From assembly GCA_946186925.1 (NCBI GenBank), contig CAMHPA010000010.1, positions 2,595-66,594 of the forward strand: a stretch of 64,000 nucleotides of DNA. Reading direction: 5' to 3'. The position numbers and the translations under genes were made by a program. Position 1 is the stretch's first letter. Each line of letters begins with the position of its first letter. Positions 1-64,000 of this stretch are shown here, piece after piece. The stretch is from an uncultured Bacteroidota bacterium (GTDB taxonomy: Bacteria; Bacteroidota; Bacteroidia; Bacteroidales; SZUA-534). The notes under the pieces are model-generated. The model made no database searches and was not told the origin of the DNA. It saw nothing but the letters and a program-made list of their open reading frames with translations.

Positions 1-2
1 AT

Positions 3-1130
3 GCTTTTAAAAACGACAGGCGTGTGTCGCGTGAGTCGGAGACTCTTGTTGGTGCAGGATTTGAGGTTGATCTTGTCGCAGTAAAGGATGATGGTTCGCC
101 CGAAAATGAGACTATCAATGGAGTAAATGTTCATCGGCTATTAAACACAGATATATACGATATTAAGAGATGGCGGTGTTTCAAGCGCTATGCACAAATG
201 ATTGTCGACAGATTCGAATTTGATATTATTCATGCCAACGATCAGGCAATGCTGCATCTTGGTAGTTGCATAAAAAAGATCAAGCCATCAATAATACTTG
301 TTTATGATTCTCACGAATTGTTTCATTCTTGGCCGTTGAATGCTTCGAACTTCAATAGTATTCCTATTATGCTGAAATCTTATGTTGTGAGAAACCTGCA
401 GATAAGGCGGGAAAGAAGGAATGGCAAGTATATCGACCAGATTATCACTGTCAACAATTCGTTGGCGACAGATTTGCAGCGGTATATGAAAGCAAAACGG
501 AAGGTGTGTGTGGTACGCAATATTCCGGAAAAGTGTAGCGCGGTTGAGAAAACAGATATTCTGCGCAAAGAATTTGATATTCCACAGTCAACTAAGATTC
601 TTGTTTTTATTGGAGCCAACATATATGCTCGTACACTAAACCTCGAGCAGGTAATCGACGAGATTGCCAACGTTCCCGATCTGGCTTTGGTCTTTATTTG
701 TGGTGAAAACAAGAATGCCGAGCCAATACATGAATATGTTAAGTCTAAGAATGTTGGAAATGTTTTTTTTCATGGACTTATTCCTCCAAGCGACATTCCT
801 AAATTCTTGTCATCTGCCGATGTTGGGCTTGTGCCCACTTGGAATAAGAATGATATGTCGTATTGGTATGCACTTGATAATAAATTGTTTGAATATATAA
901 ATGCGGGCATACCTGTGCTTGCCACCCAGCAACCGGAATACCAAAACATTATTGAAAACTATAATTGTGGTGTATGTGTGAATCCGGACAAAAAAGGGGC
1001 TTATTTGGATGGGTTCAATATCATATTGGACCATTATGCAGAGTTGCAGGCGAAAGTTAAAGCCGCTGCAGAAGTTTTGACTTGGGAGAATGAGCAAAAA
1101 AAACTTGTTGAACTTTATAAATCATTGTAA
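3..1130 (+). CDS. glycosyltransferase, GT4/group-1 type (5' end cut by window edge)
   Basis: The frame stays open back to nt 3, so the GTG at 24 is probably not the real start. The N-terminus RESETLVGAGFEVDLVAV resembles the region about 25 aa into GT4 enzymes. The C-terminal GT-B half carries SADVGLVP...NKLFEYINAGIPVLAT. The stop overlaps the next start (TAATG 1128-1132). Confidence 0.75.
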   Translation, partial: AFKNDRRVSRESETLVGAGFEVDLVAVKDDGSPENETINGVNVHRLLNTDIYDIKRWRCFKRYAQMIVDRFEFDIIHANDQAMLHLGSCIKKIKPSIILVYDSHELFHSWPLNASNFNSIPIMLKSYVVRNLQIRRERRNGKYIDQIITVNNSLATDLQRYMKAKRKVCVVRNIPEKCSAVEKTDILRKEFDIPQSTKILVFIGANIYARTLNLEQVIDEIANVPDLALVFICGENKNAEPIHEYVKSKNVGNVFFHGLIPPSDIPKFLSSADVGLVPTWNKNDMSYWYALDNKLFEYINAGIPVLATQQPEYQNIIENYNCGVCVNPDKKGAYLDGFNIILDHYAELQAKVKAAAEVLTWENEQKKLVELYKSL

Positions 1131-1810
1131 TGACCAAAATATGCGCCATACATCAACCCAATTTTTTCCCATGGTTAGGATATTTCTACAAAATCGCGAA
1201 ATCTGATGTTTTCGTAATTTTGGACACAGTGGATATAGAAGTTGGAACGGCAAGTGCTATAACTAATAGAACAAGAATAAAAACATCAACGGGTGTTCAA
1301 TGGATTACGATCCCAATTAAGAAAGGCAGTAGTAAAGTGATTAAAGACATTGTTATCGACAATACAAAACGTTGGCGGGAGACAATGTTAAAAACTATAT
1401 ACCTACAATACAAAAAGTCGCAGAATTTCGAACAGTTTTATCCAGTGGTTGAGGACTTGTTAAATTATCAGACCGATAATCTGTCGGAGTATAATGTGCA
1501 TATAATAGAAAGTATATCAAGGTTTATGGGCATTAAAACAAATATCGTTATTGCTTCGGAAATGAAGGATTTGTCCAATGACCGTAATATGCGGCTTATT
1601 GATATTTGCCGGCAGAACGGATGCGAAACGTATTTGTCGGGCAATGGGGGACGCAAATACCACGATGAGCGGTTATTCGCAGAAAATGGTATTAATGTTA
1701 AATATACCGATTTTATTCACCCAGAATACAAACAACTGCATGGTGAATTTGCCCAAGGTCTGAGCGTAATGGACTATATTTTTAATGACGGCTCTGAATT
1801 ATGGAAGTAG
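1130..1810 (+). CDS. WbqC-family protein (polysaccharide-locus protein of unknown biochemistry)
   Basis: The N-terminus ICAIHQPNFFPWLGYFYKIAKSDVFVILD is the hallmark WbqC-like start. The gene overlaps both neighbours (1-nt and 10-nt overlaps). Confidence 0.75.
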   Translation: MTKICAIHQPNFFPWLGYFYKIAKSDVFVILDTVDIEVGTASAITNRTRIKTSTGVQWITIPIKKGSSKVIKDIVIDNTKRWRETMLKTIYLQYKKSQNFEQFYPVVEDLLNYQTDNLSEYNVHIIESISRFMGIKTNIVIASEMKDLSNDRNMRLIDICRQNGCETYLSGNGGRKYHDERLFAENGINVKYTDFIHPEYKQLHGEFAQGLSVMDYIFNDGSELWK

Positions 1811-2850
1811 TTGTAACATACGATAATCCGCGAAATGTGGATGAGTGGAATGCATTGTGCAAGGAGTGTGGAAATTATTTGCAGACCACTATGCGTTCCG
1901 AATTATCAAAATTTTATGGGCAACGCCAAGTATATTTCGAAGTTGTTGATAATGTTCGGATTGTTGGTGGGGTGAAACTGGAGATATGGCAGAGTAAAAA
2001 AATAGGTTTTTTGATACCAAAAATATCAAAATCTCTGTCACAATTTGGTGAATACATTTTGAGGTGTGATTGTGAAAAAACAGATGTCGTGGTTCGCTTG
2101 TTGAATCAGCGAATTGCAGAATATGTGAATGAGGAAAGAATCGTTACGTTTTCTGTTAAAGGTTTTTATTCCTCTGAGTACATATCGACGAATCATTCTT
2201 TGTTATATGAAGATTCCGGCAGAAAGGTGTTTTCTCAAGTTGATTTTGATGTTGCATATATCGACTTGACTAAAAGCATTGCTGATATATATGCTGGGAT
2301 GCATATGAAGCATCGAAATATGATAAGTAAGGCAAAAAGACAAGGATTGGATTTCGAGAAAATAGATTGTGATCCACAAATAATGAATATGATGCTGTCT
2401 GAAACATATTCTGTGCAAAACAAAAAATCACCTAATCGTCAGTATATCGAGAAGGAAATTGATGTGGGGAGAAAAAGTGGTATCAGCAGAATGTATGTGT
2501 GCCGTATGGGCGATGTAATATTATCCTGTGCGCTGGTAAATGTTTATGGGAAAACTGCAGATTATTCTTTTGGGGGAAACAGAAAGAACGATTGTGGTGC
2601 CGGACAATATTTACAATATAATATATGTAATGATTTGAAAAGAAGTGGTGTTGAATGGTATTCTTTAGGACAGGTTGCAAAAACTATTGATGAGAACAAC
2701 CTAAAATTCTCAGAAGGAATTACACGATTCAAAATGAGATTTGGTTGTAAACGTTATCCAAGTAAAAAAGTTTTATATGTTTTTTCCCCAGTAAAATATT
2801 GGGTTTGGAGAACCTTGTGTAAGATATTTATTGGTGATTGTAGAAACTAG
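1801..2850 (+). CDS. FemAB-like / GNAT-fold peptidyl(aminoacyl)transferase family protein
   Basis: 349 aa, with a FemAB-like C-terminal half (YVCRMGDVILSCALVNVYGKTADYSFGGN...GAGQYLQYNICNDLKRSGVEWYSLG). It is translationally coupled to the WbqC gene. Confidence 0.55.
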   Translation: MEVVVTYDNPRNVDEWNALCKECGNYLQTTMRSELSKFYGQRQVYFEVVDNVRIVGGVKLEIWQSKKIGFLIPKISKSLSQFGEYILRCDCEKTDVVVRLLNQRIAEYVNEERIVTFSVKGFYSSEYISTNHSLLYEDSGRKVFSQVDFDVAYIDLTKSIADIYAGMHMKHRNMISKAKRQGLDFEKIDCDPQIMNMMLSETYSVQNKKSPNRQYIEKEIDVGRKSGISRMYVCRMGDVILSCALVNVYGKTADYSFGGNRKNDCGAGQYLQYNICNDLKRSGVEWYSLGQVAKTIDENNLKFSEGITRFKMRFGCKRYPSKKVLYVFSPVKYWVWRTLCKIFIGDCRN

Positions 2851-3026
2851 AACATGTAACAATATGCTATCTTTATTTCGAAAAGTACGAAAACCTAGTC
2901 TTAAAGATGACTTTTCATAAAGCGTAGAGCTGCATTTTGCGATAAATATTGAAATCGAATCATACATATTGTCAAACAAAATGATTCGGAGCGATTATTT
3001 TAGGCGAATCGTAGAGTGAGTGATAG

Positions 3027-3188
3027 TTTTGGCGTAACGTTAGATGTTGTGAATTGTTCAATTAAGGAATGATTTTAGCGTAAAATTTGGAGTTATAGTC
3101 CTAATTTTAGCGTAAAATTTATACCTATACTACCAAATATTAGCGTAAATTTTGGTAGTATAATGCAAGATTTTGGCGTAAAATTTGG
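3027..3188 (+). repeat. five direct copies of TTTTRGCGTAAAATTT(GG), spaced about 32-33 nt (first gap 46)
   Basis: The GCGTAA cores lie at 3032, 3078, 3110, 3143 and 3176. More degenerate copies are at about 2933 (ttttgcgataaatatt) and about 2996 (ttttaggcgaatcg). The array ends 20 nt upstream of the -7 box of the ATPase gene. Confidence 0.8.
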
Positions 3189-3207
3189 AAGTTGGTCTAT
3201 TACTTTG

Positions 3208-3215
3208 TATGTTTG
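3208..3215 (+). promoter_or_regulatory. Bacteroidetes -7 box TAtgTTTG
   Basis: Exact TAnnTTTG match, ending 18 nt upstream of the ATG at 3233. Confidence 0.45.
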
Positions 3216-3232
3216 CAAAAAAATAAGGAACT

Positions 3233-4492
3233 ATGAAACAGGTGATTGACAGGCAAATGTTACAAGGAATACAAGACATTCTGTCGTCTTCGTTAGGCAG
3301 AATCGTTGTTTTTACAGGAGCGAGACAAGTTGGAAAGACCACGTTTGTGAAACGCTATTTCCCTAAATACGAGTACATTTCGGTTGAGGACCCTGTGGCA
3401 AGTTCAGAGTACGGGCAGTTGACTGCCGATATGTGGCACGCTGCCTATCCGATGGCTATTCTCGACGAAGTTCAGAAAATGCCGCAACTTGTCGAGAGCG
3501 TGAAAGCAACCTACGACAAGTTCGACGATGTGCGGTATATTCTTCTGGGTTCGAGCCAGATACTATTGCTTAACAAAGTAAAGGAGAGCCTGGCAGGGCG
3601 ATGCTCAATTTTTTCGCTTTATCCACTCACGTTGCCAGAGTTGATTACGCAAGGCACCGACAATGCCGTGCAAATGTCGCCGTTTCAGCAGATTATAAAA
3701 AACGGAATGGCGGATGTGATGTTTATGCCGTCGTTTCTGTTCGATAAGAATTATGCCGTCAAAATGCAGCAGTGGCAGTATTACCTTCGGTTTGGCGGGT
3801 ATCCAAAACTGACCGACAGGCAGTTGACCGACAATTTGCGCTACGAGTGGCTGTCGGATTATGTGCGCACCTATTTAGAGCGCGATGTCCGCGACCTTGC
3901 AATGATTCGTGACCTTGAGCCGTATGTGAAACTACAGCAGGCATTGGCTGCCGACACGGGGCAGATTCTGAACGAGACGTCGCTGTCGAAAGAGATTGGC
4001 GTAACCACCAAAACGGTTAAGAACTATTTGCAATACTTGTCGTTGAGTTATCAGACGCTAATCCTTCCCGCGTGGAGCAGAAACATTAACAAGCGATTGG
4101 TGAAAGCGCCCAAAATCCACTATCTAGACAATGGCGTGGTTCAGGCGGTTTTGAAAAAACGTGGCGGATTGACAGGCGGCGAGTTCGAGAGTGCCGTTGT
4201 TTCTGAGATTTACAAGCAAGTGAACAACATTCGTGCTCGCGTGAATTTTTATTATTTGCGCACCCACGACGGCAAAGAGGTTGACTTACTGATAGAGACG
4301 CAGGATGGCTATTACGCTTTCGAGATAAAGATGGCGGAGCACGTCTCGGCCACCGACGCCCGCCATTTGCGTAACTTGCAGGAGTTTCTCGACAAGCCGC
4401 TGCTGCACTCGTTCCTGCTTTCGAATGACAACCAGACGCACCATTTTTCGGATTCAATAACCGCGGTTAGCACCGCATATTTCTTAGGCTGA
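3233..4492 (+). CDS. orphan P-loop ATPase, AAA_14 + DUF4143 type
   Basis: Walker A is VVFTGARQVGKTT and Walker B-like is AILDEVQKMPQL. The C-terminal DUF4143-like segment reads LSKEIGVTTKTVKNYLQYLSLSYQ...PKIHYLDNGV. Confidence 0.8.
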   Translation: MKQVIDRQMLQGIQDILSSSLGRIVVFTGARQVGKTTFVKRYFPKYEYISVEDPVASSEYGQLTADMWHAAYPMAILDEVQKMPQLVESVKATYDKFDDVRYILLGSSQILLLNKVKESLAGRCSIFSLYPLTLPELITQGTDNAVQMSPFQQIIKNGMADVMFMPSFLFDKNYAVKMQQWQYYLRFGGYPKLTDRQLTDNLRYEWLSDYVRTYLERDVRDLAMIRDLEPYVKLQQALAADTGQILNETSLSKEIGVTTKTVKNYLQYLSLSYQTLILPAWSRNINKRLVKAPKIHYLDNGVVQAVLKKRGGLTGGEFESAVVSEIYKQVNNIRARVNFYYLRTHDGKEVDLLIETQDGYYAFEIKMAEHVSATDARHLRNLQEFLDKPLLHSFLLSNDNQTHHFSDSITAVSTAYFLG

Positions 4493-4615
4493 TTCCGACA
4501 AGATTAAATATAAATTACAATGGGGCTATATGGTTAATGGCTGAATTATATTTGATTATTGTGCCGAAGTGTGGATTTTTGTCGAAAACATGGTGCATTT
4601 TCCACTGCGCGCCTT

Positions 4616-4623
4616 TATTTTTG
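4616..4623 (+). promoter_or_regulatory. Bacteroidetes -7 box TAttTTTG
   Basis: Exact TAnnTTTG match, ending 18 nt upstream of the ATG at 4641. Confidence 0.4.
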
Positions 4624-4640
4624 CAACACATTGAAAAACG

Positions 4641-5639
4641 ATGAAACGTTACTTGATAATCCGGCTCAGTTCCATTGGCGACATTGTGCTCACAACGCCT
4701 GTTGTGCGGTGCCTGAAGGCGCGTTGCGACGCGGGCGACGAAGTGCATTTTCTCACCAAACCGCAGTTTGCGGGTATTCTTGAAAGCAATCCTAATGTGG
4801 ATAAAGTGCTGACTCTCAAGCCGCGGCTGATCGACACCATAAAGGAAATCCGCGCCGGCGGCTACGACTGCATCATCGACCTGCACCACAACCTGCGGTC
4901 GTTCACAATCAAGCGGCTGACGGGTGTGAAATCGTACTCGTTCAACAAAATCAACGTGCGCAAATGGCTGTTGGTCCATCTGAAAATCAATGTTATGCCA
5001 GATGTGCACATTGTCGACCGCTATTTTGGCGCTGTGGCGCGATTGGGCATTGTGAACGACCATCAGGGACTCGATTTCTTTGTGCCGAAAGAGCTCGATG
5101 ATTATCCAAAAACCATTCTGCCTGAGCAGTTTAAACAAGGCTACGTTTGCGCCGTCATCGGGGCAACGCACCCCACAAAACAGATTCCGCCCGACAAAAT
5201 GGTGCAGATTCTAAACCTTGCGCAGATGCCGGTGTGCCTGATTGGCGGCAAAGATGTGCTCGAAAGCGCAGCCACCATCGAGCAGGGGCTGACAGTTCCG
5301 TGCTACAACGGCGTGGGGCAGTTCAGCCTGAACCAATCGGCGGCCATTGTGCGCGATGCCGAAGTGGTGCTCACGCCCGACACCGGAATGATGCACATTG
5401 CGGCGGCTTTCGGCAAGCGGATTGTATCGCTTTGGGGCAACACCGTGCCCAAATTGGGAATGTACCCCTATTTGGCCGATGCCGATTCTAAAATATTCGA
5501 GACCAAAGGTTTGCGGTGCCGTCCGTGCTCAAAAATCGGCTACAAGAAATGTCCGAAAGGGCACTTCAAATGTATGAATATGCTCAATGCCGACGAAGTG
5601 GCCGCCGCCATCCGCAAGACGACCACCAACAATCACTAA
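4641..5639 (+). CDS. glycosyltransferase family 9 (heptosyltransferase-like)
   Basis: The N-terminus MKRYLIIRLSSIGDIVLTTPVVRCLK and the later TPDTGMMHIAAAFGKRIVSLWG are classic GT9 motifs. Confidence 0.85.
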   Translation: MKRYLIIRLSSIGDIVLTTPVVRCLKARCDAGDEVHFLTKPQFAGILESNPNVDKVLTLKPRLIDTIKEIRAGGYDCIIDLHHNLRSFTIKRLTGVKSYSFNKINVRKWLLVHLKINVMPDVHIVDRYFGAVARLGIVNDHQGLDFFVPKELDDYPKTILPEQFKQGYVCAVIGATHPTKQIPPDKMVQILNLAQMPVCLIGGKDVLESAATIEQGLTVPCYNGVGQFSLNQSAAIVRDAEVVLTPDTGMMHIAAAFGKRIVSLWGNTVPKLGMYPYLADADSKIFETKGLRCRPCSKIGYKKCPKGHFKCMNMLNADEVAAAIRKTTTNNH

Positions 5640-5670
5640 TTCAATCATTCAGTCATTCAATTAATCAGTT

Positions 5671-6951
5671 ATGCAGACGGTTTTTGGAACAGAATTCAGT
5701 CGCGACGACATTGAGATTATGGCGCCGGTGGGCTCTTACGAGTCGCTTGCGGCGGCCATTCAGGCGGGTGCAAACTCAATCTATTTCGGTGTCGAGAACC
5801 TGAATATGCGGTCGCACTCGGCAAACAATTTCACCATCGGCGACCTGCACCGCATTGTGGGCATCTGCAAGGAACACGGCCTGAAATCGTACCTGACGGT
5901 GAACACCATCATCTACGACACTGAACTCGACCTAATGCGCAGCATTGTTGACGCCGCGGCCGAAGCCGGACTGACGGCTATCATCGCCTGCGACCTGTCG
6001 GTACTGCAGTACGCACGCTCGAAAGGCGTTGAAGTGCACGCATCTACACAGCTGAATATCACCAATATAGAAGCCGTGCGGTTTTTTGCGCAGTTCTGCG
6101 ATGTGGTGGTTACCGCCCGCGAGCTGAACCTTGACCAAGTGGCCGCCATTGCCCGCGCCATCAGCGAGCAGAATATTCGCGGACCGAAGGGCGAACTTGT
6201 TCAGATTGAAGTGTTTGCACACGGTGCGCTTTGTATGGCCATTTCCGGAAAATGCTATTTGAGTCTGCACCAATACGGGCGTTCGGCCAATCGCGGACAA
6301 TGCTTCCAACCGTGCCGCCGCGGCTACGAAGTCACCGACTGCGAGACCGGTCAGCAGCTGCTCATCGACGACAAATACATTATGTCGCCCAAAGACCTGT
6401 GCACCCTGCCGTTCCTAGACCGCGTGCTACGTGCCGGCGTGCGAGTGCTCAAAATCGAAGGCCGTGCCCGCGGGGCGGAATATGTGAAAACGGTGGTCGA
6501 AAGCTACCGCCGCGCCATTGATGCAATTTGCGACGGAACGTTCAGTCAACAAATTATCGATGAGCAAGTTAATCGACTCAAAACCGTGTTCAACCGCGGA
6601 TTTTGGGACGGCTACTATTTAGGTCGGCGATTGGGCGAGTGGTCGGGCGTGTACGGCTCAAAGGCCACCAAACGCAAGGAATACGTGGGCCGTTGCACCA
6701 ATTTCTTCACAAAGCTGAATGTTGCCGAGATAACGCTCGAGAGCGGCTCGCTGCACACCGGCGACCAACTGCTCATAATGGGCGAGACAACAGGCGTTTA
6801 TGAGCATATAATCAGCGAGATGCGTGTGGATTTGAAACCCGTGGACGAAGCCGTCAAAGGGCAGGCGCTGTCGATTGCCGTAACCGACATTGTCCGCCGC
6901 GGCGACCGGGTTTACAAACTTGTTGATGCGCAGCCTGGGTTGATGGAATAG
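5671..6951 (+). CDS. peptidase U32 family protein
   Basis: The N-terminal EIMAPVGSYESLAAAIQAGANSIYFG, the Cys cluster CMAISGKCYLS...CFQPCRR and the motif LKIEGRAR are all typical of U32 proteins. Confidence 0.85.
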   Translation: MQTVFGTEFSRDDIEIMAPVGSYESLAAAIQAGANSIYFGVENLNMRSHSANNFTIGDLHRIVGICKEHGLKSYLTVNTIIYDTELDLMRSIVDAAAEAGLTAIIACDLSVLQYARSKGVEVHASTQLNITNIEAVRFFAQFCDVVVTARELNLDQVAAIARAISEQNIRGPKGELVQIEVFAHGALCMAISGKCYLSLHQYGRSANRGQCFQPCRRGYEVTDCETGQQLLIDDKYIMSPKDLCTLPFLDRVLRAGVRVLKIEGRARGAEYVKTVVESYRRAIDAICDGTFSQQIIDEQVNRLKTVFNRGFWDGYYLGRRLGEWSGVYGSKATKRKEYVGRCTNFFTKLNVAEITLESGSLHTGDQLLIMGETTGVYEHIISEMRVDLKPVDEAVKGQALSIAVTDIVRRGDRVYKLVDAQPGLME

Positions 6952-6964
6952 GAAATGGCGACTT

Positions 6965-8092
6965 TTAATATGTCGCTTCCAACCACCGCGAAAGAAACAC
7001 ATTATAAACCGAATAGCTGCGTTCGGTTGGGGTAATGGTTTCGAGCAAAAGTTCTTTGTCGGTCAGCGATTCGAGGTTGCGGCGGGCGTTGGTGGCGCTG
7101 CCAATCTGATATTTCGCCAGAAAATCGGCCGACGTTACGCCCTGCACCGACTGCTCTTTGGCCACGGCAATGAGCATTCGCCATTGTTGGTCGGTTATCA
7201 GGTCGCGAATTTGCAGGAAATTCGATGATTCCTTCTCCAAAATCTCACGGCTTGCCTTGCGCGCCACATCAATGGAAACGGTTTTTGGTCGCCTTGCAAA
7301 TATTTCATTACAGAGTGATTGTGTGTAGAATGTGTGGCGGCGCGTCCATTCTAAAATGTAGTACATTGCCTCGTCGGTGACTGTTGCCGGCGCAAATTTC
7401 TCGCGAATGAAAGCCGAATATATGTCGGCATCAATCTTGCCGAGTGACAGCTGCCGTGTGCTTGAGTAAAAAGGCCTTGCCGCATCGGTAAATATCTGAG
7501 ACATAATTGATTTCTTGCTGCCGCAATAGATAAAGCTAATGTTGTGCATCTGTTGTGTGTAGGTTCGCAGCAGCGCCTCGACATTTTTTTCGGGATATTC
7601 TGTTATTTGCTGAAACTCATCGATTGCAAGCACCACGCGTTTTTTCTGCGAATTAAGGAAATCGAAAAGACCTTTGAGCGTGTATTCCTGCTCGTTTGGC
7701 GAGACAAAGTTGAACCCCACCTGCGGCAAACCACTTGCAGGGTCGTAACTGATTGTTGGCCTATAGCCTTTGAGCAGCGTCATAAACTTGCTGCCGATAC
7801 TGGTTTTCTCGGGAAACTCGGCAAGAATGGCTTCCGACAATGTTTTTATGAAGTCTTTCAGCGAGAGTGTGGCGAAAATGTCAACATAAATAGGTGTTAA
7901 CGGTAGTTTTTCTTCCGAAATTTTATAAAAAGTATGCAAAATCAGCCCTGTTTTTCCCATTTTTCGGGGAGAAATCAGCGTTGTGTCCAGTCCATTTTGT
8001 ATGTTTGATAACAATGTTTTGGTCTCATTTTCTCTATCGCAGAATAATTCTGGCGAGATGTAACCCTTTGCTAAAAACGGATTTGCATTCAT
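6965..8092 (-). CDS. orphan P-loop ATPase (archaeal-ATPase-like, PF01637/DUF234 type)
   Basis: FCDRENETKTLLSNIQNG precedes Walker A SPRKMGKTGLI. Walker B is VLAIDEFQQI, and there is a C-terminal winged-helix-like tail. Confidence 0.7.
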   Translation of the reverse strand: MNANPFLAKGYISPELFCDRENETKTLLSNIQNGLDTTLISPRKMGKTGLILHTFYKISEEKLPLTPIYVDIFATLSLKDFIKTLSEAILAEFPEKTSIGSKFMTLLKGYRPTISYDPASGLPQVGFNFVSPNEQEYTLKGLFDFLNSQKKRVVLAIDEFQQITEYPEKNVEALLRTYTQQMHNISFIYCGSKKSIMSQIFTDAARPFYSSTRQLSLGKIDADIYSAFIREKFAPATVTDEAMYYILEWTRRHTFYTQSLCNEIFARRPKTVSIDVARKASREILEKESSNFLQIRDLITDQQWRMLIAVAKEQSVQGVTSADFLAKYQIGSATNARRNLESLTDKELLLETITPTERSYSVYNVFLSRWLEATY

Positions 8093-8108
8093 AATTCAAA
8101 TGTTTTTG

Positions 8109-8116
8109 CAAATGTA
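8109..8116 (-). promoter_or_regulatory. Bacteroidetes -7 box TAcaTTTG (minus strand)
   Basis: The plus-strand caaatgta is an exact TAnnTTTG on the minus strand, about 17 nt upstream of the ATG at 8092. Confidence 0.45.
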
Positions 8117-8133
8117 AACATTTATTTTTGAAA

Positions 8134-8174
8134 ACCTATTTTAGGTTACCTATTTTAGGCAACCTATTTTAGGC
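8134..8174 (-). repeat. three tandem 14-nt units ACCTATTTTAGGYW, each an inverted repeat CCTA-N3-TAGG
   Basis: The CCTATTTTAGG cores lie at 8135-8145, 8149-8159 and 8163-8173. They sit 42-82 nt upstream of the ATPase start. The third unit overlaps the stop codon (8169-8171) of the upstream glycosyltransferase. Confidence 0.85.
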
Positions 8175-9476
8175 AATATCATAGACAGCCTCTGCTAGCA
8201 ATTTAGTCCCGTATTTTCGGGAATACTGCTCGATATTCTGTGGGTTGCACGATACGCAGCCAGTGGCCGTAAATTCATTGTAGAGTTCTGTAAGAACCAA
8301 TCTTAAATGTGCGGCATCTTCAACAATAATGCCTGCTTGTGTGTGCTTTAGGCAATCTTCTTGCAAGTGCGAGCTGAAAGGCTCATTATTGGAGTGCGAG
8401 TATGGGTAATACTGCCTTTTCAGCACTTCGGACTCTGCGTCGTTTCGGTAGCATAGCAGAATTTTGCGCTTTATTGCAAGATAATCGTAGATTTTGGTTC
8501 CGATAATCGAATAGTCGTTGAACAAGAGCATAGCATTATGTTGGCAGAGTTGTTGCAGCAGTTCGTTGTTCTTCATTCGTGGATAGACGTGAACAAACTC
8601 CTCCCAATGATTCTCTGCAATTATTTGCGATATATCTTCCGGCTTGTTTATTCCAAAGAAATTAAGTTCAATTTTTCTTCCTTTAGCAAATTCGGCAAAA
8701 GCCGATAGCACGCCTTTATACGGATGCCAGTTGTAAATTGTCCCGGCAAAGGCTATCCGCATTTTGTCGGATTCTTGTGTGATATGTGAAATGGAAGAGG
8801 CAGCATCTGGGTTATATCCGTTGGGAATTATGTAGGTTGTGGGCAAACAAATGTTTTGGTTTATGATTTTTTTTAAAAAATCAGAAACTGTTACCAGTGC
8901 CGTGGCGTTTTTCGTGAATTTCCGTTCCCAGAAACGCGCAAACGGCAAGTCTGCCCGGTTTTTGTTCCCTGTCCATGGGTCACGGTAGTCGGCAATCCAC
9001 GGAATGTTGTGTTTACGGCTCAGGGCCGATGCATATTTGAACAGTACAAACGGCTCTCCAGTGGCAAGAATCGCATCTGCATTGTTGTTTTTCAGATATT
9101 TTACGGCACCGCGATATAAACACGATTTCGGCCCGACAAAAAACGGGTATTGTGCGAATTCATAGAAAGCCGAAACCGCTTTCCGTACAAGTGAAAAACG
9201 GTTTTTGCCGTATTTGAGCATCAGTCGATTAGCAAGATTCGGCTTGTACGGCGTGCGGATAATTGTGCCGCATTCAGTTTCCTCAACAATGGTTTCGGTG
9301 CTTTCGCTTGGCGCGATATAATCGAGTTCGCTACCATAGGTGTTTCCCCATTGCCGGGTGACAACTATCGGATATACACCAAACTCTTTCAGGTACTTAT
9401 ACCACGCGTATGGTCGCAATCCGCCAACCGAAACGTATGGTGGAAAGTCGTAGGCCAATATCAGAAGTCGTTTCAT
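8169..9476 (-). CDS. glycosyltransferase (GT-B fold, GT4-like)
   Basis: The preferred start is MKRLLILAYDFPPYVSVGGLRPYAWYKYL (ATG at 9476). The track ORF extends to 9662 through an implausible leader, and an alternative ATG lies at 9527. Confidence 0.7.
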   Translation of the reverse strand: MKRLLILAYDFPPYVSVGGLRPYAWYKYLKEFGVYPIVVTRQWGNTYGSELDYIAPSESTETIVEETECGTIIRTPYKPNLANRLMLKYGKNRFSLVRKAVSAFYEFAQYPFFVGPKSCLYRGAVKYLKNNNADAILATGEPFVLFKYASALSRKHNIPWIADYRDPWTGNKNRADLPFARFWERKFTKNATALVTVSDFLKKIINQNICLPTTYIIPNGYNPDAASSISHITQESDKMRIAFAGTIYNWHPYKGVLSAFAEFAKGRKIELNFFGINKPEDISQIIAENHWEEFVHVYPRMKNNELLQQLCQHNAMLLFNDYSIIGTKIYDYLAIKRKILLCYRNDAESEVLKRQYYPYSHSNNEPFSSHLQEDCLKHTQAGIIVEDAAHLRLVLTELYNEFTATGCVSCNPQNIEQYSRKYGTKLLAEAVYDIA

Positions 9477-9710
9477 TGCATCACATTCACTATTGCCCGG
9501 GTCAATGCGTTCAGCGTTTTTTCGCATATGATTTGTGCAAATATTCGTTTCAAAGATACCTATCGGAAAACAAATTACGAAAAACTTTTTTTTAATGTTT
9601 TTCGGCAAAAAATGGCAGTAAGAATAATCAGCGTTGTATATTTTTCGCTCTAACATTTCCATTTTTCGATTATGTTTCAGTTATTTGTTGTCGATTTATA
9701 ATAATGGAAT

Positions 9711-10214
9711 ATGAAAAGATTTTTTTTAGCAATAGTTGCGGTTGCTGCAGCCATTATGGTGGGTAATGCACAGAATGTAAAGGTTGGAGACAAACTTGAG
9801 GATTTCACATTGACATCGGTGAATGGTGAAGCTATCAGCCTGTCGCAGTTTAAGGGACAGGTTGTGTTGGTCGATTTCTGGGCATCGTGGTGCGGACCGT
9901 GCCGCCGCGAGAATCCCAATGTGATTGCCGCATATAATAAATACCAAAATAAGAAATTCAAGAAGGGCAAGGGTAAGGGTTTGGTTATCTTGAGCGTGTC
10001 GCTCGATACTGATAAGGACAAATGGGTGAAAGCTATTGAAGAGGACGGCTTGAAATGGGATACCCATGTGTCGGACCTCAAATCTTGGATGGGGATAGCA
10101 AAAAAGTTCGGTATCACATCCATCCCCACTAATTTCCTTGTCGATGGCAAAGGCACGGTTGTTGGCGTTGGACTTCGTGGCACGAAGCTGATGGATGCGC
10201 TAAAGAAATTGTAG
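9711..10214 (+). CDS. TlpA/ResA-like periplasmic thiol:disulfide oxidoreductase (thioredoxin fold)
   Basis: It has a signal peptide and VLVDFWASWCGPCRRENP, which contains the CxxC motif. Confidence 0.9.
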   Translation: MKRFFLAIVAVAAAIMVGNAQNVKVGDKLEDFTLTSVNGEAISLSQFKGQVVLVDFWASWCGPCRRENPNVIAAYNKYQNKKFKKGKGKGLVILSVSLDTDKDKWVKAIEEDGLKWDTHVSDLKSWMGIAKKFGITSIPTNFLVDGKGTVVGVGLRGTKLMDALKKL

Positions 10215-10232
10215 AGCAAATTGTTACAATTG

Positions 10233-10275
10233 AAACGGCATTTTGATCGGCATCGCTGTATGCCGTTTTTTTTTG
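10233..10275 (+). terminator. rho-independent terminator
   Basis: The stem aaacggcat / atgccgttt is followed by a T9 tract. Confidence 0.75.
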
Positions 10276-10339
10276 CATTAAAAAGCCTAAATTGTTTCGT
10301 TTTATTTCAATTGTTCATTATTTTCATACCTTGAGAAAA

Positions 10340-10987
10340 ATGAACCATAGTATGGAATACAAACAATTCGTTTTCAATCCGATACAGGAAAACACCTACG
10401 TTGTTTACGACGAGACTGGCGAAGCGGTCATCATTGATGCGGGCAATTTCAATGAGCGTGAGAATGCGGCTCTGGACGATTTTGTCAGCGACAAAGGCTT
10501 GACTGTCAAGGCGGTACTGTGCACTCACTGCCACTGGGACCATATTTTCGGGCTCGACTGGGTGGCGCAGCAGTATCAGCCGCAAATCTACTGCCACGCC
10601 GCCGACCTGGCTTGGATTGAGAATTTCGGCCACATCTGCGAGAGTTACGGCTTCGGCGAGCGCGCAGTAGCCTATCCCACAAAGTTTTACAGCAATGGCG
10701 ACATTGTCAGTTTCGGCAAGTCGGAACTGAAAGTGTTGAGCACGCCTGGACACTCGCAGGGCGGTGTGGCGCTCTACAGCAAGGCCGATAATCTGCTTTT
10801 CAGCGGCGACACGCTGTTCTTCAACAGCATAGGCCGTGCCGACCTGCCTGGCGGCGACGAGCAGCAACTCATCGAATCGATTAAAAACCAACTGCTTACC
10901 CTGCCCGACGACACCGCCGTGCTGCCTGGCCACGGCTTGCAGACGTCAATCGGATTTGAACGCACCAACAACCCTTATCTGCAATAA
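10340..10987 (+). CDS. MBL-fold metallo-hydrolase (glyoxalase II-like)
   Basis: It carries the HxHxDH motif (THCHWDH), STPGHSQGG, and GDTLF...GRADLPGG. The start is ambiguous (10292, 10340 or 10352). Confidence 0.85.
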   Translation: MNHSMEYKQFVFNPIQENTYVVYDETGEAVIIDAGNFNERENAALDDFVSDKGLTVKAVLCTHCHWDHIFGLDWVAQQYQPQIYCHAADLAWIENFGHICESYGFGERAVAYPTKFYSNGDIVSFGKSELKVLSTPGHSQGGVALYSKADNLLFSGDTLFFNSIGRADLPGGDEQQLIESIKNQLLTLPDDTAVLPGHGLQTSIGFERTNNPYLQ

Positions 10988-10990
10988 ACT

Positions 10991-13900
10991 ATGGAACAGC
11001 ACTCGCAAAACCTTCTGACTGACAAAATGTTAGCCAACATCGGACTGATGACGGCCGAAGCGTCGCAGTTTGCCGACCGCAACTCGATGCTGCAATATGT
11101 GGTCAACACCGTGGCCGCGGGCTTCGACGCAACCGACGGTGTTTTTGTGTCGGTAGTTTACAAGGGCATCAGTTACACCAACGGGCTGGCGGCGGACGCT
11201 GCAGAGCGCATATCGGTGCCGATAGTGATTGTGGGCGAAGTGAAGGGCTCTGTCAATGTGTCGTGGCCAACAGCGCGCAATGTGAGCGATGCGGCTGACA
11301 ATCAGTATATTGAGTGCGTTGCCGACATTATCGCCACACAGGTGATGCGGCTCAAATATGCCGACATTAAAGTGCAGAACCGCGAGAGAATCAAAGAGTT
11401 GGACGCCATCAACTACACCACGCAGATTGTGAAGCACGGACTCCCCATCGACGAGACGCTGCAGAGCATCTGCAATATGCTGCCCCGCGCGTGGTTGCAC
11501 AACGACTGGGCTGCGGCGCGCATCAAGTTTCAGGACAAACAATACACGAGCCTGAATTTTATGGTGACGCAATGGGGTATGAATGAGCAGTTTGCAACCA
11601 TCGATAACAAAAAAGGGAGCATTGAGATTTACTATCTGCGCGATTTTGAGCAGAGCGGCGAGCCCGTCTTTCTGCCCGAAGAGCGCAACCTGCTTGCCAA
11701 CATTGCGCGGCTCATCACGGGCTACCTTAACAGTTTCAAAGGCAGCGAGATAATCTTGCAAAAGGCCGTCATCGACGTGCAGCAGCACCGCACCGACCAA
11801 CTGCGGCGCTCGCTTTCGAAAGAGCACAAGCCGCTTCAGCAGTACTTCAATCAACAAATGATGGACAAGTACGTCTATCTTGATATGATGAAGTACAAAA
11901 TCAAGCATATTCTCTTTGTATCAACACTTTACGACGCCTTCCTGCTCGAGAACGACGACACGTTTTTCGAGAAGTTTATGGGCGAAATCTACCAATACAG
12001 CCTTTTCTCGCTGCCGCGAATCACGGGCGTCTCGTCGGAAGAAGACGCGCTCGAGATTCTCGAAACCACGCCCATCGACCTTGTGATTCTAATGGTTGGC
12101 ATCGACCGCGAGTCGCCCATCGCCTTGAGCGCCAAAATAAAGGAAATGAACGACTCGATTCCCGTCTATCTGCTTATAAATAAAAAGGATGACGAGAAAT
12201 ACTTCAACAATCTGATACCCACCATCACATCGGTCGACAAAATGTTTGTGTGGACGGGCGACACGTCGATTATCTTCGCCATTGTCAAGTCGATAGAAGA
12301 CAGCGTGAACGTGGCCAACGACACCAAGGTGGGTCTGGTGCGCGTGATTCTGCTCATTGAAGACTCGCCGTCGTATTACTCTCGTTATCTGCAAATTCTG
12401 TACTCGATTGTGTTCGACCAAGTGCAGAAACTGCTGCCCGAAGTTGAGAAGAACGAACTGAATAAAATCACAAAAATTCGGTCGCGGCCGAAGATTCTGC
12501 ACGCGCGGAATTACGAAGAAGCCATCGCTATCTTCAACAAATACAAGGACTTTCTGCTGTGCGTGATTTCGGACGTTGAGTTCGACTGGGGCGGCAAGCC
12601 CGACAAGCAGGCGGGCCTGAAGTTTGTGAAATATATGCGCGAGCAGGTCTTCAGCGTGCCTGTGATTCTGCAATCGACTGAAGACGTGCAACTTGAGAAC
12701 GCATCGGAAAACAAGATTTTCTTCATCAACAAAAACAGCGCAACTCTGTTCGACGACCTGCGCCGCCACCTGATTAAGTATCTCGGCTACGGCGATTTTC
12801 TGTTCCGAACCAAGGACGGCAAGGACATTGGGGTGGCCCACTCGCTGCGTGAGTTTGAAATGCTCATCCACGACGTGCCGCAGGACTCGTTTGTGCGCCA
12901 CGCCATTAAGAATCAGTACTCTATCTGGCTTATGGCGCGCGGCGAAATCCAACTGGCGCGGACCATCAACGCTATGCGGTTGGAAGACCGAAACGACATT
13001 GAGCAGTCGCGGCAGGACGTGCTGAACGCTATCCGCGTCTATCGCGAGCAGAAGAAGAAAGGCAAGGTGCTCTCGTACGACGAGACTTCGACCGTTGACG
13101 AGCACAACATTGTGCGCTTTGCGGGCGGCACAATGGGCGGCAAGGGCCGCGGCCTGGCCTTCATCGACGTGCTCATCTACAACCTTGATTTGGGCGACCT
13201 GGCCAAGCGCATCAACCTGCTCACGCCGACAACGGTCATTATCGGCACCGACGAGTTTGATACTTTTATGGAACGTAACAAACTGTATGTCAAGGTTATC
13301 GACCCCGAAGTGTCGTATCAGCGCCTGCGCGAGATTTTCCACTACAGCAACCTGAGTCTGGAACTTGAGCGGCGCGTGCGCGATTTTGTGAACCACATCG
13401 ACAAACCGCTTGTGGTGCGCTCGTCGAGTACGTCGGAAGATTCTATCAATCAGCCGTTTGCGGGCGTTTTTGATACTTACATCGTGCCCAACGGCGAGAA
13501 CAAGGAAAAGACCTTCCAACTGGTTTGCGACGCCATCAAACTGGTCTATGCGTCAGTCTATTCCGACCAGGCGCGGGGCTATTTCAACGCCATCAACCAC
13601 AAGATTGAAGGCGAGAAAATGGCCGTTATTATTCAGGAACTTGTTGGAACTCAATTTGGTAACTACTATTATCCGCACATCAGCGGCGTGGCGCAGTCGT
13701 ACAATTTCTACCCCATTGCCGATATGAAGCCCGAAGAAGGTTACGCCGTAATTGCAATGGGATTAGGCAGTTACGTGGTCGACGGGTGGAAGGCTTACCG
13801 ATTCTCGCCGCGCTACCCGAAGGTGTCAATGTACACCACGCAGTCGCTGCTGCAGACCACGCAGACGCAGTTCTACGCGCTCGACCTGACCAACACCGAC

Positions 13901-14782
13901 CCCGATTTTCTGGCCGACGGCGAGTTGGCGGCCGTGAAAATGGTTGACATCTACGACGCCGAAGAGCACGGCGCACTGAAGCATCTGGCATCGGTTTATA
14001 ATGCTGATAATGACACCGTTAGGTCTGGAACCGACGGCTACGGGCCGCGAGTGCTGAATTTTGCTGATATTCTGCAATATAACTACTTCCCGCTGGCCGA
14101 AACCATCGACACCATTCTGGCCACCGTCCGCGACGCGTTCGGCTCGCCTGTCGAGATTGAGTACGCCGTGAACCTGACGCCTGGCCTTGACGGCAAACCA
14201 TCGTTCTATCTGCTTCAGATTAAGCCACTTGTGGGTGCAAACACCATCGAGACCGACTGCAACATTTTTGAGCAGAAAGAGCGGCTGTGGCTCTACACGC
14301 AGCAGAGTCTGGGCAACGGCACGCTGAATGACATCGAAGACGTGATTTACATCGACAACGAGAAGTTTAACAAGCTGGAAACCATTGAAATGGCCGAAGA
14401 AATCAACCGCCTGAACACAATGATGATTGAAGAAGGCCGCAAGTATATCTTGATTGGTCCTGGGCGTTGGGGCTCAAGCGACCGTTTTCTGGGCGTTCCC
14501 GTCGATTGGTCGCAGATTTCGAACGCGCGTGTGATTGTTGAAATCGGCCTGAACGACTATCCGCTCGACTTTTCGCTTGGCTCGCATTTCTTCCACAATG
14601 TCACGTCGATGAACATTGGCTATTTTGCTGTGCAGAACCACTCGGCAAAGAGTTTTATCCGTTGGGAAGTACTTGATAATCAGGAAACAATACACGCAAC
14701 AAAACATTTCCGCCATATCCGCTTCAACCACCCCGTCACCGTTGTGATGGACGGCAAAGAGAAGGTGGCAGGGATTTGCTGA
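10991..14782 (+). CDS. multidomain sensor protein: GAF-like N-terminus, two receiver-like domains, PEP/pyruvate-binding (PPDK_N ATP-grasp) domain
   Basis: REC2 has ILLIEDSP...LLCVISDVEF...PVILQS. The ATP-grasp part has GGTMGGKGRGLAFI and VVRSSSTSEDS. The C-terminal part contains LIGPGRWGSSDR. I see no GGxTxH swivel-His motif and no PEP-utilizer TIM-barrel segment. Confidence 0.75.
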   Translation: MEQHSQNLLTDKMLANIGLMTAEASQFADRNSMLQYVVNTVAAGFDATDGVFVSVVYKGISYTNGLAADAAERISVPIVIVGEVKGSVNVSWPTARNVSDAADNQYIECVADIIATQVMRLKYADIKVQNRERIKELDAINYTTQIVKHGLPIDETLQSICNMLPRAWLHNDWAAARIKFQDKQYTSLNFMVTQWGMNEQFATIDNKKGSIEIYYLRDFEQSGEPVFLPEERNLLANIARLITGYLNSFKGSEIILQKAVIDVQQHRTDQLRRSLSKEHKPLQQYFNQQMMDKYVYLDMMKYKIKHILFVSTLYDAFLLENDDTFFEKFMGEIYQYSLFSLPRITGVSSEEDALEILETTPIDLVILMVGIDRESPIALSAKIKEMNDSIPVYLLINKKDDEKYFNNLIPTITSVDKMFVWTGDTSIIFAIVKSIEDSVNVANDTKVGLVRVILLIEDSPSYYSRYLQILYSIVFDQVQKLLPEVEKNELNKITKIRSRPKILHARNYEEAIAIFNKYKDFLLCVISDVEFDWGGKPDKQAGLKFVKYMREQVFSVPVILQSTEDVQLENASENKIFFINKNSATLFDDLRRHLIKYLGYGDFLFRTKDGKDIGVAHSLREFEMLIHDVPQDSFVRHAIKNQYSIWLMARGEIQLARTINAMRLEDRNDIEQSRQDVLNAIRVYREQKKKGKVLSYDETSTVDEHNIVRFAGGTMGGKGRGLAFIDVLIYNLDLGDLAKRINLLTPTTVIIGTDEFDTFMERNKLYVKVIDPEVSYQRLREIFHYSNLSLELERRVRDFVNHIDKPLVVRSSSTSEDSINQPFAGVFDTYIVPNGENKEKTFQLVCDAIKLVYASVYSDQARGYFNAINHKIEGEKMAVIIQELVGTQFGNYYYPHISGVAQSYNFYPIADMKPEEGYAVIAMGLGSYVVDGWKAYRFSPRYPKVSMYTTQSLLQTTQTQFYALDLTNTDPDFLADGELAAVKMVDIYDAEEHGALKHLASVYNADNDTVRSGTDGYGPRVLNFADILQYNYFPLAETIDTILATVRDAFGSPVEIEYAVNLTPGLDGKPSFYLLQIKPLVGANTIETDCNIFEQKERLWLYTQQSLGNGTLNDIEDVIYIDNEKFNKLETIEMAEEINRLNTMMIEEGRKYILIGPGRWGSSDRFLGVPVDWSQISNARVIVEIGLNDYPLDFSLGSHFFHNVTSMNIGYFAVQNHSAKSFIRWEVLDNQETIHATKHFRHIRFNHPVTVVMDGKEKVAGIC

Positions 14783-14930
14783 AGAATTTGATTGCACTTT
14801 GCACGGACTTGCGCTCAAAAAAAGCAATCTAACAGTTAGTGTAGCACGCATTTTGCAGAAAACCGAAAAAAATTAATATTGCAATGCGTTTCTGGCAAGC
14901 GATATTTTAAAAACTTAAAAACGCATTTTT

Positions 14931-15581
14931 ATGGTATTTGTAGGATTATTCAGTCAGCACAAATTGATTCTTGAGAGCGTAACTGCTTATCTGTCAAATT
15001 ATTCTGACATCAAGGTGGTGATTGCCACCAGCGACAAGCCGACTCTGTTCGAGAAGATGAAGCAACACATTGTGCACGTGCTAGTTGTGAATATGTTCGA
15101 GCTTTCGACGGCCGAACTGAATTTTATCATCGACACAATGCTGAAATATCCGAAGTTGAAAATCTTGTTGCTATCGAATGCCAACCGTGACGATGTTATT
15201 CTGCGCTCGATAAAAGCCGGTGCCAAAGGTTACATCACCATCGATGCTACAGGCGGTGAGCTGGCGCAGGCCATTTTCTCGCTTCGTGCTGGCCACGACT
15301 ACTACAGCGACAGCATCACACAGCTGCTGCTTAACCGCTACATTTCTAGCAATTTAACCGATTCTCAAGCCGACGATGACGACGACCCGTTGAGCGCCCG
15401 TCAGATTGAGATTCTGAAACTTTGGGGCGACGGCTTCAGCAATCAGGAAATTGCCGACAAACTGTTTATCAGTGTTCGCACTGTTGAGACGCACAAAAAC
15501 CATATAATGCAGAAACTCAACCTGAAAAGCACCGTCGATTTGGTGAAATATGCTATTAAGAGCAATATTATCAAGTTGTAA
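14931..15581 (+). CDS. LuxR/NarL-family DNA-binding regulator with degenerate receiver domain
   Basis: The C-terminal HTH is LSARQIEILKLWGDGFSNQEIADKLFISVRTVETHKNHIMQKL. The receiver lacks the acidic pair (FSQH), the phospho-Asp (VVNMFE) and the conserved Lys (GYITID). Confidence 0.85.
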   Translation: MVFVGLFSQHKLILESVTAYLSNYSDIKVVIATSDKPTLFEKMKQHIVHVLVVNMFELSTAELNFIIDTMLKYPKLKILLLSNANRDDVILRSIKAGAKGYITIDATGGELAQAIFSLRAGHDYYSDSITQLLLNRYISSNLTDSQADDDDDPLSARQIEILKLWGDGFSNQEIADKLFISVRTVETHKNHIMQKLNLKSTVDLVKYAIKSNIIKL

Positions 15582-15611
15582 ATCTGGGTGTAATTTGTTG
15601 TGCGATTTGTA

Positions 15612-15633
15612 GAGACGTGGCGCGCCGCGTCTC
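15612..15633. terminator. GC-rich palindromic hairpin GAGACGTGGCGCGCCGCGTCTC between convergent genes
   Basis: It is a perfect outer stem gagacg/cgtctc with GC-rich inner pairing. The site lies 30 nt after the LuxR-gene stop and 16 nt after the dus-family stop. There is no T-tract. A near-identical copy is at 44386-44409. Confidence 0.45.
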
Positions 15634-15648
15634 CTATCAGATTACACC

Positions 15649-16548
15649 TTAAAACAGACTTTCGACAGTTTCGCAAAACTTTTCTGAATTATTGATTTTC
15701 TGAAGTTTGGCAAAAATCTCATCAGGCTTGTCAAGCGCTTTTGCGAAATATTTCCAAAGTTCCTTAAGGCGGTTCAGGTTGTTGCGAGCGCAATACCAAT
15801 GCGTGATTTCTGTTGCAAATTGCCTGAATGTTGGCGCATTGTCAGTTGATAAGCCTTTGATTTGCAATCCGATGTATGGATTCGCTATTGCACCGCGGCC
15901 AATCATATACCCTTTCAGGTTCGGCAAACTGATGTTGGCGTCGGCTGCGCAGGCGATGTCGCCGTTATAGACAATGGGATTGAGTGAGTTGCCAGCAGAT
16001 TCGATGAACGCCTGGCGGTAAGGCTCGCCGCCGTATTGTTGTTCGGCTGTGCGAGCGTGAACAATCAACTCGTTGAGTTTGAATTTGTTGAATACTTCGA
16101 TAATTGCAGGAAACTCATCGGGCGAACTGAATCCGATGCGAATCTTCACCGATAGTTTAGGTTTCAAACGGCCAATGGCGCTATCGAGCAGACGCTCAAG
16201 GTTTTCCAAATCGCGTAGCAATGCGGCACCGCGGTTTTTGCTCACCACAAACTTTATTGGGCAACCCATATTCCAATTCACTTTTGGGTAGCCTAAATCG
16301 TTAAGAATGTTGGCTATTGCCACAAAAGCGTCGGCGTTGTTGCTCAAAAGTTGCGGCACAAGGTTAACACTTTTGCTGATGCCCGAAAAACGGCGGGCAA
16401 GCACTTGCGGTTTAGGCATAGAGCGCTCATCAGCAAGCATATACGGTGCAAAAATCTCATCGAAGCCGCCAACTTCGGCAATGGCGTTCATAAACGGCGC
16501 GTCAATCAGCCCCAGCATTGGCGCAAGTTGCACAATCTTCTCAGCCAT
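15649..16548 (-). CDS. tRNA-dihydrouridine synthase family protein
   Basis: QLAPMLGLIDAPFMNAI and NWNMGCPIKFVVSKNRGAALL (NxGCP catalytic Cys) are both present, at a TIM-barrel-compatible length. Confidence 0.75.
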   Translation of the reverse strand: MAEKIVQLAPMLGLIDAPFMNAIAEVGGFDEIFAPYMLADERSMPKPQVLARRFSGISKSVNLVPQLLSNNADAFVAIANILNDLGYPKVNWNMGCPIKFVVSKNRGAALLRDLENLERLLDSAIGRLKPKLSVKIRIGFSSPDEFPAIIEVFNKFKLNELIVHARTAEQQYGGEPYRQAFIESAGNSLNPIVYNGDIACAADANISLPNLKGYMIGRGAIANPYIGLQIKGLSTDNAPTFRQFATEITHWYCARNNLNRLKELWKYFAKALDKPDEIFAKLQKINNSEKFCETVESLF

Positions 16549-16554
16549 AGCGTT

Positions 16555-17970
16555 TTACGGATAAACAACGTTCACAGAGCCTTTGCGCTCAATGGTCTGG
16601 CCGTTTTGCAGTTTGGCCTTCAGGTAGTAGAGATAGCCGCCTTCGGCCACCTGCTTGCCGCTCTGGGTGCCGTCCCAACGGTTGTCGGGACTTGACGAAA
16701 CAAAGACGCGGCCGCCATAGCGGTCATAAACAATAAATTCAAAATCAACTATTTGCGCCGATTTCACCACAGGCCCGAAAGTGTCGTTCAGGCCGTCGCC
16801 GTTTGGTGTGAAGGCGGTTGGCAGCCACATATCAGCCTGACGCTCAACGCAAACCGTATTCGATTGGCTCAATCGGGTTCCATCAGCCGCTTCAACACGA
16901 ATGCAGAAATTCTGTGCGCGGTCATCGGCTATCTCATTGAAGTTCAGTTCTATTGAAGTATCAGTCAAATCGGTTGCAGCGGGTGTTTCCGAGCCGCCAT
17001 CAACGCTGCAAAAAACGGTGTACTGCTCACTGTTTGAGAGTGAACGGTTCCACTTCACTTGTATAGATTCCGCATCCGCATCGGCTTCAATCACAATCGG
17101 ATAGACATCGCTGGTTGTAAAAATCGGCTCGCCGCAATAATTTAATGCACTCAAGGTGTAGGCGGCTTTGGCGTTATCGGCATTGAAGATGAATGTCGGC
17201 TGTGAAAAGTCGGTTATCTGGCTGTCGCTCAGTTTTTGACCATCAGAAAATTGCTGAATGGAATAGCCTTGCAAATCAGCGTCAACGTCGATTCTGCAAT
17301 GAAGTTCCACCGCCCCCTGACGGTTCACAATCGTGTCGATGCCAATGAGCGATTGGTCGGGCAATTTTGGTTTGAAAGTAGTGTAACTGATTATGTTTGA
17401 GAGCGATTTAAGCCCGTTTTGCAGCGTGGCGACAACCATAAAATTGTAGTCGGTGCCTTCTTCGAGTTCAGCGGTGGCGAATGTTGTGTCAGCGGTTGAG
17501 CCAAAATTGCTGTATGGCTGCCCGATTTTGCGGCCCAAAACCGTGTAACTGGCAACATCGGTGCCAATGTATGCCGACCAATTGAGAATCAGCGAGTTGC
17601 TGCATTTATCATAATCGCCACTGCGCAAAAAAACCGTCTGATGGGCATCGCTCAATGGGGCATTGTGATCGCCTGCAATCGATGTTGAGACTGCGTATCG
17701 CTCGGCGTGCTCAAACGGGTGTGCTTTAACATCCTGATATTCATGCATATTTGCAGGTAACGAATCGACAACCAGCACCCATTTGTCATTTTCCCAATGA
17801 TAAACGGCAAACGACTGTCCGTTAACCACTTCGGCAACATTCCATTTGATGGTGACGCGCCGCTCACTCATCGTGTCAACGCTCACACTGCTGATTTCGG
17901 CATAGCGTCCGCCTTGCGCAAACGCCTGATTTGCAGCCAACAACAGCAATATGGCGAGCAGACGTCGCAT
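16555..17970 (-). CDS. secreted multi-Ig/FN3-like protein with T9SS type B (gliding-motility C-terminal) sorting domain
   Basis: The signal peptide is MRRLLAILLLLAANQAFAQ. The C-terminal PTAFTPNGDGLNDTFGP...FIVYDRYGGRVF...WDG...GGYLYYLKA is the type B CTD signature. Confidence 0.8.
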   Translation of the reverse strand: MRRLLAILLLLAANQAFAQGGRYAEISSVSVDTMSERRVTIKWNVAEVVNGQSFAVYHWENDKWVLVVDSLPANMHEYQDVKAHPFEHAERYAVSTSIAGDHNAPLSDAHQTVFLRSGDYDKCSNSLILNWSAYIGTDVASYTVLGRKIGQPYSNFGSTADTTFATAELEEGTDYNFMVVATLQNGLKSLSNIISYTTFKPKLPDQSLIGIDTIVNRQGAVELHCRIDVDADLQGYSIQQFSDGQKLSDSQITDFSQPTFIFNADNAKAAYTLSALNYCGEPIFTTSDVYPIVIEADADAESIQVKWNRSLSNSEQYTVFCSVDGGSETPAATDLTDTSIELNFNEIADDRAQNFCIRVEAADGTRLSQSNTVCVERQADMWLPTAFTPNGDGLNDTFGPVVKSAQIVDFEFIVYDRYGGRVFVSSSPDNRWDGTQSGKQVAEGGYLYYLKAKLQNGQTIERKGSVNVVYP

Positions 17971-17975
17971 CAGTG

Positions 17976-19307
17976 TTATTTCACAAGCGAGTTGACAGCC
18001 GCTTCAACCGACGCAAAGTCGAACGATGCGCTCACTTCGGCAAACTTGCGGTCAATTTGGTCGTTACACAGGTTGCCGATGCTGCCTTCGTGGGTGTGGT
18101 TTATGTGCGTTTCGGGCACAAAACGGCCGTCTTTGATGTCGAAAGCCACCTGCTTGTAGGCATCGCGGAAAGGCACGCCCGACAGCACCAGTTTGTTCAC
18201 CACTTCAACGCTGAAAGCCAACTGATATTTAGGCTCTTTCATAATGTCCTTGCGCACTTCGGTGTTCTTCAACATCAGTTCGGCCAGGCGCAGGCAGTCT
18301 TTCAAATCGTTGATTGCGGGAATTATCTGTTCCTTAAGCAGTTGCAGGTCGCGGTGATAGCCCGATGGCAGGTTCGAGATGGTGAGTGTGATGTCGGTTG
18401 GCAGCGCCTTGATGCGGTTGCACTTGCCGCGCACAAGTTCCCAAACATCGGGGTTTTTCTTGTGCGGCATAATCGACGAGCCTGTTGTGAATTCGTCGGG
18501 AAGATGCACAAAACCAAGGTCTTGCGAGTTGTACATACACATATCCATCGCCATTCGGCTCAGCGTTTGCGCCATTGCGGCCATTGCAAAACTCAAATCT
18601 TGTTCGGTTTTGCCGCGACCCATTTGAGCGCACACCACATTGTAGTTCAAATCGCTGAAACCAAGCAGTTTGGTTGTGAGTGTGCGGTTGAGCGGGAACG
18701 ACGAGCCGTATCCAGCCGCCGAGCCCAATGGGTTTTGATTGATAACCTTGTAAGCCGCGCTCAGCATCCGAAGGTCATCAGTCAGGCATTCGGCGTAAGC
18801 CCCAAACCACAATCCGAACGATGACGGCATAGCCACCTGCAGGTGGGTGTAGCCAGGCATCAGGTCGTCTTTGTGTTTGTCGCTCAAGGCGATAAGCGTC
18901 TTGAAGAGCGATGCCGCAAGGTCGAAAATCTGACGGACTTCGTGGCGCAGATAGAGTTTCATATCCACAAGCACCTGGTCGTTGCGTGAGCGGCCGCTGT
19001 GCACTTTCTTGCCCATATCGCCCAGCGAGCGCGTGAGCATCAGTTCAACCTGCGAGTGGATGTCTTCAACATCGTCTTCAATCTTGAGTTTTCCTGCGGC
19101 GGCCGTGGCGTAAATCTTTTTGAGTTCGGCCAGCAGCGTGTCCAGTTCGTTTTTCTCAAGCAGGCCGATGGTCTGCAGCATTGTGATGTGCGCCATTGTG
19201 CCCATCACGTCGAACGGCGCCAGGTATAGGTCCATTTCGCGGTCGAGTCCGACGGTGAACTGCTCGACAAGTTCGTTTGTGGCAATGCCCTTATCCCAAA
19301 GTTTCAT
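17976..19307 (-). CDS. argH: argininosuccinate lyase
   Basis: It starts MKLWDKG and carries the fumarate-lyase signature GSSIMPHKKNPD. The ORF-track start at 19346 adds 13 unlikely residues. Confidence 0.92.
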   Translation of the reverse strand: MKLWDKGIATNELVEQFTVGLDREMDLYLAPFDVMGTMAHITMLQTIGLLEKNELDTLLAELKKIYATAAAGKLKIEDDVEDIHSQVELMLTRSLGDMGKKVHSGRSRNDQVLVDMKLYLRHEVRQIFDLAASLFKTLIALSDKHKDDLMPGYTHLQVAMPSSFGLWFGAYAECLTDDLRMLSAAYKVINQNPLGSAAGYGSSFPLNRTLTTKLLGFSDLNYNVVCAQMGRGKTEQDLSFAMAAMAQTLSRMAMDMCMYNSQDLGFVHLPDEFTTGSSIMPHKKNPDVWELVRGKCNRIKALPTDITLTISNLPSGYHRDLQLLKEQIIPAINDLKDCLRLAELMLKNTEVRKDIMKEPKYQLAFSVEVVNKLVLSGVPFRDAYKQVAFDIKDGRFVPETHINHTHEGSIGNLCNDQIDRKFAEVSASFDFASVEAAVNSLVK

Positions 19308-19503
19308 TTGTATCTGTTTTATTGTCTGATAAATAGATAGACGCAACGCATTGCGCCACCGAGTTGTACGGCTGACAAATGTAGCAATTTAGTGCTGATT
19401 GGACGCGAGGGAGGTGAAAAATGGCGAATTAGTGATGCCTGATTAATTTAGTTTTCAGTGAAAACCAAATGAAATGACTGATTTGCCATTGCCTAAAAAA
19501 AGA

Positions 19504-19511
19504 TACATTTG
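19504..19511 (+). promoter_or_regulatory. Bacteroidetes -7 box TAcaTTTG
   Basis: Exact TAnnTTTG match, ending 23 nt upstream of the ATG at 19534. Confidence 0.45.
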
Positions 19512-19533
19512 CCCACAACAAAAATGTTAATTA

Positions 19534-21762
19534 ATGGATTCGAAGAATTCTGAATTTACTGACGAAGAAAAACAGCTGATTCAAGACCAGTTCCAGGATT
19601 TGTTGCAGTCGGCGCGAATGTCGCAAAGCCCCGAAGATAAGGCGATTATCACCAAGGCGTTCGACCTTGCCAACCGCGCGCACGCCAATATGCGGCGCAA
19701 ATCGGGCGAACCGTACATTCTGCACCCCATTGCTGTGGCCAAAATCGCCACAACTGAGATTGGATTAGGCACTAAATCAATAGTTTCGGCTCTGTTGCAC
19801 GATGTGGTCGAGGACACCGATTTCACCGTCGAGGACATCAAAATGCAGTTTGGCGACAAGATTGCCAACATTGTTGACGGCCTGACGAAAATTGCGGGCG
19901 TGTTCGACGGGCAGACCAACCTTCAGGCCGAGAATTTCAAGAAGATAATTATGACGATGGCCGACGACCTTCGGGTGATTTTCATCAAGTTGGCCGACCG
20001 TCTGCACAATATGCGCACGCTCGACAGTATGCCGCCCAACAAGCAGCTCAAAATCGCGAGCGAGACGCTGTTCATCTACGCGCCGCTGGCTCACCGTCTG
20101 GGATTGTACTCAATCAAAACCGAGCTTGAGGATTTGTGTCTGAAGTACCATCACCCGTTTGAGTATCAGCGTATTGCAAGCTTTATCAAGGCGAGCGAGC
20201 AGAAGCGTTTCACCTACATCAACCGCTTCTCGCTGCCCATCACCGCAAGGTTGAACGCCGAAAAATACACTTACGAGATAACGGGCCGGCCGAAGTCGAT
20301 TTACTCCATCTGGCACAAGATGGAAACCAAGAAGGTGCCGCTGGAGGAGATTTACGACCTGTTTGCCATCCGCATCATCTTCGATCCCGACCCCAACATT
20401 CCAGAAAAAACTCAATGCTGGGCCATCTATTCCATAATCACCGACCTTTACACGCCGCGTCCCGACCGCATCCGCGACTGGATCAGCCAGCCGAAATCGA
20501 ACGGCTACGAGGCGCTGCACACCACGGTGATGGGCCCTGGCGGACAGTGGGTTGAAGTGCAGATTCGCTCGCGCCGGATGAACGAGATTGCCGAGCGCGG
20601 ATATGCCGCCCATTGGAAATACAAGGAGAACACAACAAGCGAAAACGAGCTTGACAAGTGGATTTTCGAAATCCGCAAGATGCTTGAGGACCCCAAAACC
20701 GATGCTTATGATTTTCTCGATGAGTTCAAACTGAACCTTTTCGCGTCGGAAATTACGGTGTTCACGCCTAAGGGCGAATCGGTTACGCTGCCGGCCAAAT
20801 CAACGGTGCTCGACTTTGCCTTTGAGATTCACTCGCAGGTGGGCTATCACGCCTACGGCGCCAAGGTGAACCACAAGTTGGTGTCACTGAATCAGGAACT
20901 TAACGCTGGTGACCAAATTGAGATTCTGACATCGGAAAAGCAGCAGCCCGAGCCGGAGTGGATTGATTATGTTACGACCGCCAAAGCGCGCAACACCATC
21001 AAAAGCTTCTTCAAAGACCAGCGCAAGAACGCCGCCACCGAGGGCAAGCTGCATCTGGAATGGCTTCTGGAACAGGCGAAAATGCAAATCAGCTCGAACA
21101 TTTTCCGCAAGCTTTTCAATCACTTCAACACCCACAACAAAGACGAGCTCTACTTCAAACTTGGTTCGCAGAAAATCACTCTGGACGAGTTCAAAAACAT
21201 AATGGAGACGCGGTCGCGGAGCAAGTGGATGCGCTTTTGGGGCATTTCGCGCTCGAAGACCAACGCCACGCAGAAGTTCGACAAGTCGAAGCCGCTGATT
21301 GTTGACGACAACACGCAAGGCTATCAGATTGCAACTTGCTGTAATCCAATCCCCGGCGACGATGTGATTGGCTACCGCATTGCCGACGACGAGCTGGTAA
21401 TCCACAGCACATCGTGCCCCTACGCCATTAAACTGAGTTCGAGCGACAGTGCCAATGTGGTGAAGGTTGAATGGACATCGCAGAAGCTGATGGCCTATCT
21501 GGGGCGCATCAAGGTGAAGGGCATCTACAGCGCCGACGCGATAAACAAGGTGTCGAAGGCCGTCACAAGCCAGCTCGATGTCAATCTGCGGGCAATGAAC
21601 ATCGATTGCCACGATGGAATTTTTGAGGGTACTATCGATGTGTATGTGCATAATAATGAATTTCTTACGCAGATAATAAAAGATTTGCAGAAAATTAAGG
21701 GAATGTCGCACGTAACGCGCGATTTACTTGAGGAGAAGCCTGAAGTGCGAATTGAAAAATAA
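19534..21762 (+). CDS. bifunctional (p)ppGpp synthetase/hydrolase, RelA/SpoT family
   Basis: The HD domain (HPIAVA...LLHDVVEDT), synthetase motifs (GRPKSIYSIWHKM, DLFAIRII, YEALHTTV), and TGS and ACT-like tails are all present. Confidence 0.93.
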   Translation: MDSKNSEFTDEEKQLIQDQFQDLLQSARMSQSPEDKAIITKAFDLANRAHANMRRKSGEPYILHPIAVAKIATTEIGLGTKSIVSALLHDVVEDTDFTVEDIKMQFGDKIANIVDGLTKIAGVFDGQTNLQAENFKKIIMTMADDLRVIFIKLADRLHNMRTLDSMPPNKQLKIASETLFIYAPLAHRLGLYSIKTELEDLCLKYHHPFEYQRIASFIKASEQKRFTYINRFSLPITARLNAEKYTYEITGRPKSIYSIWHKMETKKVPLEEIYDLFAIRIIFDPDPNIPEKTQCWAIYSIITDLYTPRPDRIRDWISQPKSNGYEALHTTVMGPGGQWVEVQIRSRRMNEIAERGYAAHWKYKENTTSENELDKWIFEIRKMLEDPKTDAYDFLDEFKLNLFASEITVFTPKGESVTLPAKSTVLDFAFEIHSQVGYHAYGAKVNHKLVSLNQELNAGDQIEILTSEKQQPEPEWIDYVTTAKARNTIKSFFKDQRKNAATEGKLHLEWLLEQAKMQISSNIFRKLFNHFNTHNKDELYFKLGSQKITLDEFKNIMETRSRSKWMRFWGISRSKTNATQKFDKSKPLIVDDNTQGYQIATCCNPIPGDDVIGYRIADDELVIHSTSCPYAIKLSSSDSANVVKVEWTSQKLMAYLGRIKVKGIYSADAINKVSKAVTSQLDVNLRAMNIDCHDGIFEGTIDVYVHNNEFLTQIIKDLQKIKGMSHVTRDLLEEKPEVRIEK

Positions 21763-21768
21763 CAGAAA

Positions 21769-23091
21769 ATGACGAAAAAAATCTATATCGAAACATACGG
21801 TTGCCAGATGAATGTTGCTGATAGCGAGGTTGTTGCGGCTATTTTGAAGGGTGAGGGCTACGATTATACCCGTGAGCGCGACGATGCCGACATTATTCTG
21901 CTCAACACCTGCTCAATACGTGACAACGCCGAGCAGCGCATCTGGGCCAAACTCGATGGACTTCAGCAACTTAAGCGCCAAAAGCCCGCCTTGCTGGTGG
22001 GTGTCATCGGCTGTATGGCCGAGCGGCTCGGTAAGGAGCTGATTGAGAAAAAATCGGTTGACATTGTGGCGGGCCCCGACTCGTACATTCATCTGCCAAT
22101 ACTTGTAACGAAGGCGCTTGGCGGCCAGCCGGCCATCGACACCGAACTCTCGGTAACCGAAACGTACGCGGGCATCTGTCCCACACGCATCGAGACCAAC
22201 GGCGTGTCGGCGTTTGTGAGCATTATGCGCGGCTGCAACAATTTCTGCTCATACTGCATTGTGCCCTACACCCGCGGACGCGAGCGCAGCCGCGACATTG
22301 CCGACATTCTGGCCGAAGTGGCCGACCTTGACAGCAAGGGCTACAAAGAGGTTACGCTGCTGGGGCAGAACGTGAACTCATACAATTTCAAAGGTACCGA
22401 TGGTGAGATAAAATTTCCTCAACTGCTTGAAACTGTTGCAGAAAAGTTCCCCACAATGCGCATCCGCTTCTCGACAAGCCACCCCAAGGATATGGCCGAC
22501 GAGACACTGCAAGTGATTGCCGCTCACCCGAATATCTGCCGCCACATCCACCTGCCTGTGCAGAGTGGCAGCAACAAGATTCTTGAGGCGATGAACCGCA
22601 AATACACGCGCGAGTGGTATATGGGCCGCATTGAGGCCATCCGCAAGTTCATTCCCGAGTGCGCCATCAGCACCGATGTTTTCTGCGGCTTCCATTCTGA
22701 AACCGATGAAGACCAACAACTTACACTCGACCTTATGCGGTGGGCGAAGTTCGATTCGGCGTTTATGTTCAAATACTCGGAACGTCCAGGAACCAAGGCC
22801 GCCCGCACAATGCCCGACAATGTGCCTGAAGATGTGAAAGTGGCTCGCCTTCAGCAGATTATCGATTTGCAGAATACGCTTTCAGCCGAATCGAACCAAC
22901 GCGACATTGGCAAGACATTTGAAGTTTTGGTTGAAGGCCCGAGCAAGCGCTCCGATGCCGAATGGTGCGGCCGCAGTTCGCAGAACAAGATGATTGTGTT
23001 TCCGCACAAAGGGCAGAAACCTGGCGATTATGTGAACGTGAAGGTTGAAAGCAGCACGTCGGCGACGTTGATTGGTAAGATTGTGGAGTAG
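21769..23091 (+). CDS. miaB: tRNA (N6-isopentenyl-A37) methylthiotransferase
   Basis: YIETYGCQMN, the radical-SAM motif GCNNFCSYCIVPYTRGRERS and a TRAM-like C-terminus are present. The gene starts 6 nt after the relA/spoT stop. Confidence 0.92.
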   Translation: MTKKIYIETYGCQMNVADSEVVAAILKGEGYDYTRERDDADIILLNTCSIRDNAEQRIWAKLDGLQQLKRQKPALLVGVIGCMAERLGKELIEKKSVDIVAGPDSYIHLPILVTKALGGQPAIDTELSVTETYAGICPTRIETNGVSAFVSIMRGCNNFCSYCIVPYTRGRERSRDIADILAEVADLDSKGYKEVTLLGQNVNSYNFKGTDGEIKFPQLLETVAEKFPTMRIRFSTSHPKDMADETLQVIAAHPNICRHIHLPVQSGSNKILEAMNRKYTREWYMGRIEAIRKFIPECAISTDVFCGFHSETDEDQQLTLDLMRWAKFDSAFMFKYSERPGTKAARTMPDNVPEDVKVARLQQIIDLQNTLSAESNQRDIGKTFEVLVEGPSKRSDAEWCGRSSQNKMIVFPHKGQKPGDYVNVKVESSTSATLIGKIVE

Positions 23092-23094
23092 AGG

Positions 23095-23496
23095 CTACCG
23101 GATTTGTTCCATCTTACCTACCAGCGACTCGACAAATTCGGTCAGCGGTTTCTTTACCATTACCGACATAAGCGCGTTTACATCGGCGTCGAGCGTTACT
23201 TTCACTGCCGATTCGGTATTATGAAATTCCTTCAGTTGAATCCACATGGTGAACCGCAATGGCGATTCAGCGCTTTCTATCTTTAGCAGCCGGCCTGGCT
23301 CACGCTCAATAATGCGCATTCCAAACCGTCCGGCTTTGTCAATGGTGAATGTGCATGAGTCGGGTGTTGATTCCACATCTTTAATTTTGTCATTTTGAGG
23401 CAACATGGTGCTGTTGATGCGGCTGAAGTCTGATATCATGTCATAAACGCGTTCCGGTGTGGCGTAAATGTGCCCAATTCTGCTTTCGATTCTCAT
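23095..23496 (-). CDS. SRPBCC (START/polyketide-cyclase-like) family protein
   Basis: 133 aa, starting MRIESRIGHIYATPERVYDMISDFSRI, typical of the SRPBCC N-terminal strand-helix. Confidence 0.6.
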   Translation of the reverse strand: MRIESRIGHIYATPERVYDMISDFSRINSTMLPQNDKIKDVESTPDSCTFTIDKAGRFGMRIIEREPGRLLKIESAESPLRFTMWIQLKEFHNTESAVKVTLDADVNALMSVMVKKPLTEFVESLVGKMEQIR

Positions 23497-23768
23497 ATTG
23501 AAAGGTTTTCGGCAAAAGTAGTTTTTTTGCTAATACTCAAAAACGGGTAGCTCCTAAAAGCCACCCGTTGCAACTAATTAAAAACCTTATGCGATGTTTT
23601 ACCATCATGCAAAAGACGTTTCAACCCGCAAAAAGTTGCGTGTTAGTGGTCACTTTTTTCGAATTCAGACGGAAGTTATCGATTTGGAATAACTTAAAGC
23701 TTTAAGTCACAACGATTCTTATCTTTTTGATTCACCAAATACATAGTTCACCTATTCAACATTTTTGG

Positions 23769-23776
23769 TACCTTTG
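23769..23776 (+). promoter_or_regulatory. Bacteroidetes -7 box TAccTTTG
   Basis: Exact TAnnTTTG match, ending 27 nt upstream of the ATG at 23803. Confidence 0.45.
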
Positions 23777-23802
23777 CAGACTTGTAAAAATTGACTGACA
23801 AG

Positions 23803-24789
23803 ATGAACACACTATATCCGCTGAAATTCGAACCGATACTGAAAGAGAAGATTTGGGGCGGCAACAAACTATCGACAGTGCTGAACAAATCCCAAGGCTC
23901 GATGCAGAAAATCGGCGAGAGTTGGGAACTGTCGGGGCTCGAAGGCGACCTTTCGGTTGTGGCCAACGGTTTTCTGGCGGGCAACACCATCGACGAACTC
24001 ATCGAAATCTATATGGGCGACCTTGTTGGCGATGCTGTTTTCTCGAAGTTCGGGACTGAATTTCCGTTGCTTTTCAAGTTCATCGAAGCCAGCGACAACC
24101 TTTCAATCCAAGTGCACCCGAACAACGAACTGGCGCTGAGCCGCCACAACGCTTCGGGCAAGACCGAAATGTGGTATATTGTTGAATCTGAACCAGATGC
24201 AAAACTAATTACAGGATTCAACCGCCCAATGGACAAGCAGCAGTATCTTGAACATTTCAAAAACGGCACGTTGCGCGATGTGCTGAATTGGGAAACCGCA
24301 AAGCCTGGCGATGTGTTCTTCATTCCCGCTGGACGAATCCACTCAATCGGTCCCAACATTCTGCTGGCCGAAGTTCAGCAGGCATCCGACATCACCTACC
24401 GCATCTACGACTGGGACCGTCTGGACGCCAACGGCAAACCGCGCGAGATGCACACCGACTGGGCCGTCGATGCCATCGACTACACCTTCAGCAAGGATTA
24501 CCGCACGCCGTACACAATGCCGCAGGACAACAGCACCAACCTTGCCAAATGCCAGTATTTCACGGTCAACATTCTCAATTTCGCAAAGCATATCGACATT
24601 GATTACGGCCGCCTGGACTCGTTTGTGGTGTATATGGCCGTTGAAGGCAAAACGCTCATCGGCGCGCCAAGTCTTGAGCAGCCAATTGAGATTGCAAAGG
24701 GCGAAACCGTGCTCATCCCAGCCGAAATGAAAGAGATTGAACTCACACCGCTCAACGGCGAATCGCGCCTGCTTGAGATTTATATTTAA
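23803..24789 (+). CDS. manA: class I mannose-6-phosphate isomerase
   Basis: It has MNTLYPLKFEPILKEKIWGG, SIQVHPN...GKTEMWYI and FIPAGRIHSIG. The ATG at 23803 is preferred to the TTG at 23791. Confidence 0.88.
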   Translation: MNTLYPLKFEPILKEKIWGGNKLSTVLNKSQGSMQKIGESWELSGLEGDLSVVANGFLAGNTIDELIEIYMGDLVGDAVFSKFGTEFPLLFKFIEASDNLSIQVHPNNELALSRHNASGKTEMWYIVESEPDAKLITGFNRPMDKQQYLEHFKNGTLRDVLNWETAKPGDVFFIPAGRIHSIGPNILLAEVQQASDITYRIYDWDRLDANGKPREMHTDWAVDAIDYTFSKDYRTPYTMPQDNSTNLAKCQYFTVNILNFAKHIDIDYGRLDSFVVYMAVEGKTLIGAPSLEQPIEIAKGETVLIPAEMKEIELTPLNGESRLLEIYI

Positions 24790-24893
24790 GGGTGAACTGG
24801 TGAATCGGTGAATCGATTTAAAACTTCGGACACGACAAAGTGTAAGGTGACAAAACCCTGGCACTCAAATTCCTAAATTCCACATTCTAAATC

Positions 24894-25616
24894 CTAATTA
24901 TCAGCGAACACTTCGTGCAGAATCTCGTACGAGTTCACTTCCTTCATTGTGGAAATGCGGAATGCGTACCACTGCAGCACCGTTTCGAGCAGTAAATCGC
25001 GGTCGGCTTTCGGCATCTGCACATCGCGCAGGTTCTCGTAGGGGCAATCGGCGAAAAAAACTATGCGGCGGAACACATCGGCGGAGACAAAATGGCGGTG
25101 AACAGGCCTGACGGCGATGCTGTGCCCCTGTTCAAGGTCGAAAAACGGATGACTGGCGCCGATGTTCGGGAAAAAGCCGATGATGCGGCTCAACTTCACC
25201 ATAAAAGCCAGATGGAAGAACTGCAGCCCAGCCTGCATCTGCTCAAGAATCTGCACCGACGCGTCGATGAACTCAAACTGCGCATCGTCTTCGGCTTCTT
25301 CGCGGATGCTCTTGCCCACCACTTCGGCCATAAACATCAGCAGGGTGCTCTTGCGAAGGTCGGCGGTGCAACTCACCAGATTCGGCGCGGGGCGGTATTC
25401 GGTCAGTTTCTGAATGTCGCGGTCGGGCTTGTAGGAATAGACCACGTCGAGCAGCGCCATCGGGTGGAAAGCGCCCAACTTCGACCTGCTTTTGCTGCCA
25501 AAGCCGTACACCATCAGCGACACGCGGCCGTGCTGTCGCGAAAGCGCGCGAACGATTATCGACGAATCGCTGAAACGCGTGTGGCTCAAGACGATTATGC
25601 GGTCGGTACAGAGCAT
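24894..25616 (-). CDS. recO: DNA repair protein RecO
   Basis: 240 aa. The N-terminal OB-fold segment is DRIIVLSHTRFSDSSIIVRALSRQHGRVSLMVYG, and the length and layout match RecO. Confidence 0.8.
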   Translation of the reverse strand: MLCTDRIIVLSHTRFSDSSIIVRALSRQHGRVSLMVYGFGSKSRSKLGAFHPMALLDVVYSYKPDRDIQKLTEYRPAPNLVSCTADLRKSTLLMFMAEVVGKSIREEAEDDAQFEFIDASVQILEQMQAGLQFFHLAFMVKLSRIIGFFPNIGASHPFFDLEQGHSIAVRPVHRHFVSADVFRRIVFFADCPYENLRDVQMPKADRDLLLETVLQWYAFRISTMKEVNSYEILHEVFADN

Positions 25617-25625
25617 CGGACGCGG

Positions 25626-27887
25626 CTATTTAACGACGTGGATTTTGCCAACATTGCGCGTCACGCCGTCGGTTGTGGTGCACTGAATCAGGTAGATGCC
25701 CGTCTCGACACGGCGTCCGTCGCGGTTGCAAAGGTTCCAGAGCGCGCCGCCGCCGTTGCTCATCGTCTCGTGAACCAGATTTCCGCGCAAGTCGGTGATT
25801 CTGACCACTGTTTCATCGGCCAGACCGTGAATGGTAACATCGCTGAAATAATCGGCCGGCACGGGATTGGGCGCGGCGTAAACACTGCTCATTCCGGCAT
25901 CGGGCTTGGTCGATGAGATGACTGCCGACTGCAAACCGCGGTCGGTTACAATATAAATAATGCCGCGGTCGTCGTCGATGGCGAGCGAGAGCACGTTGTT
26001 CGAGAACAGCGGCGAATTGTCTTTGTTGTAAACGGCGTACTGCTCGGTGCCGTCGGGCGAGATGACAAAAATGCCGCCGCTCTCGGTGCCGAACCATTTG
26101 CGGTTGCCGCCGTCGATGGCTATGGATGTCACCACTTCGGTGATGAGCAGCGACTGATAGTAGCCTTCTTCAATCATCTGCGGCCGGCGTCCGTAATAGC
26201 TTTTCCCTTGCAGAATGTATTCGGGGTGGTCGTAAACGTAAACGCCTTCGTCCGAAGCAATCCAGACGGCGCCGTTGTGGTCCTGGGCAATGTCATTGAT
26301 GCTCGAGTTGAGCTCCTGCCCGCGTTCATCGCTTGGCGTGAAACACTCGTAATTGTCATCGGCCGACGACTCGGGTGTTCCATTGGCGTTCCAGACAAGA
26401 ATTTTGCCGCCGTATGGCTGCACAAGCCAAAGGTCGTCGTTGCGGGTGCAGATGAGTTTGCCAGTATGCTGGCCGGCCATATTGTTACCATACCGGTGCT
26501 GGAACCATTCGCCTGTTGATGTGCGGACCGAAATCGGTTTTTGAGTGAAAGCGCGCGCCATCCAAAGATTACCACTATTGTCGAATGAGCAACTGCTCAC
26601 AGCATCGTTGAATTTGCCGCTTATATCAGGTGTTTCAATGTGCTCCCACGTATCGTTGTTGTATTCCAGAATACCCTGCCGCCAGACAACGGCGATATAA
26701 TGGTTGGGGTTGTTATGAGTCGCGAAACCAATGATATCTTTGCATTGGGCGACGTCGGTATGGCGGCCTTTGTTTATGTCGGACCAACTGATTCCGTCAT
26801 ATGTGAAAACATTGGCCGGACGGTACATTTTTGCGCTAGGGAGGTTGATGCCTCCCGGTGCCACCAAAATGTTGCCAGCATTGTAGCACACCCTGTAAAA
26901 ATTGTTGTTCGGCGGACCTTGTGGGCAAATACTCATGTAATCGCCATATAGATATCGGCCTAGTCCGCTGAAAGAGTGCGAAATCCATATGACATCACCA
27001 TCGGCGAAGGCCATTGTGGCATTGGGTGTCCAGCAGCGTCCTAGTTCGGCAATGCTATCGTCATATATGGCCGACCATTCGGCTGTGCACATCGCCATCC
27101 GGTCGCCGCGGCTTGTCAGCGTTCTGATTGCTGGTAAAGAGTCTGCTACCATTGTCCAGCTTTGACCATCGAAAGCCGCCAGCCGGCCGATTGTGTCATC
27201 AATGTTCATTCCGACGTATAACTTGCCGCTGAAGACGCATCCCGACACAGCATTGGGCCGATAGCCGTCGATGCTCAAATATTCCCAGTTCTTCATATCG
27301 GTCAGGAATGGATTGTCGAGCCGGCCGCGCATCAGCCCGTCGTCGGAAAAAGCGTAAAGGTAGCCGCCGAACACCGCCGAACAGTTGATTCTTATCTGGC
27401 GTCCGTCGGCACCTAATATATATGTGTCAACAAATTCGCGGCGTTTTATGTCGATGGTTGTCAGTCCGAAGTCGCACGATAGGTAAGCCCGTGAGCCATC
27501 GAAACTGATGTGGTTCACGTTTTTGGACATCGATATGTTTTTATCCTTCAACCCCGGCATATTGTAAACGCGGCCGTTGTCGTCCATAAGGTCGATGTTG
27601 CCGTTTGAGTATCCAATCACAAGGCGGCGGACCTCGTCGTTGTAGGCGATACTGCCCACGCCCATATCCGACAATCCCTCGATGGTGGTCAGGTGACGGA
27701 CTCGGCCGTCAATCTTGTTGTAGCTGAACAGACTTGTGCTTGTTGCGCAGAAAACCTCGTCGGCCGATACGGCCACGGCCTTGCAGTTGTTGTAGCTCAA
27801 GTGGTCGCGCCACGATTCGCCGACAATCTGCGCCCGCGCCGTCAGCGCCATCAGCAAAGCAATTGTCGCAATTAAAAATCTTGCCAT
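25626..27887 (-). CDS. double beta-propeller protein with T9SS type A CTD (PorZ-like)
   Basis: It has a signal peptide and repeated Reg_prop-like blades ([52 protein letters not shown]). The C-terminal [24 protein letters not shown] is CTD-like. The size matches P. gingivalis PorZ-type proteins. Confidence 0.55.
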
Positions 27888-28014
27888 ATCGGTTTATATT
27901 TATCGCAAAGATAGTGGTGTTCGGCAAAAAACACCTGGACTGTGCCGACAAGTGCATTTTTTATGCCGCGTTTTTTGTCGTTTCTATTTCAATAACGACA
28001 TTTACACCCGGTTT

Positions 28015-28278
28015 ATGATACGACGATTTTTTACCATATTGCTGATTGTGCCGGTGCGCCTCTACCAGCTGTTCGTTTCGCCGCTGCTGCCCAATAGCTG
28101 CCGTTTCACGCCCACCTGCTCGGCCTACGCAATTGAGGCCTTGAAGGTGCACGGACCAATCATTGGGTTATGGTTAACTATCAGACGCATAATCAGATGC
28201 AATCCATGGGGAGGGCATGGCTACGATCCTGTTCCGCCGCGTCATTGGTATAAAAACAAAAGCTGCCGAACCCGCTGA
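28015..28278 (+). CDS. yidD: membrane protein insertion efficiency factor YidD
   Basis: The segment [59 protein letters not shown] matches YidD. The internal ATG at 28015 is preferred. Confidence 0.9.
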
Positions 28279-28340
28279 ATATTAACATGGCAGCGTTGAT
28301 AACAAACATTTTCAGACATCAGCAACGCATCTTTTCGGTT

Positions 28341-28348
28341 TAGATTTG
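28341..28348 (+). promoter_or_regulatory. Bacteroidetes -7 box TAgaTTTG
   Basis: Exact TAnnTTTG match, ending 19 nt upstream of the ATG at 28367. It overlaps the TTG start at 28346 proposed by the ORF track. Confidence 0.4.
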
Positions 28349-28366
28349 CATAAATCATATTTTGAT

Positions 28367-29266
28367 ATGCTGAATATTGGAATTGTGGGACTGAAAAACG
28401 CGGCGCCGTTCATTGAAGCGATTGGCGAGCTGCCCGAGTTCTGCTTCAAAGGCATTTATGATCCCAGTCTGCTTATTGATTGCTCACGGCCGACGAAATT
28501 CAATGTCTTCCAATCGTTTGGCGACTTGTGCTGCAGTTGCGACACGGTCATATTCAGCATCGACGATAATCTCTATCATCCGCTCGTATGTGAGGCTATC
28601 CGTCATTCGCTCGATGTTTTTGTGGCTGGTGTCCATAACTACCAGACCAAAGAGTTGAACAAACTGCTCACCCTCCGCGACGAGGCCTGTTGTACAGTTC
28701 ATATTGGTCATCCGCTCATCTGCACCCCGATGTTCAAGACGCTGCGTCAAATATGTAGCCATCCGCTTGATGTGCAGTGTGGTATTGTCCGCGGCGCAAA
28801 CACCAACCTTGTGTCACTTGCGCGGACGGAGCTGAGCTTGTTGCTGGCACTGGTACATGCAAGCGTGCACCGTGTGGCCGTCAACGTATATTCCAGTTTC
28901 AGCAGTGTGCCTGACACCATTCGCATCCGTATCGATTTCGATAACGGTGCTGCTGCCAACATCAGCGTCGACCGCTACGGGCTTGCCCCGGCGCATACCA
29001 TCAAGGCTGTCAACTACAACAGCATTGTTGAGGCCGACCTTGCTCTCAGCAAACTCATCACTATCAGAAGTGATGCACCCGACAAAACAGAGACACATAT
29101 TGTCCCGGATGGCAGCCTGTCAGCAACGGCCCTTCAGCTTGAAACCTTCCGAACATGCCTTTTGGGTGGCAACGAAATACACAACAGTCTTGAGAATGAG
29201 ATTCGTGCGCAGATAGCATGCCAGCGTATTCACGAGAAAATGCGCATCAACTTCAATGTTTTTTAG
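28367..29266 (+). CDS. Gfo/Idh/MocA-like protein with degenerate dinucleotide-binding motif
   Basis: MLNIGIVGLKNAAPFIEAI sits where GxGxxG/A is expected, and the overall length is typical of the family. This is a weak call. Confidence 0.45.
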   Translation: MLNIGIVGLKNAAPFIEAIGELPEFCFKGIYDPSLLIDCSRPTKFNVFQSFGDLCCSCDTVIFSIDDNLYHPLVCEAIRHSLDVFVAGVHNYQTKELNKLLTLRDEACCTVHIGHPLICTPMFKTLRQICSHPLDVQCGIVRGANTNLVSLARTELSLLLALVHASVHRVAVNVYSSFSSVPDTIRIRIDFDNGAAANISVDRYGLAPAHTIKAVNYNSIVEADLALSKLITIRSDAPDKTETHIVPDGSLSATALQLETFRTCLLGGNEIHNSLENEIRAQIACQRIHEKMRINFNVF

Positions 29267-29421
29267 CAATCCATCGGGTTGCAATGATAAGCCTCCACCG
29301 GTGGTGTTCCTGTAAAACTAAAGCACTGATGTAAAAATATCGGTGTTCAGCGGAATTTTGGATTATCCGTTGCAATATATAGCACAACTTTGGCGTTTGA
29401 AACGGATAAGCAACAGATGCA

Positions 29422-30846
29422 ATGAAAGAGAAGCGACCACGTCTGCAAGTTGTCAAATATATGTCGTCCGACTATTTGGCCGCGCTTTTCGCGTGGATAT
29501 TGTTTTTTATATTCCGCAAAAAACTGGTTATCAGCGACATCACAAACCTTGACATTCTCACATCGGGTGAGCCGACGCTGATTTTCGGCATCATTTTCAT
29601 CCCCATTTTCTGGATTCTGCTCTACTACATTGCCGGCGAGTACGACAACATCTATCACAAATCGCGATTGAAAGAGCTGGGCGGCACGGCGTTCATAAGC
29701 CTTTTGGGCGTGGTCATCATCTTTTTTGTGCTGATCCTCGACGACGACATTGTCACCTACCGCAACTATTACAAGTCGTTTCTCTATCTGTTGGGCGTTC
29801 ATTTCGGCCTCACCTACACTTTCAGGCTGCTGCACACCAACGCCACAGCCAAGCAGATTCAAAACCGCGAAATCGGCTTTGCCACACTCATCATCGGCAG
29901 CGGCGAGCAGGCGCTGAAACTCTACAACGACATCACCAGCAAGCCCAAATCGGCCGGTGAGCATTTTGTGGGCTACATCAAAATCAACGGCTCGCACAAC
30001 ACCGAGCTTGCCAGCCGCATACCCTGTATGGGCACCATCGACAACCTTATCGATGCCATAAACAGCAACAAGATTGAAGAGGTGATTATTGCCGTTGAGC
30101 CCGACGAGAAGCCGAAGCTGCAGGAGATTATCATCAAGGTGAAATCGACGCCAGTGGAAATCCGCGCCGTGCCCGACATTCTCGACATCATATCGGGTAA
30201 CGTGCGAATGTCGTCGATTTTCGGGGTGCCGCTCATCGAGCTCTCGCACGACACAATGCCGGCCTGGCAAGCAAACATCAAGCGCCTGATGGACGTAACC
30301 GTTTCTGCCATAGCCATTTGTCTGTTATCGCCGTTTTATCTGATTATCGGCTTGTGCGTCAAACTTTCGTCGAAAGGCCCGATTTTTTACCTTCAGGAGC
30401 GAATGGGACGATATGGCAAACCATTCAATATCATCAAGTTCCGCACAATGATTGTTGATGCCGAGAAATACGGGCCGGCTCTTTCAAGCGATGGCGACCC
30501 GCGCATCACCCGTTTAGGGCGTTTTATGCGCAAGGTTCGGCTCGACGAGCTGCCTCAGTTTGTCAACGTGCTGAAAGGCGATATGTCGCTTGTTGGCCCC
30601 CGTCCTGAGCGTGCCTTCTATATTGAGCAGATTGTGCAGAAGGCGCCGCACTATTTCACAGTATTCAAAGTCCGTCCGGGCATAACTTCTTGGGGACAAG
30701 TGAAATACGGCTATGCGGAAAATGTTGACGAGATGGTTGACCGTTTGAAATACGACATTATCTACCTTGAGAATATGTCTATTTACCTCGATATCAAAAT
30801 TTTGATTTACACCATTAAAACGGTGCTTGAGGGAAGCGGGAAATAG
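29422..30846 (+). CDS. polyprenyl-phosphate sugar phosphotransferase (WbaP/WcaJ-type initiating transferase)
   Basis: It has N-terminal TM helices, a central Rossmann-like region, and the C-terminal motifs FRTMIVDAE and DELPQFVNVLKGDMSLVGPRP. Confidence 0.9.
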   Translation: MKEKRPRLQVVKYMSSDYLAALFAWILFFIFRKKLVISDITNLDILTSGEPTLIFGIIFIPIFWILLYYIAGEYDNIYHKSRLKELGGTAFISLLGVVIIFFVLILDDDIVTYRNYYKSFLYLLGVHFGLTYTFRLLHTNATAKQIQNREIGFATLIIGSGEQALKLYNDITSKPKSAGEHFVGYIKINGSHNTELASRIPCMGTIDNLIDAINSNKIEEVIIAVEPDEKPKLQEIIIKVKSTPVEIRAVPDILDIISGNVRMSSIFGVPLIELSHDTMPAWQANIKRLMDVTVSAIAICLLSPFYLIIGLCVKLSSKGPIFYLQERMGRYGKPFNIIKFRTMIVDAEKYGPALSSDGDPRITRLGRFMRKVRLDELPQFVNVLKGDMSLVGPRPERAFYIEQIVQKAPHYFTVFKVRPGITSWGQVKYGYAENVDEMVDRLKYDIIYLENMSIYLDIKILIYTIKTVLEGSGK

Positions 30847-30857
30847 GAACTCACCTA

Positions 30858-31379
30858 TTACTCAGTGCGCTTCTGGTATATTTTCACTTCGCGCTTGTTT
30901 TGTTTGTTGATGGAGATGAAGAATTTTTTGTCATTCGTGTAAAGCGATTTCACGTCCATTCTCATCTCGATGTGCGGACACCCTCGTGGGGTGATGTCGC
31001 AAGGAATAATGTCTTGCGAGCCTTGTTTGATGTCGAGCCGGTGGTATTGAGTGGAGACGCGCGAAATTTTCACGTAAAACTGCTGGTTTGTCGTATCAAC
31101 GTATGCGCTCGAGAAATCAACCCAATCTTTCAAACGGAAAATCGCCACCTGCTTCCAGTCCTCGGTTGAGTAAGCAACAATGAATGTGGGCTTGTTACCA
31201 TAGTTGACAATGATATGTTTGCCATCGGGTGAGAGAAAAAGCTCGTTGGCCAAAACCTTGCGTTGCATATCAGGTTTGAGAGTCGCAAGATATTGATAGT
31301 CGCTACCTTGCGCCATGGTATTAATATAAAGCGATGCCGAAAAAAAAGCCGTCAAAAGGCATATTTTGATAAAATTCAT
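30858..31379 (-). CDS. hypothetical secreted protein
   Basis: It has a signal-peptide-like start, MNFIKICLLTAFFSASLYINTMAQG. I recognise no family signature. Confidence 0.5.
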   Translation of the reverse strand: MNFIKICLLTAFFSASLYINTMAQGSDYQYLATLKPDMQRKVLANELFLSPDGKHIIVNYGNKPTFIVAYSTEDWKQVAIFRLKDWVDFSSAYVDTTNQQFYVKISRVSTQYHRLDIKQGSQDIIPCDITPRGCPHIEMRMDVKSLYTNDKKFFISINKQNKREVKIYQKRTE

Positions 31380-31658
31380 AGCATATTTTGTTCGAGAACG
31401 ATGCAAATATAGGAAAATTGCAATAAGATGGTGCAGCTATGAAAAACAATCAGAGATTGTCTTTGGGACCTAAGGTAGAGCGACAAAAAACGAATGTTTA
31501 AAAGCTAAAAACAATCATCAATAGTCTTTTAGGCGTTACACTGATTTACAAATTAAAAATCAGCAACCGACACTCAAAAATGTTATATTCGCACGCCGAA
31601 CCAAAAAGGTTCAGTTTTTGTTATTTGTGCGAAACACTAACATTTAAATTTTAATAAA

Positions 31659-32930
31659 ATGGTTAAAATCAACGATTTCAACTTCAAAGGGAAGAAAGCA
31701 ATCGTCCGCGTGGATTTCAACGTTCCATTGGACGAGAACGGAAAAATCACCGACGACACCCGCATCCGCGGTGCTCTGCCGACACTTAAGAAAATTCTGG
31801 CCGACGGCGGTTCTCTCATCATTATGTCGCATATGGGCAAGCCGAAAGGCAAAGTATCCGCCAAACTCTCGCTTGGCCAAATCACCGACGCTGTTGCAGC
31901 CGCTCTGGGCACTGCAGTTAAGTTCGCACCCGACTGCGCAAAGGCAGCCGACGCAGCCGCAGCCCTGAAACCGGGCGACGTTCTGTTGCTCGAGAACCTG
32001 CGCTTCTATCCTGAGGAGGAAGGCAAACCTGTAGGCATCGAGAAAGATGATCCGAACTACGACGCCGCCAAGAAAGAGATGAAGGCAAAACAGAAAGAGT
32101 TCGCAAAAACTCTGGCTTCATACGCCGACGTTTACGTTATGGATGCCTTCGGAACAGCTCACCGCTCACACGCTTCTACCGCTGTGATTGCCGACTACTT
32201 CGACGCCAACAGCAAGATGCTTGGTCTGCTGATGGAGAAAGAGGTTCAGGCTGTCGATAACATTCTGAGCAACATCAAACGTCCGTTCACCGCAATTATG
32301 GGCGGTAGCAAGGTATCGACCAAAATCGGCATCATCGAGAACCTGATGGATAAGGTTGACAACCTGATTCTTTGCGGTGGTATGACCTACACCTTCGCCA
32401 AAGCACAAGGCGGCAACGTGGGTAACTCAATCTGCGAGGAAGACAAACTCGACCTTGCTCTCGACGTAATGAAGAAAGCAAAGGAAAAAGGTGTAAATCT
32501 GGTACTTGGCACTGACTCGGTTGTTACCAACGCATTCGATTTCGACACAATGTCGCTGAAACCGGGCGCACAAGTCAAAGTTTGCCCGTCGAACGCCATT
32601 GAGAACGGTTTCGAAGGTTTGGACGCTGGTCCGGAGAGCCAGAAGAAATTCGCTGCAGCCATCAAGGGCGCAAAGACCATTCTGTGGAACGGTCCTGCAG
32701 GCGTGTTTGAGTGCGACGATTTCACTGCCGGCTCAAAAGCCATTGCCAACGCCATTGCTGACGCAACCAAAGAAGGCGCTTTCTCGCTCATCGGCGGTGG
32801 CGACTCGGTTGCCTGCATCAACAAGTTCGGCTTGGCCGACAAAGTTTCTTACATCTCAACTGGCGGCGGCGCACTGCTCGAAGCCATTGAAGGGAAAGTT
32901 CTTCCGGGTGTAAAGGCAATTCTTGGATAA
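31659..32930 (+). CDS. pgk: phosphoglycerate kinase
   Basis: [20 protein letters not shown], and GGGDSVA...STGGGALLE are all present. Confidence 0.95.
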
Positions 32931-32951
32931 TAATTCTGAAACAGAATAGAG

Positions 32952-32986
32952 AAAACCGCCATACAGCAATGTGTGGCGGTTTTTTC
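32952..32986 (+). terminator. rho-independent terminator of pgk
   Basis: The stem accgcca / tggcggt is followed by TTTTT. Confidence 0.75.
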
Positions 32987-33010
32987 ATATTGCCGCTTTC
33001 AACTAATAAC

Positions 33011-33018
33011 TATCTTTG
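33011..33018 (+). promoter_or_regulatory. Bacteroidetes -7 box TAtcTTTG
   Basis: Exact TAnnTTTG match, ending 21 nt upstream of the in-frame GTG at 33039. Confidence 0.4.
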
Positions 33019-33038
33019 CCACGCAAATAAAATCAGAA

Positions 33039-33659
33039 GTGATTCGAGTAATAAACCATCCGCCAGAGTTTGTCCGTCGTTTCTTTCCGCGATTCCAATG
33101 GAAGGTGGAAGGCGCTCAAAAAACGTTGTATCTGACCTTCGACGATGGCCCCACGCCCGACATCACCGAGTGGGTGCTCGACAATCTGGCCGAATACAAC
33201 GCCAAAGCCACGTTCTTCTGCCTTGGCCGCAATGTTGACCATTATCCCGATATATATCAGCGCATTATTGCCGAAGGCCACGCTGTGGGCAATCACACCT
33301 ACAGCCACCTCAACGGCTGGAAGGTGAGCGCAAAAGAGTACATCGACGATGTGGAGCTGGCATCGCAATATGTTGACTCGCATTTGATGCGCCCGCCGTA
33401 TGGCCGGTTCACAAAAAAACAGATTGAGCCACTTCGCCAGCAGGGCTACCGAATGATTTTGTGGGACGTGATGCCTGAGGACTACAACCGCCGCGTGAAG
33501 CCGCACGAATGCTACAATTGCGTTTTGCGGTACGCCACCGAGGGCTCAATCATCACCTTCCACGACTCGATGAAGGCGCGGATGAATCTCCACTTTGCTC
33601 TGCCTCGCGTGCTAAAACATTTCACAGAATTGGGATTTGAGTTTGCACGTTTGGAATGA
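33039..33659 (+). CDS. polysaccharide deacetylase (CE4) family protein
   Basis: LYLTFDDGPTP, ATFFCLG, and GHAVGNHTYSH are present. The track start at 32973 lies inside the pgk terminator, so the GTG at 33039 downstream of a -7 box is preferred. Confidence 0.8.
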   Translation: MIRVINHPPEFVRRFFPRFQWKVEGAQKTLYLTFDDGPTPDITEWVLDNLAEYNAKATFFCLGRNVDHYPDIYQRIIAEGHAVGNHTYSHLNGWKVSAKEYIDDVELASQYVDSHLMRPPYGRFTKKQIEPLRQQGYRMILWDVMPEDYNRRVKPHECYNCVLRYATEGSIITFHDSMKARMNLHFALPRVLKHFTELGFEFARLE

Positions 33660-33679
33660 TTTTATACTTTTGCACCGCC

Positions 33680-33758
<79 letters not shown>

Positions 33759-33766
33759 CAATGTCC

Positions 33767-33798
33767 AAACTCGCTTACTTACGTGGGCGAGTTTTTTT
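33767..33798 (+). terminator. rho-independent terminator after tRNA-Ala
   Basis: The stem aaactcgc / gcgagttt is followed by a T tract. Confidence 0.7.
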
Positions 33799-33857
33799 AT
33801 TTATGCAAAATGAACGTAGTCAGCAATATCCGAATCAAAAAAAATATTGCTATGTTT

Positions 33858-34877
33858 ATGGCTGATAAGAATAAAAATATGGACATGGACAAAACAATGC
33901 GCGTCGGTGTTGTCGGCGCGGGATGGATTGCCGAAAAGGCCGCCATCACACTTAACGGACTACGTGAGTGCGAGTGCAACGCCATTGCATCGCGCTCGTT
34001 GGCGAAGGCCGAGGAATTTGCCAGTCAATGGAATGTGCCGAAAGCTTACGGCTCGTATGCCGAACTGATTGCCGACCCAGAAATCGATCTTGTGTATGTG
34101 GCTACGCCGCACTCGCACCACTACGATGTGACGCGCCAGGCCATATTGGCCGGCAAGCCTTGTCTTGTTGAGAAGGCGTTTATGGCCAATCACGCGCAGG
34201 CGGAGGCTATTGTCAAACTGGCGCACGAGCGCAAGGTGTTTCTGGCCGAAGCCATCTGGACGCGCTACCAGCCGGCCGTGGGCATTGTTCGCGGATTGAT
34301 TGACAGCGGACGCATCGGCACACCAAGGCTCGTTACCGCCACATTAGGCTATTCAATGGGCGACAAACCTCGCATTATGCGCCCCGACCTCTGCGGTGGC
34401 GCTCTGCTCGATTTGGGCGTTTATGCGCTCAACTTTGTGCGCATGTTTTTCGATGCCGACATTAAATCAATTGAGAGCCAGTGCGTGAAAAGCGCCACCG
34501 GAATGGACCTGACCAACGCCATCAGCCTTGTGCTGGCCGACGGTGTGCTGTGCAATCTGCAGTCGAGTGCCGCTTGCGTGGGCGACAACATTGGCGTGAT
34601 TGCCGGAACCGATGGCAATCTGATTATCGACAACATCAACAATCCGCAGAAAATCACTGTCAACACTCACGACCGCGTGTTTGTTGAGGACATTCACGTG
34701 CCGAAGCAGATTACTGGCTACGAGTATCAGTTCCAGGTCTGCCGTCAGGCTCTTGCCGAAGGTCTTTTGGAACCTCGCGAGATGCCGCACGCCGAAACTC
34801 TATACATTATGCAGCTGATGGATGGTCTTCGTCAAAAATGGGGCGTGCACTATCCGATGGATGATGAAAAATGGTGA
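33858..34877 (+). CDS. Gfo/Idh/MocA family oxidoreductase
   Basis: MRVGVVGAGWIAEKAA (Rossmann motif) and CLVEKAF are present. The track ORF start at 33714 overlaps the tRNA and is rejected. The true start is ambiguous among 33810, 33858, 33879 and 33897. Confidence 0.8.
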   Translation: MADKNKNMDMDKTMRVGVVGAGWIAEKAAITLNGLRECECNAIASRSLAKAEEFASQWNVPKAYGSYAELIADPEIDLVYVATPHSHHYDVTRQAILAGKPCLVEKAFMANHAQAEAIVKLAHERKVFLAEAIWTRYQPAVGIVRGLIDSGRIGTPRLVTATLGYSMGDKPRIMRPDLCGGALLDLGVYALNFVRMFFDADIKSIESQCVKSATGMDLTNAISLVLADGVLCNLQSSAACVGDNIGVIAGTDGNLIIDNINNPQKITVNTHDRVFVEDIHVPKQITGYEYQFQVCRQALAEGLLEPREMPHAETLYIMQLMDGLRQKWGVHYPMDDEKW

Positions 34878-34926
34878 TATTCAATGATATAAACTACGGA
34901 ATACAAACTTTTTAAATTGTTTAATC

Positions 34927-37900
34927 ATGAGAAAATTTGTCACAATTGCGTTAATGGCTATGCTTGCAGGGCAGGCGTGGGCACAAACAAGTTTTACGGT
35001 TAATAAACTGAAATACACGGTTATTGATGAGGAAAACCATTATGTCTCGGTAAACAAAAGTGATTATTTTCCACCTAACAACCTTGTAATTCCCGAGACT
35101 GTTGTAAAAGAAGGAGTTACATACACGATTAAAAGTATTGTGGAAAATGCTTTTAAAGATTATTCTTTCATAGAGAGTGTTTCTCTACCCAATACTATTG
35201 AAAGTATTGGACAAGGGGCATTTAGCGGTTTGGCTGCTATAAAATCTATTGATATTCCCACTTCAGTTTCAAGTATAGGAGCAAATGCCTTTAGTGGTGT
35301 GACACACTTATTTTATTCAGGAACAGCAACAGGCAGTCCTTGGGGAGCAAAGCATATAAATGGGGTGCTTGATGAGAATGGGGTGATTTATTCTGATGAT
35401 TCCAAGAATGTTATTATCTCATACATTGGTAATAATGGTAGTGTTACGATTTCTGGGAATGTTAAACTTATTGATAGAGATGCATTTGCTAACTGTAGCA
35501 AACTTAAGGAAGTTATTATATCAACAACGTACAATGATGAAAGTCAGTATCCGCAAACTCCCAAAATTGGAGATTACGCGTTCAGCAATTGCCAAAATCT
35601 GGAAAGAATAAATCTAGGTGACAATATTTTAACTATTGGAAACTATGCTTTTTCGGGTTGTAAAAAACTCACATCAATAGACATTCCTCAATCAGCCATA
35701 TACATTCTTTCAGGTGTATTCATGGGCTGCAGTAGTCTGACAGCGATAAATGTGGCTGCCACAAATGAAAGATACAGTTATCCGCAGAACAAGGAAGGAA
35801 AAACATATACCATTCCGAATTCTGTAACAAAATTGGAAAACAAATCGTTTTATTGTACCAATAATCTTGATACTGTAATAATTACGGGTGGTGTACAAAC
35901 GATTGAAGGTGCAACATTTCAAGATGCCAGGAGCATAAAATCGGTAGTATTGTTTAATTCAATCACCAAAATTTCGAGTATGACGTTTTATGGCTGTAAT
36001 AGTTTGGAATCGATAGCCATTCCATCTTCAGTCAAAACGATAGAAGACCGTGCGTTCTATAATTGTACCAAGTTGAAACCGATATACATTCCCACAACAG
36101 TGACAAGCATCGGCAACAATGCTTTTATGAATGTGCAACTTATAATCTATAATGGTACGGCCACGGGTAGTCGGTGGGGCGCAAAAGCGATAATTAAAGG
36201 CGAGGCTGACGATGATGGTTTTGTTTATGCAGATGAGGAATATAAACAGCTTGTTGGGTATATAGGAGATGAAACGATGATTGAGATTCCTGCTACTGTT
36301 ACAACCATAGGTGACAAGACGTTCAGTTATTGCAGCGGTCTGAGAAGTATTAAAATTCCTAACACTGTCACAAGCATTAGCAACACAGCATTTCAGGGAT
36401 GTAACCAATTGGATACATTAGAGATATATGTGAATTCGATTGGCACGGAATTCAGTAATATTACATCGCTTAAATCCGTATATATCGGCGCCACAGTCAC
36501 AAACATCGCCACCGATGCGTTCAGCAATTGCACAAACCTTGAAGAAGTGAAATTCGATGCCAATACTATCGGTACAGAGTTCAGTCAGAAAACTTCACTT
36601 GAGAATGTGATTATTGGTAATACGGTGGAAACTATTGAAAGTGGGGCTTTTGCTGGATGTACCAATTTGAAAACTGTAGAAATACCAAGTACGGTTACAA
36701 CCATTGGAGATGATGCATTCATGAGTGTTAAGAATATTGTCAATAACAGCCAAGCCACTGGCAGTCCATGGGGGGCATTGAATGTTGGTGGAGTGGAAGA
36801 TGATAGCGGTTTTATATTTTCAGATTCGCAGAAGACCAATCTTGTTGGATATGTTGGTGCTGGCGGCGATATTACCATTCCAAACACAGTTGTAAGCATA
36901 GCTGAGAAAGCGTTTGTCAATTGTGGAAATCTGACATCGGTAACCATTTCAAGCACTGTAGCATCCATTGCTTTGGATGTGTTCAGTGGCTGCGGCAACC
37001 TGACAACGATAGACGTGGCAAGCGATAATACAAATTACTCGGCAGCCAATGGCATATTGTTCAATAAGGATAAAACAACGATTATTCGTTGCCTTGAGGC
37101 AAAATCAGGTACATACACAGTTCCAAACACAGTGACTCGCATATCTGATTCGGCATTCTATAATTGCAAGAAAATCACATCTATAACCCTCGCTGATAAT
37201 TTGGTTGGCATTGGTAGAGGAGCTTTTGCAGGCTGCGCCCAGCTGAAATTCAACAATCAATCAAACGCTTCGTATCTTGGGAAAACGGGTAATAATTATT
37301 TTGCTCTGATTGCGGCAATTTCAGCCGACATTACAGAATGCACTATAAACAGTAATTGTAAAGTTATCGCCGAAGATGCATTCCAAAATTGCAGCAGTCT
37401 GTCGGAAATTACAATTCCTACGTCAGTTACAAGCATCAACAAAAACGCTTTCAAGGGTTGTAGCAGTTTGACAATCAAATGTAAAGCCGTTTCGCAGCCT
37501 ACAGGTTGGGACAATCAATGGAATCCCGACAACCGTCCTGTTGAATGGACTAAGCAATGGACAGTGACCGTGGCAGCCAACAATAGCGCGTACGGCAATG
37601 TTTCGGGTGGAGAGGTGGTTATCGACGGCTCAACAGCAACCATAACAGCCACCCCAAATACGGGTTACAAGTTTGTGAAATGGAGCAATGGTTCGACAAA
37701 CGCCACCGAGACCATAACCGTTACATCAGATTTGAGTCTTACGGCTGAATTTGCAATAAAAACGTACACGGTGACAGTGGCGGCAAACAACAGCTCGTAT
37801 GGAACAGTTGAGGGAGGCGGAAGCATATCCCACGGCTCAACAGCAACCATAACAGCCACACCAAATACGGGTTACAAGTTTGTGAAATGGAGCAATGGAC

Positions 37901-40900
37901 TGACAAACACCACTGAGACCATAACGGTTACATCAGATTTGAGTCTTACGGCTGAATTTGCAATAAAAACGTACACAGTTACATTGTCGGCAAACAACAG
38001 TTCGTATGGAACAGTTGATGGTGGCGGAAGCATGGCCCATGGCTCAATAGCAACCATAACCGCCACACCAAAAACAGGTTACGAGTTTGTGAGATGGAGC
38101 AATGGCTCGACAAATGCCACAGAGACCATAACGGTTACATCAGATTTGAGTCTTACGGCTGAATTTGCGATAAAAATGTACACGGTGGCAGTGTCGGCAA
38201 ATAACAGCTCGTATGGAACAGTTGAGGGAGGCGGAAGCGTAGTCCACGGCTCAACTGCAACCATAACAGCCACACCAAAAACAGGTTACAAGTTTGTGAA
38301 ATGGAGCAATGGCTCAACAAACGCCACCGAGACCATAACGGTTACATCAGATTTGAGTCTTACGGCAGAATTTGCCCCCAAAACGTGCATTGTTACATTG
38401 GAAGTCAACAATATATCGTATGGCAGTGTGAGCGGTGGTGGCACCTTTACTGAAGGTTCAACTGTTACAATTACAGCTATACCTGCAGAAGGTTGCGAAT
38501 TTGTGAAATGGAGCAACGGCCTGACAAACGCCATAGAAACCATTACAGTAACAAAGGACACTACTCTTATTGCTGAATTTTTCAAAAGCGATGTGGCCAT
38601 ACCTGATGATAACGAATGTTCGTTCTCTGTAAATCATTACACTGGCTGTTACGCAGCTGAAATGGCTAATTTCATTGGTGGCAAAGATGTTACCATCCCC
38701 ACAAGCATGTATATCAATGATGAATTATATACAATTTCTAGTATTAGCAGTAAATGTTTCCAAAACAATACCAGTATTATATCGATTTTCATTCCTCCAA
38801 CTGTTACAGTTATTAGGGACAGCGCGTTTGTGGGATGCGAAAATATGGAAATTACTTGTGCATTCGATTCAAAACCAAGCTGTTGGAGCGATTCGTGGAA
38901 TCCTGATAATCTGCCTGTTGTTTGGGTGGGAATGGTTAGTAGCGAGGAACTTGACGCACCAACAGATTCAGTTACCTTCAGTTATATGTATTATCAGCAC
39001 AATCACACTGTAAGTTTGACTAAATATCATGGATATAGCAGCACAGTTGCTGTACCAGAAAAATTAATTGTCAATGGCGAGGAATACACGGTTACCAGCA
39101 TTGAATCCTCATGTTTCCAAAACAATAAGTTTATCGCATATCTATCTGTTCCTGCCACTGTCACCAGCATTGGCGATAGTGCGTTTGCAGGTTGCCGCAG
39201 TATGAAAATTGATTGCGCTTACAGCTCAAAACCAAGCGGTTGGAGCGATTCATGGAACCCCGACAACCTGCCAGTTGCTTGGGGAAACACACCGAGCGAC
39301 GAAAAACCTGATCCAGAAAAACCTGATCCTGAAAATCCGGCTGATGCATCCTTCTTTGCATTCACAATTATAAGCAGCAGCGACCACACGGTTGAGGTAG
39401 TAGGTTACAACGGCTCTATAACGGATATTTCAATCCCCGAAAAAGTCACTATCGAAGGTGTTGAGTACACTGTTACGAGTATAGGCAAAGAAGCATTTTG
39501 GGGAACCAACATTGTTTCCGTATTTATTCCGAAAACAATTACGAGCACATACATTTCGTTTAACGACTGTGTTAATTTGACCAGTATAAACGTCGATAAT
39601 GAGAATCCGGCCTACTCGTCGGAGAATGGAGTGCTGTTCAACAAGGATAAAACCACGTTGATATGCTGTCCGGCGGGAAAAACAGGAGATTACATTATCC
39701 CGTCAACTGTTACGGAAATTGCCGAAAGAGGTTTTAGAGCGTGTGCAGGTTTAACGTCAGTGACAATTCCGAATGGAGTTGCGAGCATTGGAGAGTTCGC
39801 ATTTGGAAGATGCACGGGTTTGACATCAATCGAGCTTCCCAATTCGCTGAAAACACTTCCAACAACAATGCTGGCCGGTTGCAGCAGTTTGGAGTCGGTC
39901 ACCTTTGGTAGCCAGGTTGAAACCATTGGCGAATACGCATTCCAGAAATGCTATAGTTTGACCCAAATAACAATTCCTGAAACAGTAAAAAGTATATGTG
40001 TTGCGGCATTCCATCAATGCACGGGATTGGATTCAATATACATACCAGCTTCTGTTACAACCATGCAGAAATGGGTGTTCCACGAATGCAGCAACCTCAC
40101 TATTTATTGCGAAGCCGCATCGGAACCAGCAGGCTGGGACGGCAGTTGGAACTCAAGCGACAGACCAGTTGTTTGGGGAAAATCCTCGGGTAATAATAAC
40201 GAAGAGCTCAATCCAGAGGACTTCAATCCAGAGGACTTCACATACGGCATTATCAGTTTTAGCAAGATGACGGTTGAAATAGATGGCTACAACGGAACAA
40301 GCTCCAATATTGTGATTCCGTCGACAGTTGTTTTGGGAGGTGATGAATTCACAATCGTCTCCATTGCTGACGAAACGTTCAAGGACTGCGACAATCTAAT
40401 ATCGGTAACTCTTCCGAGCACTATAACAAGCATTGGCGATGCCGCGTTCCAAAATTGCAGCAACTTGGAGTCGGTGTCGCTTCCAAACACAATCGAATCT
40501 ATTGGAGCTTGCACGTTTGCTGAGTGCGGTAGTCTGACATCAGTTGAAATACCTAATAGTGTTACGTTTATCGGCAACAGCGCTTTCGCGGAATCGGGAT
40601 TGACATCGGTTGTTATTCCTAATTCAGTCACAGAAATAAGCAGTTATGCGTTCCGTGATTGTGCTGACTTGGCATCAGTTGAGATTCCGAATTCAGTTGC
40701 CACAATAGGAATGTGTGCTTTTGAAAACTGCTCGGAGCTGGGAACTGTTAAAATTCCAAGTTCAGTCAGCAGTATTGGCATAAAGGCGTTCGATGGTTGC
40801 GACAATGCCACATTTGAATGTGAAGTTGATGCAAAACCTGAAGGCTGGGATGAGTGGTGGAATTACGGCAACCAACCTGTCGTCTGGAGCAAAAACACAG

Positions 40901-41118
40901 CCGTTTCAGAATCGACAGAAATGGCAGTCAGCATCTACGCTCATGGCAATACCATTGTGGTTGAAAACGCCAATGCCGAAATCCGAGTTTATGACGCTAT
41001 GGGCAGAATGGTTGCAGAGACGCCTCATAGTGATGTCTTTACCGAAATCCGCGTGGATGGCACAGGCGTTTACATTGTAAAAACAGGAAGCACAGTGAAA
41101 CGGGTGCTTGTGAAATAG
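34927..41118 (+). CDS. giant BspA-type leucine-rich-repeat surface protein with Listeria-Bacteroides repeats and T9SS type A C-terminal domain
   Basis: The signal peptide is MRKFVTIALMAMLAGQAWAQ. There are dozens of LRR_5 units (IP.SVTSIG..AF..C..L). A cap motif GW(D/S)xxWNPDN(R/L)PV.W recurs five times. Five 69-aa repeats follow. The C-terminal IRVYDAMGRMVAE...GVYIVKTGSTVKRVLVK is CTD-like. Confidence 0.9.
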   Translation: MRKFVTIALMAMLAGQAWAQTSFTVNKLKYTVIDEENHYVSVNKSDYFPPNNLVIPETVVKEGVTYTIKSIVENAFKDYSFIESVSLPNTIESIGQGAFSGLAAIKSIDIPTSVSSIGANAFSGVTHLFYSGTATGSPWGAKHINGVLDENGVIYSDDSKNVIISYIGNNGSVTISGNVKLIDRDAFANCSKLKEVIISTTYNDESQYPQTPKIGDYAFSNCQNLERINLGDNILTIGNYAFSGCKKLTSIDIPQSAIYILSGVFMGCSSLTAINVAATNERYSYPQNKEGKTYTIPNSVTKLENKSFYCTNNLDTVIITGGVQTIEGATFQDARSIKSVVLFNSITKISSMTFYGCNSLESIAIPSSVKTIEDRAFYNCTKLKPIYIPTTVTSIGNNAFMNVQLIIYNGTATGSRWGAKAIIKGEADDDGFVYADEEYKQLVGYIGDETMIEIPATVTTIGDKTFSYCSGLRSIKIPNTVTSISNTAFQGCNQLDTLEIYVNSIGTEFSNITSLKSVYIGATVTNIATDAFSNCTNLEEVKFDANTIGTEFSQKTSLENVIIGNTVETIESGAFAGCTNLKTVEIPSTVTTIGDDAFMSVKNIVNNSQATGSPWGALNVGGVEDDSGFIFSDSQKTNLVGYVGAGGDITIPNTVVSIAEKAFVNCGNLTSVTISSTVASIALDVFSGCGNLTTIDVASDNTNYSAANGILFNKDKTTIIRCLEAKSGTYTVPNTVTRISDSAFYNCKKITSITLADNLVGIGRGAFAGCAQLKFNNQSNASYLGKTGNNYFALIAAISADITECTINSNCKVIAEDAFQNCSSLSEITIPTSVTSINKNAFKGCSSLTIKCKAVSQPTGWDNQWNPDNRPVEWTKQWTVTVAANNSAYGNVSGGEVVIDGSTATITATPNTGYKFVKWSNGSTNATETITVTSDLSLTAEFAIKTYTVTVAANNSSYGTVEGGGSISHGSTATITATPNTGYKFVKWSNGLTNTTETITVTSDLSLTAEFAIKTYTVTLSANNSSYGTVDGGGSMAHGSIATITATPKTGYEFVRWSNGSTNATETITVTSDLSLTAEFAIKMYTVAVSANNSSYGTVEGGGSVVHGSTATITATPKTGYKFVKWSNGSTNATETITVTSDLSLTAEFAPKTCIVTLEVNNISYGSVSGGGTFTEGSTVTITAIPAEGCEFVKWSNGLTNAIETITVTKDTTLIAEFFKSDVAIPDDNECSFSVNHYTGCYAAEMANFIGGKDVTIPTSMYINDELYTISSISSKCFQNNTSIISIFIPPTVTVIRDSAFVGCENMEITCAFDSKPSCWSDSWNPDNLPVVWVGMVSSEELDAPTDSVTFSYMYYQHNHTVSLTKYHGYSSTVAVPEKLIVNGEEYTVTSIESSCFQNNKFIAYLSVPATVTSIGDSAFAGCRSMKIDCAYSSKPSGWSDSWNPDNLPVAWGNTPSDEKPDPEKPDPENPADASFFAFTIISSSDHTVEVVGYNGSITDISIPEKVTIEGVEYTVTSIGKEAFWGTNIVSVFIPKTITSTYISFNDCVNLTSINVDNENPAYSSENGVLFNKDKTTLICCPAGKTGDYIIPSTVTEIAERGFRACAGLTSVTIPNGVASIGEFAFGRCTGLTSIELPNSLKTLPTTMLAGCSSLESVTFGSQVETIGEYAFQKCYSLTQITIPETVKSICVAAFHQCTGLDSIYIPASVTTMQKWVFHECSNLTIYCEAASEPAGWDGSWNSSDRPVVWGKSSGNNNEELNPEDFNPEDFTYGIISFSKMTVEIDGYNGTSSNIVIPSTVVLGGDEFTIVSIADETFKDCDNLISVTLPSTITSIGDAAFQNCSNLESVSLPNTIESIGACTFAECGSLTSVEIPNSVTFIGNSAFAESGLTSVVIPNSVTEISSYAFRDCADLASVEIPNSVATIGMCAFENCSELGTVKIPSSVSSIGIKAFDGCDNATFECEVDAKPEGWDEWWNYGNQPVVWSKNTAVSESTEMAVSIYAHGNTIVVENANAEIRVYDAMGRMVAETPHSDVFTEIRVDGTGVYIVKTGSTVKRVLVK
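37558..38592 (+). repeat. five in-frame tandem 207-nt repeats (69-aa Listeria-Bacteroides/Flg_new-type domains)
   Basis: Units start at 37558, 37765, 37972, 38179 and 38386. Copies 1-4 are near-identical (YTVTVAANNSSYGTVEGGG...TGYKFVKWSNGSTNATETITVTSDLSLTAEFAIKT) and copy 5 is diverged. The antisense ORFs in the track also recur every 207 nt. Confidence 0.95.
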
Positions 41119-41176
41119 GTTCGTGGGGTAGAGGCGTGAAAGTATCGTCTCTGTAAGCGAATCGTTGATATAATAA

Positions 41177-41226
41177 ACAAAAAAGTCGGGCGGTTAGATT
41201 TGATCTGACCACCCAACTTTTTGTTT
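41177..41226. terminator. bidirectional hairpin terminator between convergent genes
   Basis: The stem aagtcgggcgg / ccacccaactt pairs at 9 of 11 positions. It is flanked by an A-run upstream and a T-run downstream. Confidence 0.6.
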
Positions 41227-41296
41227 GATATACAGCTGATTGATAGCTAATTAAACTTAAGCTCTTTATAATTATCCAATCGCTAAAGCCTAAATC

Positions 41297-42487
41297 TTAT
41301 CTGTTAAACATAACCTTCTCATTATTAAACATTTTTGTCAGCACCAAAACGGCGCACACCGTGTAGGCAATGTTTGCGCCGATGGTGACAACGGCGTTCA
41401 GCAATGCTAGTTCGTGCTGCAGCAGGGCTGTCATTGCGAGTGTTGAGTTGTAGAACGGAATCAGATAGACGGCAGTGTTGGTGGAAATGTCGCTGCTAAG
41501 CATTGAAATAATGCCAAGGAACACCATTACAAGCATTAGCGGCATACAGAGCGACGCGGCGTTTTTCACGTCTTTGGCCAATGTCGACAGAATGCTCACA
41601 ATGGCCGCCATAATCAGCACCGTGCTGATAATTATGGCAAACAGAACGATGTAATCGCTGGTGCCGTAGTTGAACGATACGGCGCCGCCCATTCCGCCAA
41701 TCATATTGGGCAGCGACAGCACAATGCCGATGAAACTAGAAATGGCGCTCAACAGCGATATTCCGCTGATTGCCACAATCTTGCCGAAAGCCAACTCGCT
41801 GCGGTGCATTGGGGTGACAAGCAGCGTGGCAATGGTGCCGCGTTCCTTCTCGCCTGCAATCGAGTTCTGCGCCACCGTCATTACGCCGCTGAAAAGCATA
41901 ATCAGAATCAGCATTGGCAGCAGACGGCCGAGAATCTGTCCGCTCACCTGCTCGTCGTTGGCCTGGTTGAAGCGCACGTCGGGGCTGTCGGCGCGGTTGA
42001 TGTCGAAGCGGTTGCCTATCGACTCTTCGTACCCGCCAAGCGCACCGCAGATTATCGAGTAGATGCGCTGCGTGGCTTCGTTGGTCGAGTTGTAGTAAAT
42101 CTCGATGTTTGGCGCGGGCGTGCTGTCGGCGGTGGTATAGGTGCTCACCGCGGCGTCGAAATCGGCGGGGAAGCGCACAAGCACCGTGTTGACATTCTTG
42201 TCTTTAAGCGCGTCAATTTCGGCTTGACCGAAGGCGCTCTGGCTAAGCGTGACGTTGCCGCTCAACGCGTTGAACGACTGCGCGACGCTCTGCGGCAGAT
42301 TGTCAACCTGGACGGTAACACTCTCTTCGCGGTTCTGCTGCGTCAATTTGTCGGCACTCGAGCCCATAAAACTGTAAATGAAATAGATGAGCAGGCCTGG
42401 CAGGATGATTGTGGTGAACATAAGTTGACGGTCGCGGAAGACACGGTCAAACTCTTTCTTTATGATTGTCAATACGTTACTTTTCAT
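41297..42487 (-). CDS. ABC-2 type exporter permease (NatB-like)
   Basis: It has one N-terminal TM helix, a large external loop and five C-terminal TM helices. Its start overlaps the ATPase gene by 4 nt. Confidence 0.8.
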   Translation of the reverse strand: MKSNVLTIIKKEFDRVFRDRQLMFTTIILPGLLIYFIYSFMGSSADKLTQQNREESVTVQVDNLPQSVAQSFNALSGNVTLSQSAFGQAEIDALKDKNVNTVLVRFPADFDAAVSTYTTADSTPAPNIEIYYNSTNEATQRIYSIICGALGGYEESIGNRFDINRADSPDVRFNQANDEQVSGQILGRLLPMLILIMLFSGVMTVAQNSIAGEKERGTIATLLVTPMHRSELAFGKIVAISGISLLSAISSFIGIVLSLPNMIGGMGGAVSFNYGTSDYIVLFAIIISTVLIMAAIVSILSTLAKDVKNAASLCMPLMLVMVFLGIISMLSSDISTNTAVYLIPFYNSTLAMTALLQHELALLNAVVTIGANIAYTVCAVLVLTKMFNNEKVMFNR

Positions 42488-43254
42488 TCTTCGTTCCCTT
42501 TCACTTCTTTATAGAGTTCAAAAAAGCGGTCTTCGAGTTGCAGACCGTTGCACACTTCGCTGAGCGAGCCGCAAGCCACCATTCGGCCGTCGATAATCAC
42601 GCCCACGCGGTCGCACAGACGCTCGACAAGGCTGAAAATGTGGGTGCTCAGGATTATCGTCTTGCCCTTGGCGCGCAGTTCCTGAAGAAAATCGGTGACG
42701 GTGCGCGCCGTGAGCACGTCGAGTCCGTTGGTGGGCTCGTCGAAGATGATGATGTCGGGGTCGTGCACGAGCGAGATGACTATCGACACCTTCTGCTTCA
42801 TACCCGTTGAAAGGTTGGCCACCTTCACTTCGGCAAAGCGGTCGATGCCGAAACGGCTGAACAACTGCTCTTTACGCTCGCGGGCCACTTCGGGGCTGAC
42901 GCCGTGCAACTGGCTGAAAAAGTCGAACAGATAGTTCGGCGTGAAGAAGTCTTCGAGTTTGAGTTCCGATGTCAGGAAAGCGATTTTCGAGCGCACCTTT
43001 TCGGGTTCGTCAACCACGCTGACGCCGTCGAAAAAGGCGTTGCCGCTGTCGGGGCGGATGAGCGTTGATAGAATGCGCAGCGTGGTGGTCTTGCCCGCGC
43101 CGTTGGGGCCAAGCAAGCCGAAAATCTCGCCGCGCCGAGCGGTGAACGAAAGGTCGCTGACCGCCGTTTTCTGCTTCGTGCCCTCAATTTTCTGCTGCTT
43201 GAGCGAGAGTTTGAAGGTCTTGCAGAGATTGTTAACTGTTAGTAAATCAGACAT
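42484..43254 (-). CDS. ABC transporter ATP-binding protein (NatA-like)
   Basis: Walker A is [12 protein letters not shown], the signature is LSTGMKQK, and Walker B is [12 protein letters not shown]. Confidence 0.92.
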
Positions 43255-43373
43255 TTTGCTTAAAGTTTTGAGTTTTAAGTTTTTTCCGAAGGTAGTAGTT
43301 TGGTTTAAAGTTTAACGAGTTGAACAGGTTTAAAGTGATTTTAACGTGTAAATATCACAGGTTAATATCTTTT

Positions 43374-44345
43374 TCAAGCAAAATCACTTTCTGTAGTTAA
43401 TTTCCCCTCACAAACCGCCTTCAATCGGCTGCTGTCGAACGCCTCGCGGATATTCCAGCCGAATTTCTTGCGGAAAATGAAGTAGAGAGCCACAGATATT
43501 AGAATTTCTAAAGCAGGAATAAGCAACAATGTGTCCGATGCGAAATCTTTTGTGACTGTGAAGAGCGGCGAAGAGCCATACTCGTTGCCCTCAACGGCAA
43601 ACAACGTGAACCCCATAAAATTGTGGGCAAAATGCATTCCCCACGAGAATTCGATTCCATCGTTTAAAATTGTGAAAAATCCAAACATTAGACTGCCTGT
43701 CAGATAGACAACCATTGCGCGTATGAATCCGAAGTCGGAAACCTCGTTGTTGTTGCAGTGCAACAGAGCGAAGATAAGCGTCACAATCACCAGCGCCCAG
43801 ATTTTGCTTTTGGTGCAGAGCCCGAAGCCAGGCAGTAGGTAGCCGCGCATTATCAGTTCCTCGCAGCCCGTTTGGAAAGGCGCAAAAATCACTGCCAGCA
43901 AAAGACCGACAAAGAATTTCGTGGCGCTGAAATGGAAGGTGAAAGCATCGGGGCTGACAATGGCCAACAGCGTCCAAAAGATTAAAAGACAAACGAAATA
44001 GACGCCTGCCGCGCCAAAGAAACGGTCGGCACGGAACCGACGGTCGCCCGAAATCATCGTCATCGGCTCGCGCTTGTGGAACGGCTTGAACAGAAGCCAC
44101 ATCAGGCCAACCCAGAACACGAATGTAAGCATCAGAACCAAGAATCCTGTTTGTGAATTCAGATTGATAAGACCCGCCAACTGTTCAGGGCTGAAATTGC
44201 CTTCACTCATTTTTTTCACAACCAATCCCGCAATATAAATGATTGACGGAATTTGCGCCGCAATGAAAGCGATTGCCATCACTGCCACATACCGCAGCCA
44301 GTGGTTTTTGCCCTCGTGGGCGTTTTCAAAAAAGTTCATAATCAA
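43374..44345 (-). CDS. CPBP family intramembrane glutamic endopeptidase (CAAX protease/Abi-like)
   Basis: It is polytopic and carries the motifs EELIMRGYL, FALLH and HFAHN. Confidence 0.88.
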   Translation of the reverse strand: MIMNFFENAHEGKNHWLRYVAVMAIAFIAAQIPSIIYIAGLVVKKMSEGNFSPEQLAGLINLNSQTGFLVLMLTFVFWVGLMWLLFKPFHKREPMTMISGDRRFRADRFFGAAGVYFVCLLIFWTLLAIVSPDAFTFHFSATKFFVGLLLAVIFAPFQTGCEELIMRGYLLPGFGLCTKSKIWALVIVTLIFALLHCNNNEVSDFGFIRAMVVYLTGSLMFGFFTILNDGIEFSWGMHFAHNFMGFTLFAVEGNEYGSSPLFTVTKDFASDTLLLIPALEILISVALYFIFRKKFGWNIREAFDSSRLKAVCEGKLTTESDFA

Positions 44346-44385
44346 AAGTTTTAAGTTTAAAGTTTAACAAGTTTGAAGTTTAGAC

Positions 44386-44409
44386 GTAGGGACGTGGCGC
44401 GCCGCGTCC
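44386..44409. repeat. second copy of the GC-rich palindromic element GTAGGGACGTGGCGCGCCGCGTCC
   Basis: 22 of 23 nt are identical to 15609-15631. The element is intergenic, lying between the CPBP gene start and the stop of the upstream minus-strand gene. Confidence 0.8.
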
Positions 44410-44456
44410 GTACTGTATTTAATTTAAATAAAATCATAAATCACCAACACCTTAAA

Positions 44457-45269
44457 TCACAATTCATTCCCCTTCACCGCAATCGCAGGGCAGACGGGCA
44501 CTTTCTTTATCTCGCCGTTAATCAGCCCTTTACGGAAATAGCCGCTTTTCATACTTGCGTCGAGCATAAGCGTGCCTTCGCCGTCGCTGTCCACCATTGA
44601 CACGCTTAAATAGTACTCTGTGCCGCGTTTCAGCCACAGAATGTCGGTCGGCTCAACACTGAGCGTGAAATCTTTATTTGATTGTTGCACAGTCTGATAA
44701 ATCGGTTTCTGAAGAACATTGACAAGTTGGCTGTCGCGTTTCTCGTATAGGTTGAAACTCAACTTGCACTCTTTGTAAGTACATTTTTTAATGTCTAATA
44801 GTATGTTGCTGATAATGAAATCTTTATCAGGCGTGAACATTGGTCCGCCTCCGGGGCCGTCGGGGGTGCCGCGCCCCGTGAGCACGCAACTGCCTGGCAT
44901 TGGCATTCCGCGGCCCACAATGGTTTTGGGCTTGCTCTGTTTCCCAACCGTAACTTCGGGCAGCACTATCATTTTGTCTTTCAAAACGATAGTCAGTTCG
45001 TTGCCTGCCGAATATGTCTCAAACGGGATTTCTATCGGCAGATACGATACGTGGCTGAAAACTAACGTGTTAGTGCGTCCTGCGGGGATTTTCAGCGAGA
45101 AATGCCCGTCGCCGTCCGAAATGGTGCCCACGCTGTCGCGATTGAATCCGATGCTGACATATTCAACCTTTTCGCCGCGCTCGTTCAGAATGTTTCCGCT
45201 GACTGTGGTTTGCCCAAAACCGATTATCGGCATTGCGGCGAATATCATTATTAATGGTAATAGTTTCAT
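44457..45269 (-). CDS. carboxypeptidase-regulatory-like (CarboxypepD_reg) domain protein, secreted
   Basis: The signal peptide is MKLLPLIMIFAAMPIIGFGQ. It is followed by TVSGNILNERGEKVEYVSIGF...GTISDGDGHFSLKIP. The internal ATG at 45269 is preferred. Confidence 0.65.
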   Translation of the reverse strand: MKLLPLIMIFAAMPIIGFGQTTVSGNILNERGEKVEYVSIGFNRDSVGTISDGDGHFSLKIPAGRTNTLVFSHVSYLPIEIPFETYSAGNELTIVLKDKMIVLPEVTVGKQSKPKTIVGRGMPMPGSCVLTGRGTPDGPGGGPMFTPDKDFIISNILLDIKKCTYKECKLSFNLYEKRDSQLVNVLQKPIYQTVQQSNKDFTLSVEPTDILWLKRGTEYYLSVSMVDSDGEGTLMLDASMKSGYFRKGLINGEIKKVPVCPAIAVKGNEL

Positions 45270-45386
45270 TGTTAAAAGTTTTATTGTTTCTAACCGATTT
45301 AATCCGATTTTAACCGATAACATATTGTATTTCAGATTTATGTGAACGGGATAAATCGCGTCACTACATTATAATTCCTAAATATT

Positions 45387-54380: not shown

Positions 54381-54941
54381 CTTTTAAACATTTTATATGA
54401 CTGAATTAATGTTGATGCCGTTATTCGTCAGATTGCCAACGTTTTAAAAACGCGAATGTTCTCGTTGGCAAACAAATGATACGCAAGGCAAAAGAAAGAA
54501 TTTTTTGCTAAATAATTCAAAGTAAATACGCCCAAAAAAAGAGATTGCGTGTGTGTTACCGGGCAGAATAGCAACAATGACACAAATATAGGCAAATGCG
54601 ATTTCGGCACCGAATGCGGAAATGGGCAGCAAGCGGTGCAGACGGCTGCGCAACATGGCGCAATAAATAGATTTTGCTAAATGATTCATTTTCGCGAAAC
54701 ATTATCTGACTACATAAAAAAATCAGCATAGCGCCATAAAAAGAAACCTTTGAACAAGAATACCGATTATTTTTGGCGGATAATGAAATTGATATTGACG
54801 AAAATAATTCTGAAGGATTGAAGGGCTCCGCATTTTGAGCAAAGGACTTGCTGTGACGTATTCGCAGGCCGATGACCTATGGTTATGATTGTCGCGGCTT
54901 TTCAAGCCTTACATTTTGAAACAAATTAAAAACATTAAATA

Positions 54942-56027
54942 ATGAATCTTTTTCCCGCTCTCGAAAAGCAATACACCAAAGAGCACCAATCGGCTCTTGA
55001 GGCGCAACGTTTGGCACATTTCATTGCCGGTGCGCCGGTGGTTTTTCAGGTCTCGCGCCTGATGATTAAATTCGGAATCCTTAAGGCTCTCGCCGATAAT
55101 CGCAACGGACTGACTCAAACTGAGATAGCCACAAAATGCAAACTCACCGAGTATGCCGCGCAAGTGCTGCTCGAGGCGTCGCTCTCAATCGGCACTGTGA
55201 TTTTTGCCGACGAGCACTACAAAATCACCAAAGCCGGCTGGTTCCTTATCAACGACACAATGGTGAACGCCAATCTGAACTTTAATCACGATGTCAACTA
55301 TCTGGGACTGTTCCGGTTAGAGGAGTCGCTTTTGAACGGCAAACCCGAAGGTTTGAAGGTGTTCGGACAATGGCCAACCATTTACGAGGGTCTGTCGCAA
55401 CTGCCGCCCGAGGTGCAGAAAAGCTGGTTCGGTTTCGACCATTTCTACAGCGACAACTCGTTTGCCGAAGCCCTTCAAATCGTCTTCGCCAACCACCCGC
55501 GCACGCTGCTCGACGTTGGCGGCAACACCGGCCGCTGGGCCACGCAGTGCGTCACGTTCGACAAGGATGTGAATGTCACCATTATGGACCTTCCGCAGCA
55601 GATTGAGATGATGAAAAAGCAGACCGCCGGGCTCGACGGCGCCGACCGCATTCACGGCCACGGAGCCAACCTGCTCGACCCCGCAGTGCCGTTCCCAACA
55701 GGGTTTGACGCCATTTGGATGAGTCAGTTCCTTGACTGCTTCTCGGAGGCCGAAGTGACTAGCATTCTCACCCGCGCCGCACGCTCGATGACGAAGGACA
55801 GCACCGTCTTCATTATGGAGACCTTCTGGGACCGCCAACGTTTCGAGACCGCCGCCTTCGACCTGACAATGACAAGCGTTTATTTCACCGCCCTTGCCAA
55901 CGGCAACAGCAAAATGTATCATTCCGACGATATGAAGCGCTGCATTGAGGCCGCCGGCCTGCAAGTGACTGCAATGCACGACGGCGTCGGCCTTGGCCAC
56001 ACCATTGTGGAGTGCAAGGTGAAGTGA
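54942..56027 (+). CDS. class I SAM-dependent O-methyltransferase (winged-helix dimerisation domain + MT domain)
   Basis: LLDVGGNTGRWA (motif I), a preceding HTH-like region and MSQFLDCFSE are present. Confidence 0.8.
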   Translation: MNLFPALEKQYTKEHQSALEAQRLAHFIAGAPVVFQVSRLMIKFGILKALADNRNGLTQTEIATKCKLTEYAAQVLLEASLSIGTVIFADEHYKITKAGWFLINDTMVNANLNFNHDVNYLGLFRLEESLLNGKPEGLKVFGQWPTIYEGLSQLPPEVQKSWFGFDHFYSDNSFAEALQIVFANHPRTLLDVGGNTGRWATQCVTFDKDVNVTIMDLPQQIEMMKKQTAGLDGADRIHGHGANLLDPAVPFPTGFDAIWMSQFLDCFSEAEVTSILTRAARSMTKDSTVFIMETFWDRQRFETAAFDLTMTSVYFTALANGNSKMYHSDDMKRCIEAAGLQVTAMHDGVGLGHTIVECKVK

Positions 56028-56103
56028 TTGAGGGAAAGAAGTCCCGGTAGCTATCGGGATGAATGTGTGAAGGCGTGAACTTTATTGCAAAGTGTTGCCA
56101 ATG

Positions 56104-56236
56104 CCAAACATTTTGAGATTTTGGTCATTTTTAACCAAAAATATTTTGAGATTTTTGACAAAATTGCCATTTTAGGTCAAACACTTTGAGATTTTGGTCA
56201 TTTTTAGCCAAAAACATTTTGAGATTTTTGACAAAG
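56104..56236 (+). repeat. two copies of a ~60-nt unit (period ~73 nt), each holding two TTTGAGATTTT sub-repeats and a TTTTGG-N10-CCAAAA inverted repeat
   Basis: TTTGAGATTTT occurs at 56112, 56145, 56185 and 56218. Units 56104-56163 and 56178-56236 are nearly identical. The array ends 33 nt upstream of the ATPase ATG. Confidence 0.85.
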
Positions 56237-56268
56237 ACTTTTATTTTGTATCATAAATTTTGTGTGTT

Positions 56269-57609
56269 ATGGCAGAGATGATTTTCAAACGCAAGTTGTA
56301 CGAAAAAATGCTTCAATGGAAAAGCGAGCGCAACGGTAGTACGGCTTTGCTTATCAAAGGTGCACGGCGTGTAGGCAAATCGACACTTGCTCTTGAGTTC
56401 GCAAAAAACGAATACGAAAATTATCTATGCATTGATTTTATTGAGGCTCCGCAGGTTGTAAGAGATTTGTTTGCTGATATTTCCGACCTTGACAAAATTT
56501 TCTTCTGGCTGCAATATCACTACAATGTCAAACTTGTCGAGCGCAAGTCGGTTATAATTTTCGACGAGGTTCAGAATTGCCCGTTGGCGCGTCAAGCTAT
56601 ACGCAAACTTGTCAACGATGGCAGGTATGATTATATTGAAACAGGTTCGCTCATCTCCATAAGGAAAAACATCCAAAATATCCGAATTCCAAGTGAAGAA
56701 ACCCGCTTGACTTTATATCCGTTAGATTATGAAGAATTTAGGTGGGCCTTAGGCGATTCGGTTACGATTCCAATGATGAAGGAGGCCTTCTCCAGAAAAA
56801 TGTCTATGGGCGATGCCATTGTCAGACAAATGATGCGTGATTTCAGGCTATATATGTTAGTGGGCGGAATGCCGCAAGCTGTTGAAACATATCTAAGTAC
56901 CAATAATTTGGAGCTTGTTGACGAAAAAAAGAGAGAGATACTCGAACTTTATGCCGACGATTTCCACAAAATTGACCCAACTGGCCGAGCCACACGCATT
57001 TTTCATTCCATTCCAGGGCAGCTTGGTAAAAACGCTTCTAGATACAACATATCCAGCGTTTTAGAGAACAACCGACAAAGCCGTGTCGAGGAGTTGCTGC
57101 AGGATATGGAGGACTCACAGGTTGTACTTATGTCGTACCATTCCAACGACCCCAATGTTGGAATGTCGCTGTTCGCCGACTCAAACAAATTCAAGATGTT
57201 CTTAAACGACACAGGCCTTTTTATAACGCTTGCCTTTAAGGATAAAAGTGCAACTGAAAATTTGATTTACAACAAGTTGCTTAACGACAAACTCTCTGCC
57301 GACCTTGGATATGTTTATGAAAACATTGTCGCCCAAATGCTTAAGGCGGCTGGAAATGAATTGTTTTATCACACGTGGCCCACTGAAAGCGGAAAACACA
57401 ACTATGAGATAGATTTTCTATTGTCGCGAGGAAACAAAATCTGCCCCATTGAGGTTAAATCTTCGGGTTATAAAAAGCATTCTTCGCTCGATGCCTTTTA
57501 CAACAAGTTTTCCGACAGAATCTCGTCGCGTTATTTGGTTTACACCAAAGATTTTCGATGCGAAGGCGACATTCTTATGGTTCCTGTTTTTATGACAATG
57601 TTTTTATAA
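56269..57609 (+). CDS. orphan P-loop ATPase, AAA_14 + DUF4143 type
   Basis: Walker A is LLIKGARRVGKST and Walker B is IIFDEVQNCPLARQAIRKL. The tail is DUF4143-like. The ATG at 56269 is preferred. Confidence 0.8.
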   Translation: MAEMIFKRKLYEKMLQWKSERNGSTALLIKGARRVGKSTLALEFAKNEYENYLCIDFIEAPQVVRDLFADISDLDKIFFWLQYHYNVKLVERKSVIIFDEVQNCPLARQAIRKLVNDGRYDYIETGSLISIRKNIQNIRIPSEETRLTLYPLDYEEFRWALGDSVTIPMMKEAFSRKMSMGDAIVRQMMRDFRLYMLVGGMPQAVETYLSTNNLELVDEKKREILELYADDFHKIDPTGRATRIFHSIPGQLGKNASRYNISSVLENNRQSRVEELLQDMEDSQVVLMSYHSNDPNVGMSLFADSNKFKMFLNDTGLFITLAFKDKSATENLIYNKLLNDKLSADLGYVYENIVAQMLKAAGNELFYHTWPTESGKHNYEIDFLLSRGNKICPIEVKSSGYKKHSSLDAFYNKFSDRISSRYLVYTKDFRCEGDILMVPVFMTMFL

Positions 57610-57664
57610 TCGGTGCTCATTTATTTGCCAAATATCAAGGTTAAACGTTTATCCAATAATTTAG

Positions 57665-57672
57665 TAGTTTTG
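57665..57672 (+). promoter_or_regulatory. Bacteroidetes -7 box TAgtTTTG
   Basis: Exact TAnnTTTG match, ending 20 nt upstream of the GTG at 57692. This is probably the promoter of the lipid/polyene operon. Confidence 0.45.
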
Positions 57673-57691
57673 CGCACTAAAAATTTTCGAC

Positions 57692-58120
57692 GTGCAAAAC
57701 GATACGGTTTATTCCGACATTCTGAAACTCATCCCGCAGCGCCCGCCAATGGTTATGGTGGACGCCTTCTACGGCATTGAGGACGGTGTGTCGCGGTCGG
57801 GGTTGACGGTGGCCGACGGCAACATCTTCTGCAAGGGCGGACGGCTGCGCGAGCCTGGCATTGTGGAGCACATTGCGCAATCGGCGGCGGCCCGCGTGGG
57901 CTACATTTTCACGCAGCGCGGAGAGCAGGTGCCGCTGGGGTTCATTGGGTCGGTTGACAAACTGACAATCAGCCACTTGCCGAAGGTGGGCAGCCAAATG
58001 CAGACCGAAATCAGCGTGCTGCAGGAAATGGGCGGACTGTCGCTCATATCGGCGAAGACCGAAGACAACGACGGAACAGTGGCCGAGTGCCGAATGAAAA
58101 TTTTTCTTAAAATCGACTAA
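57692..58120 (+). CDS. hotdog-fold 3-hydroxyacyl-ACP dehydratase (FabZ-like, aryl-polyene cluster type)
   Basis: It has LIPQRPPMVMVD...GIVEHIAQSAAA and a GTG start. The long antisense ORF 57677-58606 is rejected. Confidence 0.75.
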   Translation: MQNDTVYSDILKLIPQRPPMVMVDAFYGIEDGVSRSGLTVADGNIFCKGGRLREPGIVEHIAQSAAARVGYIFTQRGEQVPLGFIGSVDKLTISHLPKVGSQMQTEISVLQEMGGLSLISAKTEDNDGTVAECRMKIFLKID

Positions 58121-58135
58121 AGGAAATTGTTGATA

Positions 58136-58585
58136 ATGAAGACGAAAAACAAAATACGCGAAGCCGTTCTCACCGACCGCAAGACCATCACCGTAAGGTT
58201 CAGCGAGGTTGACGCTATGCAGGTGGTGTGGCACGGCGAGTACATCCGATACTTTGAGGACGGGCGCGAGTCGTTTGGCAAACACTACGACGGCCTGAAA
58301 TATATGGACATTTTCAACAGCGGATTCCTGGCGCCAATGGTTGAACTGAACTGCCAATACAAGCAGTCGCTCACGTTTGGCGAGGAGGCCATCATTGAGA
58401 CGCGATACATCCGCACGGCGGCGGCGAAGATTATGTTCGACTACACCATCTACCGCGCGTCGGACAACACGGTGGCCGCCACGGGCAGTTCGGTTCAGGT
58501 GTTTGTGAACGCCCAAACGCGCGAACTTGAACTGAACAACCCGCCGTTCTACGCCGATTGGCAGAAACGTTGGATAAAAGATTGA
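58136..58585 (+). CDS. 4HBT/YbgC-like acyl-CoA (acyl-ACP) thioesterase
   Basis: ITVRFSEVDAMQVVWHGEYIRYFEDGRE is the typical hotdog thioesterase N-terminus. Confidence 0.8.
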   Translation: MKTKNKIREAVLTDRKTITVRFSEVDAMQVVWHGEYIRYFEDGRESFGKHYDGLKYMDIFNSGFLAPMVELNCQYKQSLTFGEEAIIETRYIRTAAAKIMFDYTIYRASDNTVAATGSSVQVFVNAQTRELELNNPPFYADWQKRWIKD

Positions 58586-58611
58586 CCTACAGCCAAAAGC
58601 AAACATCAGAA

Positions 58612-60498
58612 ATGAAGATTTACATAAACGCCGACTCGATTGTAACGCCGATAGGATTCGGCACGCAGGAGAACCTTGCGGCGCTCTGCTCGTACCGAAG
58701 CGGGCTCACGAATCACACCACATCCGACGTGTCGGACACGCCGATTGTTATGTCGGAGTTTCACGACCACTCTATCAGGCTTGAGTCGAAGATTCTCGAC
58801 CTGGAATCGCAATACACCAAATTTGAGCGACTGGTGATAATGGCCATCACCGACATTCTGGACCAAACGCATATCGATTTGGAAGACAAGACGGTAGGCA
58901 TTGTCATTTCAACCACAAAAGGAAACTCGGTGCTGATTGACCACACCGCGGAGTCGCAGGACGGGCGCGTGTCGCTCTGGAAGACATCGGACCGCATCGG
59001 GCGCTATTTTGGTGCGGCCAACCGTCCGATTATCGTGTCAAACGCCTGCATATCAGGTCTTTCGGCAATGATTGTGGGCAAGCGGCTAATTGAGGCGGGC
59101 GTGTACGAGAGCGTGATTGTGGCGGGCTGCGACGTGCTCACCCACTTCATCACGAGCGGTTTCAAGTCGTTCAAATCGTTGAGCGCCAAACGCTGCGTGC
59201 CGTTCGACGCGCGCCGCGACGGCCTGAACCTAGGCGAGGGCGCGGGTGCCGTGCTGCTGTCGCCAAACTACGACGAGAACAGCATTCTGCTGGCGGGCGG
59301 CGCCATCAGCAACGACGCCAACCATATTTCGGGCCCGTCGCGCACGGGCTACGAACTGAACCTGGCCATCCGCGGGGCAATGCGCGAGGCTGGCGTGGAG
59401 CCCGCCGACATCAGTTTTGTGAACACTCACGGCACTGCCACCGTCTACAACGACGAAATGGAGTCGAAAGCCGTGACGCTGGCCGAACTGCAAAACTGCC
59501 CCGTGCAAAGCCTGAAGCCGTATTTCGGTCACACGCTGGGCGCGTCGGGAATCATTGAGGCCATTGTCTGCGCCCACGAACTGCGAATGGGAACAGTTTT
59601 TGGCACATTCGGTTACGAGAGGCCTGGCACGCCAATGCCGCTCAAGGTTTCGGCCGAGCATCAGCGAATCAGGAAAATGCGCCACTGCGTGAAAACAGCG
59701 TCGGGATTTGGGGGCTGCAATGCCGCCATTGTGCTGTCGCTTCCGCAATACGCCAAACCCGAACTCGAAACGCAGCCCGCACAGTTGCGGAGCATACGGT
59801 CGATTTCGGTTTTCAACTCGCAGATTAAAGTCGGCAAGCGGATTGTATTCTCTTCGAAATCAACCGAATACGGAACGTTCATCCGCGAGGCGTTCAAGAA
59901 ACTCGGCGACGAGAATCTGAAGTTCTACAAAATGGACAATCTGTGCAAACTGGGCTATGTGGCGGCTGGTTATCTGCTTAACAATGTAGAGTTTAAGCCC
60001 GAAGAAATGGGCATAATCGTTATGAATGCCGTGGGCTCGCTCGACACCGACCTTGACCACGAGCGCATCATCAGCGAGCAGGGCGACGCAATGGCAAGCC
60101 CGTCGGTGTTCGTCTACACGCTGCCGAACGTGGTGGTGGGCGAAATCTGCATCCGCTACAAAATCAAGGGCGAAAACACCTTCTTCATCCGCGAGGGGCA
60201 CGAGAGCGAGGTGACAATGAAATATATTGAGAAGGCAATGGAGCGTCAGAATCTGCGCTACTGCATTACGGGCTGGCTCGAACTGATTGGCTCGCGCTAC
60301 AGAGTGAATCTCAATCTGTTGGAAAATACTGGTTTTAAGGGAGATAAAGGCGATACGATAGAAACGGCGGAGGCTGCAGAAGTTGAGAAACCGCGCAAGC
60401 CACGGCGAAAGCCAACTAAACCAAAAGCGGCTGGAAATGAGCAGGTTGACGGCGAAGATTTTTTAACTACGGAAAGCACGAAAAACACGGAAAAATAA
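58612..60498 (+). CDS. beta-ketoacyl synthase fused to a CLF-like second domain, with a Lys/Glu-rich tail
   Basis: The KS triad is present: VSNACISGLSAM, NTHGTATVYND and FGHTLGASG. The second half lacks an active-site Cys (SPSVFVYTLPNVVVGEICIRYKIKGEN). The tail is EKPRKPRRKPTKPKAAGNEQ. Confidence 0.85.
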   Translation: MKIYINADSIVTPIGFGTQENLAALCSYRSGLTNHTTSDVSDTPIVMSEFHDHSIRLESKILDLESQYTKFERLVIMAITDILDQTHIDLEDKTVGIVISTTKGNSVLIDHTAESQDGRVSLWKTSDRIGRYFGAANRPIIVSNACISGLSAMIVGKRLIEAGVYESVIVAGCDVLTHFITSGFKSFKSLSAKRCVPFDARRDGLNLGEGAGAVLLSPNYDENSILLAGGAISNDANHISGPSRTGYELNLAIRGAMREAGVEPADISFVNTHGTATVYNDEMESKAVTLAELQNCPVQSLKPYFGHTLGASGIIEAIVCAHELRMGTVFGTFGYERPGTPMPLKVSAEHQRIRKMRHCVKTASGFGGCNAAIVLSLPQYAKPELETQPAQLRSIRSISVFNSQIKVGKRIVFSSKSTEYGTFIREAFKKLGDENLKFYKMDNLCKLGYVAAGYLLNNVEFKPEEMGIIVMNAVGSLDTDLDHERIISEQGDAMASPSVFVYTLPNVVVGEICIRYKIKGENTFFIREGHESEVTMKYIEKAMERQNLRYCITGWLELIGSRYRVNLNLLENTGFKGDKGDTIETAEAAEVEKPRKPRRKPTKPKAAGNEQVDGEDFLTTESTKNTEK

Positions 60499-60644
60499 TG
60501 TTGGAAAGCGGCGCAAGCGCCGACCAAACGCACGGAAATTTGAGTGCGAATATCGCGAAAGCGCAAAAATGAATAAATTGCTGACGGAAAGTACGAAATT
60601 TGAATTTGATAATTATTTGAAATACAACGCAATACTTTGAAACT

Positions 60645-60905
60645 ATGGAAGAATTGATTGAAAAACTTAAAGGCGAACTGATTGCCGAACTGAATCTTGA
60701 GGAGGTTACCCCCGCCGACATCGACGCTGAAGCACCGCTTTTCGGCGACGGCGGTCTGGGCTTGGATTCGATTGACGCACTGGAGATTATCTTGATTCTG
60801 GAGCGCAACTACGGCATCAAAATCGAGAATCCCGCACAGGGAAAAGAGATTTTCTACTCGGTGAAAACGCTGGCCGAATACATCACCGCCAACCAGAAAA
60901 AATAA
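60645..60905 (+). CDS. acyl carrier protein
   Basis: 86 aa, with the phosphopantetheine site in GGLGLDSIDALEIILILE. Confidence 0.92.
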   Translation: MEELIEKLKGELIAELNLEEVTPADIDAEAPLFGDGGLGLDSIDALEIILILERNYGIKIENPAQGKEIFYSVKTLAEYITANQKK

Positions 60906-62090
60906 ATGCGGATTGCGGTTACGGGACTCGGCGCGGTGTCGGGCATCGGCTTTGGTGTGAGGGAAAACATTGAGTCGTTGCGCACGGGGCGGCACGGAAC
61001 GGAGAAGCCACGGTTTTTCCAAACCACGCTCGACGTGCCCGTGTCGGAAGTGAAAGCGACGAACGCCGAACTCGCCACACGCTTGAATCTCAATCCTGAA
61101 CGCACCTATTCGCGCACCGCGCTGCTGGGGCTTATGGCCGCACGTGAGGCTGTGGCCGACGCTGGCATCGACGTCAGCAAAAAGCGCGTGGGCTTCATTT
61201 CATCCACTTCGGTGGGCGGAATGGACTTGAGCGAGGTGTTTTACAACGATTTCCGCACCGACCATAACCGCGGACGGCTGCGAATGGTGAGCCAGCACGA
61301 CTGCGGCGCAAGCACCGAAATGATTGCCCGCGAGTTGGGCATTGGCGGTTTCCAAACCACCATCAGCACGGCGTGCTCGTCGGCGGGCAACGCCATTATG
61401 CTTGGCGCGAGAATGCTGCAGCACAATATGCTTGACGCTGTTGTGGCTGGCGGCACCGACGCGCTCTGCAAGTTCACGCTGAACGGATTCGGCTCGCTAA
61501 TGATTCTCGACAAAGAGCACTGCCGCCCGTTCGACGCTACTCGCGCAGGACTGAACCTTGGCGAGGGCGCGGGCTACATTGTTTTGCAGCGCAGCGAGGA
61601 CGCCGCGCGCGCACCTTACTGTCTTTTAACTGGTTACGCCAATGCTAACGACGCCTACCACCAAACGGGCTGCTCGCCCGAGGGCAACGGTGCCTTCGGC
61701 TCAATGAGCGCTGCAATGGCGGTGGCAGGTTTGCAACCGTCTGATATTGATTATATCAACGTTCACGGCACTGCCACACCCAACAACGACCTTTCGGAAG
61801 CCACTGCCATACGCCGCATTTTCGGCAACCGCGTGCCGCCGTTCAGTTCGGTGAAGGCGTTCATCGGCCACACACTGGGCGCGTCGGAAGGCATTGAGGC
61901 TGTATATTCGGCTCTGTCAGTGAAAAATGGATACGTTTATCCGAACCTGAACTTTAAGTCGGCTGACGAGGCCATCGGGCTTGCGCCTGAAACCGAATTT
62001 GCCGAAGGACGCCGCGTGCGCAACGTGCTGTCGAACGCTTTCGGGTTCGGCGGAAACGATACGTCGCTGGTGTTTTCACGGGCCGACTGA
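60906..62090 (+). CDS. beta-ketoacyl-ACP synthase (KAS I/II type)
   Basis: ISTACSSAGNAI (Cys), VHGTATPNND (His) and IGHTLGASEG (His) are present. It starts directly after the ACP stop. Confidence 0.9.
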   Translation: MRIAVTGLGAVSGIGFGVRENIESLRTGRHGTEKPRFFQTTLDVPVSEVKATNAELATRLNLNPERTYSRTALLGLMAAREAVADAGIDVSKKRVGFISSTSVGGMDLSEVFYNDFRTDHNRGRLRMVSQHDCGASTEMIARELGIGGFQTTISTACSSAGNAIMLGARMLQHNMLDAVVAGGTDALCKFTLNGFGSLMILDKEHCRPFDATRAGLNLGEGAGYIVLQRSEDAARAPYCLLTGYANANDAYHQTGCSPEGNGAFGSMSAAMAVAGLQPSDIDYINVHGTATPNNDLSEATAIRRIFGNRVPPFSSVKAFIGHTLGASEGIEAVYSALSVKNGYVYPNLNFKSADEAIGLAPETEFAEGRRVRNVLSNAFGFGGNDTSLVFSRAD

Positions 62091-62173
62091 CACAAAATAT
62101 TAAACCACGAGAAACACTGAAAAACAATTAAATACAAAGCAGCGCAAGCGCTGACGGAAAACGCAGAAGCAAA

Positions 62174-63079
62174 ATGAAACCTGTCTACATCACACGAACC
62201 TGCCAAATTGCTAACGACCAACTCGTTATGGACGGCGTTGAGGCTGTGCTCGATTACAAGGAAATTATTGCCGACCCCGCGCTGCGCCGCCGTATGAGCC
62301 GAATTGTAAAAATGGGCGTGGCCTGCGGTCTGAAGTGCATTGAGGGACTGGCACCCGAAAGCATCGACGCCATTATCACGGCCACTGGATTCGGCTGTCT
62401 GGCTGATACTGAGAAGTTTATCGAGTCGATTGTGGCCAACAACGAGCGGCTTCTGAACCCCACGCCGTTCATTCAGTCCACCTTCAACACCATTGGCGGA
62501 CAGATTGCCTTGCTGCGCGGAATTCACTCATACAATGTCACTTACGCCCACCGCGGATTGAGTTTCGAGTGTGCGCTGATTGACGCTGCAATGCAGGTGA
62601 ACGAGGGCAAAAAGAATGTTCTGCTTGGCGCGATTGACGAGATTACCACTTCGTCGGCCGACATTCAACGCCGCCTTGGAATGACGCGCGAATATGAGTT
62701 GAGCGAAGGTGCTAACTTCTTTGTTCTGAATGCCGCCACTTCAGGCAACGGCCAACCGGCCGTACTCGACATTGACACTCGCACTGGCAGCATGTCCGAT
62801 GATGAAACAGTTGAATGGATTACCGAAATGGTAAAACGTAACGGTATAAATGTAGACGATTTATGCATTGTGGCCAACTGCAATGCCGCAACCGCTGACA
62901 ACATTGCCAACCAATTGCCGCTGAAAAACGAGCCATTACAGTTCAAAACATGCGACTACCCGACACTATCGGCACGGGCTTTGGATTTTGCAATAAACAA
63001 TTCTACAGCCAATAACACACTGATAATAAGCGATTACCAACATATAAACCATTCGCTGATTCTATTAGGCAGGATTTAG
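62174..63079 (+). CDS. KS-like chain-length-factor type protein (no catalytic Cys-His-His)
   Basis: It is thiolase-fold-like (IITATGFGCLADTEKF, NPTPFIQSTFNTIGGQIAL) but lacks KS catalytic motifs. This is typical of aryl-polyene/flexirubin clusters. Confidence 0.7.
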   Translation: MKPVYITRTCQIANDQLVMDGVEAVLDYKEIIADPALRRRMSRIVKMGVACGLKCIEGLAPESIDAIITATGFGCLADTEKFIESIVANNERLLNPTPFIQSTFNTIGGQIALLRGIHSYNVTYAHRGLSFECALIDAAMQVNEGKKNVLLGAIDEITTSSADIQRRLGMTREYELSEGANFFVLNAATSGNGQPAVLDIDTRTGSMSDDETVEWITEMVKRNGINVDDLCIVANCNAATADNIANQLPLKNEPLQFKTCDYPTLSARALDFAINNSTANNTLIISDYQHINHSLILLGRI

Positions 63080-63152
63080 GATTTTAAACTTGTTAAACAG
63101 CGAAGCGTTTAAACCTGTTCAACTTTAAACCTTACAATTCACCAAAGGAAAA

Positions 63153-64000: not shown

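Follow-up and report, generated by a model that had tools for sequence, protein, structure and literature searches.

A sensor-receiver-ATP-grasp protein and an Asp-less LuxR-type regulator, a candidate signalling unit for gdh in an uncultured Bacteroidota bacterium

The window, which is the whole 64,000-nt stretch of DNA that was analysed, contains three genes on one strand that encode an MBL-fold hydrolase, a large multidomain protein, and a LuxR-type regulator. The gaps between them that were given in a sequence-only reading of this DNA, 3 nt between the MBL gene and the large gene and 148 nt between the large gene and the LuxR gene, are both correct. The features of the locus are as follows.

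10340 to 10987, + strand: MBL-fold hydrolase gene, GloB/YcbL-like (Pfam Lactamase_B, E 1.4e-34)
10991 to 14782, + strand: large gene, encoding a sensor/pseudo-receiver/receiver/PPDK_N ATP-grasp/His-domain protein of 1263 aa
11021 to 11359, + strand: sensor module, degenerate copy, residues 11-123 (weak match in hmmsearch)
11357 to 11755, + strand: sensor module, intact copy, residues 123-255 (module HMM, 170.8 bits)
11897 to 12280, + strand: pseudo-receiver (receiver 1), about residues 303-430 (sub-threshold Response_reg and OKR_DC_1_N matches at 341-416)
12338 to 12760, + strand: receiver 2, about residues 450-590 (family alignment)
12773 to 13060, + strand: conserved linker, about residues 595-690, with weak similarity to DUF5752 (PF19027, E 0.014, under the cut-off)
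13133 to 14236, + strand: PPDK_N ATP-grasp domain, residues 715-1082 (PF01326, E 1.7e-37)
14258 to 14779, + strand: end domain, about residues 1090-1263 (about 170 residues), with GPGRWG..D..G.P..W ... D.S.G.H1199.FF.N
14852 to 14881, + strand: candidate LuxR promoter (TTTG, 18 nt, TAATATTG), a conserved block upstream of the LuxR gene
14931 to 15581, + strand: LuxR gene, encoding an Asp-less LuxR/NarL-family regulator of 216 aa (pseudo-receiver and GerE HTH)
15609 to 15631, no strand assigned: GC-rich hairpin GAGACGTGGCGCGCCGCGTCTC between the convergent LuxR and dus genes, read from the sequence

The large protein begins with sensor modules. No Pfam model covers this module, for which there are only faint hints of GAF. 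The intact copy carries the motifs KEL..IN, LP..W, G.IE..Y, and FL.EER. Ahead of it, residues 11-123 align with positions 14-131 of the 140-module HMM, an end-to-end match that is weak (5.2 bits, conditional E 7.8e-4), and the hallmark motifs are absent. The N-terminus is best read as a probable decayed copy of the sensor module. It had been described as GAF-like, but a GAF domain is not called there (GAF_2, E 0.18). Homologues of the large protein possess two to four copies of the module. The same module is also found at the N-terminus or in the interior of HisKA/HATPase kinases, a PAS protein, and a Crp-like regulator. The sensor modules of the large protein are cytoplasmic.

The two receivers follow. 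Every motif quoted in the sequence-only reading was found at its expected site, ILLIEDSP at residues 453-460, CVISDVEF at 524-531, and PVILQST at 557-563 in the second receiver, and GGKGRGLAF at 716-724 and VVRSSSTSEDS at 808-818 in the ATP-grasp domain. The proposal that one receiver is degenerate and one competent is upheld when 134 family members are aligned. Of these, 130 have Met (Met368) at the acceptor site of receiver 1, so this domain does not qualify as REC on its residues. Receiver 2 has the full REC set of acidic pair, acceptor Asp, Ser/Thr, and Lys. Across the 134 members, which come from both paralogue groups, E457 and D528 never vary, and S562 and K581 each differ in a single member; D458 is constant throughout the sensor group, and 33 of the 48 core-group members have Asp there. 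Pfam misses receiver 2 because an insertion follows strand 1. The linker behind it has a DUF5752 family assignment that was precomputed on the homologues P0094 and P0112.

PleD-type response regulators have a tandem pseudo-receiver and receiver with an enzymatic output. The large protein likewise places a pseudo-receiver and a competent receiver N-terminal to an enzyme domain. It differs in that its output is an ATP-grasp domain and not GGDEF, in its extra N-terminal sensor modules, and in having no kinase encoded nearby. A conserved histidine kinase was found beside the large gene in none of the locus types examined, unrelated neighbours aside.

The ATP-grasp domain is of the dikinase type. 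Foldseek matched it to RPH (5hv1, E 5e-10), PEP synthase (2ols), HpeI (9goj), and PPDK (1kbl), with E values from 5e-10 to 3e-8. GGKGRGLAF, RSSS.SEDS, E1055/E1057, and Q1076 are invariant, and the nucleotide and Mg motifs are intact. The large protein shares with PEP synthase, PPDK, RPH, PigC/RedH, and the two-subunit HpeI/HpeH an ATP-grasp domain with GGKG, RSS..ED, and Mg ligands. Unlike the PEP-utilising dikinases, it has sensor modules and two receiver domains ahead of this domain. Also unlike them, it has no PF00391 swivel, PEP/pyruvate barrel, or substrate domain, and it ends instead in a domain of about 170 residues with an unmatched fold.

The absence of the dikinase domains was explored in several ways. 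Across 102 end-domain sequences, Pfam did not match the swivel phosphohistidine domain PF00391 (GG.TSH) even at E 10, and hhalign of the end domain against 14 real swivel domains gave a probability of 0.4%. PDB sequence searches brought out neither the swivel domain nor the barrel, and the end domain had no match there. In a Foldseek search of the PDB with an AF2 model of the domain (pLDDT 88, pTM 0.87), the best hit (E 7e-3, TM 0.26) is noise. A PEP/pyruvate TIM barrel (PF02896) or other substrate domain was not matched by Pfam in the large protein at E <= 0.1, and neither PEP-utilizers nor PEP-utilizers_C was called. Against the NCBIfam dikinase equivalogs the protein scored 19-54 bits, with cut-offs of 500-1350. 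The only PEP-utilizers domain in the genome lies within an ordinary PPDK, so there is no external phosphocarrier. These searches bear out the view that the large protein is not a normal dikinase.

The end domain is widespread. It was found in 1655 representative clusters at E <= 0.001, and across these it is kept with the ATP-grasp domain as one block, whatever the N-terminal domains. Among the end-domain matches listed, each has a copy that ends at the C-terminus, and it is placed after PPDK_N in the query and the homologues shown. His1199 is invariant in the 102 end-domain sequences from both paralogue groups. Homologues of the large protein number in the thousands and are named only "PEP/pyruvate-binding domain-containing protein" or "hypothetical." The sequence-only reading knew of no characterised function for this architecture, and no paper characterising it was found in the literature. 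That reading had also overlooked the invariant-His end domain and a conserved third member of the locus, gdh, which is described below.

VadK (Rv1127c) of Mycobacterium tuberculosis is a truncated PPDK that acts as a regulatory, autophosphorylating kinase and needs ATP and Mg (PMC13400623). Like the large protein, it is dikinase-derived and has no PEP/pyruvate domain, and it regulates central metabolism (PMC13400623); the sequence relation was considered at PPDK_N only. However, VadK retains the canonical phosphohistidine domain, with His422, and lacks both sensors and receivers (PMC13400623). Such a phosphohistidine domain was found in the large protein by neither Pfam nor hhalign.

The MBL gene had been taken as a member of a functional three-gene module with the large gene and the LuxR gene. 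Its start is perhaps at 10352, because homologues align from residue 4-5. The product scored 93.3 bits against NCBIfam GSH_gloB (TIGR03413), under the cut-off of 200.8 for the GloB equivalog, and by Pfam it has the general Lactamase_B fold only. The 3-nt gap and a terminator hairpin that precedes the MBL gene are consistent with a module of three, as is the fact that the MBL gene adjoins the large gene in every genus genome examined and in G022, from the sister genus. The two genes probably share one transcript in this genus. However, 39 of 41 genomes of the order, among them genomes that do not have the large gene, carry one copy of the MBL orthologue, and everywhere outside this genus (g1) and G022 it lies on other contigs. 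The distribution makes a three-gene module scarcely credible; the MBL hydrolase is an unrelated housekeeping neighbour outside the conserved system. When co-occurrence of the three genes was explored, the LuxR gene stood as a conserved partner in the window's clade, and the MBL gene dropped out, being within 9 kb of the large gene at 0 of 80 more distant loci.

The LuxR protein has a GerE HTH (PF00196, E 4e-21, residues 152-208) behind a receiver that scores 22.6 bits against Response_reg, under the cut-off. In the receiver pocket the acidic pair is changed to S-Q, the acceptor Asp to Asn54, and the Lys to Ile. Its receiver cannot be phosphorylated on Asp, and the protein was accordingly classed as an Asp-less (atypical) receiver regulator. 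In NCBIfam its best match was MctR (122 bits, cut-off 300); CsgD and other NarL-family models were also matched, all far under threshold. Nearly all orthologues linked to the large gene lack the acceptor Asp, and the HTH of these orthologues is nearly invariant. Asp-less regulators are known, such as VpsT/CsgD and BldM-WhiI of the NarL/FixJ family, the AmiR-AmiC pair, and the actinobacterial GlnR, a nitrogen regulator. The LuxR protein resembles them in having its HTH behind a receiver fold without an acceptor Asp and in probably controlling a nitrogen-assimilation gene. It differs in that its conserved partner is a receiver-ATP-grasp enzyme; we know of no described Asp-less regulator with such a partner.

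Some Asp-less LuxR-type regulators bind small molecules, and to our knowledge all characterised PPDK_N enzymes (PEP synthase, PPDK, RPH, PigC, and HpeI) finally phosphorylate a small molecule. The ATP-grasp enzyme could possibly make a small phosphorylated or adenylylated product that the LuxR pseudo-receiver senses as a ligand. The conservation of the pocket region IKAGAKG(F/Y)L and the linker RNG(H/Y)DYY among LuxR orthologues would suit this. However, the large protein has no substrate domain like the RIF-binding domain or the PEP barrel, and no biosynthetic or transport genes are conserved near the long-homologue loci. A small-molecule product is thus considered very unlikely.

The LuxR gene was found in 15 of 16 genus genomes. 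The block at 14852 to 14881, which we take to match the Bacteroidota -33/-7 consensus, is conserved in most genus members that were aligned, including three with 2.6-3.6 kb of foreign DNA between the LuxR gene and the large gene. It is a probable promoter of the LuxR gene's own. In several species of the genus the two genes are separated by 2.6-11 kb or lie on different contigs. The coupling of the large gene and the LuxR gene is loose in this genus because of these separations and the LuxR gene's own promoter.

Outside the genus, the third member of the locus becomes evident. Among five long homologues that were looked up, four are followed by a LuxR gene (weak receiver and GerE) and then by ELFV_dehydrog; the fifth has a convergent gdh. 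At 80 genome loci, the closest group (C-terminal half identity 53-63%) always has LuxR and then gdh downstream, contig ends excepted. The gap between the large gene and the LuxR gene is mostly -8 to +7 nt there. In a tree of 134 proteins, the window protein falls in a clade of 24 rows (support 99), 19 of which have an adjacent LuxR gene, and the usual order is large gene, LuxR, gdh, mostly translationally coupled. The link to a phosphorylation-blind LuxR regulator that had been proposed is backed by this synteny. The gdh gene of the present genome is on another contig and unlinked.

It is also possible that the direct target of the large protein is GDH, or a metabolite at the 2-oxoglutarate/glutamate node, and that the protein works as a receiver-gated ATP-dependent modifying enzyme or dikinase. 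LuxR would then be an independent transcription factor of gdh that shares the locus. Two other clades of the family adjoin gdh without any LuxR gene. These contain tandem pairs and a core form of about 990 aa; the tandem long and core pairs have one or two gdh genes at their flanks, and in genomes of the same family the 989-aa core form stands immediately before a second type of gdh. The constancy of the ATP-grasp and end-domain block is likewise in favour. However, the LuxR frame overlaps or nearly abuts the large gene in the window's clade, and such frames usually mark proteins that work together. In addition, essentially no genome of the genus has lost either the large gene or the LuxR gene, even though gdh is not linked to them there. 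Direct action on GDH is therefore regarded as somewhat unlikely.

A 17-bp palindrome, TTACGT-N5-ACGTAA, is present about 90 nt upstream of gdh, this genome included. This box, which tracks the Asp-less LuxR gene in the genomes compared, is new here. Both were present in 18 genomes and neither in 11, with 0 discordant, although the box-bearing genomes are related and represent about four or five independent lineages, so that these counts overstate the statistics. In the 11 relatives that do not have the Asp-less LuxR gene the box was absent, with a best score of <=8.6 bits. It lies 84-162 nt before the gdh ATG in 14 of 14 loci with the order large gene, LuxR, gdh. Every genus genome examined, and also G022, has an unlinked gdh with the box 86-97 nt ahead of it. 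G021, G031, and G035 have the box as well. In 13 of 23 loci, which represent several families, the box is followed 37-38 nt downstream by a -7 promoter element, TAnnTTT[GA]. Within the genus the half-sites are kept and the spacer varies. The 3.3-Mb genome has only three exact TACGT-N5-ACGTA sites, one at gdh and one inside a tRNA gene. The box is not found within the window, so there is no sign of autoregulation. LuxR-less genomes have a related box, TTAAGT-N5-ACTTAA, at gdh; therefore, another regulator with a similar HTH can serve such boxes. It appears that gdh in this bacterium is still wired to the sensor-regulator pair through the conserved box.

Taken at the level of comparative evidence, to which all links between the large protein, LuxR, and gdh belong, we lean slightly toward the large gene and the LuxR gene forming a signalling unit of two proteins, which would report on carbon/nitrogen status and control gdh. 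A LuxR dimer would bind TTACGT-N5-ACGTAA, centred near -58 of gdh, and activate or otherwise tune transcription, and the large protein would set LuxR activity. In the preferred mechanism, binding of a metabolite to the sensor module and phosphorylation of Asp528 would gate the ATP-grasp domain, which would spend ATP on charging His1199 in the end domain, or else Asp528. The charged or uncharged state would then reach the LuxR pseudo-receiver through contact between the receivers or through phosphotransfer to a residue other than Asp. Against this two-protein unit, the primary target may be GDH itself or a metabolite and not LuxR, given the LuxR-less clades beside gdh. Also against it are the loose coupling in this genus, the related box of LuxR-less genomes, the absence of the box from the window, and the end domain, for which no relation to a phosphocarrier was detected.

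Acyl-phosphate chemistry is typical of ATP-grasp enzymes. The PPDK_N domain and the His1199 domain could together act as a signalling kinase independent of any histidine kinase, one that would move phosphate from ATP to its own Asp528, as an acyl-phosphate or via His1199, and would then control the Asp-less LuxR and perhaps GDH. This is a tentative and rather improbable reading. If it is true, histidine and Ser/Thr kinases would be joined by a third means of driving a receiver-type regulator, and the protein would supply a regulator of nitrogen assimilation, none of which is yet known in Bacteroidota.

Bacteroidota and many anaerobes of the rumen and gut do not have the enterobacterial PII/NtrBC/GlnE system, and how their ammonia assimilation is controlled is an acknowledged gap (PMC13196213). 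GDH is the main and most highly expressed assimilation enzyme in these bacteria (PMC13196213). The family of the large protein, which is very large, unstudied, and tied to gdh across clades, is a candidate regulator. For its LuxR-coupled clade, the 17-bp box with its constant placement at the promoter is a testable handle, and the box goes with the Asp-less LuxR gene also where gdh is unlinked. Two mechanistic oddities are of interest, the pairing of a dikinase-type ATP-grasp with a domain of unmatched fold and that of a competent receiver with an Asp-less partner.

At the downstream end of the locus, the hairpin at 15609 to 15631 is a probable bidirectional terminator.

The MBL-fold hydrolase gene, the gene for a 1263-aa sensor, receiver and PPDK_N protein (here the big gene and big protein) and the gene for a LuxR-type regulator (here LuxR) are found on the same strand of the window. 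The compact arrangement that was claimed from the sequence is confirmed by the ORF listing, with 3 nt between the MBL stop and the big gene and 148 nt between the big gene and LuxR.

Features of the window
10234-10274, after a thioredoxin-like gene: hairpin AACGGCAT...ATGCCGTT with a T-run (read from the sequence)
10340-10987, + strand: gene for the MBL-fold protein (ORF listing)
10991-14782, + strand: big gene, 1263 aa (ORF listing)
14852-14881, before LuxR: TTTG, 18 nt, TAATATTG block, conserved in most of the genus members aligned
14883-14891 and 14919-14927, immediately upstream of the LuxR start codon: inverted repeat of 9 bp without mismatch, AATGCGTTT / AAACGCATT
14931-15581, + strand: LuxR-type gene, 216 aa (ORF listing)

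The hairpin and T-run at 10234-10274 end the upstream thioredoxin-like gene, and therefore the transcript probably begins before MBL. This is likely a terminator that sets the start of an MBL/big-gene transcription unit. A GC-rich hairpin, also read from the sequence, is present between LuxR and the convergent dus gene. The big gene has one copy in the window's genome.

The MBL hydrolase had also been placed in the functional module, and this claim was given up. In 39 of the 41 genomes surveyed in the order, some of which do not possess the big gene, its orthologue is single-copy. It is located on other contigs everywhere except in the window's genus and in one relative (G022), and it was found within 9 kb of the big gene in none of the 80 more distant loci. 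MBL was thus rejected as a partner on its distribution, and it is a housekeeping neighbour.

The association with LuxR was upheld. Gene-context look-ups of five long homologues found the order big gene, LuxR (weak receiver and GerE domain), glutamate dehydrogenase gene (gdh) in four; in the fifth, gdh is convergent. Among 80 loci drawn from a species-representative genome collection, the loci of the closest proteins all have this order unless the contig ends, and there LuxR is mostly separated from the big gene by -8 to +7 nt. A FastTree tree of 134 proteins, in which supports are local SH-like values and some long branches were flagged, splits a 990-aa core group of paralogues from a sensor-bearing group. 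The window protein is in a clade of 24 rows with a support of 99. LuxR is adjacent in 19 of these rows and gdh is present too in 14 of the 19; two of the five rows that have no adjacent LuxR are at contig ends.

In the window's genus, the big gene was found in 16 of 16 genomes and LuxR in 15, the exception being a genome that is 82% complete. The two genes are about 0.1-0.2 kb apart in four species, are parted by 2.6-3.6 kb of inserted DNA (including a pair like a toxin-antitoxin system) in three, are 11 kb apart in one and are on separate contigs in four. The junction is a hot spot for insertions in this genus (locus L003; also L033-L035). In genome G003, the insert just downstream of the big gene (L003:5455-6154) contains a 55-aa ORF and a 175-aa GNAT-like ORF that resemble a toxin-antitoxin pair.

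The LuxR that accompanies the big gene generally does not possess the phosphorylation Asp. Of 25 aligned orthologues with linkage to the big gene, nearly all have Asn, Ser, His or Val at the acceptor position. The IKAGAKG(F/Y)L pocket region and the RNG(H/Y)DYY linker are conserved and the HTH is almost invariant. In the window's genus, the acidic pair and the Lys have been lost as well.

In other sensor clades, the big gene either forms a tandem pair with a core paralogue, in many cases with gdh on the flank, or is transcribed divergently from gdh and LuxR. Clades of the family that are without LuxR also adjoin gdh. This favours the main rival explanation, in which the target of the big protein is GDH or a metabolite of that node. 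In the mechanism proposed here, the big protein would control LuxR, and LuxR would bind a palindrome before gdh (the box, TTACGT-N5-ACGTAA) and so control gdh.

Signals for the expression of LuxR were explored as well. The TTTG / TAATATTG block stays with LuxR where foreign DNA parts it from the big gene, and it is probably LuxR's own promoter. The 9-bp inverted repeat was dropped as an operator because it is not conserved in three genomes (G009, G005 and G012). No TACGT-N5-ACGTA site that could serve as an autoregulatory box was found in the window with one mismatch allowed.

The box was found in front of gdh in the loci where the three genes are together. In all 14 loci with the order big gene, LuxR, gdh, the spacer between LuxR and gdh holds TTACGT(A/G)AAACACGTAA, 84-162 nt before the gdh ATG. 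The box is retained where gdh is unlinked. The only gdh of the window's genome is on another contig (C47), and CTACGTAGTTCACGTAA is present 89 nt before it (box at 13115-13129 of C47). Exact TACGT-N5-ACGTA sites number just three in the 3.3 Mb, this one included, and another of the three is inside a tRNA gene. The survey was extended to 29 relatives in which the sequence before gdh could be read. All of the genus members examined have the box, as do G022, whose gdh is unlinked too, and G021, G031 and G035. It was absent before gdh in 11 of the 29, where the best score was at most 8.6 bits. Asp-less LuxR orthologues are confined to exactly the genomes that have the box: 18 have both, 11 have neither and none is discordant, a count that represents only about four or five independent lineages. 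Canonical-looking LuxR matches in box-less genomes (G033 and G041-G045) and at G035:C95 were set aside as ordinary response regulators that contain the Asp.

A TAnnTTT[GA] -7 element follows the box at 37-38 nt in 13 of 23 loci; these 13 come from several families and include five of the five genus members tested. This spacing puts the box centre near -58, which we read as a typical position for an activator. Within the genus, the spacer of the box varies and the half-sites persist, as would be expected for a protein-binding site.

Related boxes are present elsewhere. Two loci with tandem pairs and no LuxR have several TTAAGT-N5-ACTTAA boxes (L104:1390-1460 and 8509; L118:6773-6843 and 13752), placed both in the interval from gdh to the big gene and ahead of a second gdh. 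Compared with TTACGT, the same symmetric change is present in both half-sites. The best LuxR-like proteins of these two genomes (L137 and L138) are regulators of the canonical kind, and their HTH is very similar. Thus, this type of box is not exclusive to the Asp-less LuxR. In the window's genome (G000), further intergenic TACGT-N5-ACGTA sites with 0 or 1 mismatch were found at C37:7693, C87:3540, C19:13343 and C59:13596. These are upstream of genes that, as named from N-terminal sequences only, are prephenate-dehydratase-like, indolepyruvate/2-oxoacid ferredoxin oxidoreductase-like, a PurF-like amidotransferase and sodium:solute-symporter-like. They are possibly extra regulon members or chance matches. 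At another locus (L060:4008-4024), a strong box, TTACGTCAAACACGTAA, scores 24.7 bits and is 78 nt upstream of a DHO_dh-family gene; a MarR-like (HTH_27) gene comes next, and the big gene after it.

The domains of the big protein were explored through Pfam, and PPDK_N (residues 715-1082, E 1.7e-37) was the sole call. Sub-threshold matches were to a receiver and OKR_DC_1_N at residues 341-416 and, weakly, to DUF5752 at 629-690; residues 1-300 and 1083-1263 received no Pfam call. Residues 123-255 are one copy of a sensor module of about 130 residues with the motifs KEL.C(L/I)(Y/N), LP..WQYPE and EGPFL.EER, and homologues of 1400-1550 aa carry two to four copies. Pfam has no model for the module, and signs of similarity to GAF are faint. 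In related genomes (L131-L136), small HisKA/HATPase kinases, hybrid kinases, a PAS protein and a Crp-like regulator begin with the same module, which is therefore a cytoplasmic sensor domain of general use. The sequence-only reading had proposed a GAF-like N-terminus. A true GAF domain was rejected, the match being at E 0.18 only. The whole module HMM can be aligned, weakly (5.2 bits), with residues 11-123, which are best read as a decayed copy of the module.

One degenerate and one competent receiver had been proposed, and both were recognized in an alignment of 134 family members. In receiver 1, a pseudo-receiver, the acceptor position is Met in 130 of the 134. In receiver 2, E457, D458, D528, S562 and K581 are invariant or nearly so; position 458 is Asp in all members of the sensor group and in 33 of 48 of the core group. 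The ATP-grasp part keeps GGKG, RSSS.SEDS, E.E and Q, and its fold matches RPH, PEP synthase, HpeI and PPDK. NCBIfam dikinase models match this part only, at 19-54 bits vs cut-offs of 500-1350.

The end domain (about residues 1090-1263) is conserved across both deep paralogue groups. Its invariant residues are GPGRWG, D, G.P..W, E and D.S.G.H1199.FF.N, and His1199 would be the most evident candidate for a role in catalysis or as a carrier. The domain was found in 1655 clusters (E<=0.001) when 1.84 billion representative proteins were scanned in full with HMMER. A copy closes the C-terminus in every match listed, and placement after PPDK_N was seen for the query and its homologues. Three long fusion proteins (P0136, P0146 and P0170; 1523-1654 aa) have a second, internal copy at about residues 420-580 as well as the one at the C-terminus. 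They look like a short unit of ATP-grasp and end domain fused to a full-length family member.

By eye, ILIGPGRWG...SLGSHFFHN resembles the ILV..t.P.w...GG.TSHAAI of PEP-utilizers. The end domain was rejected as a diverged swivel domain, with four tests all negative. No swivel domain was found by Pfam across 102 end-domain sequences, by a PDB profile search of the end domain, or by Foldseek on an AlphaFold2 model (102 aligned sequences, pLDDT 88, pTM 0.87), whose best PDB match (E 7e-3, TM 0.26) was noise. With hhalign, comparison with 14 real swivel domains, taken from PPDK, PEP synthase, PtsI-like and RPH-like proteins, gave a probability of 0.4%. The genome's sole PEP-utilizers domain is in its 907-aa PPDK. 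Therefore, the observation of an ATP-grasp domain that has neither a swivel His domain nor a barrel holds. If the big protein controls LuxR, its ATP-grasp chemistry could, speculatively, load His1199 or Asp528, and the loaded state could reach LuxR by phosphotransfer or by receiver-receiver contact.

No paper on the architecture of sensor, receiver, PPDK_N and end domain was found in a literature search. VadK of Mycobacterium tuberculosis is a truncated PPDK that became a regulatory autophosphorylating kinase (PMC13400623); it retains the canonical His domain, whereas the big protein has no swivel domain. Many rumen bacteria do not possess classical nitrogen-regulation systems according to a 2026 study, which cites similar reports for Bacteroidetes (PMC13196213). 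Here, the additions are the demotion of MBL, the N-terminus as a probable decayed sensor module, the negative swivel tests and a LuxR-correlated gdh box that is at a fixed promoter distance and is retained even with gdh unlinked. By its title, a 1996 work of Baggio and Morrison (J Bacteriol 178:7212; cited in PMC4539542) reportedly concerns one or more genes, downstream of gdhA in Bacteroides thetaiotaomicron, that act in trans on GDH activity. In readable genomes of the same family, a 989-aa homologue is upstream of a gdh gene, not downstream as in that title. The big-protein family as these trans-acting gene(s) can be considered a lead.
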